Assembly (NCBI GenBank): GCA_001687465.1
Contig: LVLI01000095.1
Span: forward strand, 1-64,000
Length of the DNA stretch: 64,000 nucleotides
DNA from: Halocafeteria seosinensis
Lineage: Eukaryota
Reading direction: 5' to 3'
Under the pieces are notes generated by a model. That model saw only the letters and a program-made list of their open reading frames with translations, ran no database searches and was not told the origin of the DNA. This document shows positions 1-64,000 of the stretch, one piece after another. How positions within the stretch are numbered: the stretch's first letter is position 1; each line of letters opens with the position of its first letter. The position numbers were made by a program, and so were the translations under genes.

Positions 1-1138
1 TTCCTGATGCAACTTTGATACAAGGACGCATAAGTTTTTCTTACTCATTCCCAAAGCTAACAGTAAAGCAGGACGCGGCAGAATTGCGTTGCGTAGCTTC
101 GGACGCCAACGAAGGCCAAAGTGTTTGGCAAGAATGAGGAAGTCAAGACGTCTCCCAAGCCAAAACAATACACCACACAGTAGTTCGGCTGTTGATCGCG
201 CCAGTATCTTAGAACAGTTGTCGGCCAAAGGTGTAACCGGAGGTTTCCCTCGTACACCAACGTAGTTGGCGGCTAGTGCCCTGGTATATGTCTGGACCGA
301 TTTTCCGCAGGTTTTCGCGCCAATTTTCTCAAAGATTTTAGCGTATCTTCACAAAAGCATCATCATCTGGAGGGCCGTATCTTTGACATGCGTACCGTAT
401 TTTTTGCACTAAAAACAGCGCCAGAATCAGCGTTTTCGGGCGATTCCAGTGGCGAGGTCTGCTTCCCGCACAGTACAATCATTTCTGTGGGATAGCCACC
501 GAAGATTCAAATCTCAAGTTGCACGTCGTCTGCCAAGGTCCACGAACTTCGGTAGTGGAGGAATTTTGATTGAGTCGGATTTTTTCGAAAACAAATGTAC
601 CAATTTGTTCTTCATTGAAAAAATCAACTTTTCATATAACCGAATTTTCTAATGATGAGTAAAAGGCTTCATAATACCAGTGAACGTGTCGAGAGTTCCC
701 GAAGTGGGCAGCTGGCCAAACTTCAAGCGATCCAGGCCATAGAGAATATCTCTTCAGCAACGGCGACGATAACCCCAGCCCAAGAGCTCGCTCGTAGTGG
801 AAACTTGATAGAATATCGTGAATCGCGAAAAACTGATATTTCGCCTTCCAACAGCACCAGAATGAGCTCGTTTGAGAAGACGTTGGGATGTTGTGAAGCA
901 GCCGCACGCGAGATGGCGACAGTGATCGTGCTTTACGAGAGCTGCGTAAGATACAGGTACCCCTTGACCACAATGAAGTGGTATTTCATAATGTCTTTGC
1001 ACATGCCATAGTTCTATATGCTATTTGCAGCACTTGCATCAACGAAATAGACGGTGACTCCAGCAGAAGCAGTGAGGTCTCAACTTCACAAGAGTCTACT
1101 ACGGGTTAGACATTGGCTCGTAGCTAACAATTTGGACA

Positions 1139-1700
1139 ATGAGTGTCGCAAAGCTAATGCCTACATGGAAAAAGCAATTAATTGAGTTGGTGGTTGCATT
1201 TAATGGAGTGTCTCACAGCAGTGTAAGCCGGATTCTGCATGAATATTTCGCCAAAGCAGAAGTTCGTCGAGGCCCCCGCACTGGACGACCACCGAAAGAG
1301 CTTCGCCTTTGCCAAGAGCTCGTGGCTCAATATGTAAAGCAACAGAACACTTCTAAAGCTCAAGTAACTATAATTGAAATACAGAACCACATGAAGGCTG
1401 AGTATGGATACTTCATCACGGGATATGAAATCGAGAGCGACAGACATTTGAATTGTGAGTGCAAGCGGAACTTCCACGGAAACTACGAGGAAAGTGTTAT
1501 ATCTTACACCTTATGGGGAAATTTCATGACTCTCCAACGAATAGCCGTATTAGATCTTCTGTCAACAAGGCTAAAGTATGGTCCAATGAACTCAAGAAAC
1601 CATACGTTTGCGCAATGGTCCCAGGCAGCTTAGTCAACTTCCTGAAAGAATATAACCGGCAGCTGAGGGACAGTGGCCAGTAGCATGAGCCATGCGACTG
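1139..1700 (+). mobile_element. Degenerate Tc1/mariner/IS630-like transposase relic (N-terminal HTH region)
   Basis: ORF 1139-1633 contains GVSHSSVSRILHEY...RRGPRTGRPPK, the HTH plus GRP motif typical of Tc1/IS630 transposases. The reading frame breaks up afterwards; no DDE motif or TIRs were resolved. Confidence 0.55.
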
Positions 1701-3293
1701 ACTTGTTGTCTCCTGTTAACCACCTTAAAGCGCTGTTTGCAATGCGAGAAAGCTTTTCTGGTGCTACGTGAAACAATTTGCGGCGTCACTCTTCCTGATA
1801 GGAGAGTCAGCAAGCGGCGTGTTCCAGCGGTTGAAAGGAGGTTATTACGGAGGCAAATGGGGGCATCCCAAGATCGAAAAAGAATATTTAGTCCGTGAAC
1901 AAATTGAAAATGGCAGCAGGACTTCCTAAACGAGCTGTATGCCGCAATAATTGACCGGACGATAGTAAACGAGGCAGGAATCAGTCGTACTAGTTCCGGA
2001 AACATCAGAGTGAAAAGCAATTGCCTGTCACAATATAAACCATACCCATATTATTTGAAAAACGATGATTTTCATAATTATTGGCATTTACAGGTGAAAT
2101 TATAACTCTAAATCCTCGATTGGGTGTACTAAAGTTGCCGTCTTTTTCTGAAGACCAAGTTGAAGTTGAAAAACACGTAGGCTCTCGTGTTTAAGCCGGC
2201 ATAGCATAATATTTAAGCTGTATTTTGAGAATCTAAACGCGTCAAAACAATCGCCATTGCTTTATCTATACGATTACATGGACTAAATTTATTAAAAGAG
2301 TCTTATACAGTATATGTTGGGGATTGAAGTTGAAAAACACCGGATCGGTTCAGACATATTCCGGAGCACTTGTACAACTTGCACTGGTAGGGTGGCCGCA
2401 GTCTGGCCCCTTCGCTCCAATCGTGACACGTGGAGAGTCTGGCAGGTCGATCGACTCTGTGGTTGCAGAAACGAAGTCAGTGAAGTTGTACAAGAATGAA
2501 TCCACAAGGACGTATGGGGATAGCAGAGCGTTTATTCGTCCTGGGAGCGGCTACGTAGCCTATAAATGCTCGTATGTACAGCTGTCTCAACGCTTCACAG
2601 GCACGAAACCAAGTCACGGATCAGATACAGTATTGAGAAACGAATTTTATGGTGCAGACGGTAACAATTTCATTGAACCTGCCTCGATGGTTCCGCCATA
2701 TTGCGCAACTGTCAAGCAAGACTTTGGGAACAGGAACGAACGCTGCGTCTCCAGCGACGCGGTATGTCCAAATTTGCGATCCTTCACCGTGGGTACGTTC
2801 GGCTCCACTAGCTTAGGTTAAGATATTCCTATTGGAATGCGAGGTCCACGAAAATATTAGTCATGACGTCAGGACGCGCTCTGTCCGGTATCCAGGCGCT
2901 TGCCATATGTATGTAGCCACTCAAGGAATGCAGGAGGCGCGACGTCGTAGGCAACGTTACGCACTAAACTCAGGTTTTGAGCATTTCAGAAACTCAAGTA
3001 CATCGGCCTCTATCCCGGCTAGCAGGAACCAAGTGGGGGTTCGTGACGATCTCTGAAGAGCACCCTACAATTGGCAAAGAGGTCGGACTTTGTCAGGATC
3101 CCATCCCGGTTCCCAAGGAAGATACCAACAGTTTCTCTGAAAAATACTTGAAAAATTTCGTCACTGATATCCTCTATTTTCTTGTAGGCTACAAAGCAAA
3201 AAATTCAATTGTACACTTCCTACCTACCAGACTGTGACAGTGTAGGCGGCCAACCCCCAAGGTGCGACATGTTGTGAAGCATTGATGACGTGG

Positions 3294-3309
3294 ACGTGAG
3301 TCACGTGAC
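3294..3309. promoter_or_regulatory. Composite TGAGTCA/E-box palindrome (GTCACGTGAC) about 85 bp upstream of the acid phosphatase ATG
   Basis: The sequence acgtgagtcacgtgac is seen directly, and ACGTGAGTCAC recurs at 9763-9773 in the next divergent promoter. Function is inferred. Confidence 0.35.
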
Positions 3310-3392
3310 GCCACCGCAAACACTAAACACTATACTAGGATAGTATTATTGGTTGTAGTTCCCCCAGCTGTGGAGCAAACCGATAGGCAACT

Positions 3393-5241
3393 ATGTTGAC
3401 GACTAGATCAAGACATGCGCTCCTCCGTGGCGCATTATTCTCTCGCCAATTCACGCATCCCGGATTCGGCTTGGCCCAGTACACGTACGATTCCCAATAT
3501 GGACCATTGGCGGCGGCTGCGGCCGCCGCATTCGTGGGATTTGCCGGGTATGAAATGGTCTCAGCTGAACCTGGTAAAGAGGAGGACTTTGTCATAACGC
3601 AACGACCCGGATTCAGCAATGCGCTCTCGTTCCCGTACTCTCCCGTGTATAAGGATCCGGAAGGACGTCCTTTGAAATTAGTGCATGTGATAGCCATTAC
3701 ACGTCATGGGGATCGAACGCCCATTGGCTCCACTATGGGAAACTATGGCCGTGACTTGGAAACCATTGACCAGGAATGGAACAAGAGACTGACGAAAAAG
3801 GCCACGGAACGTAGATTGCAACAATGGTGCCCAAGAGCAGGAGCGCAACAAGTTTGCTCCATGGACCACCCGGAAAGTTGTCGTGGGAAATTGACGGAGG
3901 TAGGTATTGCTCAATTGGAACAGGTGGGAAAACACTTGAGGGAAGTGTACGCTACGGACAAGTACTACTCACAGCCCTTGCTTCCGCATCACTGCGATCC
4001 ATCGAAGATAGAAGCTAGGAGTACAAATTTTAAGAGATGTATTGAGTCCATGCAATCATTACTCCTCGGTTTGTATCCTCCAAGCACACGAGGCGCGGAT
4101 TATGATTCTGAATCTGCGTTTGAAGACGAAGAATCGATACCAGGCATCTCAGAAAGGAGCAGTCTTCACAAGAGTCCAAGGGAAGTAGCACTGACACCAG
4201 TCCATATTCGTGCCGGCGGTATCAATGCAGAGGGGAACGAAAATAGCTCGGACGTGGAGACTCTGTTCCCTCATTCTGCAGGGCCATGTCCTCGGCTTGA
4301 CAAATCTTTCTCAAAAAGCCGGCAACTGTTAAAGGAGGAGGTACACAGAATTCTGCAGGAGTTCCGGTCTGGCGACCATGAGATCCCACATCGCCTTGGC
4401 AAGAGAAGTACAAACTTGGGGTTGGGACAGGAAGAATTGCAGAGGTGTCTCCGATGTCGTCAAAGCGCCAAGTATGTTTGGAAGGCGTTTGGCCTGGAAA
4501 CATCTACTGAGGCCAGCCATACACCGGTCAATAACAAAGGGGAGGAGGAGATGATACCTTGGATCCGCGTCAGAGATATTTTGCTCGCGCATTTCACACA
4601 TGGAATTAACATGGGTCTGGTAAGCGGTCGTTACGAAATCTACTGGGACTGATTGTTGTAAATTTTTTGGATTATTTTCCTCTACTCAGCCGGGTGTTGG
4701 ATTCGAAATGTTTCCCGTCGCATCAAACTGTGCTGAGACAGAAATGGCTGTATTGTTCAGGGTTCCATGCGATCCCTCTGCTAAGCCTCAGAGAGGCAAG
4801 TATGTAGCAGAATTTGGTCCCATGCGCAACTCGAGACAGTTTGAAGCTGTACGTTACGGCATTGGAATGTTCATAAACGAATTACAACAGGTACTCCGAA
4901 CAGCATCCGAAGGTAACTTGAAACCGTCATTCAAAGTCTACCTAGGACACGACGCCACGATGCTCCCCATGCTATATATGCTGGGCTCGACGACCAGTCA
5001 GTGGCCTCCATACGCAGCTACGATGAGAATTGAAGTGTTCCAAGTTAATGGCTCGGAATCTTCTATCCATTACTTTGCCAGGGTGCTCTACAATGGGTTG
5101 CCTCTTCCTTTAGCAAAGCACACGCATTCTGATGGCACGTCCTATCAAACCAGCGTCGTTCCTCTACAATTGCTTCGAGACATGATGGAGCCTTTCGCGG
5201 TCAAATCTACCCAGGCGTTTTGCAAAGAATGCAATGCATAG
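3393..5241 (+). CDS. Histidine acid phosphatase (branch 2, ACP6-like), 2 exons
   Basis: RHGDRTP catalytic motif, GKLTEVG, RST...RC.ES and a C-terminal GHD. The GT-AG intron 4620-4689 joins ORFs 3393 and 4708 in frame. The N-terminus is Arg-rich and followed by a hydrophobic stretch. Confidence 0.9.
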
Positions 5242-5261
5242 CGGGATTGTTTCTGTACACT

Positions 5262-8200
5262 TCACACTTGTTTGTGCGTGTTCTTGACGGGTGAGAGCGA
5301 TTGCAGTTTATACTTGATCGATGTATAAGATGCTAGCGAGTCACTATCTGATTTTATTTCCCCAGGATTGACAGATATTGTAGAAGCTGCAGGATTGCTC
5401 CAAGACTCAGGTAGAGGAATGTTCTCGTCTTGCATAGCTTCGTCCAGGTAGGGGTCAGAACTCCCAATCTCATCGATCCCGGCGCTGAAAATCCTGAGTT
5501 GTATCTGTCTGGCTTTCTCCGGAGAAAACACGTCATCATAGAAATTTCGCAGACCGTCCAGGTCAATACTGCGTAGTGCATAGCTTAAATTCTCCTTGGC
5601 TTCGAAATCGAATCTACATTCTGATATCTCAAACCAGTTTCTTTCAAAATTTTCCAGCATATTGTTCTCTGGCTGCAGATTCATATCGATCAGGCTGTTC
5701 AACTGTTTCTGGAATAGAAGAACATCTGGTTTCGAGAGTACTTTTCTGAAGTAAGAGAGAAAATCACGGATTCGTTCTGACAGATACCGTGGGCCCCATT
5801 TTGAGCTCTGGACGGTAATCGTGTATCCAAGCATCCCATAGGTGCTTCGGAGGGAGCAACCAACGTGGTATCCGAGCTGCTGCTTTGTTCGAAGAACGTC
5901 AAATAAATTTTCAGACATTATGTGTTCCACCATTTCCGCCATTGCTCGATTCTCGTTTGCTGGAAGATAGAGTGTTTACTTAATTTGAGTTGTATCAAAG
6001 GAGTGGAGTCAAAATAGTTCACTTACTCTCTGGACCAATTTGAAAATAATGCTCTGCACATGTTGCTTTGAAGTCTTGCTCGGCTTCGATCAAGTACAAG
6101 GTCTTGGGCGGCAGCACTCTAACAGGCATTGCTTGAATGTTAAATGCGGTGGCGCTATCGTTAATACTTCTCAAATTGCTCTCGGCTATATCAAAGCTTG
6201 AGGAGTCCTTGCAGCAGTATCTGTAAGAGAGAGGTGCAGGTACTGCTGTCTCTGTGATTTCGGTTTCCAGCGGCGCTTTACTACAGTTACATGGGAGACG
6301 ACATAGGAACGCATCTACGGTTTGGGCGAGCTGCGTGCAGCTTTGAGAAGTCTCGTTACCGTATACTAGCATTTGCGCGAAGCATCCACTCCACAGATAC
6401 TCTTCACTGTCCTGGTTGCAGATGGCGCGGGACATATCTTCTTCCGATATGTTACCAAGGGTATCTAACAACACATCATGAGGGACGCATTGCCGACACA
6501 GCATAAGCAATCTGAGATACTCAGCATAGGAAGACGGCCGTATATACCGATTCTTCCATCGACGCAAGAGCATCTCCTTGACGGCCTCAAACCTGTCGCT
6601 GTCAGGTTTTGTCTGAAATAAGGCCGAAAGTGCCTGCAAGCATAAAATCCGAGATTAGACAAATTAGGAGACAGGATAAAATATTGGAGAGCTACTGACC
6701 TCTTCCAAGAGAACGGGTAATTTGTCGTGAAATCCAAATACAGTGACGCATATACTGATGTGGTCACATCGAATGGCCAGCTCCAGATCCGCCAGATGAG
6801 ACATATACGCCGTTTCAGTAAGTGCTGCATAGAAGTAAACACAACGTAACATAAAGAACCACAAGATTAGACGTTGGCGCTGAACACACTACCATACCAT
6901 CGAGAACCAGCTCGGTCCACAGCGAGGAAAAGGCAGTGTACTTAGGATCGCGCATCAAAATGGGACAAACGAGGCGCACGGTTACGAAACTCTTTGGTAA
7001 CAAGAATGCCGTATCCCTGTGGTACCATAGCTGCAGTCGTTTCGTGTTCAAAGTTTCACTGTTAGAACGTAAAATGGGGTGTATGATACTACTGGAAACA
7101 AGTTCAGGGCTGAGGGCTGCAGGAGTCTCGCTAATATCCGCCCCCTCCTTGCAGAGCTGTAGCAAATGTGTTCTAACTTCTTTGTGGAGACTTGCAGTGG
7201 AGAGAGCCACGTCCTGAAAGTTTCGAACCTCAAGGTCATCGGGAATAAACGGATTAAGATTAGGAATGTAAATCTTTTGATATTTCCTTGATACCCAATT
7301 GGAGACTTGCCTTGAAGAGCGGTTCGGACTCTCGTGAGCGTCTTCGAACATTGTTTTCCTCCATTGCTGTATCAGACTTTCGGGCAGCGGTTCAACACTG
7401 TAAGGGCAGCCAAAATAAGGTTCTATAGCAACGTGGGGAGAGACTTCCAGGAACGGCAGATCAACCTTCGTAAATGTGAAAGTAGCTTCCACTTTGGTTA
7501 CACCGTCGTCCGAGGGTATACTAGCGGCGTCCTCGTCAGTATTTTCTGCTTCCTTTGTCTCCACACCAGTGTGAAACGAAGGGTGCATAAGATCAACACG
7601 TAGTGTCTCTGGTATTAGCAGGTCTACTAAGCTACTTATTGTTGCGGCATCAAATTCCTGTAAAACAACCGTACCCGGCAAGATATCGTCGTCTTTGTAA
7701 TCTTGGACCATCACGGAAGCTAAGCGCTCTACATTCTCACGGGGATCTTCATCTTCTTGAAAACGGTAACTGAGCGTTGCAGTCTTCTTAAGTTCGTCAA
7801 AAACCGCAAACGCTGGACCGGTACATCTAATAACACCAATATACGCGAACATAAGATCGATGACGGTGTACCAATTTTCCAACCCTGCGTTGGTAACTGT
7901 AATATCGACGCCAAACAAAGAGCAGCAATTGTTCCTTTCAAAGCCTTCGTCCCCGATTCCAGCGCAGAGATCCGTTGCCCATCCTCTTTCTTTTAGTTCT
8001 GCCAGGAGGGAACCTTGTGCTTCGTGACCCAGCAAATGGGCTACGTATTCGTCTGGTTTTTTTCTTGCACACCTTGCCGACTGTAGAGGCACAAGCGAGG
8101 TTGGTATGGCCCATGATACATGTAGGATAGATCTCGTTCGCACTGGTTTTAAGCGATGAAGACACGGAACAGAGCGGCGAACATTCTCTTGCTGGTAAGC

Positions 8201-9489
8201 ATCCGAAATTAGAAAAGGCGACGCCAACTTAGAGTGTTCGATAGCATTAACGACTTGCTGTGGTGTGTACTCAGCCAACCCCCCTCTTCTTGGAACCTTT
8301 TGGAATATCGGTGCTATCAGCTCTTCCAAAGCATCCAGGGTGTAAGGTGCACGGGCAACAACATGCATTCGGTCAGCCGAGTACATAGAATTAAACAGGG
8401 TGAATAGTGCAGCATGTGGATCTCTTCCATATTTTGCAGGTGTATCCCTTAACGACTGAATATTTCCCCATGAAAACTTATGCATTACATGGTCACAATC
8501 AGAAGTGTGCGCCATTACAGCTTCCAAGCGGGTGTAGTCATCCTGTGTGGCTGCAGCAAATTCATCTTCGATGGCCTGCAACTCGCGATCAGTGGCTTCC
8601 TTCTTACACAAGGGACTAATGAAAAACTGTGAAAATCTGCGAGATTCACAAGCTCTTCATCAGTACTGAATGATTTGAAACTAATCTCAGACCGAGTAGC
8701 TTACCTCTCTGTTGCTTCTTGAAAATATTTGCCAAGAACTTCAAAATAGAATACAGTGTGTTCCAATTCCGTGTATGCATTGGAGAACCCTCCTCTATCG
8801 GACAAGAATTGTTCGAATTCGTTTTCGTTAGGGTATTTTTTCGATCCCATGAAGATCATATGCTCCAGAAAATGGGCGAGCCCTTCTACCTCGTCGGGAT
8901 CATGGAAGGAACCTGCTTGTACACCGATACCCAGAGCTGCCCGTCGGTACTCTTGACTAGGCTGATCTGGTTCCCCCTGTTCAGCATTCTTCCTTTCTTC
9001 CTTGTGTCGTCGGTCCTCTACCGTGGGATTTTGCTTAAGTTTTTTGCTGCTCCTACGATAGCGCGCTGAGCCACGAACTTCATTCCCCGGGTCCGAATCA
9101 GAGTCACTGCCATCCGATGACGACGAACCATCCGACTCTTCCCTTTCATGCTCATGCTGTACTCGTTGGCGCTTTCGATGCGACGCCTCTCCTGCCCCAT
9201 CGCTGTCTTCATTCGATTTAACCCGGGTATGGGGTGTCCTGTAGACCTCCATTTTCGTGGAATCGCTGGTGATGGAGGCCATATCGCTGATGAGCAGCAA
9301 CCGGAGGCCATTTTCCAGGTGCAGTAGCCTGTACTCATTCTTATCATTGGCACTCTTTGTTTCATCCACCACATCCCTGGTCGTCCTGGATCCTCCTCCT
9401 CCTCCATGCATGGAGGAAGAGGGGGAATTCAGCCCGAAAGCCCTCTTGGAAGCATTCTCCGTCTGGCTTCGATGCTCCATTTCCTCCAA
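5262..9489 (-). CDS. Insulinase family M16A metalloprotease, nardilysin-like, multi-exon
   Basis: GLAHFLEHMIFMGSKKYP (HXXEH), NAYT, HLLGHE and FDVLRTKQQLGY motifs across ORFs 8701-9489, 6815-8611, 6664-6864, 6019-6639 and 5262-5942. An acidic/charged insertion precedes the active site, as in nardilysin. Confidence 0.9.
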
Positions 9490-9830
9490 TACAATGATAT
9501 CTACAGCGAGAGAGAGAGAGAAGAGGTAAAATAATAAGTAGTTGACTAACTAGCTTAAATGTCTTCGGCAACAAACAAACCTCCTCGAACAGTGTATACT
9601 ATCACATGATGCTGTGAAGGACTTGGGACCTCGACTGGCATGCGTTTCAAACTTTCAAGCTGCCATTACGCCGGGGATGAATGAAGTCGATAGTTGGTAG
9701 GCATGGGCACAGAAGATGAATGGATTTTAGTAGTAAATGCTACACGCCTATATCGTTACATTACGTGAGTCACAACGCATTGTGGCCATGTTCATGGTGG
9801 CCAGACACTAAAAAGTGAGCTGAAGACGCT

Positions 9831-10946
9831 ATGATTACCAACAGGAATGTTCTAATTACTGGGGTGGTGTTGGTGGTGACTGTGCTTTACCTCCTAGACA
9901 TCGTTGCTCTGAGGGGATTCGACGGTTTTATCCAGGGCCAACGGAGAGCAGGCTGGTCTTTTTCCCGTTTGCATAACGCCTCCGTTGCCCAGGATATGCA
10001 CCCAAGAAAACCTAACCAGGATCTGAGGAAGGACGGTTCGTCTTCATCCGAAGTCTCTACTTCCAAGGACAGTAGGCCTGTATTCCTTTCTTACGGGGAA
10101 GCAGGTTTTAGAGGGCCAAAAGCGAAGGAACCTGCCGTGATTCCCAGCAGTTCGGCAATGAATATTTCGGAGGTGACCATAGAGGAAGCGATTCGACAGA
10201 ATTTACTCACAGTCGTCACCGGCTATTTCGAGATGCCAGGAATGCCTCATCATCCCGCTAGTTACTTTCACAAAAGTATTCCGGGCACTTTAAAATTCTT
10301 AAAACGCCTCAAGGCGAATATTGTGTACTATCACAATCTAAACTTGAGTTCTCACCCTTTGGGACAACAGTTCCGCGATAGTGGTGCCATATTGCGTAAA
10401 GTCGAACTGGAAGACTTGCCTGGAGCAAGAGTTTCTCCGGACTTAAGGCAATTATGTGTGCGCGGCGAAACTATAGAGAAGACGTATCGAGGAAACAAGT
10501 GCTATTATCTCCAAAAGAGATTAAGGGAATTTGATTCGTATTATCATGTACTCAGCGTATGGTTCTCCAAGTTGCCGTTCGTGAACGAGGTAGTGCATGA
10601 GAACCCCTTCGGATCGGTCTACTTTGCATGGTTTGATTGTGGGATCTTGAGCCGCTTAGGATACCAAATGGCACGGTACCCTCTGACGCCCACGAAGATC
10701 CGTACACCACGCAGCAGCCGACTGTATGGCCCAAATAAACTGCAAGTCCGGCACAGGATGGGGTTGATGGTCGGTCCTGGCGACAAACTTGCCACTCTAC
10801 ATCGGCTACACACCGAGAAGGTGAAGCAAGTGATCTCGAAGAACGGGACTATGTGCTATGACGAAGAAATAATCCTCGCAGAAGTACTTCGCAGTAGTCA
10901 GACCAGAGAGGAAGCGAAAGGTCTTCTTGGTCTTTTTGGAAGGTGA
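9831..10946 (+). CDS. Type II membrane protein, HtrL/YibB-like putative glycosyltransferase, intronless
   Basis: N-terminal TM anchor; motifs TVVTGYF, W.SK..F....V..NPF.S.YFAWFDCG and YDEE resemble the HtrL family. Confidence 0.65.
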   Translation: MITNRNVLITGVVLVVTVLYLLDIVALRGFDGFIQGQRRAGWSFSRLHNASVAQDMHPRKPNQDLRKDGSSSSEVSTSKDSRPVFLSYGEAGFRGPKAKEPAVIPSSSAMNISEVTIEEAIRQNLLTVVTGYFEMPGMPHHPASYFHKSIPGTLKFLKRLKANIVYYHNLNLSSHPLGQQFRDSGAILRKVELEDLPGARVSPDLRQLCVRGETIEKTYRGNKCYYLQKRLREFDSYYHVLSVWFSKLPFVNEVVHENPFGSVYFAWFDCGILSRLGYQMARYPLTPTKIRTPRSSRLYGPNKLQVRHRMGLMVGPGDKLATLHRLHTEKVKQVISKNGTMCYDEEIILAEVLRSSQTREEAKGLLGLFGR

Positions 10947-11559
10947 ACATTGAACATATTGAGTATACTATTCTGTTTGTCGTGTGTGCCCCAGATGGGG
11001 GCCAGATGCTGTGAATATTGGCAAGGCCGCAACACAAATCATTTAATAACCATGGCATCGCTAGTGGCGAGCGACAACGAGGAGTCGCAAGAATGAAAAG
11101 ATTACGTGAGATTACTGTATTCATTATTATTATTCAACGCATTCGTTGGAATGATCCAGACTATACGAGAACACATGCGGGTGGCTTTGTAAGACGGAGA
11201 TCGGCAAGGCATTGCAGTTGCCTTACATGTGGTATCACTACGAATTGATGGATTATAGTGTATCAGAATCAAGTCGACTGTACAGCATAATACAGGTACT
11301 CGGCATTTGGGGAATACCTCGTGTGACGTCGAGTCGCGTGACATAACTCGCCAGGGCGTGACATTGCCTCATCCGAGACTGAAATCATTGATACAGGAGT
11401 TCGATCTTTAGTGGATGCCTAGCATGACAGAAATACGTATGCCGCCGGTGCAACGAATTGATTCCAGTCCGGGCTTTAAGGTGTTTTGACAACCGTCGTT
11501 CAAGGTGCGAGCATTCAACTCGGTGGCTTTGAGGGGGATAAGCTACAGTTGATTCGTGA

Positions 11560-12460
11560 TTGCCGCTGCCTAAACAGCTGAAAATCCGAACGATTCACTA
11601 ACAAGCAACTATAAGTAGCATAGCTGAGTGAAATAATCATGGTGAATGAGACATGTATGGCTGGCGGCTCCAAACCACTCTTGATGAATGGTATTCTGCT
11701 GTATAATTCCAACTCACTTTACACTGCACGGTTTCCTATACCTCGGTTTGCAGAATGTGACTGAGTCCGACTTGCTGATGGCGATGGACCTACGCGTGAG
11801 CATGAATGGGTGTCATTGGAGTTTGGTGATGGTGATGTCGACCAAGAAGGCGCGGGAGTTACGGGTGTGCTCGGAATTAAAATATAACAGACCACTTCTT
11901 GCTCAGCTAGGGCAACTAACGCATTTTTTCAGCCATTGTTGTACTTTCCGGATGGACAGTAACTGCCCACAGTGTTTGAGGTGCTCTTTCCTGCGGGGCA
12001 GTTCTTGTATTCTCCTTCGTGCTCATACGGTCCACAAGGACACTCAGTACAATTCTTTCATTGTCCCCCGAAGGGCACGAAACTTCATACCGGAAGTTAC
12101 AAATTCGCACGGAGAACGTATTCTTGAAAACCACTGACCAGTCACAGCTGTACTGGAATGGCCATCCGCATTTCTGAGTATCTGCTCCGGTTTGCGGCTT
12201 CGGTACAAAGCCCATTCTTATTGTTATTCTTGTAATGCGTCCAGGTAGCGTGGAATTCCTCACCGTGGGCCGTTTGATCCTGATGATAAGATATGGGCAT
12301 CATACACCAGAAACTGAGGATTATCGGTTGCGATCCTCATGTCTAACTCTCCATCTCTATGATATGCTCGTATTCCACCACTTTTATATGCAGTTGCCTC
12401 TAATTCGTGATACATGTAGTGGAAGCAGGAAACCGATTCTATGTGCATCCTTCTCCAAAG
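11560..12460 (-). pseudogene. Frameshifted paralog of the adjacent Cys-rich surface protein gene
   Basis: Fragments KSGGIRAYHRDGELDMRIATDNPQF...SSGSNGP (12260-12448) and FSVRICNFRYEVSCPSG align with KGGGIRLFNSYGGLEMGVATDNPQL...SSVGNGP and FYMRLCNFRYTVFCSAG of ORF 13192. An S/T/P stalk lies near 11760-11870. The pieces are split across frames. Confidence 0.75.
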
Positions 12461-13191
12461 GTATGCGTAGCGATGTCCAAATAGTCCCCAGCCTGCAGTA
12501 TCTTAAAATAATGCAGCACAATGCTAAGAACTAGAGGAACCTGATGCAATACTGTACTGCAACGCAATGCTGCGAACTTGCTACGCAGCTTCAGTTCTCA
12601 ATAACAGCACAGTCATTGAGCAGACAGCAGTGCCACAGCACGTCCAGAATCAGCAGATTGAGCAGGCATCGCTATCGACTTGAAGATACTGCCTATTTGG
12701 CATCCCCTATCGTCGCTTCCTTCAAACTACATGTGCCTATACACCCTTCCATTCACAAGAACCTCGTATCCCCTTTCCATGTCTTTCATATTACGTAAAT
12801 CTTGGAGAAGTAAGTCACAATGTGCTCTTTGGTAAGTTCCACTCCCCTCCTTTAAGGCTGATACGTGTGTGGGCTGATACTGTCATGCAGGTAGTCCAAG
12901 TGTTGAAACTGTACCGCAGTGACAAGTATGGGTGGCTCGCTGGGACGTCAAAATTCCAACAGCAAAGGAGCCGCTGGACACTGCTGCTACCAAAAGACCA
13001 ACAATTGTCTAGGCAGATTCTGTCGTACAAAGGTCACTTTGGCAAGTAGTTGCTTTACTCCTTGGGTATCCCAAAGCAATCGGCTATGCACCATGGAAGT
13101 ACTCCACTGTATTCTAGCCACAGCTTGGCACTGTGTTCTGCAGTACAGTACTGTACACAGTGTAGTGTTCGGGGCTACGTTTTGACAATGA

Positions 13192-14526
13192 TTATCTTAT
13201 TCTGCGTTTCCCTCTCTGGTAGGGCACATTTGGCTTCTGGACTCTGGGTTTAACTGATTTCGACGGACTTGGACTTGCAGTGGAAGAGGGGGAAGGTGTG
13301 CTACTGCAAGAACTGCTGGGCGTCGATGATGTTGTCCATGAGGGGGAAGATGTTGAAGACGGAGACATGGAGTGTGACGCAGTGGGAGTTTGGCTTCCAC
13401 TAGAAGTAGGAGTGGGAGATGGTGAAGGAGTCGGATAGAAACAATCTGCTTCATCTTCTGCTCCAACGTTGCTCGTTTCTCCCATAGGACACCTGATGCA
13501 CCCAGTTCCTCCAGAGCTAAATGTTCCTGAGGGACAGGCGGTACATGTATCAACACCGACAGACCCGGCTTCCGTTGTGCTTCTTCCAGGAGGACAATCT
13601 TTGCATGGGTTTTCCTGGTTTCCGCTGTTGTACCTCCCTATTTCGCAAATACAGTCATCGAGGCTATCGCTTCCCCGTTCGCTATCCGCACCCTCCGGGC
13701 ATGGCTGACAGGAGTCTCCATCAGTTCCATACGTTCCTTTGGGACAGTCAATACACCTGTATTCCCCTTCGTTAAACCTCTCCCCAGCAGAACAGAATAC
13801 CGTGTACCGAAAGTTGCACAGTCGCATATAGAATTTGTCGCGCTTATTGTGCCACTTCTTGTCGTGCTGACGAGCCCACGCAAACGTTTTGATGTTCTTC
13901 CCTTGTTTGAGCCCACAGTTCTCCCGTTTTCCAAGCTCTTTGTCCTTCTCTGAATGTGTCCATGTCACGGAAAATGAGTCGCTATTCCAATCAATGTCCA
14001 CCTGTACTTTGACCCAAGTTTCGTACTCGGGGTTCGAAGGCCCGTTCCCGACACTGCTGAAGCCTTCCTTTGCATCCACGTAGAGCTGAGGATTATCGGT
14101 AGCTACTCCCATTTCCAATCCGCCGTAGCTATTGAAGAGTCGGATTCCACCACCTTTGCTCTCCCTTGTCTCGTCATAATAAAAGGAAAACGACTTGATT
14201 TGCATCGGTTCTCCAAGGGTATGGGTTGCGACGTCCGTGATTCCCTCAGCAACATATGTGCGTATTTCCAAGCTGCGTTCGCCTTTGTTGCAGCCTGCTT
14301 CGCTGATGGAATCCGTGAGTTCCTCATGAATCTCCCATTGGTCGACTTGTGTAAATGAAAATCTTACCGTATGGCTGTAGACGGGGAGGACGTTAGCGGC
14401 CAAAATAAGCCCCAGGAACACCACCAACAACGGTTGCGAGCATGAGCACGACAGTACCCTATAGACCCTTGTCGGTTGGCGAACGAAACCCGAGTGCGGC
14501 AAAATATAGGAAGAATATATCCTCAT
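13192..14526 (-). CDS. Secreted/surface protein: signal peptide, unidentified beta-rich domain, GCC2/GCC3 (ephrin-receptor-like) Cys repeats, S/T/P mucin-like stalk
   Basis: Hydrophobic LLVVFLGLILAANVLPVYS, repeated CxxCPxGT/S motifs and a PTPSPSPTPTSS stalk. The start codon is uncertain and the C-terminus may be truncated. Confidence 0.75.
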   Translation of the reverse strand: MRIYSSYILPHSGFVRQPTRVYRVLSCSCSQPLLVVFLGLILAANVLPVYSHTVRFSFTQVDQWEIHEELTDSISEAGCNKGERSLEIRTYVAEGITDVATHTLGEPMQIKSFSFYYDETRESKGGGIRLFNSYGGLEMGVATDNPQLYVDAKEGFSSVGNGPSNPEYETWVKVQVDIDWNSDSFSVTWTHSEKDKELGKRENCGLKQGKNIKTFAWARQHDKKWHNKRDKFYMRLCNFRYTVFCSAGERFNEGEYRCIDCPKGTYGTDGDSCQPCPEGADSERGSDSLDDCICEIGRYNSGNQENPCKDCPPGRSTTEAGSVGVDTCTACPSGTFSSGGTGCIRCPMGETSNVGAEDEADCFYPTPSPSPTPTSSGSQTPTASHSMSPSSTSSPSWTTSSTPSSSCSSTPSPSSTASPSPSKSVKPRVQKPNVPYQRGKRRIR

Positions 14527-14966
14527 CAGGAAGGTCAGGTGTAAAACACATGGTACGAAAGTGGGAGGTTTTGTCAATGATATCAATGAACGACTGTAAC
14601 AAGCAACAACCGGCCGCCGGCGCCAGGAGCAGTTCAACTGACTGAATCAGCAGAGTTACTTCAAGTGCATCACTGTTGAACTGAAGATAGAGGAATCTAA
14701 ACAGAGGTGTTTTTTTTTCTTCGATCGAATTGAAGGTTGGGAGTACTGCGTGACGCCGACTCCTCTGGCGGACAATTATGCCCGCTATGGAGTGAAGGAG
14801 AATGTGTCCCGACTAAGCAGTTCAAAGAATGTACCGTGGTACCGAATAACAGGACGATCTCGGCAGGCGTACGTTCAGTGGATACAGTGTCGAGAGCAGG
14901 TACTAGTGCCATGAGATGCTTCGAATGCGCGTAAAAGGATGATTATGACACCCTAACAATTCATCA

Positions 14967-15300
14967 GTGTATTGGTATTGCTCCTACCGGGAGACGTGTC
15001 TGCTACAGGGTACGCTACGCTGTGTGCTACCCGGAACGGTCCAGCATCCTCACGTTGTGGCGCATCAACATGACTGACAGTTTGGCCGTCATCAGCTTGC
15101 GGAAGTTCCGCATCTCCCTTGTCCCCCAGCGGGAGCCCGGCGCTTTCCTGGCAAATCTCTTGAGGAACTTGATTGCGTCTTCCCCGAAGCCGCCCGTCGC
15201 CTCTATCGCGAACGGGATAATTTCCGTGTGGTGGCCCCTCAGGTGCCCGTATTTTGTCCGCTTCATCAGAATTAACCAGGCTTCCGTGGTTTTCATCGCA
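14967..15300 (-). mobile_element. 3' fragment of an RLE-type (CRE/R2-group) non-LTR retrotransposon
   Basis: ORF 15027-15296 reads KRTKY...IIPFAIEATGGFGEDAIKFL...LSVMLMRHN, the restriction-like endonuclease C-terminus. The short 3' UTR ends CCGGTAGGAGCAATACCAATACAC. Confidence 0.8.
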
Positions 15301-15555
15301 AAAATTGCGCTCCGTTACAGAACCAGGCCACGCTACGACGTGTGAGGGGCGAACCCTACCCGGAATCCGTCCAACATCAGCGGAATGTTGACTTAACTTC
15401 AATACAGAAGAGTATGTGTCCTTTTCAGTATGTGATACTGTCAGCAAGGTTCACGTTCCGTTTCCTCGATTCCAGCCCACACTGAAGTTCGCAGGGTGAA
15501 GGCCGTATTCCTAGTACCACGTCCACGTAAGTGGTCAACGAAACTGTTGTCTTGC

Positions 15556-15575
15556 CACACACACACACACACACA
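15556..15575. repeat. (CA)10 microsatellite at a retroelement terminus
   Basis: Seen directly; abuts the 96-nt dispersed repeat. Confidence 0.95.
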
Positions 15576-15577
15576 TA

Positions 15578-16890
15578 TGTGACAGATAGCCCACCGGCCA
15601 GGGAGTTGACCGCATCCTCTTAACTAGGAGCGGTATGCGCCCGTGTTAAGCAGCGACGGGACCGCTGTTCCTGCAACCTTGCTGACACGCACCGTGAGGG
15701 AACACAACACTGGTTTTGCTCAGGAGGCATCGCGGGAGGAGTCATGCTTGCGCCAACGACGTCACGGGTATCGTCAAGGCTCAGTCTGGGAGGAGAAGGC
15801 CCTGAGCCTGCCACAGCGACGCCAGGGCCGGTTGCAGCAGCGCAGTTAGGATTAAGTGTTGGTCCAGACGCAACAGCTGTGGCCAATGACAAGCCACCAT
15901 CTGACACGGGAGGTGGCGCCCCAGGAGTTCCGTCCATCTCAGTTTCAGCCCAGATTGTAGTACATTTCCTGCTCGAGGTCAAAGAACGTGCGGCTACCCA
16001 AGGTCCTTCTGAAGCCACGAAACCGGTTCCCCCGTCCGTGCTGTCTCTGGGTAGCCCTTCCAGTGGACGAGGATCCGCTTGTCGTGGAGCCTGAAGTCGA
16101 TAAACCTGTCGACATCATCTACCGTGTGCGTAGCTCTAGGCGGCCAGTCTAAGCAAGAAAAATCATTACCCGTTGGGTTGTTTGATGCGGTCTTAGCTAA
16201 GCGATCGGCAGCCGAGTTTGAAGCCCTGCGTATGAACCTAATCTCTGCGCTCCTCACCATTGGGAGGTTCTTAAGGTGGAACCATTCAGTCCGTGCCCTC
16301 TCGAAGAGCGGGCTGAGCTTGTCCTTGCGGCACTGGGCTTCGCCATTCATGTGATCCACCATCGTCTGTGAGTCGCACTCCATGAGGACGTCCACCGGGG
16401 CTGGTAACTCACTTGGGGATGCGTCAAGCGCATCGAAGACCAGTTTCAATCCCAGCAACAGGCCTTCGTATTCGGCTTCATTGTTAGTCTTGTGTGGCCC
16501 TACGTAGTGGCTTGAGAGGCCTAGCTGGAGTTTAGTACCAGCTGGCTCAACCCTGTAGCATACAGCCCCAGCTCCCGCGTGCCCCGGGGTTGCCTGGGGT
16601 TAACCGGGATATCAGTTTGATGTTGATGCCGAGGCGGTTGAGGCGCTGCTTGCGCCACGTTGGCGTTAATGTTCCCCGTTATCGGAGGATTCTTGAGGCC
16701 CTCTATCTGGGTGGTGAAGTCGTGAAATGATCCGCAAAAGGCGTCCACCATTTTGCACTGGCACTTGACCAGCGTAACCCCAAGATGGCCGGACGAGTTT
16801 TCTACCAGTATAAAACCCCACCACAGTCCCGACCACAGGGCAGGGTTTCCCGACTTGGTAGCCTACGGTCGTTTCCTTCAAAGTGCGTGT
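15578..16890 (-). mobile_element. 5'-truncated, frameshifted retroelement: putative RLE tail, archaeal-type RNase H, chromodomain and structured 3' UTR
   Basis: GNPG/HAGAG...TNNEAEYEGLLLGL...CDSQ...IRRASNSAADRLA (RNase HI, aRH type) and VDRFIDFR..KRILVHWKGYPETARTGEP (chromodomain). Upstream HLGVTLVKCQCKMVDAF resembles the RLE tail at 15027. Confidence 0.75.
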
Positions 16891-16964
16891 GTTTATGCCA
16901 TTCCATTCACATAAGATTGCAAGTACCTTGTGCCCTCTTTCATCATGAAGCTTTGGAGAACATT

Positions 16965-18888
16965 CTATCCTTTCCTCTGTCGTTTTCTCCTTCTTCCCCT
17001 ACCGGAGCTAAACTTGGCTTCCTTTCGGTAGTTGGAAATTTGTTTTGCTGTTTTCGACACGTGCGTGGAGTTCCTATCATCTGGATCTACACAGGATCGT
17101 CGGGCATTATATTTGAACGGATGAGTTTCCATTTCCCACAGAAATTGCTCAAAGGGTTTCTCTTCCACAACCTGCCGGTGGATGTGCTTCCATATATACT
17201 CTTCTTTGAAAATCGTTAGCTTCTTTCCGATGGCTGTGTGCTCCTCATAATTCAGTCCCCCGTGGACATTGTTCCCGCGGTTCTCGTTGTACGAGGTAAA
17301 ATCACACTGCGTTGTATTTTACGCGCGGGGGGAAAACACCGGTTACAAGCACGGCGCAGAAAAAGGCTAAAAGTCTCTTGAACACTTACATGATGGAGGA
17401 AGAGCCCTGTGGCAGGTGCAAGCGGAAGCTTTACCAAGACAGGACTAAGTGAAATATCGATCATCCACAACGGAGCTTTTCCCCGAACAACATCAATCAA
17501 AGCACCAACCATATGTCTAATTTGGTTGAGCATAAAGGATTGCCCACGGATACGAAAGCGCACATATTCAATATCTGCGGGGATGGTGTAAAAGTAACAA
17601 GACGTTGCAAAATAGACGAACAATGTTACGCACCATCTACCAGGAACGGATCGGACACTTCGAATTCGCGTATTATCCGAAAACAAGAAGCATCTCCGTG
17701 TGTCATTCGGGGAGTGTAGTTGTGGAAGCTTAGTCTTCCGATGAACTTCTCACCAAGGTCTCGCAGTAGCTGTAGTTGTTTCTTTCCCAGTCGAAATTGT
17801 TCACTGCGTTCAGCCTGCTCATCCTGCAGAAGCGCCTTACTATAGCGTCTTGTACTCTCCCATTGTGCCTCGCGGCCTTCCTGAAATGCTTGCCCTGTTT
17901 GGTATTTGTCGGTCGCCCGATTGACGCGTTCTCGAGACGCAGACTCTACCACCCTGTCCCTACCTAGAGACACATAGAATACCAGGCTTTGCCTTTTCCC
18001 ACTGATATCCGTTATGCGAGCTCCCTCAAACGCTGGCTTTGGTCCTCCGAGCGCCCTCGCTTTATTCCAACCAAATTCACGTCCATGTTGCTGTGCCTCA
18101 CCATTCGCGAATGGGTCTTGCTTGTCATCCACGGCCAACGTTGCAACAGGTTCATCCCCTAGCGCCCGAATGAAAGGAACTCTAATGTAAAATGTTGGAC
18201 GATCCCTTCTCAAAACGAATGTAGGTAGCAGGTACTCATACTGACGCTCATAGCAGAAATTTTTTGCGTTAAATCCCTTGGTCACTCTATGGAAGTCCAA
18301 AACCCTAATCTGCTCCGGGAGGTGCTTGTTGACTTCCTCCACGGCATTGTCTAGATTATCTTCCGGGATCCTCAGCTTGGCACTAACACATTGGCCAGCT
18401 GCATGCACGCCCTTATCTGTGCGCGCAGCTCTAGACCAATCAATCTGTCCAAAAAAAAACCACTTGGTTTTGGGGAATGGGAATGCCACTGTCTCCTAGT
18501 GGTGATAGGGAGCGTACCTTGGCCAATTTCCCGTAATTCTCCTCTTCAATGAACCCGGCATCGTAGAGTGCTTTCTCAACCACATCCTCGACCGTGTGGG
18601 CCCCAGGATTCCTGCGTCAGTATCACGTTATATTACTCTCAGATGTAATTGTCCTTCCATTGCAGTACAATTGTCGGACAGGGCTTACTTCTGCATGCCT
18701 TGGTACCCGGTTCCAATATACCCAAACAAGATGGCATACTTGTGCTTGGGGGTCTTGCTTCCACCCCCTGAAGCTGTTGATTCCCCTGTCAGTGTACATG
18801 CAGCAGCACTTTCACGAGCACGAGCATCACTGGTGGTACTTGTACAAGACTCCTCCGGCTGCGCCGAAGCTATAGATGACGACGCCAT
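16965..18888 (-). CDS. PUS1: tRNA pseudouridine synthase (TruA/PUS1 family), multi-exon
   Basis: GYIGTGYQGMQ, RAARTDKGVHA (catalytic Asp), FHNYT and GQSFMLNQIRHMVG motifs; GT-AG introns. Confidence 0.92.
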
Positions 18889-19149
18889 TTTCGACAGTAC
18901 ACAAAAGCACACTTTTCGTTTCTTTTCTTTTTTTCAAATCCTTAAATCAAATACACTAACCTAGTTTTGTAGAAAGACTGCACTCCTCGCCACTGTTGTG
19001 AACCAAAGGCATTAGCCAGCTAAGCTCCCAGAGCCAGAGGCGATAGCTGCTATTAGCAGTTCGGCGTAGAGGGAGGTTTGTTCTTCCACGATGTGATTAC
19101 ACCCTTCAATTACGTAGCACACATTCTTGATAGTGTGACTGTGAGCACG

Positions 19150-21223
19150 ATGGTGACTCCTGTTGACCGTGAGGACGTGGAGCGAGATTGCATTGTCATT
19201 GGGGGAGGGTTGAGTGGATTGGTGTGCGCCAACTACATTGCTCAATGTGGAGGGTCCGTCCTCGTGCTGGAAGCCAGAGACAGAGTCGGGGGGCGAACAT
19301 GTACAGGGAACATCACTTTAGCGGACGGGAGTCAAACCTATGCGGATTTGGGAGGAGCTTACGTCGGACCCACACAAGATCGGTTGCTACACTTGGCCCA
19401 CAACTTGGGAATCGAGACTTTCGACGTGGATGTGAAAGGCAAACACCTTTTGAAGTCAGCGGCTTTAGGGAGAACCGTCGAATTCGAAGGGAACGATATT
19501 TCGGCTCTGTCGAAAATGTCGCTTCTGGGTAGGTGACGGCTGATAATCGTGACGATACTGCATTGCTGCTTGTACCTACGCTACATTTCCATATCTGAAA
19601 CGCAGATTTGAATAATATCGTGCATCTAACAAACAATTTAGCCAAACAAATATCGCTTCCCAAACCCAAGTCGTTATATCATGGCGAGAAGACAATCAAC
19701 GGGATGCGGGACTTGCAGCTACAGGAACCTCCGCTGACTGCACACGAAAAGGAGCTGGATAGGATGTCAGTACAAGAGTTTATCAATAAAGAGACTCATG
19801 GCAAATTAGCTAAAGAGTTTTACACAAGTGCCATTGAAGGAGTTCTCTGCTGCTCCCCGGCAGAGGTATCCATGTTGTACTGGCTCCGTTACTGTAAAGC
19901 AGCAGGCGAGGGCAAAATGGAGGAGCTTACCGATTTGGTGCACGCGGCTCAAGAGAAGAAGTTTGTAGGTGGATCTGAGAGAATATCGTGCCGTCTTCGA
20001 GAAACTCTTGGAAGGCGGGTCAAGTTAAACACTTCAGTTCATCGACTCGATTATCGATTGTCCGATAGAGTCACTGTTGAGACTGGGGGTGGAACTATTT
20101 TGACCGCCCGCTATGTCGTTTTCGCTATGGCACCAAGTATGTACAATAGAATTTCCTTTTGTCCCTCGCTACCCATGAAAAGGAAAAGTATGGCTAACCG
20201 AATGCCAATGGGAAAGATTATCAAGACGGTAGGTAGCGGAACCTCGATTGAGCCGGCCATGTGCGAGAATTCTTGAATATTTTACTCTCTTGCAGTACAC
20301 GTACTTTGATCGCCAGTGGTGGAAGGAAAGAGGATACTCTGGAATCCTCGTTGACTGTAAGGAAGGACCTGTGGGTTTGTCGTTTGATGATACGAAACCA
20401 AACGGTAATTTCCCGGCACTAATGGGCTTTATCTTGTGCGACGAAGCTCTCACTTGGTCCGAAGCTACTGAGGAGGAGCGAAAACGTGCCATCTTGAATC
20501 AATATGGCAAGTGTTTTGGAGATATTGAAGCTGCCCAGCAGCATTTTCTAGGGTACGCCGGTTGACCATGACTAAACGTCGGATTGGAAACGGATGTAGT
20601 CTTTCTGCAATCGCAGCTACCTTGAGAAGAACTGGAACGTGGATGAGTTCAGCGGCGGTTGCTACACAGGTGTTGCAAGCCCAGGTGTACTCTCTACGTG
20701 TAGCGAAGTGCTACGCAAGCCTCTAGGAAGATTACATTTTGCCGGAACGGAGACGGCAACTTACTGGACTGGGTATATGGAAGGGGCAGTCCAGGTATGT
20801 GTTTTTCCGTATTGTTTGTAGTTGGTTCCTGCCAAGTCTGACGATCACATGCCCTTAACTTCTCAGGCCGGTGAGCGAGCCGGTTACGAGGTAGTATGGA
20901 ATCTAGTTTCCCGGGATAATCGTGGGAGAATGACTCAGGAGTCAAATGCTATAGAAGCTGCAGATCGCTTCCACTTTAGATATCCTGAGCCTGACGACGT
21001 ATATTGCCCAGACTGCCCACCCCCAGTTTATGAAGCGTCGAGTTTCGGAGGCTGCGAACCTCACCCGGACAGAATCAGTGATACATTGAGCAATTGGCTT
21101 CCTTCACCCACTACTGCAAAAGTTGCTTCTTTTCTGGGGGCGTGCACTCTCATTTCATTTTGTATGTGGCAAGGGTATCACAGACATTGGGTCGCATCCA
21201 CCGCCAAGGGGTCTTGGCTCTGA
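19150..21223 (+). CDS. Flavin amine oxidase, MAO-A/B-like, with C-terminal membrane anchor, multi-exon
   Basis: GGGLSGL, LEARDRVGGR, DLGGAYVGPTQ, SGGCY and FAGTETATYWTGYMEGAV motifs, plus a hydrophobic C-terminal helix. Confidence 0.9.
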
Positions 21224-21710
21224 TGTATACGTACCACAACCTACACAAAATATCAAATGAGGGTCACCTACAACCAGTTCTGTTTGGAAACCCGTTAAAT
21301 ACGATGGAAATAATTGTTCACGTATTCCGTCATAGTAGTCTTCTGATGTAGATTCTCTTCTTGACAATGAGGTGTTTGCTTCCAGACTTGCAGTGATTGC
21401 GGCCGCTTTGTCTTCCCGACCTGAACATGGACAACTACTGCCACAAAAAGTACCAGGTATTTCTTGTTGCAGCTCAAAATGTAGCAAAATTGCAATTTTA
21501 CCAGCAATTCTATCAGCTTGTGCTTGTAGATAATTTCCTCTCCTTGCTTTCTATTACCCGTTGTTGCACTGTAAGATCGTTTCTCAGGACCAAACTCCAG
21601 TTGTAACACTCTCACACTCCGTCATTGGTACACTGGAGATATTTTTTGTGGACCCGTACCAGGTATTGCAATCGTCTACCCTCTGGGTAGTTACGGCTGA
21701 ATTTCTTTCC

Positions 21711-23927
21711 ATGGTACTTCGGTCCGTTGCGACTGCCCTGCGACCAACAGTCAAGTGCATCATGCATGATGCATGCTCATTGGGCACCAACGATTTGATA
21801 GATCTGGCTCCGAGATTGACCCCCATAGTGTAGAGCGAACCGGCAATGAAACGTATAAGAGTACTTGCCGTCATATACCGCTTGGAACAGGGGCATTGGA
21901 GGGCGTATGCCAACGGAGTTTGGTTCTCGCTGACTATCGAACTTCATGAAGCTCCTGAACCACAACAACCTCCATCGTACAGGGAGATCCGTATCCATGG
22001 TGCCAGTGTAAAAGGCAATGGAGACGGGGAAGACAATACATTCGATGTAAGGGGAGATTTGGCCAATGCCCAGTACTATTGGGATCAGGTGGAGCCCCAG
22101 AAGAAGTATGTCAGCACACAAACAAACAAGCAGCACTATGTATTTCGATAATTGAGTTGACTTTGATATCATCTCTACGTACAGGTTTTGCGCATTGCAG
22201 CGAGAAGGCGCCAAAGATGGCAGCTACGGGTTTTACTTCCACACATTGACGGACTCGGATGCAGTAACCAATGTTGTCTCATTGGCAATACCACCCAGTA
22301 TGTTGGCTACATGGAGGAGTGTTTCGTGGATTTGACTGTCGTTTTATCTATTTTGATGAGTACCCACAGAATATCGTCCAGGTGGGAAAGAGAAGCAGTC
22401 TGGGTCTGTCTCTGGTGCCACTGGTACTGCTGAATCGAAACAGACGGTTACAGCTTCTGAATCTTTCACCACATCAACTGAAAAGAAAGAGAAGGAGGGA
22501 ACCAAAGCAGAGGACGATAACGTTTCAAGCGCTGCTGCGCAGAGTAGTTTTCCGTGTGATTCTCTTGCTTCCGAGGGGGAAGGTTCGGCGACAGCTCAGT
22601 ACCAACCAGCAACTGCTGTATCAAGGACTGAAGAGGATACGGTACTACAGGAAGAGAAACAAGATACGACATACCGGCAAAATAGCGCATACGAAGAATA
22701 TTCGAAAACTATATCCGGTACTGCAACGGAGAGTACACAGAGCTCGTCAGTTACTCGCGTTACTCATCGACCTGTGGTTCCCAGTAAATCGCCACCAGGT
22801 GACAGCAATTACGAAAAAAACTTGACTTCTATGCCATCGGATACTACTGTATCGGACCAGCTTCAAGCAGATCCTGTTGCCAAGGCGTATGAGGATGCAA
22901 CTACACCCAGCGGAGGAGAGAGCACTGGCTTTTCGAAAGATCGAGCCCCTCAAAAACTAGATACGACAATCTCGTGGAAACAAGAGAATACCGGAGGAGA
23001 GAAGGGAGCAATAACACCTCCGTCTTCGGTTGAACACATACACCGTGTTTGTTACGATTTTGACAAGGCCCGTTTTGTTGGACTGCCTGAAGGATGGGAA
23101 AAGGAAGTATCTCAGTTTGGAACAGACTGGAAGACATGCCCAAAAAAGTAGGTGCCGGCATTGGTCCAGGAATAACTTACTCGGTTAATTGACAATTGTT
23201 TGGATTGCACAGGATGGTTGAAGGGTACGGGAAAATTCCTGCAGTATTGGAGGTGCTACGAGCGGAATTTCTGGAAAAAGAAGGCTACAAATGCGAAGGC
23301 ATATTTCGTTTGGCATCCGACAAGCGTCAGGCTGTAGAGATAAAGAGACAGCTAGACTCTGGTTCTTTTGATGGCCGTGGTACCGTGGATCCATATGTTG
23401 CTGCGGACTTGATCAAAGTAAGATGGTCAAATGCTGTCGCTAAAGCAAAGAACAGGTATGTTACCTGGGCCTCCCACCGATAATGTTGCAGGTGTGGTTC
23501 CGCGACCAGCCTGAACCACTGCTTAATTCGCTTAGTGAGTCGGTGATCCGAGAAGGTCAAAGCTCTACGGAAAATGCTGGGAAAGTAATCACGGAAAAAA
23601 TGCACTATCCCCAATCTGCACTTTTTGTTTGGCTCTTGGACATACTACTGACGGTTGCTGATTGTCCGGAAAATCGCATGAACATTCATAATCTGGGTAA
23701 GGCTCATCATGTTATTGTATGTATTACAGTCTAATGGTGTTCTAATCGAATTCTACCGGGATCGTTCCACAGGAGTAGTTGTATCGCCGAATTTGTTTCA
23801 CAAAGAATTCTCAGATCCCCATAGGCTTCTTCACGTCACACAAAGTGTGTCCGAGTTCGTGAAGAAATCTTTGGCTTGGCGCAGCAATAACCGCGAGTGG
23901 CCGCCGTATACTGAACAAGGTTCATGA
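21711..23927 (+). CDS. RhoGAP with CRIB/PBD motif and probable N-terminal WH1/EVH1 domain, multi-exon
   Basis: ITPPSSVEHIHRV...FVGLPEGW (PAK-type PBD); EGIFRLA, VAADLIKVWFRD.PEPLL and NRM.I.NL..VVSPNL (RhoGAP); N-terminal AVIY...W...YGFYF. The start is inferred. Confidence 0.8.
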
Positions 23928-24031
23928 CGTCATAGTACCGTAGTACACTCTGCTACTCCCCTTGCTGGCAGTACCCCCTCGTTCTTTGCCATTCCGTTGC
24001 TGTTGGTAAAGGGAAATCGCAACGGATGAGT

Positions 24032-24747
24032 TCACAACATATTGTTCACTTCGTCTGGCAAATTAATTTCCATATCTTTCAGTTCAGGCTCAACGACTAC
24101 CTGGCAACAGAGTCTCGACCTGCGGACGAGGCAGAAATGTCTTCATCTCCTGTATGAACACGAGTGGAATACAAGACAAGACGTACGTATCAGTGAGTCC
24201 CGCAGCCAGGTCTAGCATGTCTTCTTCCTCCTCGCTGGGAGTATCTAGCTTATTGTAGTAGGCCTCGGGTAGGATCACATGGCAAGTCGAGCAGGCACAT
24301 TCGCCACCACAAGCCCCTGTATCAAGTATCAAGTGCACGTTGTGCGCCAAGCAAAATTACATAAAATTCAATTCAGTTTTTGGATACCAGTACCTACCTT
24401 CTATCTCTATATCGTTATCATGCGCCACTTCTAAAAGTGTGTCGCCGACCGGAGCGTTGACTGGAATCCGAGTTCCATCCGGTGTAATAAATGTGACAGG
24501 TACAGAATCTGCGCGACAATATTGCTTGGCTGATTCCTTCACCAAGTAAAATCCACCCATTAACTTAGCATCTGTCCTTACCGCCTTCTCCCAGTGCATC
24601 GTCAGCAAAGTGCCTCGTGGAGTTCCATGTTCCTGTTACTCGTGGCAGTCCAGTATGCGAGGCCGGCGCCATCCCAATTAGTGGTGACGCCCTTGGCATC
24701 ACCACTGGAGTCTTCCTGGGAAAGATCCGTCGGAGTGCGAAACTCAT
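24032..24747 (-). CDS. Mitochondrial adrenodoxin-type [2Fe-2S] ferredoxin, multi-exon
   Basis: [25 protein letters not shown] and SRLCCQ after splicing, with an Arg-rich transit peptide. Confidence 0.92.
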
Positions 24748-25089
24748 CTCTTGTCTGTGTTAGGCGTATATACTACTCAATGCAGTGACGCACGCGCTTC
24801 CTTCGACTGGGGGCTGAGTTCATTCAATTCAAAGCGCGCTTTCCCTTCAGAGCGTGCGTACATCCATGCGTGAAACGCTCTTCCATTTTACAATGACAAA
24901 GCTTCCTTGCCATGAATCCGCCATGAAAAGCTCATCATACGTCGTGTATAGAGCACCTTCACAAGCGCGTCGATTGTCTGTGAAGATGCCTGCGTGGAAT
25001 CGTGTGTGGTTTTGTTCGATGAAGTTGGCTAGTATGGACCATACTGTATGGTCCTCAAACGCTTATAGAGTGAGTGAGAGTGAGAGAGA

Positions 25090-25972
25090 ATGTCATCCTC
25101 CCGAGCATGGCTGACGTTGAGCTCCATGCTCAACGCCATCCGAGATCCTCGACGCGCTGATCAAGTGGCTGCTGTGGGAGAGCTTACAGGTACGTAACAC
25201 CTGCCATCGTCGCGAATTTTGGGGTTCTTCTAACTGAAACAACCGTGATTGAAATTTATCGGGATCCTCCCGTTGGTACGCAGGGCGTCATGCTCTTCAA
25301 CGCATGCGGGAGCGTATGTTGGAATCAGAGACGGGGAAGAGGCTATTACAGAACCGACAGCGATTAACCGCGGATGAAGTAGACATCGAACGTTTGCGGC
25401 ACTTACCTGAATCTACATTTGGCCGTCATCTGATTGAGTATATGGATAAATACGAGTTCGACCCCTTCCAACGCCCCCAAGTGCAATACGTGGACGATGA
25501 AGAACTCGCTTACGTCATGCAACGATACCGACAGGTGCATGATTTAGGCCATGCTCTTGCTGACTTGCCACCTACAGTCCTAGGAGAAGTGGCCATAAAA
25601 TGGATGGAACTAGTGCAAACCGGTCTTCCGATGACAGCATTTGCTGGAGTGTTTGGACCATTGCGGCTCTCCCTATCTGAGCAGGCCTTCCTTGCTACCA
25701 CCTTGTTACCGTGGGCCGCCAGAGTAGGTACTCATACGCCTTTTATGCTGAGTGTTGACTATGAACGCATGTTTGAAGAAGATATCCAGAACGTTCGTCG
25801 GAAATTACACTTTACCCCAGCTCCTGAAATCCCGGAGGATCTCGACGGATGGGCAAAAGAGTGTATTACATCACAAATGCCATACAACTTTAGACATTTT
25901 TGTTCTTCGGAAATGCAACAAGAACGCGAGAACGTGGTGACTGCACTCCAGGCATTCCGTGACTCCAGGTGA
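25090..25972 (+). CDS. COQ4: Ubiquinone biosynthesis protein COQ4, 2+ exons
   Basis: DPRRADQVAAVGELTG, YVMQRYRQVHDLGHAL and GEVAIKW.E..QTGLPM motifs. The start is uncertain. Confidence 0.92.
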
Positions 25973-26487
25973 CCCCAGGAAATACTGTCCGGAGTCCTTT
26001 ACTTTCTTATGATGATCAGATCTATGACACTACAAAGGAATGATTCTGCTGGTAAAGTGGAGCTTCTCTTATTTGTTTCACATCAGACGAATCGATGTAC
26101 GGCGCTGTAACCGAGAACCCAGTGTTGGGCGATGTCAGGTTGTAAAAGAAACTGAAGCGAGCATTCAGGGTTTTGGCAGAGTTGCATTCCTGCTAGCGAC
26201 CCCATGTATGCACACTCTTTAGATGATGGATATGTATTCTTGCTCGGTAAAATGATGCGTTTCGAAGTGCGCTTCCTGCCACTCCAGTTACAAGTGGAAG
26301 TTGAAGTATCCACATCCTGAGAGTCTGAGACCCAAGCTGAGCGCCAAGTACGATTAGGTTGGTCTTGTTGGATAGGAAAACCCGTCTCTAGCAACGAAAA
26401 TAAATAAATATAGACAGTACTTACATATGTGGAGTAGCGTAGTAGACTCATGAGTGACTAATTATGCCTGTAGAGTGACAAACAGCA

Positions 26488-28037
26488 ATGAGCGCCCTGC
26501 AGAATACCTCAGTTTCTGGTGCCATGCACGAGGGGGATGATACAACGAATGCAGGTATAATCTCCAGGACCTCTTCTTTATCCTCTGAAGAGTCTCAGGG
26601 TGCCACGCATAGCGGCGTTGAGGGTCAGGATATGGACGAAAATGGAGGCACCAGTACGCCACTCCCCTCCCCATCCTCAGTACGCAGTTTTGATAACAAT
26701 GGACGCACCGGTCATTCCATGGCTTCGCCAATGGCTCCTGTAGCCCCTCGAACAATGCAGACCATGATGGACCTGGAGGATCATAACAGTACTCCGCGAG
26801 GAAGCCGCATCGGGGGCGCTACCGCCTCCAAAACGGACCCCCATTCGGAGCCCCAACGTGCATTAAGTGAAAAAGAAAAGAAACAGAGGCTTAGGACAGA
26901 AAATGAACGTCAAGAAAAGTGGCTCAAAATGCTGAGCAATTGGGATGAGTTTCTGAAAAAGAATGAAAAGAAAGTGAAATCTCGATGCAGGAAAGGCATC
27001 CCAGAAGCCATACGAGCCCATGCATGGCCAAAGATTGTACGAAGCAATAGACACCGCGACGAGCAGCCAGGATTATATGCACAGTTACTAAGAAGCTCAC
27101 CGACGGCCGAGCAGAAGGAAGTAATCGAGTATATCGAGCGAGACATCTACCGGACTTTCCCACATTACCCATTGTTTGCTACCCGAGGTGGAATCGGTCA
27201 AACGTCCCTTTATCGAGTACTCCGCGCTTATGCCGCGTACGATAGTGTGGTGGGGTACTGTCAAGGAATGGGCTTCATTACAGCTATGTTTTTATCCTAC
27301 ATGCCAGAGGAGGAAGCATTTTTCATGCTGCTTACAGTTATGCAGTTTCCCCCTCACAAGTTACGAGAGTTGTTTGTACCAGGTTTACCGGAAGTGCCCA
27401 TAATGCATTATCAACTGAAGGTATGTTAAGTCACTTAAGTGTTTCGATGTGGTTGCCTCTTTGCGTACTGTACGATACCATGGATGCTGCTTGCTGAGAT
27501 GGTCTACAGGGTATGATGCGATTAAAGCTACCCAAGTTATACAACCATTTTGAGAACGAAAACGTGGATCCGAGCATGTACTCGACTCATTGGTTTCTTA
27601 CAGTCTTTACGTACAATCTGCCGTTCCACCTGGTTGGTGCGTAGTGTTTTGCGACAACGACGCTGACAAAAGATTATGATTTACGCATGTTTATCTGAAT
27701 CCTGCAGTTAGAATCTGGGACGCATTTCTCTTCGAAGGCTGGAAGATAGTGTTTCGTGTTGCACTAGCATTGCTTCAATTTGCTCAAGGTATGCAGGCGA
27801 TCATAGTTTTCCAATGGCTTCTATGTTATACATGCTTACTCTCTTCTGTTTGCAGATGACCTTCTAGACCTCTCTTTTGAACATATTATGAAATATTTCC
27901 GTCACCTGCATGAAAAGGTGGATCCTGAAAGAATAATGTTTTTAGCTTTTAAGCTTAATATCAAACGCAAGCAACTGGAGGACTTGAGGCAGGAATACCT
28001 GACTTCCGTAAAAGGCGATGCTGCTGAAGGGAATTAG
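26488..28037 (+). CDS. TBC-domain Rab GTPase-activating protein, multi-exon
   Basis: KGIPEAIRAHAW, IERDIYRTFP and GYCQGM motifs; downstream exons give WFLTVF, RIWDAFLFEG. Confidence 0.92.
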
Positions 28038-29419
28038 GGTGCAATGACCTGCCAACGTGGTTGTGGCTAATTCTATGTGTTAACAGTCTATGAGGAACTA
28101 GGTTATGGTTTAAGATTTATTCTTATGGTTGCGCGGAAGCAGAAGTATCAGCGTACCGTGACTGTTCTGGGCGAGTTATACCAAGTTTTCGCAACAAGAC
28201 ACGAGAGATATTACCTGAAGTAACATATCAGTGCCCACCATAAGATGCTGTTTGGCTGTGGAGACCACTCTCGCGTGTCCACCCCATCTGAGCAACAGGA
28301 GTGTGTAGGAATATCACAACGTACCGATTGTACTGAGTTAACGGGTAGATAGATGGTGGCGTTGTGTGGGTAACTGCCTGAAGTCAAATGTTTGTTGCTG
28401 AAGGTTCAGCACGGCGATGTATGTTGGGACTAGCGCCTTGATTGTGTGAGTCAAGCAAGTGCCGCACAGGTCCAGAGATTGTGACTGGCACGTCAGTCAG
28501 TGGCCGGGTGCACAACGCTCCCTGCCTAGTTGGCAGTTCACCTTGAGCTTTCATTTGGACACGAGGATTGTTAATACTCAATTGCTCATCCACCAGTGGA
28601 TGCTAAGATGCAGGCATCCCCAGATCCTGCTCGACCATTATGCCTTGACGGCGGCGGAACATGCGTATTATCACTACTGTAACCCCCCCCCCCTTGGAAG
28701 GGCCGGAAAAGATCGAAAAGCGACGTCATTAGGCCAAGAAAGCCTCTTCCAACGCCACTCAGTGCACTTCGACCCATACACGAGAACGTATTGCACGTCA
28801 TGTGCTCGTGCGCATCTTGAAATCCATCCGAGAGATCCTGGAGAGACGAGCACATTGCTCCTCACGCAAGTGCTTCCGTTTAATGGACATGGCTCCTGAC
28901 AAGCTGGATGCCTTCATTCCGTTTCCGAATTCGAGAGGTGCTTTGTTTGCAACACAGGAGAAGGAACAGGCGAAATTTAGAGGCATGCCCGAAGAGGATC
29001 TGACTTCCACGGGACTATTGCCGCATTCAACCGTAAAAACACCAGGCAGACTTCAGGTATGTGCCGAAAACTTTGACTTTCACTTACAGCTGCAATGAAG
29101 CATCGCGTTCATTCTGCCCACGGATATGGAGTAGTCTTTTGAAGTGCTGTTCGGATGATTGTCCTGCGTGCTGTTATTTGCGGGTACTCCTGCGTCAGCC
29201 TTCTGGGCTTAAGGTAATAGTTGCTGGTCAAGGCATCGTTGTTGGAGCACTTCCGTGTAGAAGTCACTCCCTCTGCGCATTGCTCTCCTGCCGAAAAACA
29301 AAAAATGTATGGATGTCTCCATTCTCACTCTCTTTTTTTTTTTTTCTTCATGAGTTTGATTGTATTCGCTTTCTTGTCCCAATTACCAGAGGTTCTTACG
29401 TCAAACCAGTCTCTTACCC

Positions 29420-29420
29420 N
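29420..29420. other. Undetermined base (n), possible assembly join
   Basis: A single n in the sequence. Confidence 0.9.
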
Positions 29421-29607
29421 CACGTGTAACACGTAGCATACGTGCCATACTGACATTGCTTCACAGTGAACGCAGTTCACAAGCGCCTTTCTGGCTGGCT
29501 GGTTGTATTGCATTGCATACTAATCATTTGTATGAGTCAAAAAGTACATGATAGGATAGACTGCCGTAGTACGTATGTTTCCCAGTCGTTGAGAGCGAGT
29601 GGGAACT

Positions 29608-31240
29608 ATGAGTACCTTTGGTACTCTCCTCCGGGTGACGACGTTTGGCGAGTCGCACGGGTCGGCGGTGGGATGCGTCATTGACAACTTCCCACCGCGA
29701 TTTCCACTGGATGTAGACGCCATACAAGCCCAGTTGACCCGCCGTCGACCGGGTCAAAGTGTCATTACGACGACTCGGGATGAGCAGGACAATGTGCAGC
29801 TCATGAGTGGCATGGAACGCGGCTTGACCTTGGGCACTCCGATCGCAATGATGGTGTATAACAAGGATATGAAGCCAGGTACGTCAGTTCTAGACTTTTT
29901 TTCGGATACCAGGGTGATGCTGACGTGTTTACGTGCTGCTACAGGGGATTACCAATCGATGGCGTCCACACCGCGGCCGGGACACGCCGATTACACGTAC
30001 CACCATAAATACGGCATTCATGCAGCTTCCGGTGGAGGGAGGTCCTCAGCACGAGAGACGATTGGACGTGTTGCAGCGGGTGCTGCTATTGAACAGTGGC
30101 TTCAAAGAGATTACGGCATTCGAATAGTCTCGTGTGTGTGTCAAGTTGGACATGTCAAAGTGCCGCCAGAAATTACAGAGTACTGGAAGCGCGGAAAACT
30201 CCATCCCACTTCAGAAGAAGGTCCTGTGGATGATAAAGAACTTCCTGAACTGGATCGATCCGTTATCGATAGATATGGCACTCTTCAGATTGTTATTTCG
30301 ACAGCGAAAATTCATGGAGATACCGCGTAAGTAGAAGGGCTGTTGTAAACAGAAATACTTCGGTCTTGTTTGGTTAGCTCATGCATTCCCGATACAGAAA
30401 GCTACCCAATGGAATCCCGGCATATGTTGACCACTTTGGCAACCTTTACACTCATGGAGGAGAATACGTGGGACGTTCATCACAAACAGCGACAAGTATG
30501 CCCGACGATGTGGAACGAACCGTACAGGGGCTGGATGGAGTGGAGGTTACCTACAAACTATCAGGCAAACTGCTAGAACTGCGTTGCCCGCATACACCTA
30601 GTGCGTGTGCAATGGCAACCGCCATTCGCTCCACCAAGACTAGGCGTGATAGTATTGGAGGTATCCTGCTTGGTGTTGCAACAAATGTCCCGGTTGGTGT
30701 GGGAGAGCCATGCTTTGACAAAGTACGTATGTGAACACTCCTTGGAAAGCGGCTGTAGTTGTGTATTTGAGCACCTTTACGCAGATCGAGGCAACTCTGG
30801 CCCATGCAATGATGTCGTTACCGGCCACGAAAGGGTTCGAGATAGGGTCTGGCTTTGAAGGCGTAGCAATGCGTGGAAGTCGTCATAATGACCGATTCGT
30901 GAGCAGAAATGAGGAGCACACAAGGAAGTTCGAAACGCTATCCAATAGCACGAAAACCATATTTGGTAGCACATCGAACAATTCGGGAGGGACGCTAGGC
31001 GGCATCTCTTCGGGTATGCCTTTATATTTCCGCGTTGCGATAAAGCCAGTGTCCTCAATCGGGATCCCTCAGCAAACTACAGGATGGAATGGAGAAGAAA
31101 CTACATTGGAGGCGAAAGGTCGCCATGATCCTTGTGTATTACCAAGAGCCCCGCCCCTGGTGGAAGCGATGACAGCGCTGGTACTGGGAGATTCTGTACT
31201 TTGCCAGAAGGCCCATCTTGTCACACCCACTGACTCTTGA
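29608..31240 (+). CDS. aroC: Chorismate synthase, multi-exon, with a large internal insertion
   Basis: [45 protein letters not shown] and KGRHDPCV motifs. Confidence 0.95.
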
Positions 31241-31313
31241 ACGGTAGGTGGCATACGGCGGCCAGTAATGGTATACGCTGAATATTCGTGAACAAGGGTG
31301 ACTCGGTGCCTTA

Positions 31314-32881
31314 CTAGGACTGATTGAACATCCCGTTTATACCACTTCGGGATGATACTACAGGCGAAGCTATCCGAGTTATGCTTGGAGCTGTTGCAAA
31401 GGCGACAATTGCTAGTTCCGATCTTGCGGTAGGAGAAAGACAGGATTGTTTTCACTTACTTTGTGGCCGCTGTCGGATAGAGCGGCTCTGTCCTTGGTTG
31501 CTACTCAGGCCTCCTAAGACTAGTCCCCTCCGCTGACTTCCAAAGCCCGTATTACTTGAAACAGTTTGACTTCCCCGAGGACTGGGGGAATTCTCCCGAG
31601 ACGGTGGCCGAGACAATAGCGTCCTTGGGCTGCATGTTACAGAAGAGATAGAGTTGTTTGCGAAGCCTGTTGCTTGCCCGCTGTGATTGAATGCGTCAGA
31701 GCCATTTTGAAAACTGGGTGCACGCGATTCGCTGTTGAAACTATAGCGTCTTCGCCTATCCTGTAGGTCAGTAACGGAATAGTGTTGATATGTCAGAGTA
31801 AAAAGTTCACGGAATATTGGATACTTACTTCGTTGTAGTCATCACTGCGACTTCTTCCGGTTTCGGCTCTATTGGTTCTGTCTCCTAAGGGCACTTCATG
31901 GTTTCGAGGAATTAGAGAAGTATTAGACGCTGCGTCATCAGGATTATGGTCTGGAGCCTTCTGCTTGTATGCTACGTAGAATTTTTCCAAGTGCCGTCGC
32001 TCCTGAGAGAATTCGAAGATGTACGAGTCTTTTAGGAAGCACCGGAAAAAGGCTATGAAGGATCAATCTTACTTGATCTGTCTTGTGCAAGCGCGATTTT
32101 AGTTCGCGAACTTCCGCGTCCTTGAGTGCGAGCTCTGTCGATGCTTTCACACTGCTCTTAAGACGTGTTCACGCAAAGCAATGTGTTTCGGATTTTCGTA
32201 CCTTTCTTCAATGTTTGGGACTCATTTCGAGCATTCGCTAGCTCGTTTTCTCTTCTCATTCTCCTGTTAGTCTCGGCTTCTACGTTTTCTTTGAGCTTCT
32301 GCTCGCTGTAGTCACTCTGCAGTTTCCTCTGAATCTCGCGGAAATGCGATGCATCTGTTATGGCTCGCAGGACGGCGTTTGTATGAGTCAAAATATAGGA
32401 AAACATAATGCCGTCGCTGCGCTCATCCTGCACATGCATATGACAGATTGGGAGAAGGTCTAGAAGCAACTTTTGGCAGTCCTGGTACCAGTGATACTTA
32501 CTCGATCCAGCTCTACCTCTACAATGTCCCCTTTCCTGCATGGTGAGGCAAAATTTGCGATTTTTCAATTACGTCAGGAATAGTGTGCTCTATGGCAACA
32601 TTATAGTGAAGAAGGCGAAGTTGTGGTTCCGCACAATTCTTACCTGTCATCTAGGTGCGTGGCGCATACCGGACATTTGAGGCTTTTTTGAAAGCTCTTA
32701 AAAGCGGCAGATTCACTGCATAAGAACCATTGGTGTAGGTACATTATAATGCAATAGTGCAACGCATCAGGTGAGCATACCTGAAAATATGACCGCAAGT
32801 GGTTTTGTACGCTCTTCCAGAGGTTAGTGGCTCCCATGTGAGATTGCAGAATAATTCCACTTCGGGAGATAGCTCAGCCAT
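31314..32881 (-). CDS. HEI10/CCNB1IP1-like (Zip3/RNF212 group) RING and coiled-coil protein, multi-exon
   Basis: LFCNLTWEPLTSGRAYKTTCGHIF|SESAA...CPVCATHL, then coiled-coil exons and a Ser-rich tail; assembled across GT-AG introns. Confidence 0.7.
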
Positions 32882-34064
32882 GTTATCTTTGAGGATATTA
32901 TAGTCCTCTAATGCTTGCTTATGCGGTAGAAACGGTAAAAATGGCACAGTCAAATGTTTGGAAAATGCTGAAAAAGGAATTCGAGGAAGCAATTATGACA
33001 ATTCCTTTTGCATGGTTTTGCCACGTTGAGCCGGAGATAATATCTTACATCTATATCATCAAATCATAATTTTTAATGTGCATTCAAGCGATATACCTCA
33101 ATAAAATATCAATGCTTAATAAATGGCTTTCTGCCAGAATCTCAGGGCTGCTGAGCCGACTACAATTCTCGTTTCCAGTGATGCGTTTTTGAACACGGCA
33201 GTTTCTGTTGGGCTGCTCAGCAGCTACTATCCACAACCCAGGTATTATATTGTAGTATATTTGAGATATTTTTCTATGTAAAAGGTGCGCTCAAATTGCT
33301 ACTAAAGGAGGGAATGGGAGATACCTGATGCTTTTTCACTGTCTGAGCCAAGCAGCCAAAGTTGAATTCTCAGACAATGGAGTTCATTTCTATATAGTAG
33401 CCATTTAGATGAATATCACTACCCTTTTTAGTTCCCTAACATTATATATATATACATCATTAATCGCTGAACCCAGTTGTCGCCAGGGCAGAGCTATCTG
33501 CACAGTACCAGGAGACAGCCTGCAGAGTATCCAGCGGATTCCACCTTCTTTGTGCTATTCAGCACGCCATTGAGGATACTCGTACGCGCGCAAACAGTAA
33601 AAACAACAGTTCCAACTTGATTCACTAGGCAAAACTCTTGGAAGTCTGCCAATTATGATCCATGCCATCTCTCGCCACATACTGGCCCGGTGGATTTATT
33701 TCTCCTGGCGCTTTAGTTTTCCATGATACCGGTATTTCCACTGTGTGTGTCGTCCCTCTGCTACTTGGAGCAGCTGCTCCATGTGGGAAAAGGAGGCTAG
33801 CATCGTCGGATTGTCAACTTGTTCTTGCAAGGAAACACTAACGAGACTAGGCCGAAAGTCTTTCATGACAACGTGCTGAATACTTCGGCACACATGGCAT
33901 ATTTTGGGAAATATTTGCGCTTCAGGACAGTCAAAATGAGTCTTGGTTTACTCATTAAGAAGGCTCAAGCCTCGAAGCTCGGGGAGCCCGCACGTCCAAA
34001 CGAACGAGGACTTTTCGCCATTGCAAGCTGGGAATAGAACATTACTCAGCCAGTCTTATATCTT

Positions 34065-35348
34065 TCATTGGGGATTCGTCATCCGCGAGAAATCAGTCTG
34101 GAATGGAAGCGTCGATGAATTGTAGATCCGGGACTTAATAATTTCGAGTGCCACATCCACCTGCTTCGCTTTGGTGTCAAAGAATTTATGGTACACATAC
34201 AAAGCTTTCTTTTGAAGCTTTCGTCGTTGTTCAGGAGTGATTGACCTCAAAATTTTGGGCACATCCCACACTCTATGCTCTGGGATGTTCACTGAAAAGG
34301 TATTCCAATCCAACACTTCGGAAAAAGGTAGCACGTAGTGATCTACGATATTTACAGGAATGGCACCAGCGGCGAAGATTTCAAGTGTGCGGTGGGTATG
34401 TAATCCATTTCCTCGCGGGTTCAGGCCAAAGACAGCATCTTCCAAGTACTTACAGTATGGTTTAGAAGAGCCCCAGATGGAGATAATATCCTTGCCATTG
34501 TGCAACTGATGTACCTTGGCCCGAACTGGAGCAGTTCGCCTACCCTGAAAAAAGGCTAACAGTTTGCGTTCATCCGCCGTCTTAGTTCTTCCTGTCGTAT
34601 TGAATCGGCACGTGGGGTAGAAGTCCATCGGGAAAGCCACATCAAATCCGACTCTGTAGAAGCGATCTCGAAACGATGTTTTCCAGACGATAGCATTATC
34701 GGCGACGTATTCCAATGAATCGCGATCATTGTGCTCTATTACGAAATGGTTCAAACCATTTCCCCAATATGGTAAATCTCGAAGTCGTTTGGTTACCCAC
34801 CAGTTGGTTGTTGTGCTGGTGGTTCCTGAGCCACAGGTCATATCAAAGTTGGGAAAATACAGACAAGCTTTATTCGGGTCATCCGTTCGATATGGACTCT
34901 TTTCTAGCGCATCGCGAATACGCAAAAAATGATTTTCCTCAATTCCTATGACCGAAGGTCCTTCCGGGTACAAGTATACTTTGAAGTCTCTAGGGTCTTG
35001 TGGACACTTTGCCCGATCGAAACACGATTCCATACTGCATTGTGAGCTTCCCGTGCGTGGTACACCGGCAATCGGGACGCCAGCCATTTGTTGTAAGGAA
35101 GGAAAGTGATCACATGTGAATCGCTCCAAGGTGACCACGATTTCAAAGGAAACGACAACGATGATGCCAAGCAGTAAAAGACAAACTACCACCCAACGAC
35201 ATTGGCACCGGCGGCAGCCAAGGCATCCACGCTCTTTGCTCTTGGTGGTTGTTTCATTGAACCGAGGTAAACTGCTCTCCCTCGACGATGGGGAGAACAT
35301 GGTCTCTCGTGCCTCCTCGGAACCAGAGAGGCAGCGGCCGTGGTTCAT
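34065..35348 (-). CDS. Exostosin-family (GT47) glycosyltransferase, type II membrane, intronless
   Basis: TM anchor; CSMESCFD..KC, YRTDDPNKACL, LPYWGNGLNH, FGLNPRG and GAIPV...YVLPFSEVLDW motifs. Confidence 0.9.
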   Translation of the reverse strand: MNHGRCLSGSEEARETMFSPSSRESSLPRFNETTTKSKERGCLGCRRCQCRWVVVCLLLLGIIVVVSFEIVVTLERFTCDHFPSLQQMAGVPIAGVPRTGSSQCSMESCFDRAKCPQDPRDFKVYLYPEGPSVIGIEENHFLRIRDALEKSPYRTDDPNKACLYFPNFDMTCGSGTTSTTTNWWVTKRLRDLPYWGNGLNHFVIEHNDRDSLEYVADNAIVWKTSFRDRFYRVGFDVAFPMDFYPTCRFNTTGRTKTADERKLLAFFQGRRTAPVRAKVHQLHNGKDIISIWGSSKPYCKYLEDAVFGLNPRGNGLHTHRTLEIFAAGAIPVNIVDHYVLPFSEVLDWNTFSVNIPEHRVWDVPKILRSITPEQRRKLQKKALYVYHKFFDTKAKQVDVALEIIKSRIYNSSTLPFQTDFSRMTNPQ

Positions 35349-35486
35349 TTGCCATCCATAACAACCCACTGTCCTCGTTACTTCTTATGGGACCTTCACG
35401 GAGGAAGTAGCTCGAGGTTCACAGAGGCAGGAAGCAGATACCCAGCGTATAGCGGTACTGTTTGCTTTGACCAGACCCTGTTTGCA

Positions 35487-35487
<1 letters not shown>

Positions 35488-35531
<44 letters not shown>

Positions 35532-35546
35532 TTCTCTCTTTCTCTC
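35488..35546. repeat. (CT)n/(CTTT) microsatellite
   Basis: Seen directly. Confidence 0.95.
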
Positions 35547-35548
35547 CT

Positions 35549-35740
35549 TGTGTGGTGGAGAAAACGGAGAGAAAGAGCAATCTTCTTCGTCTGCGACAGG
35601 GCGATGAACCAGGAGGGTGGTAGACAGTGTACTAGACACTCGCACCATACCATACCTGCACCATACCATACCTATGCTGGAGTGCTGCCCTCATGAGCAG
35701 GAGCACTGCCTCCATCAATAGGATTGGTGGTACCGCCAGT
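35549..35740 (-). pseudogene. Degenerate duplicate of the SPT5 3' end (CTR repeats, stop region, 3' UTR)
   Basis: aatcttcttcgtctgcg..agggcgatgaacc matches 36377 aatcttcttcatctgcagggctatgaacc; ggagtgctgccctcatgagcaggagcactgcctccat matches the SPT5 repeat block. Confidence 0.7.
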
Positions 35741-36373
35741 CTGCATGGTTCTCCAGCCCTAATGACGACGAGCTCCGTGGGAATGCTCAGGAAACTCCGT
35801 TGCATGGACATTCAAGTGGTCACAGATCGCTTTGAGCACCCGAGGTCCTTGGCAGCCGGAACAGGATGTAGATACCGCGCACGAGTGGTCCGGAGGATCA
35901 AGCGGGGACTGATCATCATAATCACTGATGGGAACTCCAATCCTATTGAATTTTCCCAGGTTCCGTGTTTCGGGGCCACGATGAATTCCCCGATTTCGGG
36001 AAACATTCACGCCTTACAGTCTAGCGTAGCATGTAGACTAGATTGCTTCTGGTAGGAACAATACTACCAAATGATACAAATCCAGATGTCAGAAAGTTCC
36101 TGATCGCCGCAACTTGACGCAAGGCTTTCCGAAGCGCAAGGACAGAGCGGCGAATTTCCCGAAAACTGCGAAAGAGATGCTCAATGCTTCAAAAGCCAAT
36201 GTTTATCGACTTCACGACTGCTGGCCCGTTTTGCAAGTAGAAAAGGAATGCGTGTATGTATGCCCCAAACCAATGGTAATGGACTTTATACCGATGCTGG
36301 GGGCAGTGTATATTGTTTGTGTCATGAGACGCTGTTTGTCTGTCTCTGTGTGGTAGAAACACGGAAAGGAAGG

Positions 36374-39300
36374 TTAATCTTCTTCATCTGCAGGGCTATG
36401 AACCGGGGTGCCAGCTCCTTCAGGTACACCATACGCTGGAGTGCTACCCCCATAAGCAGGAGTGCTGCCCCCATAAGCAGGAGTGCTGCCTCCATACGCA
36501 GGAGTGGCAGCACCATAAGCTACTGCAGGTGTAGCACCGCCGTTGTAAGCCCCCTCAGGGTTGTGCATTGGTGTTGCGCCTGGATGGGCTGGTGTGCCCG
36601 CACCATATGGGTTTGCTGGAGTTCGATTATACATACCAGCCGGTGTGCGTGCAGGAGCGCCACGACTCGACATACCAGATAATCCTTCATTAGACCATCC
36701 GTCTTTGCTTCCACTACGGTCTCCGATTTTAACCAAATCCTTTTTGTTTACTTTCACTTTTTTCTGCCCCGAATGCAGCTCTACCGTACACTGCTCACCT
36801 GCCATCATCTTTACCATTCCAATTTTACCTCTATTGGGACCTTTCCTGATTTGGACACTCCAACCTCGGTATTCGTCTTCAACGCCTTGACGACGGTTCC
36901 CTGCCCCTTGTGATGTTGGTCCGCCAGACTGCTTACCGCGAGCATAAGTAGCATGGGACGGAAAGGAACTATTCTGATCGTAAGCTCCATTTCGTCCTTG
37001 GACCCCAGACAACAATGTGTTGCTGGCACGTACGGCAAGCATGCCCGCATTTTCAGAGCGCTTATGTGTATGCACGAAGACGAAGCTTCGCGCAACATGT
37101 TTGACAGTCCCATCCAGCCCACGATGATCACCGCTAACAACCTTGACACTATCCCCAACTTTGACCGGTCGATCTTGATTGTCCATCGCCTCGTCTTGCT
37201 GACTTTGTTTGTTCAATTTCCCGCGGATCTGTTGTAGCGTGACATTCTTTGTCTTCCCATGAACAGTTAGCAGAGTCAGTTCACTTTGATGAATCCCAAC
37301 TATTACTCCAGATTGCTTTTGTCCACCCATTGGAGGCAGTTCCACCAAGTCATATAGTTGATACCCGGCGATAGATGAGGCAGCAGTTGCAACTTCAGGG
37401 GTACTTTGCAAGTCATTGACGAACACATTGACTAAGCCGTTTGTCGTATCCAAATAAACAGTTGCAGTTGGAGATTTCCCTTCCTCCCCAGGTCTTACGA
37501 CAGTTACGTGGCCTGTATTGCCAGCGTGGGCTCCGCCGACAATTTTGACGTGTTCTCCCTTCTCAAAACTCTTTGTCGCTTCGTCCAACGGAACTTCAAG
37601 CTTCTGGCCAATCCCTAGTTCTCTTGCCATATCAGGCGAAACCTGCATAATGAATGTATTCTCCGCCGGTTTAAGGTGAACGACGCGCCCCTCGATCCCT
37701 CGTAGATCACCTTTAGTAATAACGACGACATCTTCGGGGACAAGTTTAGAAGCATTGCCATGGCTTCGCCGCAACGCTTCACCGTAGCTTTTACGGATCG
37801 CAGTTAGATCTTCATACTCATCGTCCTCAGAATTAGCAGCATTCAATTGAGTATTAAACTTTGCCAGTTCGTCAGCATTAGGCGGCGATCCATTGGGATC
37901 GATCCAGCTTCGGGGAACCTCTCTGTACAAGAAACCGTTCCGATAGAACCCTTTCTCCCAGTACTCGTACCGCATGTTCATGGGGCCTCGTCGAGTTTCT
38001 ATTTGGGCAGTGTTATTACTCGCGGTCATTATTTCATCACGGTTAAAGAATCGCTGCGGAGGTCGAGTCGATTTCGTACGCGCTTCGCGTTGCTCCTTGG
38101 AAAGACTAAGTTTTCCTATGTCAATTCGTGGTATAAGCTGTACTACCACTTTCCCTCCACCCCCAAGAACATCCACTACTCGCGCAGCATCGTCCTTGAA
38201 ATAGTTAGGCCTGTTCATTCGGACCCATTGGTTTTTCTTTATGGGCTGCTTCTTCCTCTCTACATTCAACACCGACGTCATTTCTTCAATAGGAATGCGT
38301 TGAATTGAGTTAGGCCGGAAGCCATAAATATTCTGGATACCATGAATCGCTTCTTGAACTTGTTGTTCACGATAGGCCTCCACAAAAAGTGTCCTGGATT
38401 GTTGTAACCTCAGATGAATCGTGTCATGATAGGTAGGGGTGTGATTGCGGTTGCGACTTACCCTTTGGCCGGACAGACCACGGAGAAGATGCCCAAAGGC
38501 GTTCCTGCTGTGGCTTTTGCAATGAATTTGTTCATCAAGGCAGAAAGTATGGTTGTTTCCTTTCCATCCTTGCATTTTACCATCCATAGTTTTGGATCTT
38601 CAACTCCTGGCACAACTGAGCTATAGTCCATGAGCCCAGCTCCTTCGTAACCTTCCATCTCTGGTTCTCGATATCGAACTTCCCTGTGAAAAGCAGTCAG
38701 GAACCATATGAACAATACCTGCCGCGCATAAATCCGATAAAATTCACTCTCAACACGTACTTGGCACGTTGTGAGAAGTAGCCGGCAATGTCTTTCGCCT
38801 CTTTGGTTTCAAGTGCAGATTTTTTGCGCTCGTCATATTCTCGTCGGATCTGTATTCACAAAAGTATAGTGTGCAGCCCATTCAAGTTCTGGTCCCATGT
38901 ATACAATGGGAGGAATGCACTTACTCGCTCATATGCTTGTCTATCGCGGTCTACGCCTTCTTTGTCCACCGCCGGCAAGTCCTTTCCATAGTCTTCTTCG
39001 TTCTCTTCTTCATCCTCGGAAGCTTCTCCTTCGACGTATCGCTGCAAATGCTTGGAATGCTTGCTCTTTTTGTGCCTCTTACTCTTTGAGGAGGCTGATT
39101 TTCCTCGCCCCCGTGGTCGCTTGCTTCCCACGTCTTGTTCATCCTCTTCTTCCTCCTCCTCCTCCTCCTCCTCGTCGTCGTCTTCATCTTCGTCGTCATC
39201 ATCATCCTCATCTTCATCTTCGTCGTCATCCTCTTCTTCTTCATCATCATCTTCGTCATCATCATCGTCGTCATCGTCCTCTGGGGCATCCTTTGATGAG

Positions 39301-39410
39301 GAAGAAGCAGCTTTTTTCCTCCTCGAGGGCATCACAGGAGCATCGTCGTCTTCCTCCTCATTCTCATTACCCACGGGCACACCATAGTTTTGATCCACTT
39401 CTTCGTTCAT
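36374..39410 (-). CDS. SPT5: Transcription elongation factor SPT5, multi-exon
   Basis: Acidic N-terminus, DPKLWMVKCK (NGN domain), multiple KOW motifs and TPAYGG C-terminal repeats. Confidence 0.93.
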
Positions 39411-39704
39411 TTTTCTTTGAATGAAAAGTCGGAAATTGGCTGAAAAAGAGCTCAATACACCACCAATCCGGCGTCAGAAAGACATTTGCCTCTCGTTTTC
39501 TATCTGGGAGGAAAGATTGTTCGGTTTGTAAAGGAGCCTAGGCTGCCTCGCGGCGAAGCTGCTCAAAGAAGCAGGTTTAAGTGTCATACCCGTAGGTATC
39601 TGGACGCATACGTTTCTAGTACATGGCAATTCCATCACTAATTATGCAAACAAAAACCACAAGATAAAAAAAATAAAAATACGATTCTATGCTGGGGTGT
39701 GTAC

Positions 39705-41386
39705 TTAGTTTCGATCGGTAGCTTTCGAGTCCAATGTACTGAGAACGATGGCGAAAGCTTGGAGTGGGGTTAATGGATATCGGAAGTCTAGGGTAAACTT
39801 ATCTCGATCCAACCTACCAAACTGGAGAGCAATGATATGATCATTTCGACGGGATAACCGGAAATTCTTTACACTCCCTCTGCTCCTACGGTCTTCAAAG
39901 TGAAGTACATATGCGCCTAGATTGTCGTCCCAAACAGGAACTTCGTTCCGTAGTATATCAAAGGATGAGCTACCCTCCGTTTCCAGTTTGGACATGATAC
40001 TTTCGCTCTCCGAGCGTGGGCGAATTACGCTTGGCACACCGGCCTTACTAACTTTGGGAAGGACAACATCGCGGATGACCGCTTGTCTAACATGTTTCCC
40101 GACGTTATAGCGAACAACACCCAACTCTTTTCGCAGACAGGAAAAAGATACCGTGTCTTCCGGACTAATCCCTTCATTGTACACTGTGTAGTGGAACCCT
40201 CCCTGCACGAAACCACGCACGGGAAATAGCAACCGGAGGGAATTTCGTGTAACTTCCGGGTCAACTCACCCAATCACCTCGGACTTTTCCGACATTCAGC
40301 GGGTTTCCTCGTTCTGTAGGTGTCGTATCTAGAGTGATCAAGTAATTTGAAGTCTTACTCGCAACTCGTTTCTGCATCCAGTAAAATTGAAATTCCAAGC
40401 AGTTGCAACTCTCAATGGTAAATTCCCGGTCATGACCACACCATGAGCTACGCACCCGAGTGCACATTAGATATTGTCCGTCTTTCTCAAGATACAAATA
40501 GTATGTCGGAGCTCCAAAAAAATGGCGTTTTCGTGTCATTACACACTGCAAGAAAAGGACCATCCCCTAAAATATACTAACAACACAAAGGGAAGCACAC
40601 CGCACGTACCCGTGTGAGTTCGCGTTCTCCCACCGGCTGATTTACAAACGATTTCAAGGACTCCACTGTCTCTTTATTGTGCCTTGCTCTTTGAATGTTA
40701 CTAGACGGTGAACTTGCACTTTCTGGACTCTGGTGAGCGATTTTCACTGCTCGGTCAAACTCATCGGCACTATCCGAGGCAGTCAATGGTGGCGTCGATG
40801 CTGAGCTTGTCGGAGAACTACCAGCAGTAGGAGACTGTTGCACTCGTACTTTCACTGGACGATGACTCTGCTGTATACTTGCCTCTTCCCTCTCGCCGTT
40901 GCTACTCGCCTGGTCCTCCATTGCTTCCTCAAACACGCTCGCAACCAGATCGTCCTCGTCAGAACCATCTTCTTCCATTTGTACTGTTTGCACGGCTAGC
41001 TTCCGATTCGTTCGCTGTTGCTTATGATACTCCTCGACGTTGCTCTTTGCACGACTCATTTGGTTCGTCTTTAGCTCGCTTGCCTTTGTAGCTGCTATGT
41101 AAAGAGACGGCTCAGAACTGGTCGCAAGTCCATGGCTGCGACGGACTGCAGTGAGGGCATTGCCCGATTCCCCTCTGTATATCCTCGAAGAATACCTTGC
41201 TGTTGCATCCACGTCTCTTTCCCCATCGTCCGAATCGGAACCGAGCTGATCCTCCTCTAGCTCTGCAACCATGGAATCCACAACGTCCCACTCGAGGTGA
41301 TCCATGCTGCTGTTTGCTGGAACTTTGTTTGCCACCAGCGGGGAGGAAATATGTTCTTCAGGCGTCCCCTCTATCTCCCCAATCAA
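39705..41386 (-). CDS. Tubby-domain protein (paralog 1); first exon not located
   Basis: YYLYLE, KTSNYLI, GKVRG, N..PVWDD....YVLHF, SVKNF, LQFGR and FTLDFRYPL..LQAF motifs. Confidence 0.88.
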
Positions 41387-41722
41387 CTGCAGATGATAAA
41401 ATTAAGGCCACAACCTGATTGCCAGAAGCAGGAGGAGGAATTTTGAATACAATCCCACCGTGGGCGACTTAACTAACACTTCTCATTGAAGTTCTCAAAT
41501 CTGTAAGCAACCCTCAACATGCTTCAAGGCCACGTGGCATGGCCCATGTGAGGGCACTATGATGCGGCCCTTGGGGGAAATTTCAAATAGGGTAAGCACC
41601 GCGGACCCACACAAGACCAAGATAGCCCCTGCCCTGAGCATGATGATGGAGTGGTGCGCGGCGTATAAAGTGTACACTTTGTTCTCTCTGGCGGCTACAG
41701 ACGGCTCCGGTAGCGCGAACAA

Positions 41723-41828
41723 CAGGAACAGCGGGCCCGTCGCTGCTTAACACGGGCGCTTACCGCTCCTCGTTAAGAGGATGTGGTCAACTTCCCGGCC
41801 GGTGGGCTATCTGTCACATTTGTGTGTG
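41723..41828 (+). mobile_element. Second copy of the 96-nt retroelement terminus with a (TG)n tail
   Basis: Reverse complement of 15578-15673 with 6 mismatches in 96 nt by manual alignment, followed by tgtgtgtg. Confidence 0.85.
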
Positions 41829-42039
41829 TCGAACAACGGGATACTGCAGACTTTGCTTTTGTTGTATTCATGTTCGCGACGGGCATCTCACGTCATTCAT
41901 TGTTCAGCCTTGTAAGTTAGAGAACTACCTTCAAACGCCCAGAACGTCTGTGGGTTCCACTATAAGCACGCACCTGTGTCTCTGTTCTTGCTCAACGCAA
42001 CGCCCTTGGTGTGCTCCGACAGAGCTGTCAAACGTACGC

Positions 42040-42600
42040 TCCAAATAAACTGTCAAACGGCTCCACGATGGAATGCAAGGTTTGCAGAGCTGCTCAGATA
42101 CCGGATGAACGTCAGTAGGAATGCCAGCAATGCGCCGCCCGCAAGTTGGCGAAGATTCGCTTGGTACCCGTCAACAGTGCGGTGCCGGAGGGGAAGTTCC
42201 CAGTGTTGATCAGGGCAGTTGTCAGCAATATCTTTTGGGGGCTGTTGCAAATATATCAGATTTCGAGTGCTATACTTATCGTGAAGGGAAAGTGCCAAGT
42301 GCCAATCGGGACAAATGCGTTACAGCGGAATCGTCCGGGACACCCACGTCTTCATCTACTCCTGCTCCAAGCCAAAGCACCACGGCAAGCGCTTTTGTAT
42401 CCTCCACAGCGTCATCTACTCCTCCTGCTTGTCCAAATCAAAGCGCCACCGCAAGCACTTCCGTATCCTCCCTAGCGTCATCTACTCCTCCTGTTTCTCC
42501 AAGTCAAAGCGCCACGACCAGCACTCCCGTATCCTCCACACCGTCATCCGCTCCGCCTGCTTCTCCAATTTATAGCCACGATCCCACGACAAGTGCTTCC
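42040..42600 (+). pseudogene. Disrupted Cys-rich/S-T-P surface protein gene fragment
   Basis: ECKVC..QIPDERQ*ECQQC, VPSVDQGSCQQ and VPSANRDKC repeats with a stop and frameshifts, followed by an S/T/P stalk. Confidence 0.6.
42352..42570 (+). repeat. Tandem repeat, about 66-bp unit (first unit 60 bp), about 3.4 copies, encoding SSTPPxxPSQSATxSTxVSS
   Basis: tcatctactcct-like starts at 42352, 42412, 42478 and 42544. Confidence 0.9.
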
Positions 42601-42828
42601 ATCTACACCGTCTCCTTCCCCAAATTACACGAGGGAACCACCTTCGCGTACTGTCGTCCGTTACTGATGGCTGTACATGTATGGAGAAATGTGCATTAGA
42701 GTCTCACAGCGCAAGTTGTATATCGGCCGGTACGAAACAAAAGGCGGGAATACATGCGACGTACTACTGTATGAAGTGGCCTGTATAGTAAGGGATTTCT
42801 AGGACGACAGGCCTGGTATTGTAGGCTT

Positions 42829-42856
42829 CCGGTAGGAGCAATACCAATACACACAC
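42829..42856 (+). mobile_element. Second copy of the RLE element 3' terminal motif with a short (AC)n tail
   Basis: CCGGTAGGAGCAATACCAATACAC is identical (24/24) to the reverse complement of 14967-14990. Confidence 0.75.
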
Positions 42857-43260
42857 GGCAGCAGGGTCGGAGGTTCGGAATTTTCAAACTTCACAGCATG
42901 TTTTGTCGCTGAAATGCGTAGTGCTGTTCAATCAACGGGGAAAGATCATCCTTGTAAAAGTTTAAATAAATGAATATAGCAGATCCATTGAGACGGCGAT
43001 GCCGTATGGTATCACGTTGTCGATATATCTAGTAGCCACTCTTGTGCCCCAGTTGTCTAAGTCTTGCAAGGAGTTGAGAAGTCACTTCTTCCCTTACGCG
43101 GAAATTTGTTATACTAGAAAAACCAGCACGGAGCGTAGTTGATTCATAGGGACTAGCCCCTATACACGCCAGGGTATGACGTTTTACCAAATAGGTTGTG
43201 CCTTCAAGGTGGTGGATTGATGGCTTAGTGGACACCGCAAGTCATTGCGACGAAAGTAGT

Positions 43261-45806
43261 ATGACAATTACTAGAGGGGTCTTACTAAGCATTTTATTTG
43301 TCGGTTGCTTTGGAGTCTACTGGTTCACAGGAAAAGCAGATAATGCCGTATCTTCAGAAGACTTAGAACGTGGACGTTCCCAACACAGGTCTCCCAGAGC
43401 CTCTCCGGAGTCCACTCAAAATCCTAAAAAATGTGGTTCCACCTCTGTTCCCTTATCATCACCTTCACTAATTGGCGATATTATAGTAGCTTTAGGTGAT
43501 GTCAGAGATTCTGTGCTGGTTCATGACCTTATGCCCCGGGGGCAACCAGAGACCAGGGAGCGCGTTGTAAGTAGCCTTATCGGAAGGAAGGCTATGCATT
43601 TGCTGTTGCTTAGAAGTGCATCTTCGTTCTCTATTGAAGACCCAAAGAACGAGAGTATCCGTGTCATACCAGAATCTGTTATTCGTATTCGGGAAAGGCT
43701 CACTGGGGAGCATACACGCATAGTACGTTCTCCGAGAGTGGGGGCAAGTTTGGAATACTTAGAACGCCATGGGTACAATATTAGTTTAGGATCTCAGAAA
43801 GGAGCCGTACTTGGGCTTGCTCAGGGGGCTCTCATCAGGCCATTGAAACGGCAGAAACGACATCGTTCGACAATGCGCTGTTTGTGGCCCAGCAAGTTGC
43901 CGCTGATACATCGCTTTTGCTTGTAAATGACATTGCAAGCATCGTTCAAAAAGGTGGACTCTTGCAGGAAGTGATACATGCAACCATGGAACGTACAATG
44001 CATGAGCTCTTACTGATGTTTCCACGGCCATGCTCGTCACTGTTGGTAGAGAGGGCAGCCAAAGCGCTGACAGTACACAAGATAGCGGGATGGAGATGGC
44101 ACACGGTAGGAAATGTATATACGGACTCATCAGGGGTACTTATGTTTACAAAAGAACCTTGGAGGTATGCATTTGGTATTAACAGTGGTAACTTTGTTAA
44201 GTTTCAGAATCCTGTCGGGCTTCCTGAAGGCGTCAATACTAATTCTACGTTTTTTCTTACGCATACTAGGGAGCGCCTCCCCGAATGCATTGCCATTCAC
44301 CGAAAATGTGCATCAAGGATTCTTGAATGTCCATTCCAGCGAATGGAATTTCCAACTTCGGGGGAACCGCGACTTTCTCTGGGTATAGCGCCTAGCCTAA
44401 CTCATCATTTGCTGTCTCAGACGCGAGGAAACAACCATGGCATACTTGGCGACACGAAATACTCCCCTATAGTTGATATTGTCAGAAACTATCGTGCGTT
44501 GGGAAAATGGTTAGATCCAGACTTTAATTCAAGATGGAAAATGGCAAATCCTTCATGGCTGAACAGCACAGCATGGGGCACTGTACTATCAGCGGTTTAT
44601 TCACGAAATAGCACCATCATCGGCCCGGTAGGCAGGGTTCAGCTTATCCAAAACACTCCAGACTTCGTCTTCAATGGATATTTTACTGGGTTTAGTGTCT
44701 TGTCCATATTTGGGGTACTTCCTATAGCGATGTTTTTCCAGTTCACGAACCCTGTGATGGATTTGCTTCTGCAATACGGAATACCTTCCGTTTGGGAAAC
44801 TGCAGGTACTTCACCTTTAGCACAGTCGAACCCTGTTAGTGCTTATTTCTTCACACATGCCAGAAATTTCAAGGGACACGAAGCAGGCCGTTTTCACCCC
44901 TACATAGCCTGGAACGTCGAATACAACGCCGCCTACATGGGTGCGCCGCATACACGGGAGTATTTCGCAAATGCTACCCTTATACTAGAGTACAGCAAAG
45001 CAAATTTTTTCAGGTACTACGAAGCCAGAGATACTCTTCCGCTGTACTTCCCGATGTGCTACTACAGCAGAACCATGAGGCCCTTCCTGCCGCCAATGGT
45101 GCAAGACATCCAAAGTGCACCCACACTTAGCCAATCTAAGGGCAGTGTTCTTTGCGCCCAGATTTTCGGCTGCTCTAAAACGAAACATTGCAGAAGACGA
45201 AAGCAAATTTTGGACAACATCAGAAACATTCTGAAGCATGGGCATAGGAAGGATCCGGCCAGCACCAAGGGTTTGAGACCGAAGGAAGCAGACATGTTAA
45301 GGGAAACAAGACGTATTCTCGCTGACTCTCCACGACTACGGGTAGCCGTTGGCCAGCGAACTTACGGCATCAAATTGCGTGAATACATGAGAGAAGCACC
45401 GTTTGTACTGAACATCCATTCGACCCTTCCCCCCGGTGGCGCATCTTTAGAGATTTCACGGTTGACCCAAGCGATATCTCTCGGTGTCGCAGAAGTTATC
45501 TCCGAAAGAGGCACGGAATACGATCGAACAATCGAAGACCAGATTTCCGGCCCCGGCATGACTTTCCTAGACACTAAAGGCAGAACTGAGTTTGAAATAG
45601 CTGTGCAATTTGCTCACCACATTGCAACTAATTGCGATGTCGGTTCCAGACTCGAGTCACTTGAGCGTGCGCGCTCTGTGGCTCATAGGATCCAGAACAC
45701 TTCCTTGGCATGCGAACACAATCGGAACGTGATATCCTCTGTCAATAGGTTGGTTAAGTTCCTTCCTGCATGGTATTACTGGCTTCAAGACACAGAGGGA
45801 CATTGA
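43261..45806 (+). CDS. Type II membrane protein with a C-terminal glycosyltransferase-like (GT-B) region; probable intron 43723-43784
   Basis: N-terminal TM. A gtacgt...attag intron joins ORFs 43198 and 43884 in phase. Motif FVLNIH...LEISRL..AISLG..VISERG. Confidence 0.6.
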
Positions 45807-46778
45807 CAAGAAGGTATCACATGACAAATGACCCGTAGTTCTTTAGAGCTATCAGTATATAGCGTTTCGATCCCTGACTACTGGCAATTCTATTGGTTTA
45901 TAGTATTACTTTAAAATTTATACCCAAAAGTGGAAGCGCACGGGACTCGGCTGAAGTTTCAAACAGCGTAGAAGATACCGAAAGAATGCTGCTTCATTAC
46001 TTGAGGACCCTCCACATTAGTTTTCAGCAATGGCAGAGCGCATTGTTAACCAAAACACATAAAGAGAATATGAAAAGTGCATCCAGTATGAATGCTGCAT
46101 GTGAATAGATATAAGCCCTTGCTTGAAATCTACCTTAGGGGAACATACACTGCTCGCCTCAGCCACAATTGTGCCTGAAGGATCGAGTCTCTGCCAGTAA
46201 CTCAGTGAGAAGGAATCATTAACCCAATAGGTTGCATAGATTCGACGTTAAGACGGTGTACTTGCTGTGTATATTGGTCAGCCATACGGCGTTGTTGCAC
46301 AGCCACCGCTGCATTCCCGGAACGCTTATCGAAGGCTTCATTCAGCTGGAACGTCTATCCCATTATGACAGACAGGATACACGAGTGTCTTCTAACGCTA
46401 ATGTTCCGATGTATAGCATATCAGAAAGCAATACACAGTGTGACGAGGAATTCCAGACTTCCGACGGATTCTCCGTACGCGGCGGGGTCCCGCGGGGAGT
46501 GTTGGTCCAGTGTTCTCAGCCGCTGGAATTGGCGCGCCGTTGGGCAATGTCCTTCCCTGGACAAGTCTCACATTCAGCAGGATTGGGAAAACAGCTACCG
46601 TTTGCTTCTGTTTCTCCCCCACTCAAGGCATACGAGAGTCTATCGTGGGGTGCAGTGACTAATTTGTGCACTTTGTAAAGCAAGTCAAGTCCGGGTCTGA
46701 GGAAGTTGCAGTGCCCTCTCATACTATTGCTTGCGCCACCAGCGCATACATTGGTCCCCATCAATCGAAACGAGGACC

Positions 46779-49700
46779 ATGTCGAAGTTCTTTGAGTCCT
46801 CCATGGCGTCAGGGGAATCCGCCCTGGAGAAGGTGGATGTAAGTGCACCGACTTCACTGTTGTCTGCCGGCACATTGGACACCGTTGAGGCCGGACAGTC
46901 TACTATATTTGGGCTCGAAAACATTTGCATTTCATGTCTTACTGTCTTCGGATAAATGCAGGCCCCCAAAGTCTACAAGCAAAGTCGGCAGGCGATCGGT
47001 GCCGCCTTTGCGGCGGCAGCAGGTCTTGGTGGAGCTGCCATGAATCTGTTGAAACTGGATGTGATACGAGACTTTGCCCAGAATGTGGCGCTTTTCTTTG
47101 CGGGGATTGCCAGTGAAGGTCTGGAATTGGCGAAGAAAACGTTTGGACGCATTTTCGGGCTTATTTCGATTGACCTGAACATGGTGTATGATGGTATCAA
47201 CCCATTCCACATCATCGTGCTCCTGGCGGTTCTTGGCGTGATAATGGTCGGAGTCTTGATAGCGTTCTACTTCATGACGCGCAAAATGAACCCAGATGAG
47301 ATTCGGCAGGTAAGGAGGAAGCAAGGTAGTAAAGAACTTTTAAGAATTGCACTACTCCTTTCCTTGCTACGTTAAGTCCAGGGTCACGAAGTAGTGAAAT
47401 GGGATGACCGAAAAGAAGACGAGAGCAAGAGGGTCATGTTCATTAAGTACAGCTTGCTAGCTGCAACAACTCTCTATCTGCCCGTTTCCAGAGCTTTGGC
47501 ACAAGCAGTTCGATGTGGCCCTACCATGATTCGAGTATGTCGGTATCTGCGATTCAGCCTGTTAATACCTCTTTACCCTGCTGTCTCTTGCTTGTACAGA
47601 TACTTGTCGAAAAGGATTTCTTGGAAATTGAAGAAGTCATCAATTCAACTTTAGGATGCAGAAACCTGACGATTGCTTTGAACGATGGAGCAACTGATGC
47701 AGATATCATTAATAACGAGGGAAAGGGGAAAGACGTCAGCTTTTCAGACTGCGATTGTGCCGATTGGGGTAAGACAATTTACTGGATAATTACACTCTTT
47801 GCGAAAACCAACTTAGGAAAGTCGTCTGTAACGTCGGTGAATTGTTGATACAGAGAATTACTCATCGGTTCGTCTCATAGCCATTGTAATCATTATCCTG
47901 TTTACGATTGGCTTTCCGATATACTGCGTGTGGCTCATTCGTGAGAACAAGCCGTACGGCAGCCGTGAAGACCCCGACAAGTGCTACGATGAGGAAGGCG
48001 AGCTCGTTGAGTATACTGACGATCGGTAAGCTTAACCATGCGCCTTCGTATTCTACCGATAACTTTCTTACCCAGGGAATTGCAGGTATCAGGATGATTT
48101 GAAGAACAGCCCGAATCAGCTCAGCTGCCCCTACTTGACGTTGTACGTATTCTCAGCGAGCGGGCTTCTCACATTGACACATTACAGTATTTGCTTGCCT
48201 TTCACGATGGGTGTACCTGGTAAACAGATACGATGGATTTGAACGGAAGTGGTCATTTTATAAGGTTTGGGTAATGGCAACGAAATTCCTACTGGTGATG
48301 CCCGGCATCCTATGGTATGAAAGCCCTGTTGGCCAGTCTGTAGTGAGCGCCCTTATCCTGGGAATTCTTGGAGGACTGTCCTTCTACTCAACCCCATTTC
48401 TGGACCCTACTGGTACGGTATTTTGCTATGGCGTTATGAATCGTCCATTTTGTTGAGAATTAAATTGTTCATTCTCAGATGATGTACTAGACGCTTCTGG
48501 TCGACTCACGAGTTTTGCCACAGTGTTGTTCGCTCTGTTCGCAAGTTTAGGAGGTGCCAGTGCTTTTTCCGCTCTTGTCATGTTGGCCAACTCTGTGAAT
48601 GCTATTGTTATGCTATTGTCGACTCTTTGGGGCTTCGCTGCCGTCCGCTCGTTTGTGAAGGGTATAACAGGGCAACTACAATTCAGCGACAGCGTGAAAA
48701 AAGTAGTCGGCCCTGCTAAACGGATCATTCCTCGCTGGGATATCTCCTCAGAACTGAAAAGGCGGATATGGCATCCGTTTTGGGAAGCTGTGCTCCTGGA
48801 GGAAGGTGAAATCTATGCCAAGCGGCTAACCGACATGCAAGGCAAAGCTAGGGATGTTGGCAAGCATCGTATACTGCAGCATTGGAAAAACGGAGCTAAT
48901 GAAGAAATGAATGAAGCCAGACAACGTCTCATGGAGGAGTACGAAGGTGTAGATGTGTACTATGGTGGTGTAAGTCTAGTTCTCATGTTTACATATTTAT
49001 AATTACCGTTCTCTAAGCTACATAAATGCTACAGGAAACTCATGACGGAGAGCTAAACAGTAAGACGTTTTTCGGCAAGATGTATATTGTAGCCTACCCG
49101 TTTCACGCGGTTATGGTATACGACGATAGCGATGACTACACATTTATTTGGGAAGGTAAGTGAATCATATTGCTCTCTCTCGATGTGAAGAGCAAGCAAT
49201 GACATAGCCTAATTGCGCAGACCGAACAAAAGAATTGCTTGAGCAAAACGATGATGAAGAAATTCAACGGAGACGGAATGTTCGCGAAAAGCTACGAGGC
49301 CTCTGTGCCCCTGATCTTGGTCCAGGTCCAGAACTGACCTACCACCTCGAGAGATGGGAACAGCACCAAGTACCCGACGGAACGGAAGAATATAAGGACG
49401 CGGAAGGCAATACGCAAACCCGGACAAAGTATGCGACAGTGGATGTGTTTATGACGTACTCCAAGGGTAACGTGTCTATCGGCATGAATTCCGATCTGCC
49501 GATGCAAGCTGGGTTCAAGTTTGGGTTGAACCTCACGGACGGGCATGGTGTGGCAACAGCACCGTCTACTGGCGAAGAGCATACCATCCACAACTCGATT
49601 ACTCTTGGGAGGGACGACATTGGTATCGACGACAAGTATGTATGCCTCGTTTGCATAGTCAGTGAATCACAAGCATATATACATTTAAGTATCCATTGCG

Positions 49701-50775
49701 ATGCAGCTTCAATGAGTGCGAAGCGTTGCAACAGCTATTTGAGAATGAACCGAATAACGAAATTTGGCCCGAAGGCCTTGAGCGATGGCAGAAAAAGAGC
49801 CAAGATTACCGACACGGTTTAATAAAGTGGCGTGTGGAGGAAGAGAGCACACTCAGCTCAGCCTTTTGGTTGCACGTGTACGACAATGACACAGCAACCA
49901 GAGAGGAGATAGAAGCGTATTTCAGGAATTTTGAAGCGCGTGAGAAGGTGAAACAAATTCCGGACCGTCACAAAGAAGGCTTGGACTACATCATGAACAA
50001 AATGAATTGGGTAAATCAACACCCGTGTGCTGCGATTTGGTAAGTGTGTCACACCAAGGATCATGCTAGTGTTCAATAAGGCAACTACTGCAATTAATTT
50101 CCGCTGGAACAGGTATGTGTTCTTTGATGATTTGTGGGAGACTAATAACGAGGTTGGAATGATCGCCGATTTGCAAAAGGACCTTGATCCATCGTAAGTT
50201 TCGGGGTCTCGAGTTGATACTGCCGCTATTGAGTGTAGGTTTACATCCTCTGTGCAGTGAGGAAGGGTCTATAGCTTTCCGGCCAATGAAACGAGAGAAA
50301 TTGGAAGAATGGTTAGATGAGAGGGGTCTGAGAGCGTCATATCGTTGGATAACCCCAGCCATTCTTGATCTATTGTTTGACTTGGTATGTATTTCTGGAA
50401 AATGAATGCTGCTCTTGTGGTGTACTTCATTGAACGCGGTCTGAAGTACAGATGGAGAAGACGGATGAAGATTACAGCAAGTTTGATGCGGAGCTGCAAG
50501 AAATGCAAGAAGAAGAGGGTGAAGACGAAGCAGCGAAAAAGGAAGCCTCCAAGGCTCAGAGCCAATTTAGTTCTGGTGTCAGATGCGCCTACGCTGTGCG
50601 TCGCAACACCGCTCAGAACCGAGTCGTCCATAGTAGTCTTGGTGCTATGAAAGAGGGAAAGGTGACAAACATGGCAAATTATGCTGGGGGAGCATACATC
50701 CCCAAGGATGTCGAAGGTGAGCAACATGAGAACCCTCTGAAGCAACAGGAAGAGGAGGAGGAAGAAGAAGAGTAG
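46779..50775 (+). CDS. Multipass membrane protein of unknown function, many exons
   Basis: Consecutive GT-AG-linked ORFs with about 7 hydrophobic helices (e.g. YDGFERKWSFYKVWVMATKFLLV) and a long acidic soluble C-terminus. Confidence 0.7.
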
Positions 50776-51029
50776 ACATCTTTTCAGTTTTCAGTATCCC
50801 ATTGGAGTCGAAGATTTTGTAGAAAACAAAATGACGTACCATAGTATTCCTTTTACCACGTTGTACAGTGATTGCTCCCCGTCTGCTACACTTTTTCACA
50901 TCAAAAAAAGGATCCGCGTACGAAAGCGTTGACCATGAACCGTACAGTGCTCCAGCAGCATTTGCTGGTGGTCAAAAAATCAGCTGGCCCAGCACTCAGT
51001 AGCTGGAGCTGGGGGATGTCCTCGCGCCA

Positions 51030-51067
51030 ATTCCCAGCCTTAACTTCCATTCCCAGCCTTAACTTCC
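51030..51067. repeat. Perfect 19-bp tandem duplication ATTCCCAGCCTTAACTTCC
   Basis: Seen directly. Confidence 0.9.
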
Positions 51068-51486
51068 AAGCATGTCTACCGCATAGTGTTTCTCTTCAAG
51101 AGCAGCATACTACTTGAGAGAAAAGGAGTTACACGGGGAAAAGGTCAAGGTACCCTCTTTTTGTACTGCCATATGGTACAACCCCGTGTATGTATATGTA
51201 CGTGGAAGAATCCAAGTGCACGCGGCTGCCAAGCAGACGCACGTGCGGTCGGTCGCACGGTTGTAGAACACAAGAGACTGTGGGTGAATAGTTTGTCACT
51301 ATCGATTATGTTTGATACCATAAATATGGAAAATTTACGCGGTTGCTGGGTGGGGAGGTTTTCATTCGTCATTTTTCTTTTGGAGTGTACTCGTCGCTTG
51401 AATATATAGTCTACAGGTGCGATTTTTTTTTGTTTCTTGGCTTCTGAAACCCTTGCAAGAGACAGCGCGTTGCACGGGGAGCCATA

Positions 51487-52893
51487 ATGCAACCAGATAA
51501 CGATGTCGTCAAGTCGATGATGGCCGAGTTGGAGGAGGAGGAGAAAGAAGAGGGTAAAGATGCACCGAAAGAAAATAGCCCGTCGCAAGCGAAATACACC
51601 TACTATTCCGGCGCGGCGGACTCATTTGGCGCGTTGCAGCACGTGAGAGCCTCGGCCACCGCCGCCCACGCCTCGTCCAGTACTGTCAACTCGAACATAG
51701 GCTCCCGAGAGAAGTCCCACAGCTATACAGCACCCCGGGACGACATGGAGGAAGAGAGCTCCGAGGATGACAGCAGTAATTTGGGAGCAGAGACCTTCGC
51801 CAAAGGGATCCGGGTACAACACCACAGTGGAAGTGGACGGCACTCGTCAGGGTATCTGGCGGAGAGCATTGTCGGCGGCGGTGCAGCGCACGGCTTGCGC
51901 GCGAAAGAGGAAGCTGAGTCGGTACGCAGTTTTGTGCATCAGCCGGGGGAGAAGGGGCGTTTTACAATGGTATGTCGTTTCAGAAGTGTGAACGTGAACA
52001 ATCGACACCCAGACAGGGCAGCTTCTTGCTCTGTGTGAATATGCAGTGTTATATAATAAGGAAAAAGCATTTGGTGGGAAACCCGACGTATTATGTCTAC
52101 TTGGAGAAGGATGACCAGTACCTCATGTGCGCTCAAGTAAGGTACAGACATGGATCGGAAATACCGCGGTTGAAGTACATACCCGTTATGTTATGTTCAG
52201 AAACGCAAGAGGAATAAAACTGCTAATTATCTTATTACGCTCGACAAAGAACCTGGGAATCGCGATAACCCGTTGAATTTGGGCAAGGTTCGAGGAAGCT
52301 GGGTACGTAGAGTACATAGCATCGCTAGCAGTGTGTGAGTATTCATGGGTGGAAACGATCCACAGACGGGAGAACATTATACCATCTACGATCAAGGGCT
52401 GAGTTTTGAAGACACTGTTTCTGCCACCTCTCTAAGAAGGGAACTAGGTTTAGTCCGCTTCTCGTATTCCAATACCGGCCCGGGTAGGCTTAGTGTCTTC
52501 CTCCCGAAAGTTTCGGATCTTGGCCATCCTACAGTGATTCGTCCCCAAGAAGAGAAGGAAACGATAGCTAATCGGATACTAACTGAAGGGGAGCCGAACT
52601 TTGAGGTATTGCATAACAAAGAACCTCACTGGGAGGAAAAACTGGGCTCTTACGTGTTGAACTTTCGAAATCGTGTCAAGAGGAGTAGTATCAAGAATTT
52701 CCAGCTGGCTCAAAAGGGTGATGACAAAGTTGTCTTACAGTTTGGAAGAGCTGATAGTAACAGATTCATCATGGATTATCGACATCCTTTAAGTGCGTTT
52801 CAAGCATTGTCTATTGTGTTGAGTACTTTAGATACCAAGATAGCCGACACCGCGGCTTACACGAAGTTCCGTGAGAAGCGGCGTTCTGCGTAG
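51487..52893 (+). CDS. Tubby-domain protein (paralog 2), multi-exon
   Basis: YYVYLE, KTANYLI, NKEPHWEE..GSYVLNFRNRV..SSIKNFQL, LQFGR and FIMDYRHPLSAFQA motifs. The start is uncertain. Confidence 0.9.
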
Positions 52894-53157
52894 ACGACAC
52901 AGCAACTCTCTATAAATCCAATTACTATTCGTGGACAATACTAGCATCACTTTCTCTCTTTTCTGTCGATAGTTTGGGTATTTTGCCAAGTTGGCTTAGA
53001 CTTGAAGCGTGGCGTTTATTGAACAATTCAAACAAAGCCACAATTCAAATGGAAGGCCCTAACCTCTCGACCACTACCATAAACCATGGACCAGGTCGTT
53101 TTGGAAGGACTCCTAGTAACTGAGTGAAATAAAAAAAAACAACGAGAGCCAATAAAA

Positions 53158-54426
53158 ATGCTGTGGGTGGATAAGTATCGCCCAAAGACCTTGGACTCGG
53201 TGGATTACCACAAGGACCTCTCCCAGAGGCTCAAACTGATGGTATGTGAGCTATACAAGGCACTTTTCTGTATTCTGACGCTATTACACGTGTGCATACT
53301 GCAGGCTGAAGGTGGAGAGGTGCCTCACATGCTCTTTTATGGACCGAATGGCGCGGGCAAACGCACTCGTATCATGGCAACATTACGCCAGGTATTCGGA
53401 AATGGCGTCGATAAGGTGAGTCCGTCCCGGTGCATATACACATGATGGTGCTTGTTCAAACCATTCATGTACATACGTGCATGTGTATGCGTGACAGATG
53501 AAACAAGAGTATCGCAATATTAAGGTACGAGCAATTCTTGGAGGTTGGGTTGCACGAGGGAGGGGATATTAGACGTTGTACTTTATGTATGCGTGTACAT
53601 GCAGACTCCTTCAGGACGAAAAATTGAGGTGATCAGTATGGCGAGCAATTATCATATCGAACTCAATGCCGCCGATGCTGGGATCTATGACACGTATGTG
53701 GTTCAGGAAGTCATCAAAGAAATTGCCGCCTTCCGACCATTGGACAGTAAACAGAAGTATAAGGTACTTATCATATCAGAAGTCGATAGACTGACAAACC
53801 AAGCACAAGCAGCACTGAGGAGGACAATGGAACTCTACAGTCGTCAGTGTCGGCTTATCTTATGTTGTTTATCCCCCTCAAAAGTGGTCGAACCAATCCG
53901 ATCCAGATGCCTAGGAGTTCGGGTTCCCGCTCCTAATCAGAAGGAACTGATGAATATTCTGAAAAGTGTAGCAAAAGACGAAAAACTTGAAATCCCTAAC
54001 CAGCTAGTAGCGAGGATTGCTGCCCAGTCGGATCGGAATGTCCGGAGAGCGATTCTTATGATGGAAACTTGCAAGGTGCAGCAGTACCCGTTTACTGCTG
54101 ATCAAGAAGTACAGGTGACTGATTGGGAGCGATATATTGCTTTTCTAGGAAATGATATTGTGGCTGAACAAAGCCCAAATCGCGTTCTGGCTTGTCGCCA
54201 GAAAGTTTACGAGCTCCTTGTGAATTGTATACCAGCGGATGTGATCATCAAGTATTTATGTAAGGAGCTATACCCTAAGGTAAACAACACCATGAAGCAT
54301 GAAATTGCACATTGGGCAAGCCATTATGAACACCAGCTTCGATTGGGACAAAAGGAGATCTTTCATATTGAAGCCTTTATAGTGCGGATCATGAGCCTTT
54401 ATCGACAACACCACGGGAATATTTAG
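53158..54426 (+). CDS. RFC3: Replication factor C subunit 3 (yeast Rfc5 ortholog), with a 27-nt microexon at 53498-53524
   Basis: LWVDKYRP, YGPNGAGKRT, AQAALRRTME, IRSRC and IFHIEAF motifs. Confidence 0.95.
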
Positions 54427-54613
54427 ACTGGATGAAGTTGTTCTCAGGAACATAATACTCCGATATCAAGTCAGATGAAGTTGCTTATGCACGAGAAACA
54501 TCGGTCCAGGGGACGAGTAGTTGTTTGGAAAAAGCTACTATGAACTATGCCGTGGAAATAGAGAAAAATATATTGCTGTCATCCACAAGTTAGCGAAAAG
54601 TTCATTAGTTGGA

Positions 54614-56067
54614 TTACTCCAGTGGCTCAACGAAATTGCCGGGAAATACACCCTTCTTTTCCCGTTCATCGTGTCCCTCGTACCAACCATCATCATGCTT
54701 CTTAGTGACGTAGAGCTTTTCCCCAACGAGCAACTCAAGTTCGTCTGCATTTTGAGGCTTGTAAGGATGCTTGACACGTACCGTCTCAATCGATGGAGCC
54801 GGGACGTAGACGGAGCTTGGAGTACTAGACGCTTGGCCTTGGGTGCCCCGATCTGGTGCATCGGGCGCTTGGGGGCGTTCTTGGGCTTCTGCTTGCGCCT
54901 TTGCTTCTCTTTCCTCGTGGGCGTTACGAGTTTCGGATGCACTTCGTACACGCACAGGCTTGGCATCTTTGTTGAAATGGGGCACTTCTTTGACGGCATC
55001 AAGTCCCGAGCCGAATAGTTGTTTCTGGAGCTCCAAAAACTGTATGCCCCGAAGCAATCCTGGTGACGAACAAACAATCATACTCCAGAGATAAAGAAAA
55101 ATTACGCATACCTTGTTTAATTGTGGAGTGATGACTGAAAAGCGTTTGCTTTCTACGAGGTCGAAATCGTTGTACAGTTTTTGGGTGGCTTCGTCTAGAG
55201 TTTGCTTGGCTTTCTCCTTGGCGGCTTCTTTCTCCTCCAATTTGTGGGGATTATTGGATCCTCCTTTTTCTTTCAACTTAGCCACTTCTCGAACATAGGA
55301 ATCGTAGTCAAGTTTCAGGTATTCGCGATGTTGCATCTGCTTGCTCTGCTCTTCCAGATGTCGATTAATGTTCTGCAATGGATCCAGGATTTTGGCGACG
55401 TATTGCTCATCAAAGAGCCGGCGAATTTCATCATCGAGACCTTTCATGTTGTCCTTGAGAACATCGGCTGATTTCTTTAGATCTTCGGGACAGTCGTTGT
55501 CATCATAATGGCTTTCCACCATCTCACCGATCTGAGAACTGGCGAAGCAAAGTGCTGCAATTACGATGTATGCGTCCATTCACTCATCTATTCTCTTTCT
55601 TTCTCTGATAGCGTGACAATTACGTACACCGAATGGCATCCAGATATTTACGGAACTTCTTCTCCATATCCGCATAGTGTTTGCGCAGTGCCACAATCCG
55701 CCGTTTGCGCTCTTCATACTCGGAATCATCCGTGGCGTACTCATTGTTGCCAAATTTACTCCGGACCTGCTGGCCCAATCGGCGCGTCACATTACTGAAT
55801 CGAGTACCGAAACTTTCTCCTTTCTGCGAATGAGAAAAAGGCGTCATTAAGCTCAATAGAATGAAAAACCACCCCAAAAAGAGCACCACTCGTTCAACTT
55901 GAACCCACTCAAAGCACTCTTTTGGGCGTTTCTAAGGGAACAAACGAGGTACGTACAGCTTCTTCACCTTCGTCAGAGGTACCATGGCCACCTGCAGCGG
56001 CGCCAGAGGACTCTCCTGACTTGGCAATGGTGCCAAATGAAGATAGCTTCTGCTTGAAGTTCTGCAT
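54614..56067 (-). CDS. BAR-SH3 protein (amphiphysin/endophilin/Rvs167-like), multi-exon
   Basis: Helical BAR region (TDDSEYEE, KLDYDS) and a C-terminal SH3 (HPYKPQNADELEL..DGWYEG..GVFPGNFV). Confidence 0.88.
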
Positions 56068-56642
56068 CCTGGGACTTTGGTGGATTGTACAAGCACACTT
56101 AACTATTGTATTCGCAAGTAGGATAGATTCGTAGTCGACGTCGTTTATGTATGTTAGTACAGAACAACCTCTGTGTTTATGTATGAACTGTGTGGCATGA
56201 ACCATGATGGATGCATCCTGGATGCTAAGATACCATCGACACGACAAACAATTGTTGGACTTGAGGTTTCGGACGAAATTCGGAGGTGGGAAGTTCCAAT
56301 CGGGTGGACAAGAACTTTTGCCATGCCACAGGGATAATGGCCACAGGAAAGGTACAGGGTTTCACGGTTTACGGCCAGAGCCGACAACGAGTTGAGGTCG
56401 GATACTGAATATACTACACTGATTCATCCGGAAATGTGCTACAACGTTGTGCATATTACAGCTACAATTTATAATTGTAATACAACGTACGGAAGAGTGT
56501 GATTTAGATTCGTGTGTTCTCGATTGTTTGGCAAAAATTCTGGCTTAATACACAATTTGTCAGCTACTTCGTATGTCGAGGGAGCTGCTGTGTGCTATCT
56601 CACTGGTACAAGTTAGTAGGCTCACGTGAATCTATTTCGGAG

Positions 56643-59600
56643 TCACCGCTCGCCATTCATCAGTTCGGCCATTACCTTGTCATCTTCATCAGACATCATT
56701 TCGAGGTCTTCGCCGGTGAGCAGTTCACTATTCTCTTGTCGTAGTGTTGTACCAAGAGTATCATCTCCAGAGTCACTAGATGCCTCCACTCGTCCAGCGT
56801 AAGGCTCATGTTTTCGTTCGATAAGTCTCTGTAACGCTCTTAGACGTTCTTCGCGATCCCATAGTATGTCAAAAGAGTCCATTCGGACCTGCCCCAAGAG
56901 TGCTCCAACAGAAACGCCGTCGGAAGCAAAACGGCATGCAAACGGGGCTCCACCACCATTAGCTTCTCGTTCTTCCTCTCCTTTGCGAAACGCCTTCAGA
57001 AAGCGCGGAAAATTGTCTCGTTGCAGAAGTAAGAAGATCTCACTTTGTGAGTCATTGAACATCTGGATGTACCCTGAGCACGAGTCAGGGACGTTGGCGT
57101 TGTCGTCCAAAGGTGATTCTGCGCGAAGAGTCTCGACATCCTCCATCAGTTTCCGGTATACAGTGGAAGACAAATTCACCATACAGGGAGAATCCTTCAA
57201 AACATATGTTTGCAATATATCCTCCATCATGCTGATCATCCAACCGAGGTTCCCCTTGCTCGCCGCTAGGATTGCTTCCCTCTTGTAATGCTCAATTGCT
57301 TGATAAAATTGCAGGTTTTCTAAGGCATGCTCATGCTCCAGATGGACACGGAACGCGTTCAATAAGAACGGATGAGCAAGAATGACCGAGAGAGTAATCT
57401 CAGTAGAAGGGGGAGGTGGCGCCACCAAGAACAAGAAGGAGGAAAGAAGTGGAATTTCACCATATCCTAAAACTTGCCCTCGCCTCGACTGTAGGGTGAC
57501 TAGTAGGTCTTGCTGGCCCAACCAATCCGGATCTAGAGCAATCGGCTGAAGATCAGGTAGGTCCTCTTCAAACCACTTTACTAGGCGTCGAGACGCGTCT
57601 GGGTATGTGTTATAATTACGAGGCTGAGAGGATTCGATAGTCGGTAAGTACGGCGCTGTGAAAACTAGTTGCACTGATTCGCCGGCAGGAACGAGCGAGC
57701 GCATGGTGGAACTTCCTGAGTCCGCCCGAGCAACATTAGAACCCAATCCAACTAACGACGCCCAAAGTTGCTCGGAACTCAATACTTTATCTACCAGCAG
57801 TGCGTGCTGTAACGTCACAGTTATTGAGCCTCGATTTCTCAACTTTGTCGTCCTAGGCACATAATAGAAAGGACGTTCACACTCAACTTCGAAGGACGCA
57901 AGTACCGGCCTGTGGTCGCTCAAATTGACCTCTTTTGACGCTCGATACTCAGTATTTCTCACCTTCCTGGTTGACGAGGGGGAGGATCGGTACAGTACTC
58001 GGTCTGTGTATGACGCATTTTGGTTCTTCTTATTCTGAAACGACACGCCTTTTCCACGCTCCAAGCGGTAGGTTGGCGGAAACTGGATTTCAGGCTCAGA
58101 AAATCCGGAAAAATATCCTAGACGCATTTGCTGGCGAAGTTGGTCCGATTTTACGAGAGGACCGTAGTGTTTGGACTCTGCCCATTTCTTCACCTTTTCG
58201 AACTCTCCAGGAGTACCCGGTTTGCCCAGGTCAACACGATAGTTCAAATCTCCCATGAAAAAAATGTGGTCATAAGAATGAATTAGCGGTATATAGCCAA
58301 CGGAACATGACTGACCCTTTCGCGGATAACCGCGTGCTCCAATGTTTAGCGCCTGGATTATAGTCGCATAATCTTGATTCCGTTCAGCAAGCCGTTCGTG
58401 ACGAGCAGCGAGGTGAGCCGAAACAAATGCAAAAGAAGTTGAGTCTCGGTATGTGAATCCAACGGCTACAGCACCTTTATTGCCAAGTACATTTGCAACA
58501 CCTGTAGCAACAGTGTCAACGCTTATGTTCCCTAGATTCTTTGCGACTACGTTTCTGGCGTATAAGAATAAATGAATCCCCCACAATGTAATTTGAGCAA
58601 CAGTGACGTAGTCCTCCGTTGCTTCAGCATTCCGCGGACTCGATGACGCTTGCAGAACTCCTCTGATGCTCTTCAGCCAATCATCCTTGTGATCGCATTC
58701 CTGTAATGCAACGGCGTACAGGTCATATTCCTGCGGAGGAATCCATTCACTAAGTACATGTGTGTCGTAAGTAGGTTTCGAGCCACCACAATTGAACGTG
58801 CCGCACCAGATGCGAAGGGAATCTGGTGGAGGAGCAGCATTTACTATCCCATATGCTCGGACGGAAGAAAAGTCCAACTTGTTCATTACTGCATGTAAAA
58901 GACCACGAAAGGTTGATCGCAGCGATGCCGTGGGGAACTCAATATCCAGAAAGAAACGATCATCGATGTTTTCCGTTTCCTCCTCTGCTGTGTGTGTTGG
59001 AGAGGTGCTGCTGGCGTTGCGTATTACAGGTTTAACTGAATCCTTGAAAAACAGCTTTAAGCGCTCTAACTCGTTACAGGAGGTTTCGATTCTTACATTC
59101 CCCTTGGAGAGGGAGTACTCTTCAACCTGTTTTGCATCATTGAAGTCTTTCTGCCTTTTCAATACTTGCTGCTGCGGATCAATTGTCAAGACGCGCCGTG
59201 CGGACGCCATCCCGTAAGTATGAATCTGTACTTTGAAGGAAACGGCTTCTCCTCCCAAGTCTTCCTTAAAGACGTCGTCCATGAAAACCATGTCTGATTG
59301 CAACAGGTGTGCCAGTAAACAGAAGTTCTCTCGCGCGGACTCTGTGTCAAATTTCAGCGACACCACTCTTTCGTTGGTAGGATTCCGGAAGCACACTCTC
59401 AATACACGGTGGCCCATTTCGGCAACTCGTTGCATGTACTCGATGTCTAACAAATTCTTAGCAAACGAAAGCACCTCCGACTTATAGACTAGTAATTCGC
59501 GCGAATTGATGTTGAAACACAGTTCTCGCGATTGCCATTTGCCAACTCTGTTCTGCTTTAACACGTTAAATCGAGGGGAGTACCACAGTCTCTGCTTCAT

Positions 59601-62600
59601 CGGTTCAGGAGAAGATGACTTGTTAAGGTGTTTTGTATTGTTGCGCAGAAATCGTCGAAACATCGCAGATTGCCGGAAATCGTCTACTTCCAAATTAAGT
59701 TCTGTTCCCTGCAGAAACTCCTCAAAAAGATCCTCGAAGAGTCTGGAGGAAAGTGATGTCTCATTCGCTCTAAACCTCGTCTCATTACCATGTTGGCGCG
59801 CATCAATGTCATTCCCAGCCTCGAGGAAGTGTTGTACAGCATTCGTCAAAGCATAAATCGTCTTGACGGACACAAACGGAGCAAGTTTGGAGCCTGCAAA
59901 AAGATAGCTTTCTTTGAAGTTAAGAAGCTCATTTCGCAATGTATCATCCATCTGCGCTGACGTCAAGCTTTCAAGCAATTTCGTAGACGAGCCTGATACC
60001 AGCGATAATGTGTTCTTGGAAGCTATCCGATCCCAAAAACATTCAAGCAGCGTCTCAAGCTCAGTTCCAAAGCGATACAGCAAGTCAATAGTGTCAGTCG
60101 TCTTGCTTGAGTGGCTCTTGAACGCATCACGGAAGTCCTGGTGCTTGACAAGCTTATACACAGGAGCATCTTCTCCCAATATGGTCAGCTCAAATACATG
60201 CAATAACTCTTCTTTTTGCGCAAACACCTCTTTGATATCTTGTCTTCTGAATGCGATGGTAGTTGCTCCGCTCATGGTCGTTTCTAGGTCGAATCCTACC
60301 GCACGCGGTTTACTACTTGCAAGAACTTCATAGTTTATGCAATCACCACTTGCGTACTTCTTGGTTACAAGTTTTCCGGAAGGACCAGTTTGGGTCATTT
60401 TGATCGTTCCTTGGGTAATAACGTAGCAGTTGCCGTCGTATGTACCGCTTCGCACAAGTACAGAGTTGGATGCATGTTGCGCAAAGCGGCCGTACTTTGA
60501 TAGATCCGAAAGAACGTCTTCAGAAAGGTTTGCTAGTACCTCTACTTGAAGACCGCGAATGCTACTTGCAGCATGAGATGCTATATAGTCTTGTAAGGAT
60601 GCCCTTAAGCCTGGGGTACCGTTCAATAGAGCACTAAAGTGTCGACGGTGTTGCACAAGTAGTAAGCATTCTTGTGTAGCCGAGACAGACGCGGACACAG
60701 GTACTTCTTTGAACAAAGATATTTCCCCAAAATACTCGCCCGATCTTCCTGCAGCAATGCAACTACAAATAAAGCCATCACGCACATCGATTTGTGACCA
60801 GACGCTGTACTCACCTGTCTTCAACTTCCTACCATGCTCTGTGAAACGTACTTCTCCATGAACAAGAATGAAAAATGCATCGCCGGGCGTATCCTCGATC
60901 AGCAAGCTCTCCCTTGAATATCGCGTGACGACGCGGAACGTGTTTGCGATACTCTTCAGCTTGTCTTCGTGAAGACGTTGGAAAAAATTCACGCTTCGGA
61001 GGAACAACATAGTGAGGGAATGTGAACACTCCAAGAGAAACTTCCTCCTGAGGAGTAACCATTTATCGCCAAAGGTATGTTTAACGCTGTTGATACTCAA
61101 AAATAGCACTTGGCTTCCTGGAAACACAGCCAAGGAACAATAACGATAGTTAAGATCCATTCTTCAAAATTGCAAATTTTTTCTTACTTGTTTTTGCTGT
61201 CGCCCGAATTTGGCTTTTGAAGTATTCGTGTGATATAAGAGCTTCGTCGTGAATAATTTCACCGAACTGTAAAAAGATAGTCCGTGGATATACAAAATAT
61301 CAGTAACAATGGAGAGGAAGCTAAGTAAGCGTACCGAAAGATCATAGGAGGACTTGTTTGCATCCTCGATAGCAATGGTACCCTCGACAGGAAGGATAAC
61401 GGATTCAATGAGGTTTCCCTGCATGGACAAGTAGGACAAGCGAAACGGCATGTGAGTCATGGGAATCAATACGGCTATAATTTTCAAGAAGCGCGTACTG
61501 GATAGGTGATCTCCGACCCCGGAGAGACATTTACCATGGTAACACACTGCATCACCAGAGAATGTTCCTGGGGAGAAGCATCCCAAAACATCCGGAAATT
61601 CTGCGGTAGTTTAGGAGATCTGAAGCATTGAACAATACTCTTGCTTTTCAGTTTTTCGTCTCGTATTATAGAAAATCCTGTTTGTCGGTCGAGGTAAGCC
61701 TCCGCTTGTTCGTAGGCTGACGACGCAGTATTGGGGACACCACTGCTCTCCGGAGAGTTTGACTTCCTGCCTCCGTTTCTCGTTGCAGCTTCCTCAGTTC
61801 TGGGGGTTGTTGTCTGTTCTTTTGAGAGTTCCTCTTCGTCTTCACCTCCTGAAAGATCATCCGAGCATATCGAGGAATTGATTCGAACCATTTGTCCGAC
61901 TTTCTTCTTGGTAACGGCGGCAGTTCTGGGATTGACGATGATTTTCTTTCGCTGTGGAGAGGATGTCTTGGCACCTTGCTGAGCAAATTGCGATTGATTC
62001 GATGGGGTGGAGATGACATCACTTTGCTGCTGCATGTCAGTCGGCGAGGCGGTCCCATACGTTCTTGAGTGTGTTTGTAGCGGAGAGGAATGCTCCGTTC
62101 GTTGTTGTTGGTAACTTCCAGCTCCACTGGTGCTACGGCTACGGCTGTCCTTTCTTCGAGTTCCTGGCGCATACTGTAGATCTTGATAAGTGTCACTCGA
62201 ATGCGCTGTCGGAGTGCTGTCATCGTCATAAAATTGGTCTGTGTCATGTCCTTCCCCTTCCGCAACACTTCCACTCTCGGATGCGCTCGAGATATAGTCG
62301 CTCGGGTGCTCCCAGGTGCTCACATTAGTCCGTATATTGTACCAGTAGGGTATCCCCTGTGTATCATCGATGGCTTTGACCCATTCAGGGTTCTTCCACG
62401 TCGATACATTGGTGAGTGGATTGTGCCAAAAGGGTCTCTGGCTATTCTCATCGAAATACTGCTCCCACGGCCATTCAGCATGCTTCACCGCCTCGGGGTC
62501 CACGCCCTCGGGGACCTCCCAGGAGCATTCACCTGTGACTGTATTGTACCAGAAATAGTCGCCTGTGGCAGCATCCTGCAATGGACGCCACTCCGCCGCG

Positions 62601-62626
62601 GCGGGGGCTGAGGGACTGTTGTCCAT
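56643..62626 (-). CDS. Multidomain inositol polyphosphate 5-phosphatase: WW x3, cNMP-binding x2-3, degenerate RGS-like, PH-like, 5-phosphatase, C2 with inserted RGS; multi-exon
   Basis: WW repeats (W...YWYN..T..STWE.P); GDAFFILVHG...GEYFGEISL (cNMP); GTFNCG, GNKGAVAV, FVSAHLAA, FFMGDLNYR, SYTDRVL and SDHRPV (5-phosphatase); EHALENLQFY...VNLS...RDNFPRFL (RGS). Confidence 0.88.
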
Positions 62627-63194
62627 TGCCCTGCTCTGTATACTATAGTAACGGTATATATATACCGATATATAGCTGTATGATCCCGTTTGAAGGCAGA
62701 TAAAAGGACACTAAGCACCATGTAGTCCAAGACAATCAATGCCACAATTCCCATCCTGTGCTGTCCTATTTCGCCTGCTGGCTGCTCTGCTCCCTGGGTC
62801 CTAGGACCCTCATATTCAAGGCCAAGGCCGGTCCCTCACGCGGCGGGCGGCAATTTTGCCGGGATGCTCGCCGCTCAGCTCGGTCCAACCAACCTTTGCT
62901 ATAGAGGGGAGGGAATTCATCCTTCGCGGGCAGGGTGCCCATCATTGGGGATAAACGAGTTTCTGTCCTGCAGCAGCAAGCAGCAGCAGAGAGAAACATG
63001 GAGGACGTTACACTTGTTCTACTTCTGCGGAGCTTGGCCATAAACCAGCAGAACCAGATAAAGCATAGCGGTTCAAAGCAGAAACATGCAGATGTGTCAT
63101 TATTCGACAACAAGGGAAGTGGGTGCGTATCACTCGTTCTGTGTGCTTGTGTTGCACAAGTTGTTTAGAGTAATGTTGTACCAACGAAGAGCGG

Positions 63195-64000
63195 TCAGAA
63201 GCAGCGACTCCGGAGCACTTTGAGTTTTGACTCCCATTCTTCTTTGTTCAAATAGCATCCAGCAAGTATACGACCACTTGTGGTACTAAACGCGCTACGA
63301 CCGTGAAGGATTCGACGGTTGTTGAACATTAACAACGTTCCTGAGTCACCAAGAGAAGCAGGCGTGCACACAGGAGGCAGGTACTGCTTATTCAAACAGT
63401 TGACACACTTACCAGGCAACAGTGGAAACCAAAGAGTGTTTTTCCCTGAGCGAATCACGCTCAAAAGATGTTTGAGATGGGTGTAGAACTCCAATACTCG
63501 GGAAGCATCCTCGCCTGCGTACCGAAACGACTATAGAACCTTGCGGGAGAAAGTGTTGCTTTGGTTCAAAACATACCCGGAAAAGGAATGATAGGGGAAC
63601 GATCATCATTATTAAATGCAAAGTCGATTACTTCTCCGTTATCGTCCGTTTGGATTATCTGTACCCCTCAAAACATTCCTTGTAAGCTATCAGCAGCTCC
63701 TATTGAAAAGTATGTATACATACACGTTTCCATTGAAGCAAAGAATAGCCAGGGTCTTTAAAATGAAAAGGAATAGGGCGCGAGGCAAAATACTCAAACG
63801 TATCAGGGTAACACTCTCTGAGCGTTGCCGCCACCTGGAACCCGTCTACAAGCAAAGTCTTTCCTCCTCCATCAGGGTCTGCTTTAAGGCAATGGAATGC
63901 TTGTAGACCTGGAGTATCTTCCAAATAAGTATTATCCGTATGAGCCGCCAGAGCTCGTGCTGAATACGCAGTATCGTTGGGGTCTGGCAGAACTTCCGTT
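63195..64000 (-). CDS. Trimethyllysine/gamma-butyrobetaine dioxygenase-like (TauD/2OG-Fe) protein; 5' part lies outside the window
   Basis: LAAHTDNTY (HxD), PGLQAFHC, GGKTLLVDGF, NNRRILHGRSAF and R.LAGCY motifs. Confidence 0.85.

Follow-up and report, generated by a model that had tools for sequence, protein, structure and literature searches.

The 96-nt motif that occurs twice in the window, the whole 64,000-nt stretch of Halocafeteria seosinensis contig LVLI01000095.1 analysed here, forms the 3′ end of a non-LTR retrotransposon of the restriction-like endonuclease (RLE) type that is present in many copies. It overlaps the last 17 codons of the element's gene, and its predicted four-helix RNA fold is probably bound by the reverse transcriptase (RT) for template selection, as suggested by analogy with R2. 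Apparently, this represents the structured, dual-coding 3′ end of an undescribed RLE retrotransposon lineage. The assignment to a non-LTR element rests on the insertion hallmarks of the two copies and on homologous proteins, while the RNA fold is predicted from the sequence, with inferred compensatory changes as well as some broken pairs in the peptides of relatives.

The motif copies as retrotransposon insertions

The two copies are identical at 90 of 96 positions, and self-comparison bears out the observation of the earlier note that they differ at six positions and that each runs into a TG tract. In a self-BLAST of the window the pair gave a single 107-nt match (93.5%, E 8e-40), and a third copy was not found (Table 1). 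Copy 2 is flanked on both sides by a perfect 8-bp duplication, where a match of at least seven letters occurs at 86 of 63,800 positions taken as random junctions. As this duplication lies outside the TG tract, the tract is the tail of the element, and as it encloses both motif and TG, copy 2 is a 5′-truncated insertion. Together the data provide the marks of a non-LTR element: a fixed 3′ end, a simple-repeat tail, variable 5′ truncation, a duplication at one of the two copies and no terminal repeats.

Table 1. Coordinates of the element, its predicted helices and a neighbouring RLE family in the window
Feature	Position	Strand	Basis or remark
Terminal motif, copy 1	15578-15673	-	Pairwise comparison
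Terminal motif, copy 2 (entire 5′-truncated insertion)	41723-41818	+	Codons 41723-41773, stop 41774-41776, 3′ UTR 41777-41818
(TG)10 tail of copy 1	15556-15575	-	
TG tail of copy 2, within target-site duplication	41819-41829	+	TG tract proper 41821-41828
Target-site duplication, left	41716-41723	+	CGAACAAC; last C shared with element
Target-site duplication, right	41830-41837	+	CGAACAAC
Copy 1, decayed 5′-truncated 3′ part of RLE-type non-LTR retrotransposon	15556-16785	-	5′ edge approximate
Archaeal-type RNase H, frameshifted near start	16190-16605	-	Pfam RVT_3, E 9e-11; limits approximate
Chromodomain, degenerate	16000-16130	-	Profile of relatives' alignment; limits approximate
Open frame through motif, C-terminal linker and tail	15620-16114	-	164 aa stop to stop; ends TAA in hairpin-2 loop
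Predicted helix A	41729-41733 with 41741-41745	+	CAGCG/CGCTG, from sequence
Predicted helix B (hairpin 1)	41735-41740 with 41752-41757	+	Pair probability 0.98 in core
Predicted helix C (kissing pair, holds stop codon)	41746-41751 with 41772-41777	+	
Predicted helix D (hairpin 2)	41762-41770 with 41778-41787	+	One bulge; pair probability 0.98
Second RLE family, 300-nt 5′-truncated copy	14968-15267	-	Endonuclease-end motif in translation; loose contig ends at 15267 and 14967
Duplication of second-family copy	15262-15269 and 14960-14967		CTGATGAA, 8 bp
Second family 3′ tip, short AC tract	42826-42856	+	27-nt match, 96%

Four sequencing runs share about 30% of the window's words and comprise 18–38 million letters of contigs, a size suggestive of a microbial eukaryote with a small genome; X2 and X4 denote host runs, X5 a soil data set, and ids of the form P0001 related proteins. 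A stretch of 156 bases around copy 2 is matched by 723 contigs of X4. Of these, 49 exit at 41829 into 3′ flanks that are unlike one another (agreement 0.39; 0.39–0.43 for 3′ flanks overall). No fixed insertion target was seen among these flanks, and there is no TG at the 5′ flank of copy 2, although the element may have a short target preference. Other host contigs run on into the upstream element body or form junctions at 41725, 41739, 41742, 41761, 41782 and 41789, so the 96 nt are not a natural unit. The earlier note had overlooked that 96 nt is the truncation length of copy 2; that truncation also explains its correct observation that the upstream sequences of the two copies are not alignable. 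The forms joined at 41739 and 41742 reach X2 depths of 423 and 477, compared with 24–80 for unique contigs, which suggests that forms without the 5′ strands of helices A and B seem to have multiplied. Several host contigs across 41725–41814 carry 9–14 other letters and a different upstream sequence, constituting a second subfamily. Within the 3′ UTR of copy 2, 41795–41802 form a perfect 8-nt palindrome, CCGGCCGG, whose second base varies at around 1%.

Copy 1 is longer, comprising around 1.2 kb with the end of the endonuclease, RNase H, chromodomain, linker, terminal motif and TG tail, and six-frame translation reveals frameshifts and stops. Contig depth in the host runs drops to the single-copy level past 16787. 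Summed X4 depths, which are not equivalent to copy numbers, amount to 261,573 at 15572–15652, 18,098 at 15734–15814 and 106 beyond 16787, with host contigs piling up on the last ~160 nt and covering the remainder of copy 1 at lower depth. Two of the six differences between the copies, at the equivalents of 41735 and 41771, break a pair of the predicted fold in copy 1. These letters are private to copy 1, as nearly all X4 contig depth has the copy-2 letter (328,682 of 329,519 and 334,667 of 335,145, respectively). A target-site duplication was not found for copy 1, the nearest 8-mers with one mismatch being at 17048, 18121 and 18758, all outside the element. Some raised-depth host contigs skip 15654–15897 or 15670–15775 (X2 depth 477 and 374), and are possible short non-autonomous derivatives keeping the 3′ end.

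Relatives and domain architecture

The best longer homologue of copy 1 is P0001 (49%, E 1e-46; two matches among 2,886 candidates), and residues 617–797 of this protein match the window at 16605–16048 with 49% identity (tblastn, E 1e-48). P0001 incorporates, in order, an RT, a CCHC-like knuckle, a restriction-like endonuclease, an RNase H and a chromodomain. The succession of RT, zinc knuckle and PD-(D/E)xK endonuclease within one protein is found in P0001, P0003, P0152 and P0157, and a search of cluster representatives yielded eight proteins at E up to 1e-30. Four near-complete ones among these group on a single branch (support 100) in a quick tree, built without named reference elements from 49 rows that were picked by id order out of 115 that qualified. 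The RNase H of P0152 matches the solved structures 3u3g, 3hst and 3aly. A comparison of the same protein with solved structures gave no hit to R2 up to E 1. A chromodomain profile (alignment A2) matches the structures of MPP8, CDY and HP1 with a best E of 9e-6; Pfam Chromo in P0001 has an E of 0.017, below the cut-off. The window copy covers the element from the endonuclease end onward, and the complete order of RT, zinc knuckle, endonuclease, RNase H and chromodomain is therefore predicted for it from relatives that are ~50% identical. Such a domain order would represent another independent gain of RNase H and chromodomain by a retroelement.

A further locus and a further protein touch on this architecture. 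Locus L002, at 164–3476 (+), has an RT related to P0001 (E 1e-10) and, within the N-terminal portion of the frame upstream, a stretch resembling a chromodomain, possibly a separate chromodomain gain by an RLE-type element. P0034, from a eukaryote transcript collection, is a short RNase H-chromodomain protein of the window family that ends before the tail peptide.

A coding 3′ end with a frozen tail peptide

The first 54 nt of the motif are coding, comprising the last 17 codons and the stop of the element's gene, and in copy 2 the TAA stop lies inside the hairpin-2 loop, which is also the kissing loop. Residues 950–969 of P0001 align at 15685–15626 with 55% identity, a match of E 1.1 taken alone that is collinear with the E 1e-48 RNase H match. 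Nine proteins, in six clusters at 90% identity, end in this tail peptide, and a tenth, P0160, has a degenerate tail. The peptide is arginine-rich, basic and cysteine-bearing, with weaker similarity among relatives ~20 residues further upstream.

The tail is the most invariant part in four related families. The alignment of P0001, P0003, P0152 and P0157 is invariant at 24 of its last 26 columns, as opposed to 66 of 201 in thumb and knuckle, 55 of 151 in the endonuclease, 46 of 151 in the RNase H, 17 of 56 in the chromodomain and 9 of 118 in the linker, and no other window of 25 residues has more than 15. This invariance suggests either a constraint at the nucleotide level or an exchange of 3′ ends between families.

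A predicted chain of pseudoknots

For the motif RNA a chain of pseudoknots is predicted, with the strand order A, B, A′, C, B′, D, C′, D′, in which the 11-nt loop of hairpin 1 is wholly paired, to two partners. For the 41.7-kb copy, the two hairpins and the complementarity of CTTAAC with GTTAAG are as the earlier note wrote. Its hairpin 2 requires correction by one bulged U, and the last G of GTTAAG, counted there in the kissing loop, also closes hairpin 2; the kissing pair has 5 bp with the closing pair shut and 6 bp with it open. The half-coding nature of the motif, the stop codon in the kissing loop and the fourth helix, A, had been missed. Helix C, taken from the earlier note, and helix A were both fixed before any relative's sequence was examined.

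Stacking sums for A to D are -10.0, -14.6, -7.4 and -15.5 kcal/mol before loop costs, and with zero-length linkers between A, B and C the chain is to be read as a pairing prediction. In the 66-nt core of copy 2 both hairpins dominate, with a mean pair probability of 0.98, and in copy 1 their probabilities are 0.74 and 0.92. The nested minimum of the 96-mer (-37.3) has a different pairing from the two-hairpin fold and weak z-scores of -1.75 and -0.67, 12 and 51 of 200 shuffles being as good. The chain topology, searched as a pattern defined post hoc after the motif had been seen, is present in both copies and absent from all 3,000 shuffles and all 1,938 tiles of the window. An HDV-like reading was rejected, by eye, for want of a P3 pairing around the CUCCUCG-like letters.

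Inferred compensatory changes read from relatives' peptides

Covariation was read from the letters that the codons of relatives force, using peptides, and each compensation represents one evolutionary event between two lineages. In helix A, a change from Arg to Gln forces A at 41733 and one from Arg to Cys forces U at 41741, which converts a G-C into an A-U pair free of any assumption; a change from Gln to Arg makes 41730 a G and keeps the 41730/41744 pair as a G-U wobble. Compensation and wobble are shared by eight of nine relatives, and two pairs are broken in the other one, P0159. In helix C, replacement of Arg by the stop forces A or G at 41773, and a change from Thr to Ser, read as the nearest codon, gives U at 41750. 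An A-U pair thus becomes U-A or U-G in all nine relatives if Ser is read as its nearest codon (TCN). Helix B is unchanged in three of the nine, and in six a change from Ala to Thr gives one C-A mismatch. Among 18 candidate helices of at least four pairs in the first 57 nt, A and C alone are compensated without a break, judged on the three Ala-form proteins under the nearest-codon reading.

Random placement of the changes did as well in 68–279 of 200,000 draws for the Ala form and in 396–1,440 of 200,000 for the Thr form with one break allowed. The chance for the inferred compensations in A and C is ~0.1–0.7%. The nested minimum-energy fold tolerates the same forced changes. Given compatibility with that fold, two compensations without a break arose in 63 of 60,000 draws and at least one in 382 of 60,000. 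Four single-side changes keep G-U pairing on the sense strand only, two from relatives (41730, 41771) and two from host variants (41764, 41784).

Within the host, variants at 1% or above occupy seven places, four of them outside helices A to D and none in 41723–41759. Two host variants in helix D, 41784 T>C and 41764 C>T, leave their pairs intact as G-U or G-C on the sense strand, and the rare variant 41785 G>C breaks one pair. The upstream letters of a soil contig in X5 (depth 4) break A and weaken C; this contig looks like a decayed copy.

Host setting and a second RLE family

The window is eukaryotic and gene-dense, with SPT5, Coq4, chorismate synthase, RFC, TBC, BAR-SH3 and others identified in a Pfam scan covering 44 of 54 long frames. 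A 1,506-aa frame at 56643–61163 (-) combines cNMP-binding domains, an inositol-phosphatase-type domain and an RGS domain, an unusual signalling fusion, and 9819–10946 (+) weakly resembles the bacterial HtrL/YibB family (E 5e-4, below the cut-off). The sole N of the window is at 29420. Three or four direct repeats of ~65 nt, 77–80% alike, lie at 42347–42581 in a 196-aa Ser/Thr/Pro-rich frame that has no Pfam match and is located between copy 2 and the end of a second RLE family.

This second family ends in CAATAC repeats and an AC tract, and is found ~0.3 kb and ~1 kb downstream of motif copies 1 and 2, respectively, in the same orientation both times. Its 300-nt copy overlaps its own 8-bp duplication by 6 nt at the 5′ junction. 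The stretch 15270–15555 was considered as the family's upstream endonuclease and dropped, given that family alignments stop at 15267, the site of its duplication. Motif 1 and the 27-nt motif were also considered as the two ends of a single element with an internal deletion, a reading rejected on the grounds that a separate tail and a separate 8-bp duplication accompany each of them.

Pattern and protein scans of viral contigs and prokaryote genomes gave no matches, and a protein atlas search gave solely leads below 0.9. Among the 80 loci listed by a metagenome scan with the chromodomain pattern, none had the motif, the family's endonuclease or the tail, a result from which no inference on the family's absence is possible.

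Probable role in template selection and alternative explanations

The earlier note had offered an RT-recognition structure as one interpretation of the motif. This is now supported, given that the motif is the 3′ terminus of a non-LTR element encoding RT and endonuclease and that the kissing helix has an inferred, peptide-read compensatory change. By analogy with R2, the element's own RT probably binds the predicted four-helix fold and thereby selects this RNA as the template of target-primed reverse transcription. Behind helix D lie ~30 unpaired bases and the UG repeats, which would pass into the RT active site and serve in priming, and slippage there may generate the variable tail lengths, for which UnaL2 (PMC3747384) and RTE (PMC2887409) offer precedents in the portions of text available. 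More speculatively, a terminating ribosome would cover helices A to C, so that the knot could form only on its release, beside the newly made protein, favouring copying in cis. RT drop-off at the knot might similarly yield ~100-nt copies such as copy 2. The minimal signal may consist of helices C and D, A and B being linked to translation.

In its fullest form the model holds that an undescribed RLE lineage carries a triple-pseudoknot template signal in the end of its reading frame, and that translation termination sets the fold free and passes the RNA on to the new protein; as a whole we consider this possible but somewhat doubtful. If true, the termination hand-over would be a built-in cis preference that freezes the C-terminal peptide, and the stop codon would have moved by one codon as a base-pair compensation. 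A recognition fold lying over the stop codon would tie translation termination to template capture, cis preference would be testable by a few compensatory point changes within 60 nt, and RNA pairing would be readable from a frozen protein tail. Through its chromodomain the element may direct its insertions to silent chromatin, a link said to have been drawn by Gao in 2008. The location of both copies within ~1 kb of the second RLE family's end fits such steering but does not show it.

The recognised structure may be simpler than the full chain, consisting of hairpin 2 alone, hairpin 2 and the kissing pair as a plain pseudoknot, or the nested fold, with A and B incidental and the tail peptide frozen by 3′-end swaps between families in one host via template switching. 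The high-depth forms joined at 41739 and 41742, which keep only C′, D and the tail side, are consistent with this, as are the mismatch of B in six of nine relatives, the breakage of A in one and the tolerance of the nested fold for every forced change; simple 3′ stem-loops are also common in stringent LINEs, according to the available part of one account (PMC3747384). However, the only assumption-free compensation falls in helix A, the match with the nested fold taken as given is limited to 382 of 60,000 draws, and host contigs have no variants at 1% or above across A, B and C′, so that we regard recognition of a simpler fold as unlikely. Should it prove correct, the motif would be a LINE end that is new but of an ordinary kind. 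Protein-level conservation, in which the C-terminal peptide serves nuclear import or the binding of nucleic acids and the pairings are coincidental, could draw on the arginine-rich composition and the weaker similarity ~20 residues upstream. It is very unlikely given a tail more invariant than the catalytic domains and a window family that differs at no fewer than 8 of 17 codons through non-conservative swaps that keep pairing, including the one-codon stop shift.

The fold might alternatively protect or generate the 3′ end of a transcript that lacks poly(A), by blocking exonuclease, by signalling termination or processing or by acting as a new self-cleaving ribozyme, instead of binding RT. A compact multi-pseudoknot topology and an element ending in UG repeats with no poly(A) would suit this role, and the 5-bp hairpin with its loop in a 6-bp pseudoknot, followed by UUAA, recalls the start of pistol ribozymes. 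The overall helix order differs from those of HDV, twister and pistol, though, and cleavage inside the fold would take away the priming end. The fold also stops ~30 nt before the element end, as the template-binding module of R2 does in the available sections of the R2 literature. Rfam 15, too, gives no support to the ribozyme-like element that the earlier note had allowed for, with no family at gathering score anywhere in the window and chance-level matches in E-value searches around both copies (sR18, E 4.2; mir-24, 1.2; EBV sisRNA, 1.1). A role in 3′-end protection or formation is therefore quite improbable. An LTR end or terminal inverted repeat was suggested by the terminal TGTCACA and by copies that face outward around 26 kb, and the terminal letters together with an upstream chromodomain recall chromoviral LTR elements. 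Yet there is no integrase between RNase H and chromodomain, the homologues have RT and restriction-like endonuclease, copy 2 comes with an 8-bp duplication and a tail of its own, neither copy contains a second repeat, and the 26 kb between the copies hold housekeeping genes (Pfam). This reading is largely refuted and we give it almost no weight. The earlier note had held that an LTR or TIR end with target-site duplications would tell against an RNA structure; the duplication found is that of a non-LTR insertion, and so does not refute the RNA reading.

Comparison with known systems

In literature listings of open sources and in the papers cited here, we found no description of an RLE element with RNase H and chromodomain after the endonuclease or with a kissing-loop 3′ end. 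As in stringent LINEs such as UnaL2, a structured and conserved 3′ end is followed by a microsatellite tail and occurs in many 3′-only copies, although the elements described in the available text have an APE-type endonuclease and simple stem-loops (PMC3747384). A very short 3′ UTR ending in a microsatellite is also described for lepidopteran RTE, in the section of the report available (PMC2887409). Fish Togen are, similarly, RLE elements adjoining (TG)n. According to the accessible passages on Togen, it inserts into existing (TG)n (PMC4640811), whereas in the window TG is inside the duplication with none at the 5′ flank, as judged from one testable copy.

The oomycete Utopia provides a parallel for the gain of an archaeal-type RNase H by an RLE element (PMC4640811; PMC5348765, both in part). 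A screen of Repbase 20.08, as given in the available part of its report, found this RNase H type only in plant and oomycete elements, and among RLE elements only in Utopia (PMC5348765). Utopia has its RNase H upstream of the RT and targets U2 snRNA, with no chromodomain reported in the portion of the paper available (PMC4640811). In the window family, by contrast, RNase H is C-terminal to the endonuclease and is followed by the chromodomain, and Rfam finds no U2 match in the window. Two related RT proteins, P0014 and P0144, have RNase H upstream of RT, which is the order reported for oomycete Utopia.

Some CRE-group elements target spliced-leader genes. The likeness of the window family to this group rests on endonuclease spacing, and the sequence-specific target of the group, be it spliced leader, telomere repeat or microsatellite, is not seen here. 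P0001 fits the CRE-group pattern RHD-x20-E-x19-RxD-x12-acid within one or two residues by eye, a pattern, taken from the available text (PMC12857005), that may not be exclusive to CRE. Like CRE1/2, SLACS, MoTeR and FoTeR as presented there, the family has one protein with RT and then CCHC-like knuckle and endonuclease, and many truncated copies; telomere-repeat targets are also described for the group (PMC12857005, in part). The window family differs in its RNase H and chromodomain after the endonuclease, the term RNase H being absent from the accessible portion of the FoTeR paper (PMC12857005). For CRE-like elements we found no account in the literature of how they choose their own RNA, while for R2 and L1 that choice has been solved structurally, according to the available parts of reviews.

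The closest functional parallel is with R2. Vertebrate R2 binds a 3′ pseudoknot-hinge-stem whose breakage cut insertion and whose compensatory mutants restored it, in the parts of the two reports available (PMC11601368; PMC12503042). Like A-clade R2 as described in the accessible sources, the window element is of the RLE type and has a predicted compact pseudoknotted fold of ~60–65 nt near the RNA 3′ end with a predicted function in template selection. On the same partial sources, R2 inserts in 28S rDNA and its fold consists of one pseudoknot and one stem in non-coding sequence. The window element, unlike R2, is predicted to chain four helices with a kissing pair over its reading frame and stop codon, and combines this with dispersed insertion, an 8-bp duplication and a UG tail.

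What the first reader, a model, noticed from the sequence alone, without database searches (positions are those of the whole stretch)
56643..62626. Signal-integrating lipid phosphatase: WW-cNMP-RGS-PH-5-phosphatase-C2-RGS fusion
One gene appears to join three WW domains (about 62300-62590), two or three cyclic-nucleotide-binding domains (about 60250-61600), a degenerate RGS-like region, PH-like domains, an intact inositol 5-phosphatase (GDLNYR, YTDRVL, SDHRPV; about 57880-58820) and a canonical RGS domain. The motifs are seen directly. I know of no characterised 5-phosphatase carrying both cNMP-binding and RGS domains. My inference is a single-chain node coupling cAMP/cGMP and G-alpha signalling to phosphoinositide turnover, similar in spirit to the GPCR-PIPK and GPCR-INPP fusions of oomycetes.
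Basis: partly seen in the sequence, partly recalled or inferred. Interest (0 to 1): 0.85.

Follow-up and report, generated by a model that had tools for sequence, protein, structure and literature searches.

The report
G-protein off-switch built into lipid phosphatase
This eukaryotic gene, spliced into one message, encodes a SHIP-like membrane-lipid phosphatase with a G-protein off-switch (RGS) domain predicted to sit inside its C2 domain, so it likely ties G-protein signals directly to lipid-signal removal, while its three cyclic-nucleotide domains lack key pocket residues and likely do not sense cAMP.

Summary
The fusion is real. Five exons (four GT-AG introns) give one 1899-aa protein; a transcript-derived database protein matches 1897/1899 residues and one run contig spans the gene with all four introns removed. 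Order: 3 WW, linker, 3 CNB, decayed RGS, 2 PH, inositol 5-phosphatase with intact catalytic residues, SHIP-type C2. New point: the canonical RGS does not follow the C2; it is inserted inside it, before the last two strands, in 13 of 13 RGS-bearing sequences checked, and keeps its GAP-interface residues. About ten clusters share the design; the named ones are Cafeteria and Cantina (Opalozoa, stramenopiles). My paper searches found no description. Best reading: a phosphatase that binds activated G-alpha, is recruited or stimulated by it, and switches it off. No activity, G-alpha partner or coupling was shown. New variant of a known kind; interest 0.62.

The parts
56643..62626 (-). Whole coding region, five exons, 1899 aa; transcript contig reaches 62651 and 56500
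61419..61498 (-). Intron 1 (80 nt, GT-AG)
   Evidence: skipped in X2 and X3
61267..61334 (-). Intron 2 (68 nt, GT-AG)
   Evidence: skipped in X2 and X3
61118..61187 (-). Intron 3 (70 nt, GT-AG)
   Evidence: skipped in X2, X3, X4
60749..60814 (-). Intron 4 (66 nt, in frame, no stop; inside CNB2)
   Evidence: skipped in X2, X3, X4
62297..62605 (-). Three WW domains (aa 8-110)
   Evidence: Pfam WW x3
61625..62296 (-). Low-complexity Ser/Thr/Gln/acidic linker (aa 111-334)
   Evidence: sequence; not conserved
61044..61624 (-). CNB1 (aa 335-455, over exons 1-4); cassette decayed
   Evidence: (HH 98% to CNB2)
60573..61025 (-). CNB2 (aa 462-590); Gly539-Glu540 kept, Arg replaced by Val549; best-conserved CNB
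   Evidence: (Z 20.4 to PKG II CNB-B)
60177..60557 (-). CNB3 (aa 596-722); Pro679-Arg680 kept, Gly-Glu replaced by Asn670-Tyr671
59628..60176 (-). Decayed RGS-like helical domain (aa 723-905), no GAP motifs
   Evidence: profile match to the family's canonical RGS, HH 94%, E 1e-7; all-helical in model; no Pfam RGS hit on its own
59289..59585 (-). PH1 (aa 920-1018) with conserved basic strand 1-2 residues Arg932, Arg939
   Evidence: Z 13.4-13.5 to TAPP1 and Bcr PH
58884..59243 (-). PH2, PH-like (aa 1034-1153)
   Evidence: HH 94.6% to PH1; tandem-PH match to centaurin alpha-1, Z 13.4, rmsd 10.8
57882..58820 (-). Inositol polyphosphate 5-phosphatase (aa 1175-1487): N1184, E1215, N1288, K1289, H1310, D1365, Y1425, R1429, D1447, R1448, H1477
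57450..57827 (-). SHIP-type C2, first part (aa 1506-1631); lipid loop 3 basic instead of acidic
56973..57401 (-). Canonical RGS inserted in the C2 (aa about 1648-1790): E1671, H1672, E1675, N1676, N1723, L1772, D1776, R1780
   Evidence: (Z 16.3, rmsd 1.6 to RGS8)
56871..56948 (-). Last two C2 strands, after the RGS (aa 1799-1824)
56643..56870 (-). C-terminal helix and acidic tail

Best explanation
This is one spliced gene for a SHIP-like inositol 5-phosphatase with an RGS domain predicted to be inserted inside its C2 domain, which likely binds activated G-alpha so that the G protein would recruit or stimulate the lipid phosphatase while being switched off by it. Shown: one reading frame, domain order, catalytic and GAP-interface residues present, and the split of the C2 sequence around the RGS. 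Inferred: PH1, C2 and the phosphatase dock on anionic membrane; G-alpha-GTP binds the RGS, which by C2 topology leaves the sandwich at the end away from the lipid loops; binding raises dwell time and may act through the C2-phosphatase interface that tunes activity in SHIP2; the enzyme removes the 5-phosphate of PI(4,5)P2 or PI(3,4,5)P3; GTP hydrolysis ends the pulse. The front module (3 CNB + RGS) looks like a captured CNB-RGS protein whose RGS and cAMP pockets have decayed here into a scaffold or brake; WW domains would bind proline-rich partners.
For: One ORF. Best solved relatives are SHIP2/SHIP1 phosphatase-C2 (E 4e-43); SHIP2 residues named as catalytic or substrate-binding in PMC5550278 (D607, H718, N540/K541, Y661, R665, R691) have matches. 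Model aa 891-1841 (pLDDT 70, pTM 0.58) aligns SHIP1 397-856 over model 280-935 (Z 33.9, rmsd 2.5, 422 of 460) while RGS8 aligns at 760-899 (Z 16.3, rmsd 1.6). Profile alignment puts the C2 part before the RGS at SHIP template 35-118 (98%) and the part after at 122-148 (62%, E 8e-5); strand spacing is 158-467 aa in 13 of 13 RGS-bearing rows against 18 in two RGS-less relatives. All six of E83/E87/N88/N128/D163/R167 are kept in 8 of 12 aligned rows, this protein included; N128, L159, R167 and Y84 are GAP-critical in RGS4 (PMC7895990; N88 and D163 recalled). C2 modulates SHIP2 catalysis (PMC5550278). Stand-alone 3xCNB+RGS protein P0296 matches the front module.
Against: No activity, binding or G-alpha partner was shown; no genome is held, so G-alpha in this organism is unchecked. 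Y84 is His here. Four of 12 rows have lost GAP residues (P0149 N128D; P0148, P0150, P0151 several) yet keep the insert, and P0006/P0145 have Asn for the catalytic Asp, so the two activities can be lost separately. Fusion alone shows co-location, not allostery. The model rests on 8 sequences. Substrate is open: loop L4 is 7 residues shorter than in SHIP2, with Lys1439/Gln1441 at R682/N684.
Confidence: 0.5

Rival explanations
1. Two activities share an address but not a switch: PH and C2 park a constitutive 5-phosphatase and an RGS GAP on the same membrane; G-alpha does not change lipid turnover.
For: RGS domains combine freely with many partners (PMC3971589); GAP residues and the catalytic Asp are lost in different relatives; loops tolerate RGS inserts, P0149 seems to carry one more inside the phosphatase (weak hit).
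Against: The insert sits at the same C2 loop in 13 of 13 rows, in a domain that tunes SHIP catalysis; binding a lipid-anchored G-alpha would at least recruit the enzyme.
Confidence: 0.25
2. One reading: cAMP or cGMP binds a CNB domain of this protein and, with G-alpha, sets phosphatase output.
For: Three well-folded CNB domains (pLDDT 81; Z 20); CNB3 keeps Pro-Arg at the canonical distance; Cantina P0150 has a canonical CNB1 and P0149 a canonical CNB3, so the ancestor likely bound cyclic nucleotide.
Against: No cassette here has both Gly-Glu and Arg; CNB2 lacks Arg in 10 of 10 rows; a trypanosome PKA-R mutant with Ala at 202 and Thr at the Arg place showed no cAMP activation (PMC10959531 Table 2); Arg-less CNB folds are reported as cAMP-blind (PMC11550324).
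Confidence: 0.15
3. CNB2 is a sensor for another small molecule (a nucleoside or unknown metabolite) that gates the enzyme together with G-alpha.
For: CNB2 is the most conserved domain after the phosphatase (21% of positions kept in at least 6 of 7 rows, against 5% CNB1 and 13% CNB3); ribose-binding Gly-Glu kept in 9 of 9 rows that cover it while Arg is lost in all; precedent for other ligands.
Against: It lacks the second Glu that gives trypanosome PKA-R its nucleoside affinity (Ser542 here); conservation may be structural.
Confidence: 0.1
4. The fusion is an assembly or gene-calling artefact joining neighbouring genes.
For: The WW/CNB1 part and the long ORF are in different frames on the genome.
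Against: Spliced contigs join them in frame; P0001 is complete; the same order occurs in Cafeteria and Cantina.
Confidence: 0.01

Closest known systems
SHIP1/SHIP2 (INPP5D/INPPL1)
   Same: 5-phosphatase packed on a SHIP-type C2, preceded by PH-like domains; best sequence and structure match; groups with SHIP against synaptojanin/OCRL-type rows (100/99).
   Different: No SH2 or SAM by Pfam; short L4 loop with Lys/Gln for R682/N684; lies outside the SHIP clade, in a wider group with Gln at that place; RGS inside the C2; WW, CNB and RGS-like front.
RGS-bearing effectors such as RGS-RhoGEFs (p115 type) and PLC-beta
   Same: One chain would be both target and GAP of G-alpha (mechanism recalled, no paper read; EhRGS-RhoGEF appears as a fold match).
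   Different: Output is a lipid 5-phosphatase; the RGS has canonical RGS4-type interface residues and is nested in a C2.
cNMP_binding-RGS proteins
   Same: 3 CNB followed by RGS, as in P0296; architecture listed in PMC3971589 fig. S6; an Atlas cluster of 336, mostly oomycete, is the top hit (score 0.83, a lead only).
   Different: Here the module is fused to a phosphatase, its RGS has decayed and no cassette is canonical.
Oomycete GPCR-INPP bigrams
   Same: Stramenopile single-chain link between G-protein parts and an inositol phosphatase (PMC5784254, PMC6033456).
   Different: No 7TM part (no Pfam hit, highest 19-residue hydropathy 1.52); acts at the G-alpha step, not the receptor.
Non-canonical CNB domains (trypanosome PKA-R, PDZ-GEF, KCNH, encapsulin CBD)
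   Same: CNB fold without the cassette arginine.
   Different: CNB2 lacks the extra Glu of trypanosome PKA-R; ligand unknown.

Membership tests
Inositol polyphosphate 5-phosphatase | EEP-fold catalytic domain | tested here: met
   Pfam PF22669 209 bits; Z 33, rmsd 2.2-2.8 to SHIP, INPP5B
Inositol polyphosphate 5-phosphatase | Catalytic Asp, His, metal and phosphate residues | tested here: met
Inositol polyphosphate 5-phosphatase | Measured 5-phosphatase activity | not testable with these tools
   needs assay
SHIP1/2 | SHIP-type C2 packed on the phosphatase | tested here: met
   422 of 460 SHIP1 residues aligned, rmsd 2.5; HH 98%
SHIP1/2 | N-terminal SH2 domain | tested here: not met
   no SH2 hit at E up to 10 on the complete protein; the N-terminus is WW
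SHIP1/2 | Long L4 loop with R682 and N684 | tested here: not met
   7 residues shorter, Lys1439/Gln1441
SHIP1/2 | Falls inside the SHIP clade | tested here: not met
   SHIP rows form a 100/99 branch without it
SHIP1/2 | Preference for PI(3,4,5)P3 | not testable with these tools
   needs assay; one class I/II PI3K copy is reported for SAR (PMC4617754), unchecked in this organism
GAP-competent RGS | RGS fold | tested here: met
   Pfam 56 bits; Z 16, rmsd 1.6-1.9 to RGS8, RGS16, RGS4
GAP-competent RGS | Switch-contact residues (RGS4 E83, E87, N88, N128, L159, D163, R167; Y84) | tested here: met
   all kept, Y84 is His; N88 and D163 numbering recalled
GAP-competent RGS | Accelerates GTP hydrolysis of a G-alpha | not testable with these tools
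   no G-alpha sequence or genome at hand
RGS-like domain aa 723-905 as GAP | Switch-contact residues | tested here: not met
   no Glu-Asn, Asn128 or Asp/Arg motif
Canonical cyclic-nucleotide receptor (PKA/PKG/Epac/HCN type) | CNB fold | tested here: met
Canonical cyclic-nucleotide receptor (PKA/PKG/Epac/HCN type) | Cassette with Gly-Glu and Arg in the same domain | tested here: not met
   0 of 3 domains
Canonical cyclic-nucleotide receptor (PKA/PKG/Epac/HCN type) | Measured cAMP/cGMP binding | not testable with these tools
   needs assay
Trypanosome-type nucleoside-binding CNB | Glu at PKA position 202 | tested here: not met
   Ser542 in CNB2; Ser, Gly or Ala in relatives
GPCR-INPP bigram | N-terminal 7TM receptor | tested here: not met

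The most novel reading that the evidence does not exclude
A direct G-alpha effector of a new type: G-alpha-GTP bound to an RGS grafted into the C2 domain drives the C2-phosphatase allosteric path known from SHIP2, giving a self-timing lipid-erasing pulse, and a conserved arginine-less CNB2 adds a second input from a ligand other than cAMP. The family would also show a cAMP sensor being rewired, with the intact pocket at CNB1 in one lineage, CNB3 in another and none here.
Probability: 0.22. Interest if true: 0.85.

Novelty: new variant of a known kind. Interest (0 to 1): 0.62.

Why it matters
G-alpha effectors outside animals and fungi are poorly known, and known links from G proteins to phosphoinositides run mainly through phospholipase C and kinases (recalled). 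A 5-phosphatase carrying its own G-alpha GAP inside the C2 names a testable effector in phagotrophic-type stramenopiles. It is also a natural probe of SHIP allostery: a 150-residue domain is tolerated in one C2 loop. The wider Gln-motif phosphatase group beside SHIP (73 of 150 top hits) bears on where SHIP came from.

Tried and rejected
No whole genome is held, so G-alpha, PI3K, adenylyl cyclase and paralogues in this organism were not checked. The metagenome locus scan gave 1 locus of 203 pattern matches, a weak 31% fragment, not used. No RNA holder is listed by record; the spliced joints are the evidence. Fold searches of the front model were filled by CNB rows, so the RGS-like domain was not tested by structure; Pfam alone does not see it or PH2. 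The Phe-Gly-Glu in CNB1 is not the cassette but the turn before it. The first tree was unfinished and had long branches; replace it. Atlas search of the catalytic half gave C2+phosphatase and SHIP clusters, none with RGS, but covers only clusters of 50 or more. Paper searches with no description of the architecture: (37, 36, 44, 46, 64, 68, 70 were for background). Three wanted papers were not held (PMC3396428, PMC4871593, PMC1142213); the first is a survey of RGS architectures and could mention such a fusion. Earlier scan notes: four look-ups, nothing.
Full report
Gene. The window is intron-bearing, gene-dense eukaryotic DNA. The finding lies on the minus strand as a 408-aa frame and a 1506-aa frame with small frames between. 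Four GT-AG introns of 80, 68, 70 and 66 nt join them into 1899 codons. A transcript-derived database protein, P0001, marked complete, matches this model at 1897 of 1899 positions. Of four public runs laid on the region, X2 has one contig over 56500-62651 skipping all four introns, X3 one to 62256, X4 pieces skipping two, and X1 is unspliced. These runs are one study and not recorded as RNA, so they and P0001 count as one line of evidence; the independent line is the same domain order in other organisms. No tool named the organism.

Domains. Pfam finds WW x3, cNMP x3, the 5-phosphatase and RGS, and a weak SHIP C2. Two AlphaFold models cover aa 321-910 (11 rows, pLDDT 81, pTM 0.63) and aa 891-1841 (8 rows, pLDDT 70, pTM 0.58). 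They show three CNB barrels, a helical domain, two PH folds, the phosphatase and a C2. The helical domain matches the family's canonical RGS by profile (94%, E 1e-7; unrelated control pairs 0.1-0.5%) but has no GAP motifs. PH1 matches TAPP1 and Bcr PH domains (Z 13.4-13.5, rmsd about 2) and keeps two basic residues in strands 1-2.

The RGS is inside the C2. SHIP1 phosphatase-C2 aligns over model residues 280-935 (Z 33.9, rmsd 2.5, 422 of 460) while RGS8 aligns to 760-899 (Z 16.3, rmsd 1.6), so C2 strands lie on both sides of the RGS. Without the model, profiles give the same: the part before the RGS aligns to SHIP C2 template 35-118 (98%), the part after to 122-148 (62%, E 8e-5), a tail control 0.03%. 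The spacing between flanking strand motifs is 158-467 residues in 13 of 13 RGS-bearing rows, 18 in P0007 and P0008, 59 in P0160; the pattern failed on 9 of the 12 RGS-less rows tried. SHIP2's C2 is type II with acidic residues in loop 3 (PMC5550278 section 6); here that loop is basic and the insert comes one strand later, which by topology is the end away from the lipid loops (inference).

Catalytic and GAP residues. The SHIP2 residues described as catalytic or substrate-binding (passages) have matches: D1365, H1477, N1288/K1289, Y1425, R1429, R1448. The specificity loop is 7 residues shorter than SHIP2's and has Lys and Gln at R682 and N684, so substrate cannot be called. The RGS keeps the equivalents of RGS4 E83, E87, N88, N128, L159, D163, R167, with His at Y84 (roles from PMC7895990 passages; N88 and D163 recalled). 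Eight of 12 aligned rows keep all six polar positions; P0149 has N128D; P0148, P0150, P0151 have lost several. P0006 and P0145 have Asn at the catalytic Asp.

Cyclic-nucleotide pockets. Against the cassette consensus (PMC2246266 Table 1 and passages), no domain of this protein has both Gly-Glu and Arg. CNB2 lacks Arg in 10 of 10 rows and keeps Gly-Glu in 9 of 9 that cover it, and is the best-conserved non-catalytic domain. A trypanosome PKA-R mutant of similar cassette type was not activated by cAMP (PMC10959531 Table 2 and passages); PMC11550324 (passages) and PMC12422582 (passages) treat Arg-less domains as non-binders. Against my reading: CNB3 keeps Pro-Arg at the right distance, Cantina's CNB1 and P0149's CNB3 are canonical, and P0289's CNB3 is Epac-like, so the family has or had cAMP input, and weak binding here is not excluded.

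Family. The word-indexed search gave 117 hits, 5 with RGS and phosphatase together. The full scan of 1.84 billion representatives gave 7235 hits at E 0.001, of which I saw the best 150. My own profiles on all 150 found RGS in 9 and CNB in 7; Pfam on 35 of the 150 added P0150 and put P0148 and P0151 below the curated cut-off. The ten RGS-bearing rows are ranks 1-10. Named members are Cafeteria (KAA0176847.1) and Cantina marsupialis, both Opalozoa; the rest are unnamed, so the range is not fixed. In a 44-row phosphatase tree, 10 of 11 fusion rows form one branch (96/93), Cantina groups with RGS-less rows (98/92), SHIP rows form their own branch (100/99), and both lie on one side against eight synaptojanin, OCRL and fungal rows (100/99) (one search agrees in outline). 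One origin of all 11 is not rejected (p-AU 0.13) and not shown. Left out: P0145 (near copy of P0006), P0147 (part of P0289), Cafeteria strain copies and most other hits. A stand-alone 3xCNB+RGS protein, P0296, was 1 of 7 hits among shorter proteins and matches the front module, suggesting that module was captured whole (inference).

Mechanism. Most likely the enzyme docks on anionic membrane, binds activated G-alpha through the C2-borne RGS, is thereby recruited or stimulated, removes a 5-phosphate from a phosphoinositide and ends the signal by GAP action (0.5). Rivals: shared address without coupling (0.25), true cAMP input (0.15), other ligand at CNB2 (0.1). None of these steps was measured.

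Novelty. Searches found no paper on this architecture (listings and abstract starts seen). The RGS architecture list in PMC3971589 (passages; supplement file 3 part 2 of 2 read, files searched for phosphatase terms, file 1 not searchable) has cNMP-RGS and C2-RGS but no phosphatase-RGS; the species list I saw held no opalozoan. GPCR-INPP papers (passages) describe a receptor fusion. PMC9694693 and PMC4617754 (passages) give background: a single G-alpha in Phytophthora, one class I/II PI3K in SAR. The library lacks most subscription papers, three wanted papers were not held, and databases already carry automatic names for relatives. Verdict: new variant of a known kind, interest 0.62.

Noticed in passing
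P0149 aa about 1120-1225: A further RGS-like helical stretch appears inserted within the phosphatase domain, giving up to three RGS-type domains in one chain (weak profile hit).
   Followed up: partly
P0006 and P0145, catalytic motif: Asn replaces the catalytic Asp while the RGS keeps its GAP residues: possible pseudophosphatase branch.
   Followed up: partly
P0150 (Cantina): Mirror image of the window's protein: canonical CNB1 cassette but decayed inserted RGS.
   Followed up: partly
one search hits P0152-P0184, P0011: The Gln-motif SHIP-side phosphatases carry many other partners: myosin head + villin headpiece, LIM x7-8, PX, SH3, coatomer-appendage domains.
   Followed up: no
P0296: Stand-alone 3xCNB+RGS protein with one canonical cassette; its species label (a chytrid) was not checked.
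   Followed up: partly
window 54614-56080 (-): Next gene downstream on the same strand is a BAR+SH3 protein, a membrane-trafficking type; adjacency may be chance.
   Followed up: no
window 51448-52893 (+) and 39705-41401 (-): Two Tubby-family genes, a phosphoinositide-binding family (binding recalled).
   Followed up: no
window 63195-64000 (-): TauD-family dioxygenase upstream, cut by the window end.
   Followed up: no
window 15994-16599 (-): GC-rich stretch with an RNase H-like RVT_3 domain, possibly a retroelement remnant.
   Followed up: no
window 43785-45806 (+), 48457-49822 (+): Long frames (673, 181, 204 aa) without a Pfam hit at E 0.01.
   Followed up: no
window 56888, 58352, 62414, 62462: Single-base differences between runs and window; two match the two residue differences to P0001, likely alleles.
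   Followed up: partly

Follow-up and report, generated by a model that had tools for sequence, protein, structure and literature searches.

To our knowledge, few direct G-alpha effectors are known outside animals. The C2 domain of SHIP2 increases turnover by way of hydrophobic contacts with the phosphatase and of a polar path that connects R649 with E862/F855, and the phosphatase-C2 interface positions listed in the sections of PMC5550278 concerned with this contact include E836/V838/A840 and F855/E862. In the RGS-RhoGEFs of Entamoeba and Naegleria, a canonical RGS domain serves both as a GAP and as the handle through which G-alpha engages its effector (PMC3641396, PMC9283941). An RGS-homology domain and an enzyme are nested in the GRKs (PMC5795056), while oomycete GPCR-INPP bigrams fuse parts of G-protein signalling to an inositol polyphosphate phosphatase (PMC6033456), both according to the portions of these reports that describe their architecture. 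The inspection of a 64,000-nt stretch of DNA (the window, hereafter) revealed a protist gene in which an RGS domain is almost certainly nested within a SHIP-type C2 domain.

Gene model and domain order

The region containing the RGS and C2 domains corresponded to the final exon of a spliced gene (56643..62626, minus strand) with a 1899-aa product. Its five exons (62626-61499, 61418-61335, 61266-61188, 61117-60815 and 60748-56643) were delimited by four GT..AG skips in the X1 and X3 contigs. All four introns lie upstream of the phosphatase, C2 and RGS segments, and in the contigs from which they were spliced out these segments were continuous, with no joint. These joint-free contigs ruled out that the insert was an intron or an assembly artefact; further, no in-frame GT..YAG pair flanking the RGS was found in the stretches searched. 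The X1, X3 and X4 contigs are spliced, though no run is on record as RNA, and all four runs (X1-X4) come from one study. X2 is near-identical DNA that may be the source of the window, and thus does not count as independent evidence. The rebuilt five-exon coding sequence matched database record P0002 save for two substitutions. The RGS and C2 segments are part of a minus-strand open frame of 1506 codons, to which all the peptides quoted in an earlier note on this DNA also belong. Two sites differed among X1-X4 and P0002, namely 56888 (Val/Ile, in the last C2 strand) and 58352 (Ala/Ser, in the phosphatase).

The N-terminal part of the protein contains three WW domains (62303..62596, minus strand; Pfam WW in three stretches, E 5e-22), followed by three domains of the cNMP-binding type, the first of them degenerate (60228..61624, minus strand, with introns within the span; Pfam cNMP_binding in three stretches, E 3e-21, and family alignment). 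The second and third were judged by the phosphate-binding Arg motif that we take to characterize cNMP domains. In the second domain (60618-61007, minus strand) this Arg was absent in every aligned row that has the domain, while in the third (60228-60560, minus strand) the Pro-Arg pair was kept in most aligned rows. This suggests that only one of the two may bind a nucleotide. A putative second, degenerate RGS-like helical unit (59634..60170, minus strand) was deduced from relatives, the aligned region of P0123 matching an RGS profile with E 1.7e-7. It was undetectable by profile search in P0002 itself, and BLAST found no resemblance between it and the inserted RGS. Two weak PH-like units follow (58863..59591, minus strand), recognized from conserved blocks in the alignment. 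The first matched Pfam PH with E 0.05, and PH_29 at the equivalent position of P0005, P0122 and P0123; the second gave no Pfam match in P0002. The inositol polyphosphate 5-phosphatase domain was clear (57876..58820, minus strand; PF22669, E 2e-61), its best PDB matches being SHIP2 and SHIP1.

Directly downstream, and on the same strand, lies a BAR-SH3 gene of the endophilin/amphiphysin type (54614-55957, minus strand; spliced intron at 55823/55957). Animal proteins of this type bind 5-phosphatases, although the adjacency of the two genes may be due to chance. A Tubby-domain gene (51448-52893, plus strand; PF01167, E 3e-41) is located about 4 kb away; in animals, Tubby proteins associate with PI(4,5)P2 and are responsive to signalling by G-alpha. 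Other genes in the window code for an RFC3-like protein (53128-54426, plus strand) and a TBC RabGAP (26479-27429, plus strand), and a weak PBD match was found at 22360-23151 (plus strand). No G-alpha gene was detected within the 64,000-nt window. G-alpha pattern matches in the viral collection were all attributable to chance (nine of nine).

The RGS insert and the C2 domain

The front part of the C2 domain (57423..57827, minus strand) comprises strands 1-6, a basic loop equivalent to CBL3, and a short helix, which in the AlphaFold model correspond to residues 332-457 (strands) and 459-466 (helix). It was identified by a partial PF24147 match and by phmmer to 5okm. The Pfam C2_SHIP1-2_2nd alignment (E 6e-4, below the curated cutoff) reached only model position 74 of 106, ending directly before the RGS. 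The front part is followed by a 157-aa insert (56952..57422, minus strand; model residues 467-623) containing a canonical RGS domain (core at about 57395-56985; PF00615, E 3e-15, above the cutoff), located between C2 strands 6 and 7. The closing hairpin of the C2 lies immediately beyond (56871..56948, minus strand), with strand 7 at 56948-56922 (model residues 625-633) and strand 8 at 56915-56871 (636-650). Alignment, profile, AlphaFold and structural superposition all support this assignment. Next come a post-C2 helix that is kept in the family (56808..56855, minus strand; alignment, and AlphaFold helix 656-671 at low confidence) and an acidic tail. The earlier note had recognized a SHIP-like C2 after the phosphatase, which the partial PF24147 match, the alignment and the models bear out. 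It was also right about the RGS insert, whose limits are now 57422-56952, but it began the C2 at 57700, whereas the domain starts upstream, at about 57830.

In an unguided MAFFT alignment, a gap of some 150 columns opened over the RGS, and the last hairpin of all 24 non-RGS relatives (picked from 117 matches, mostly for their compact C2s) fell on the post-RGS segment. A family profile of this segment matched a hairpin profile built from 54 uninterrupted relatives at 97% and E 1e-10, while the best non-overlapping control window of 131 reached 10.8%. When the RGS columns were omitted, the C2 profile score rose from 103 to 136; 29 control pieces reached at most 106. For P0003, P0004 and P0005, the post-RGS segment was the top match of the hairpin profile, with none of 500 shuffles equalling it in each case. 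Of the 13 family members other than the window protein, 11 scored above 2 bits with the profile. Taken alone, the hairpin of the window protein was weak (-2.6 bits, reached by 44 of 500 shuffles). The resumption of the C2 strands after the RGS, as the earlier note had proposed, is thus upheld by MAFFT, by the profile comparison and by two AlphaFold models.

The first of these models, based on a 39-row alignment, had a pLDDT of 89.8 and a pTM of 0.89. A control model from a family-only alignment (pLDDT 80.8, pTM 0.76) placed the same two strands after the RGS and showed the same topology, which rules out that this topology arose from alignment bias. Residues 1-650 of the first model superposed on the phosphatase-C2 of SHIP2 (5okm) with Z 40.3 and an rmsd of 2.6 over 414 of 435 residues, the SHIP2 structures probably being within the AlphaFold training data; the control model gave Z 37.9 (412/432). 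The models follow the phosphatase-C2 of both SHIP2 and SHIP1 through the last strand, over 412-425 residues. Against C2 domains from other proteins, residues 331-654 aligned with otoferlin C2A (Z 9.4, rmsd 2.8, 119/126) and the model aligned with the stand-alone C2 1wfj (Z 10.4, rmsd 2.7, 129/136), in both cases across the RGS split. The insert itself matched RGS4 (1agr_H; Z 10.5, rmsd 1.8, 116/116) and 4gou (Z 11.5, rmsd 2.2, 125 residues aligned). The two flanks are therefore predicted to form one intact C2 beta-sandwich, packed against the phosphatase in the manner of SHIP; flanks that failed to fold into a single sandwich, the outcome that the earlier note named as refuting its proposal, were not seen in either model. 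The arrangement in which two domains stand in tandem, the C2 being truncated, was ruled out by the alignment, the profile match and the superposition. Pfam reports a truncated C2 in the RGS-carrying proteins because a whole domain sits in the strand 6-7 loop. In the type II C2 topology this loop and the lipid-binding loops occupy opposite ends of the domain, and the insert would not necessarily hinder contact with the membrane.

Family, residues and possible coupling to G-alpha

Thirteen other metagenomic proteins carried an RGS at the same C2 site, after the same short helix; P0121 and P0125 are partial and lack the closing hairpin. A fourteenth carrier, P0201, belongs to the cluster of P0119. 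The phosphatase domains of the carriers were 40-67% identical to that of the window protein, and the insertion site, with its short helix-linker-RGS junction, was shared by no fewer than six divergent groups. A profile search, which covered only proteins of 4235-5000 aa, found no further members. In a quick tree of phosphatase domains (5 of 128 rows were dropped for containing too little phosphatase), the metazoan SHIP proteins formed a clade with an SH-aLRT value of 97 and the RGS carriers lay in a separate 49-row clade (96), whose named relatives are Triparma proteins, suggesting that the gene comes from a stramenopile or a related protist. To judge from its sequence, the window protein shares the fold of the SHIP type without being an ortholog of SHIP. 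On this tree the 11 testable rows require two changes for the RGS insertion, which may nonetheless have had a single origin.

Several of the matches showed other layouts. P0060 has a long Tcp10_C-like insert inside its C2. In P0027 the order is cNMP, RGS-like, PH, phosphatase and C2 front, and the gene call apparently enters an intron exactly at the start of the would-be insert. P0129, P0131, P0134 and P0162 contain 8-16 tandem RGS domains each.

The residues that characterize PF22669 5-phosphatases (catalytic Asn, Glu, His, Asp/Asn, Tyr, Asp and His) were present in the window protein, and all eight catalytic positions checked were intact. The protein is predicted to be a 5-phosphatase, with lipids as its presumed substrates. 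Loop L4 is seven residues shorter than in SHIP2, with Lys/Gln at the positions of R682/N684. The equivalents of other SHIP2 residues, read from the sequence alignment with an offset of 417, were Ile (F593), His (L597), Gly (R649), Asp (H820), Leu (L822) and Glu (E836). The F855/E862 positions, placed by an ungapped end-to-end offset of the 5okm superposition, correspond to Arg/Ser and lie within the post-RGS hairpin. The CBL3 acids D829 and E832 of SHIP2 are replaced by Arg and Leu, so that the acidic residues expected for PKC-type Ca2+ binding are absent, and the CBL3-equivalent loop contained Lys/Arg in 14 of 14 rows.

The interface positions of SHIP2 bracket the insert, E836/V838/A840 immediately preceding and F855/E862 immediately following it. 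By this alignment both neighbours of the RGS are strands that contact the phosphatase in SHIP2, yet the known polar relay is gone. Binding of G-alpha to the RGS could pull on the flanking C2 strands, altering the catalytic rate through the C2-phosphatase interface. In favour of such a switch, Glu/Asp occupied the E836 position in all 14 rows, the model retained the SHIP orientation of phosphatase and C2, and the long final helix of the RGS (589-620) ran into strand 7. Nevertheless, the R649 position was Gly or Thr in each of the 11 rows that have it, and the His at L597 and the short L4 also weigh against it. Low-complexity linkers join the RGS to the hairpin in P0015, P0126, P0127 and P0128, and very long loops interrupt the RGS of P0004 and P0120, features that argue against tight coupling. 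We consider this switch unlikely. The same applies to its fullest form, a G-alpha-gated 5-phosphatase in which the RGS would be wired into the C2 strands contacting the catalytic domain, G-alpha-GTP would directly switch lipid dephosphorylation and also time its own shut-off, and cyclic nucleotides would be a second input; there is perhaps one chance in several that it holds. If true, this would give PLC-beta a counterpart among the phosphatases, in a branch of the eukaryotes whose G-alpha effectors are largely unknown.

In sequence the insert matched RGS8 and RGS4. It keeps the equivalents of E83, L159 and R167 of RGS4, presumably G-alpha switch contacts, as well as those of E87/N88, N128 and D163, which are named as key G-alpha contacts in the relevant passages of PMC10794492 and PMC8252600. 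All seven contacts were intact in half of the 14 rows, the window protein included, while N88 and R167 were lost in four (P0015, P0126, P0127 and P0128). P0015 and P0127, the two in this degenerate subgroup with a full phosphatase, keep the catalytic Asp. By contrast, two of the ten rows with a phosphatase, P0005 and P0122, had Asn in place of this Asp (D607 of SHIP2); since they retain the full RGS contact set, they might be pseudophosphatase GAPs. Loss of the GAP residues and loss of the catalytic Asp occur in different relatives, all of which retain the layout, so the two activities do not always go together.

The retention of the insert in the four rows with degenerate GAP residues, together with the second degenerate RGS-like unit upstream, would suit an RGS fold that binds some other partner, or the N-terminal half of the protein itself in an autoinhibitory manner; some RGS domains are known scaffolds, as stated in the part of PMC3971589 that deals with them. 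However, the window protein and six other rows keep the full contact set at 26-55% RGS identity, a pattern that suggests selection for binding to G-alpha and makes a pure scaffold very unlikely. The intact GAP residues and the RGS-RhoGEF precedent render a G-alpha-binding role plausible, and the canonical RGS probably binds G-alpha or acts as a GAP.

The strand 6-7 loop measures 8 aa in the SHIP rows, but in many relatives it is longer, by as much as a total length of 63 aa. Both flanks were found in 69 of 107 non-RGS relatives, and in 24 of these 69 the loop exceeded 12 aa. The insertion site may therefore reflect tolerance rather than design, and a loop insertion carries less weight as a sign of allostery. 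An ordinary GAP might simply have settled in this tolerant loop, with the phosphatase-C2-PH body as its membrane anchor and no control of the phosphatase by G-alpha. Other nested domains are in line with this, such as the PH (355-447) and PX (648-725) between the C2 strands of P0089 and the PX inside the phosphatase of P0040, as is the retention of the GAP set by P0005 and P0122 with Asn at the catalytic base. On the other hand, the site and its junction are kept across the divergent groups mentioned above, and G-alpha bound to a tethered RGS would localize the enzyme too; a mere passenger thus seems doubtful. With regard to the earlier note, the grafting of an RGS into a SHIP-like C2 stands, whereas the SHIP2-style allosteric tuning it envisaged, given the Gly at R649 and the Arg/Ser at F855/E862, is less well supported. 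The relay is not conserved, the loop tolerates insertions, and GAP and catalytic residues are lost independently, all of which weaken the case for allostery.

The reading that we favour is that of a 5-phosphatase acting as a self-timing G-alpha effector and GAP, mainly through membrane recruitment, which we hold to be almost an even proposition; that phosphatase output depends on G-alpha through recruitment is rated slightly lower. The Ca2+-independent basic C2 loop and the PH units would hold the enzyme on acidic lipid. Lipid-anchored G-alpha-GTP would then dock on the RGS, itself tethered to the C2 at both ends, and the phosphatase-C2 unit would thereby be drawn to the part of the membrane where the G protein is active. 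There the enzyme would remove 5-phosphates from PI(4,5)P2 or PI(3,4,5)P3 locally while G-alpha remains active, and the RGS would end the signal by speeding the shut-off of the bound G-alpha. The cNMP and WW domains might provide further inputs. The family is a concrete candidate for linking heterotrimeric G proteins to phosphoinositide turnover, and its natural variants, which differ in whether the GAP residues are intact or degenerate and in whether the catalytic Asp is kept, make the coupling testable. Since the strand 6-7 loop of a SHIP-type C2 accommodates a whole domain, it may also be useful for probing SHIP C2 function.

Comparison with known systems

An architecture combining an RGS with a 5-phosphatase, a C2 and this insertion was not found in our full-text searches, although a published survey or supplement may mention it. 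The section of the PMC3971589 supplement that lists RGS architectures includes C2-RGS and cNMP-RGS combinations but no Exo_endo_phos. The arrangement is thus a conserved architecture made of known parts, a variant of the SHIP-type phosphatase-C2 unit that has apparently not been described so far.

The GPCR-INPP bigrams contain an N-terminal receptor domain instead of an RGS and show no nesting. In the GRKs the topology is the inverse, the kinase being inserted in the RH domain, while in the window protein the RGS is the guest. The long form of RGS3 and nematode RGS-7 also combine C2 and RGS in one chain (ESM Atlas lead 0.81, all Atlas leads being under 0.9), but according to their listing the domains are in tandem and there is no phosphatase. 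The Entamoeba/Naegleria RGS-RhoGEF (4gou) is likewise a protist enzyme with a canonical RGS, whose double role may extend to the window protein; its output, however, is Rho exchange, and its RGS is separate and terminal, not nested. SHIP1 and SHIP2 (INPP5D/INPPL1; 5okm, 6xy7) share with the window protein the order of 5-phosphatase and C2 and, in the predicted model, the same packing (Z 40). The window protein differs from them in the RGS inside its C2 and in its WW/cNMP N-terminus; no SH2, SAM or PF24150 appeared when the full-length P0002 was scanned against Pfam with a limit of E 10. It also differs in its shorter L4, in the absence of the R649 relay and of the CBL3 acids, and in its position outside the metazoan SHIP clade in the quick tree.
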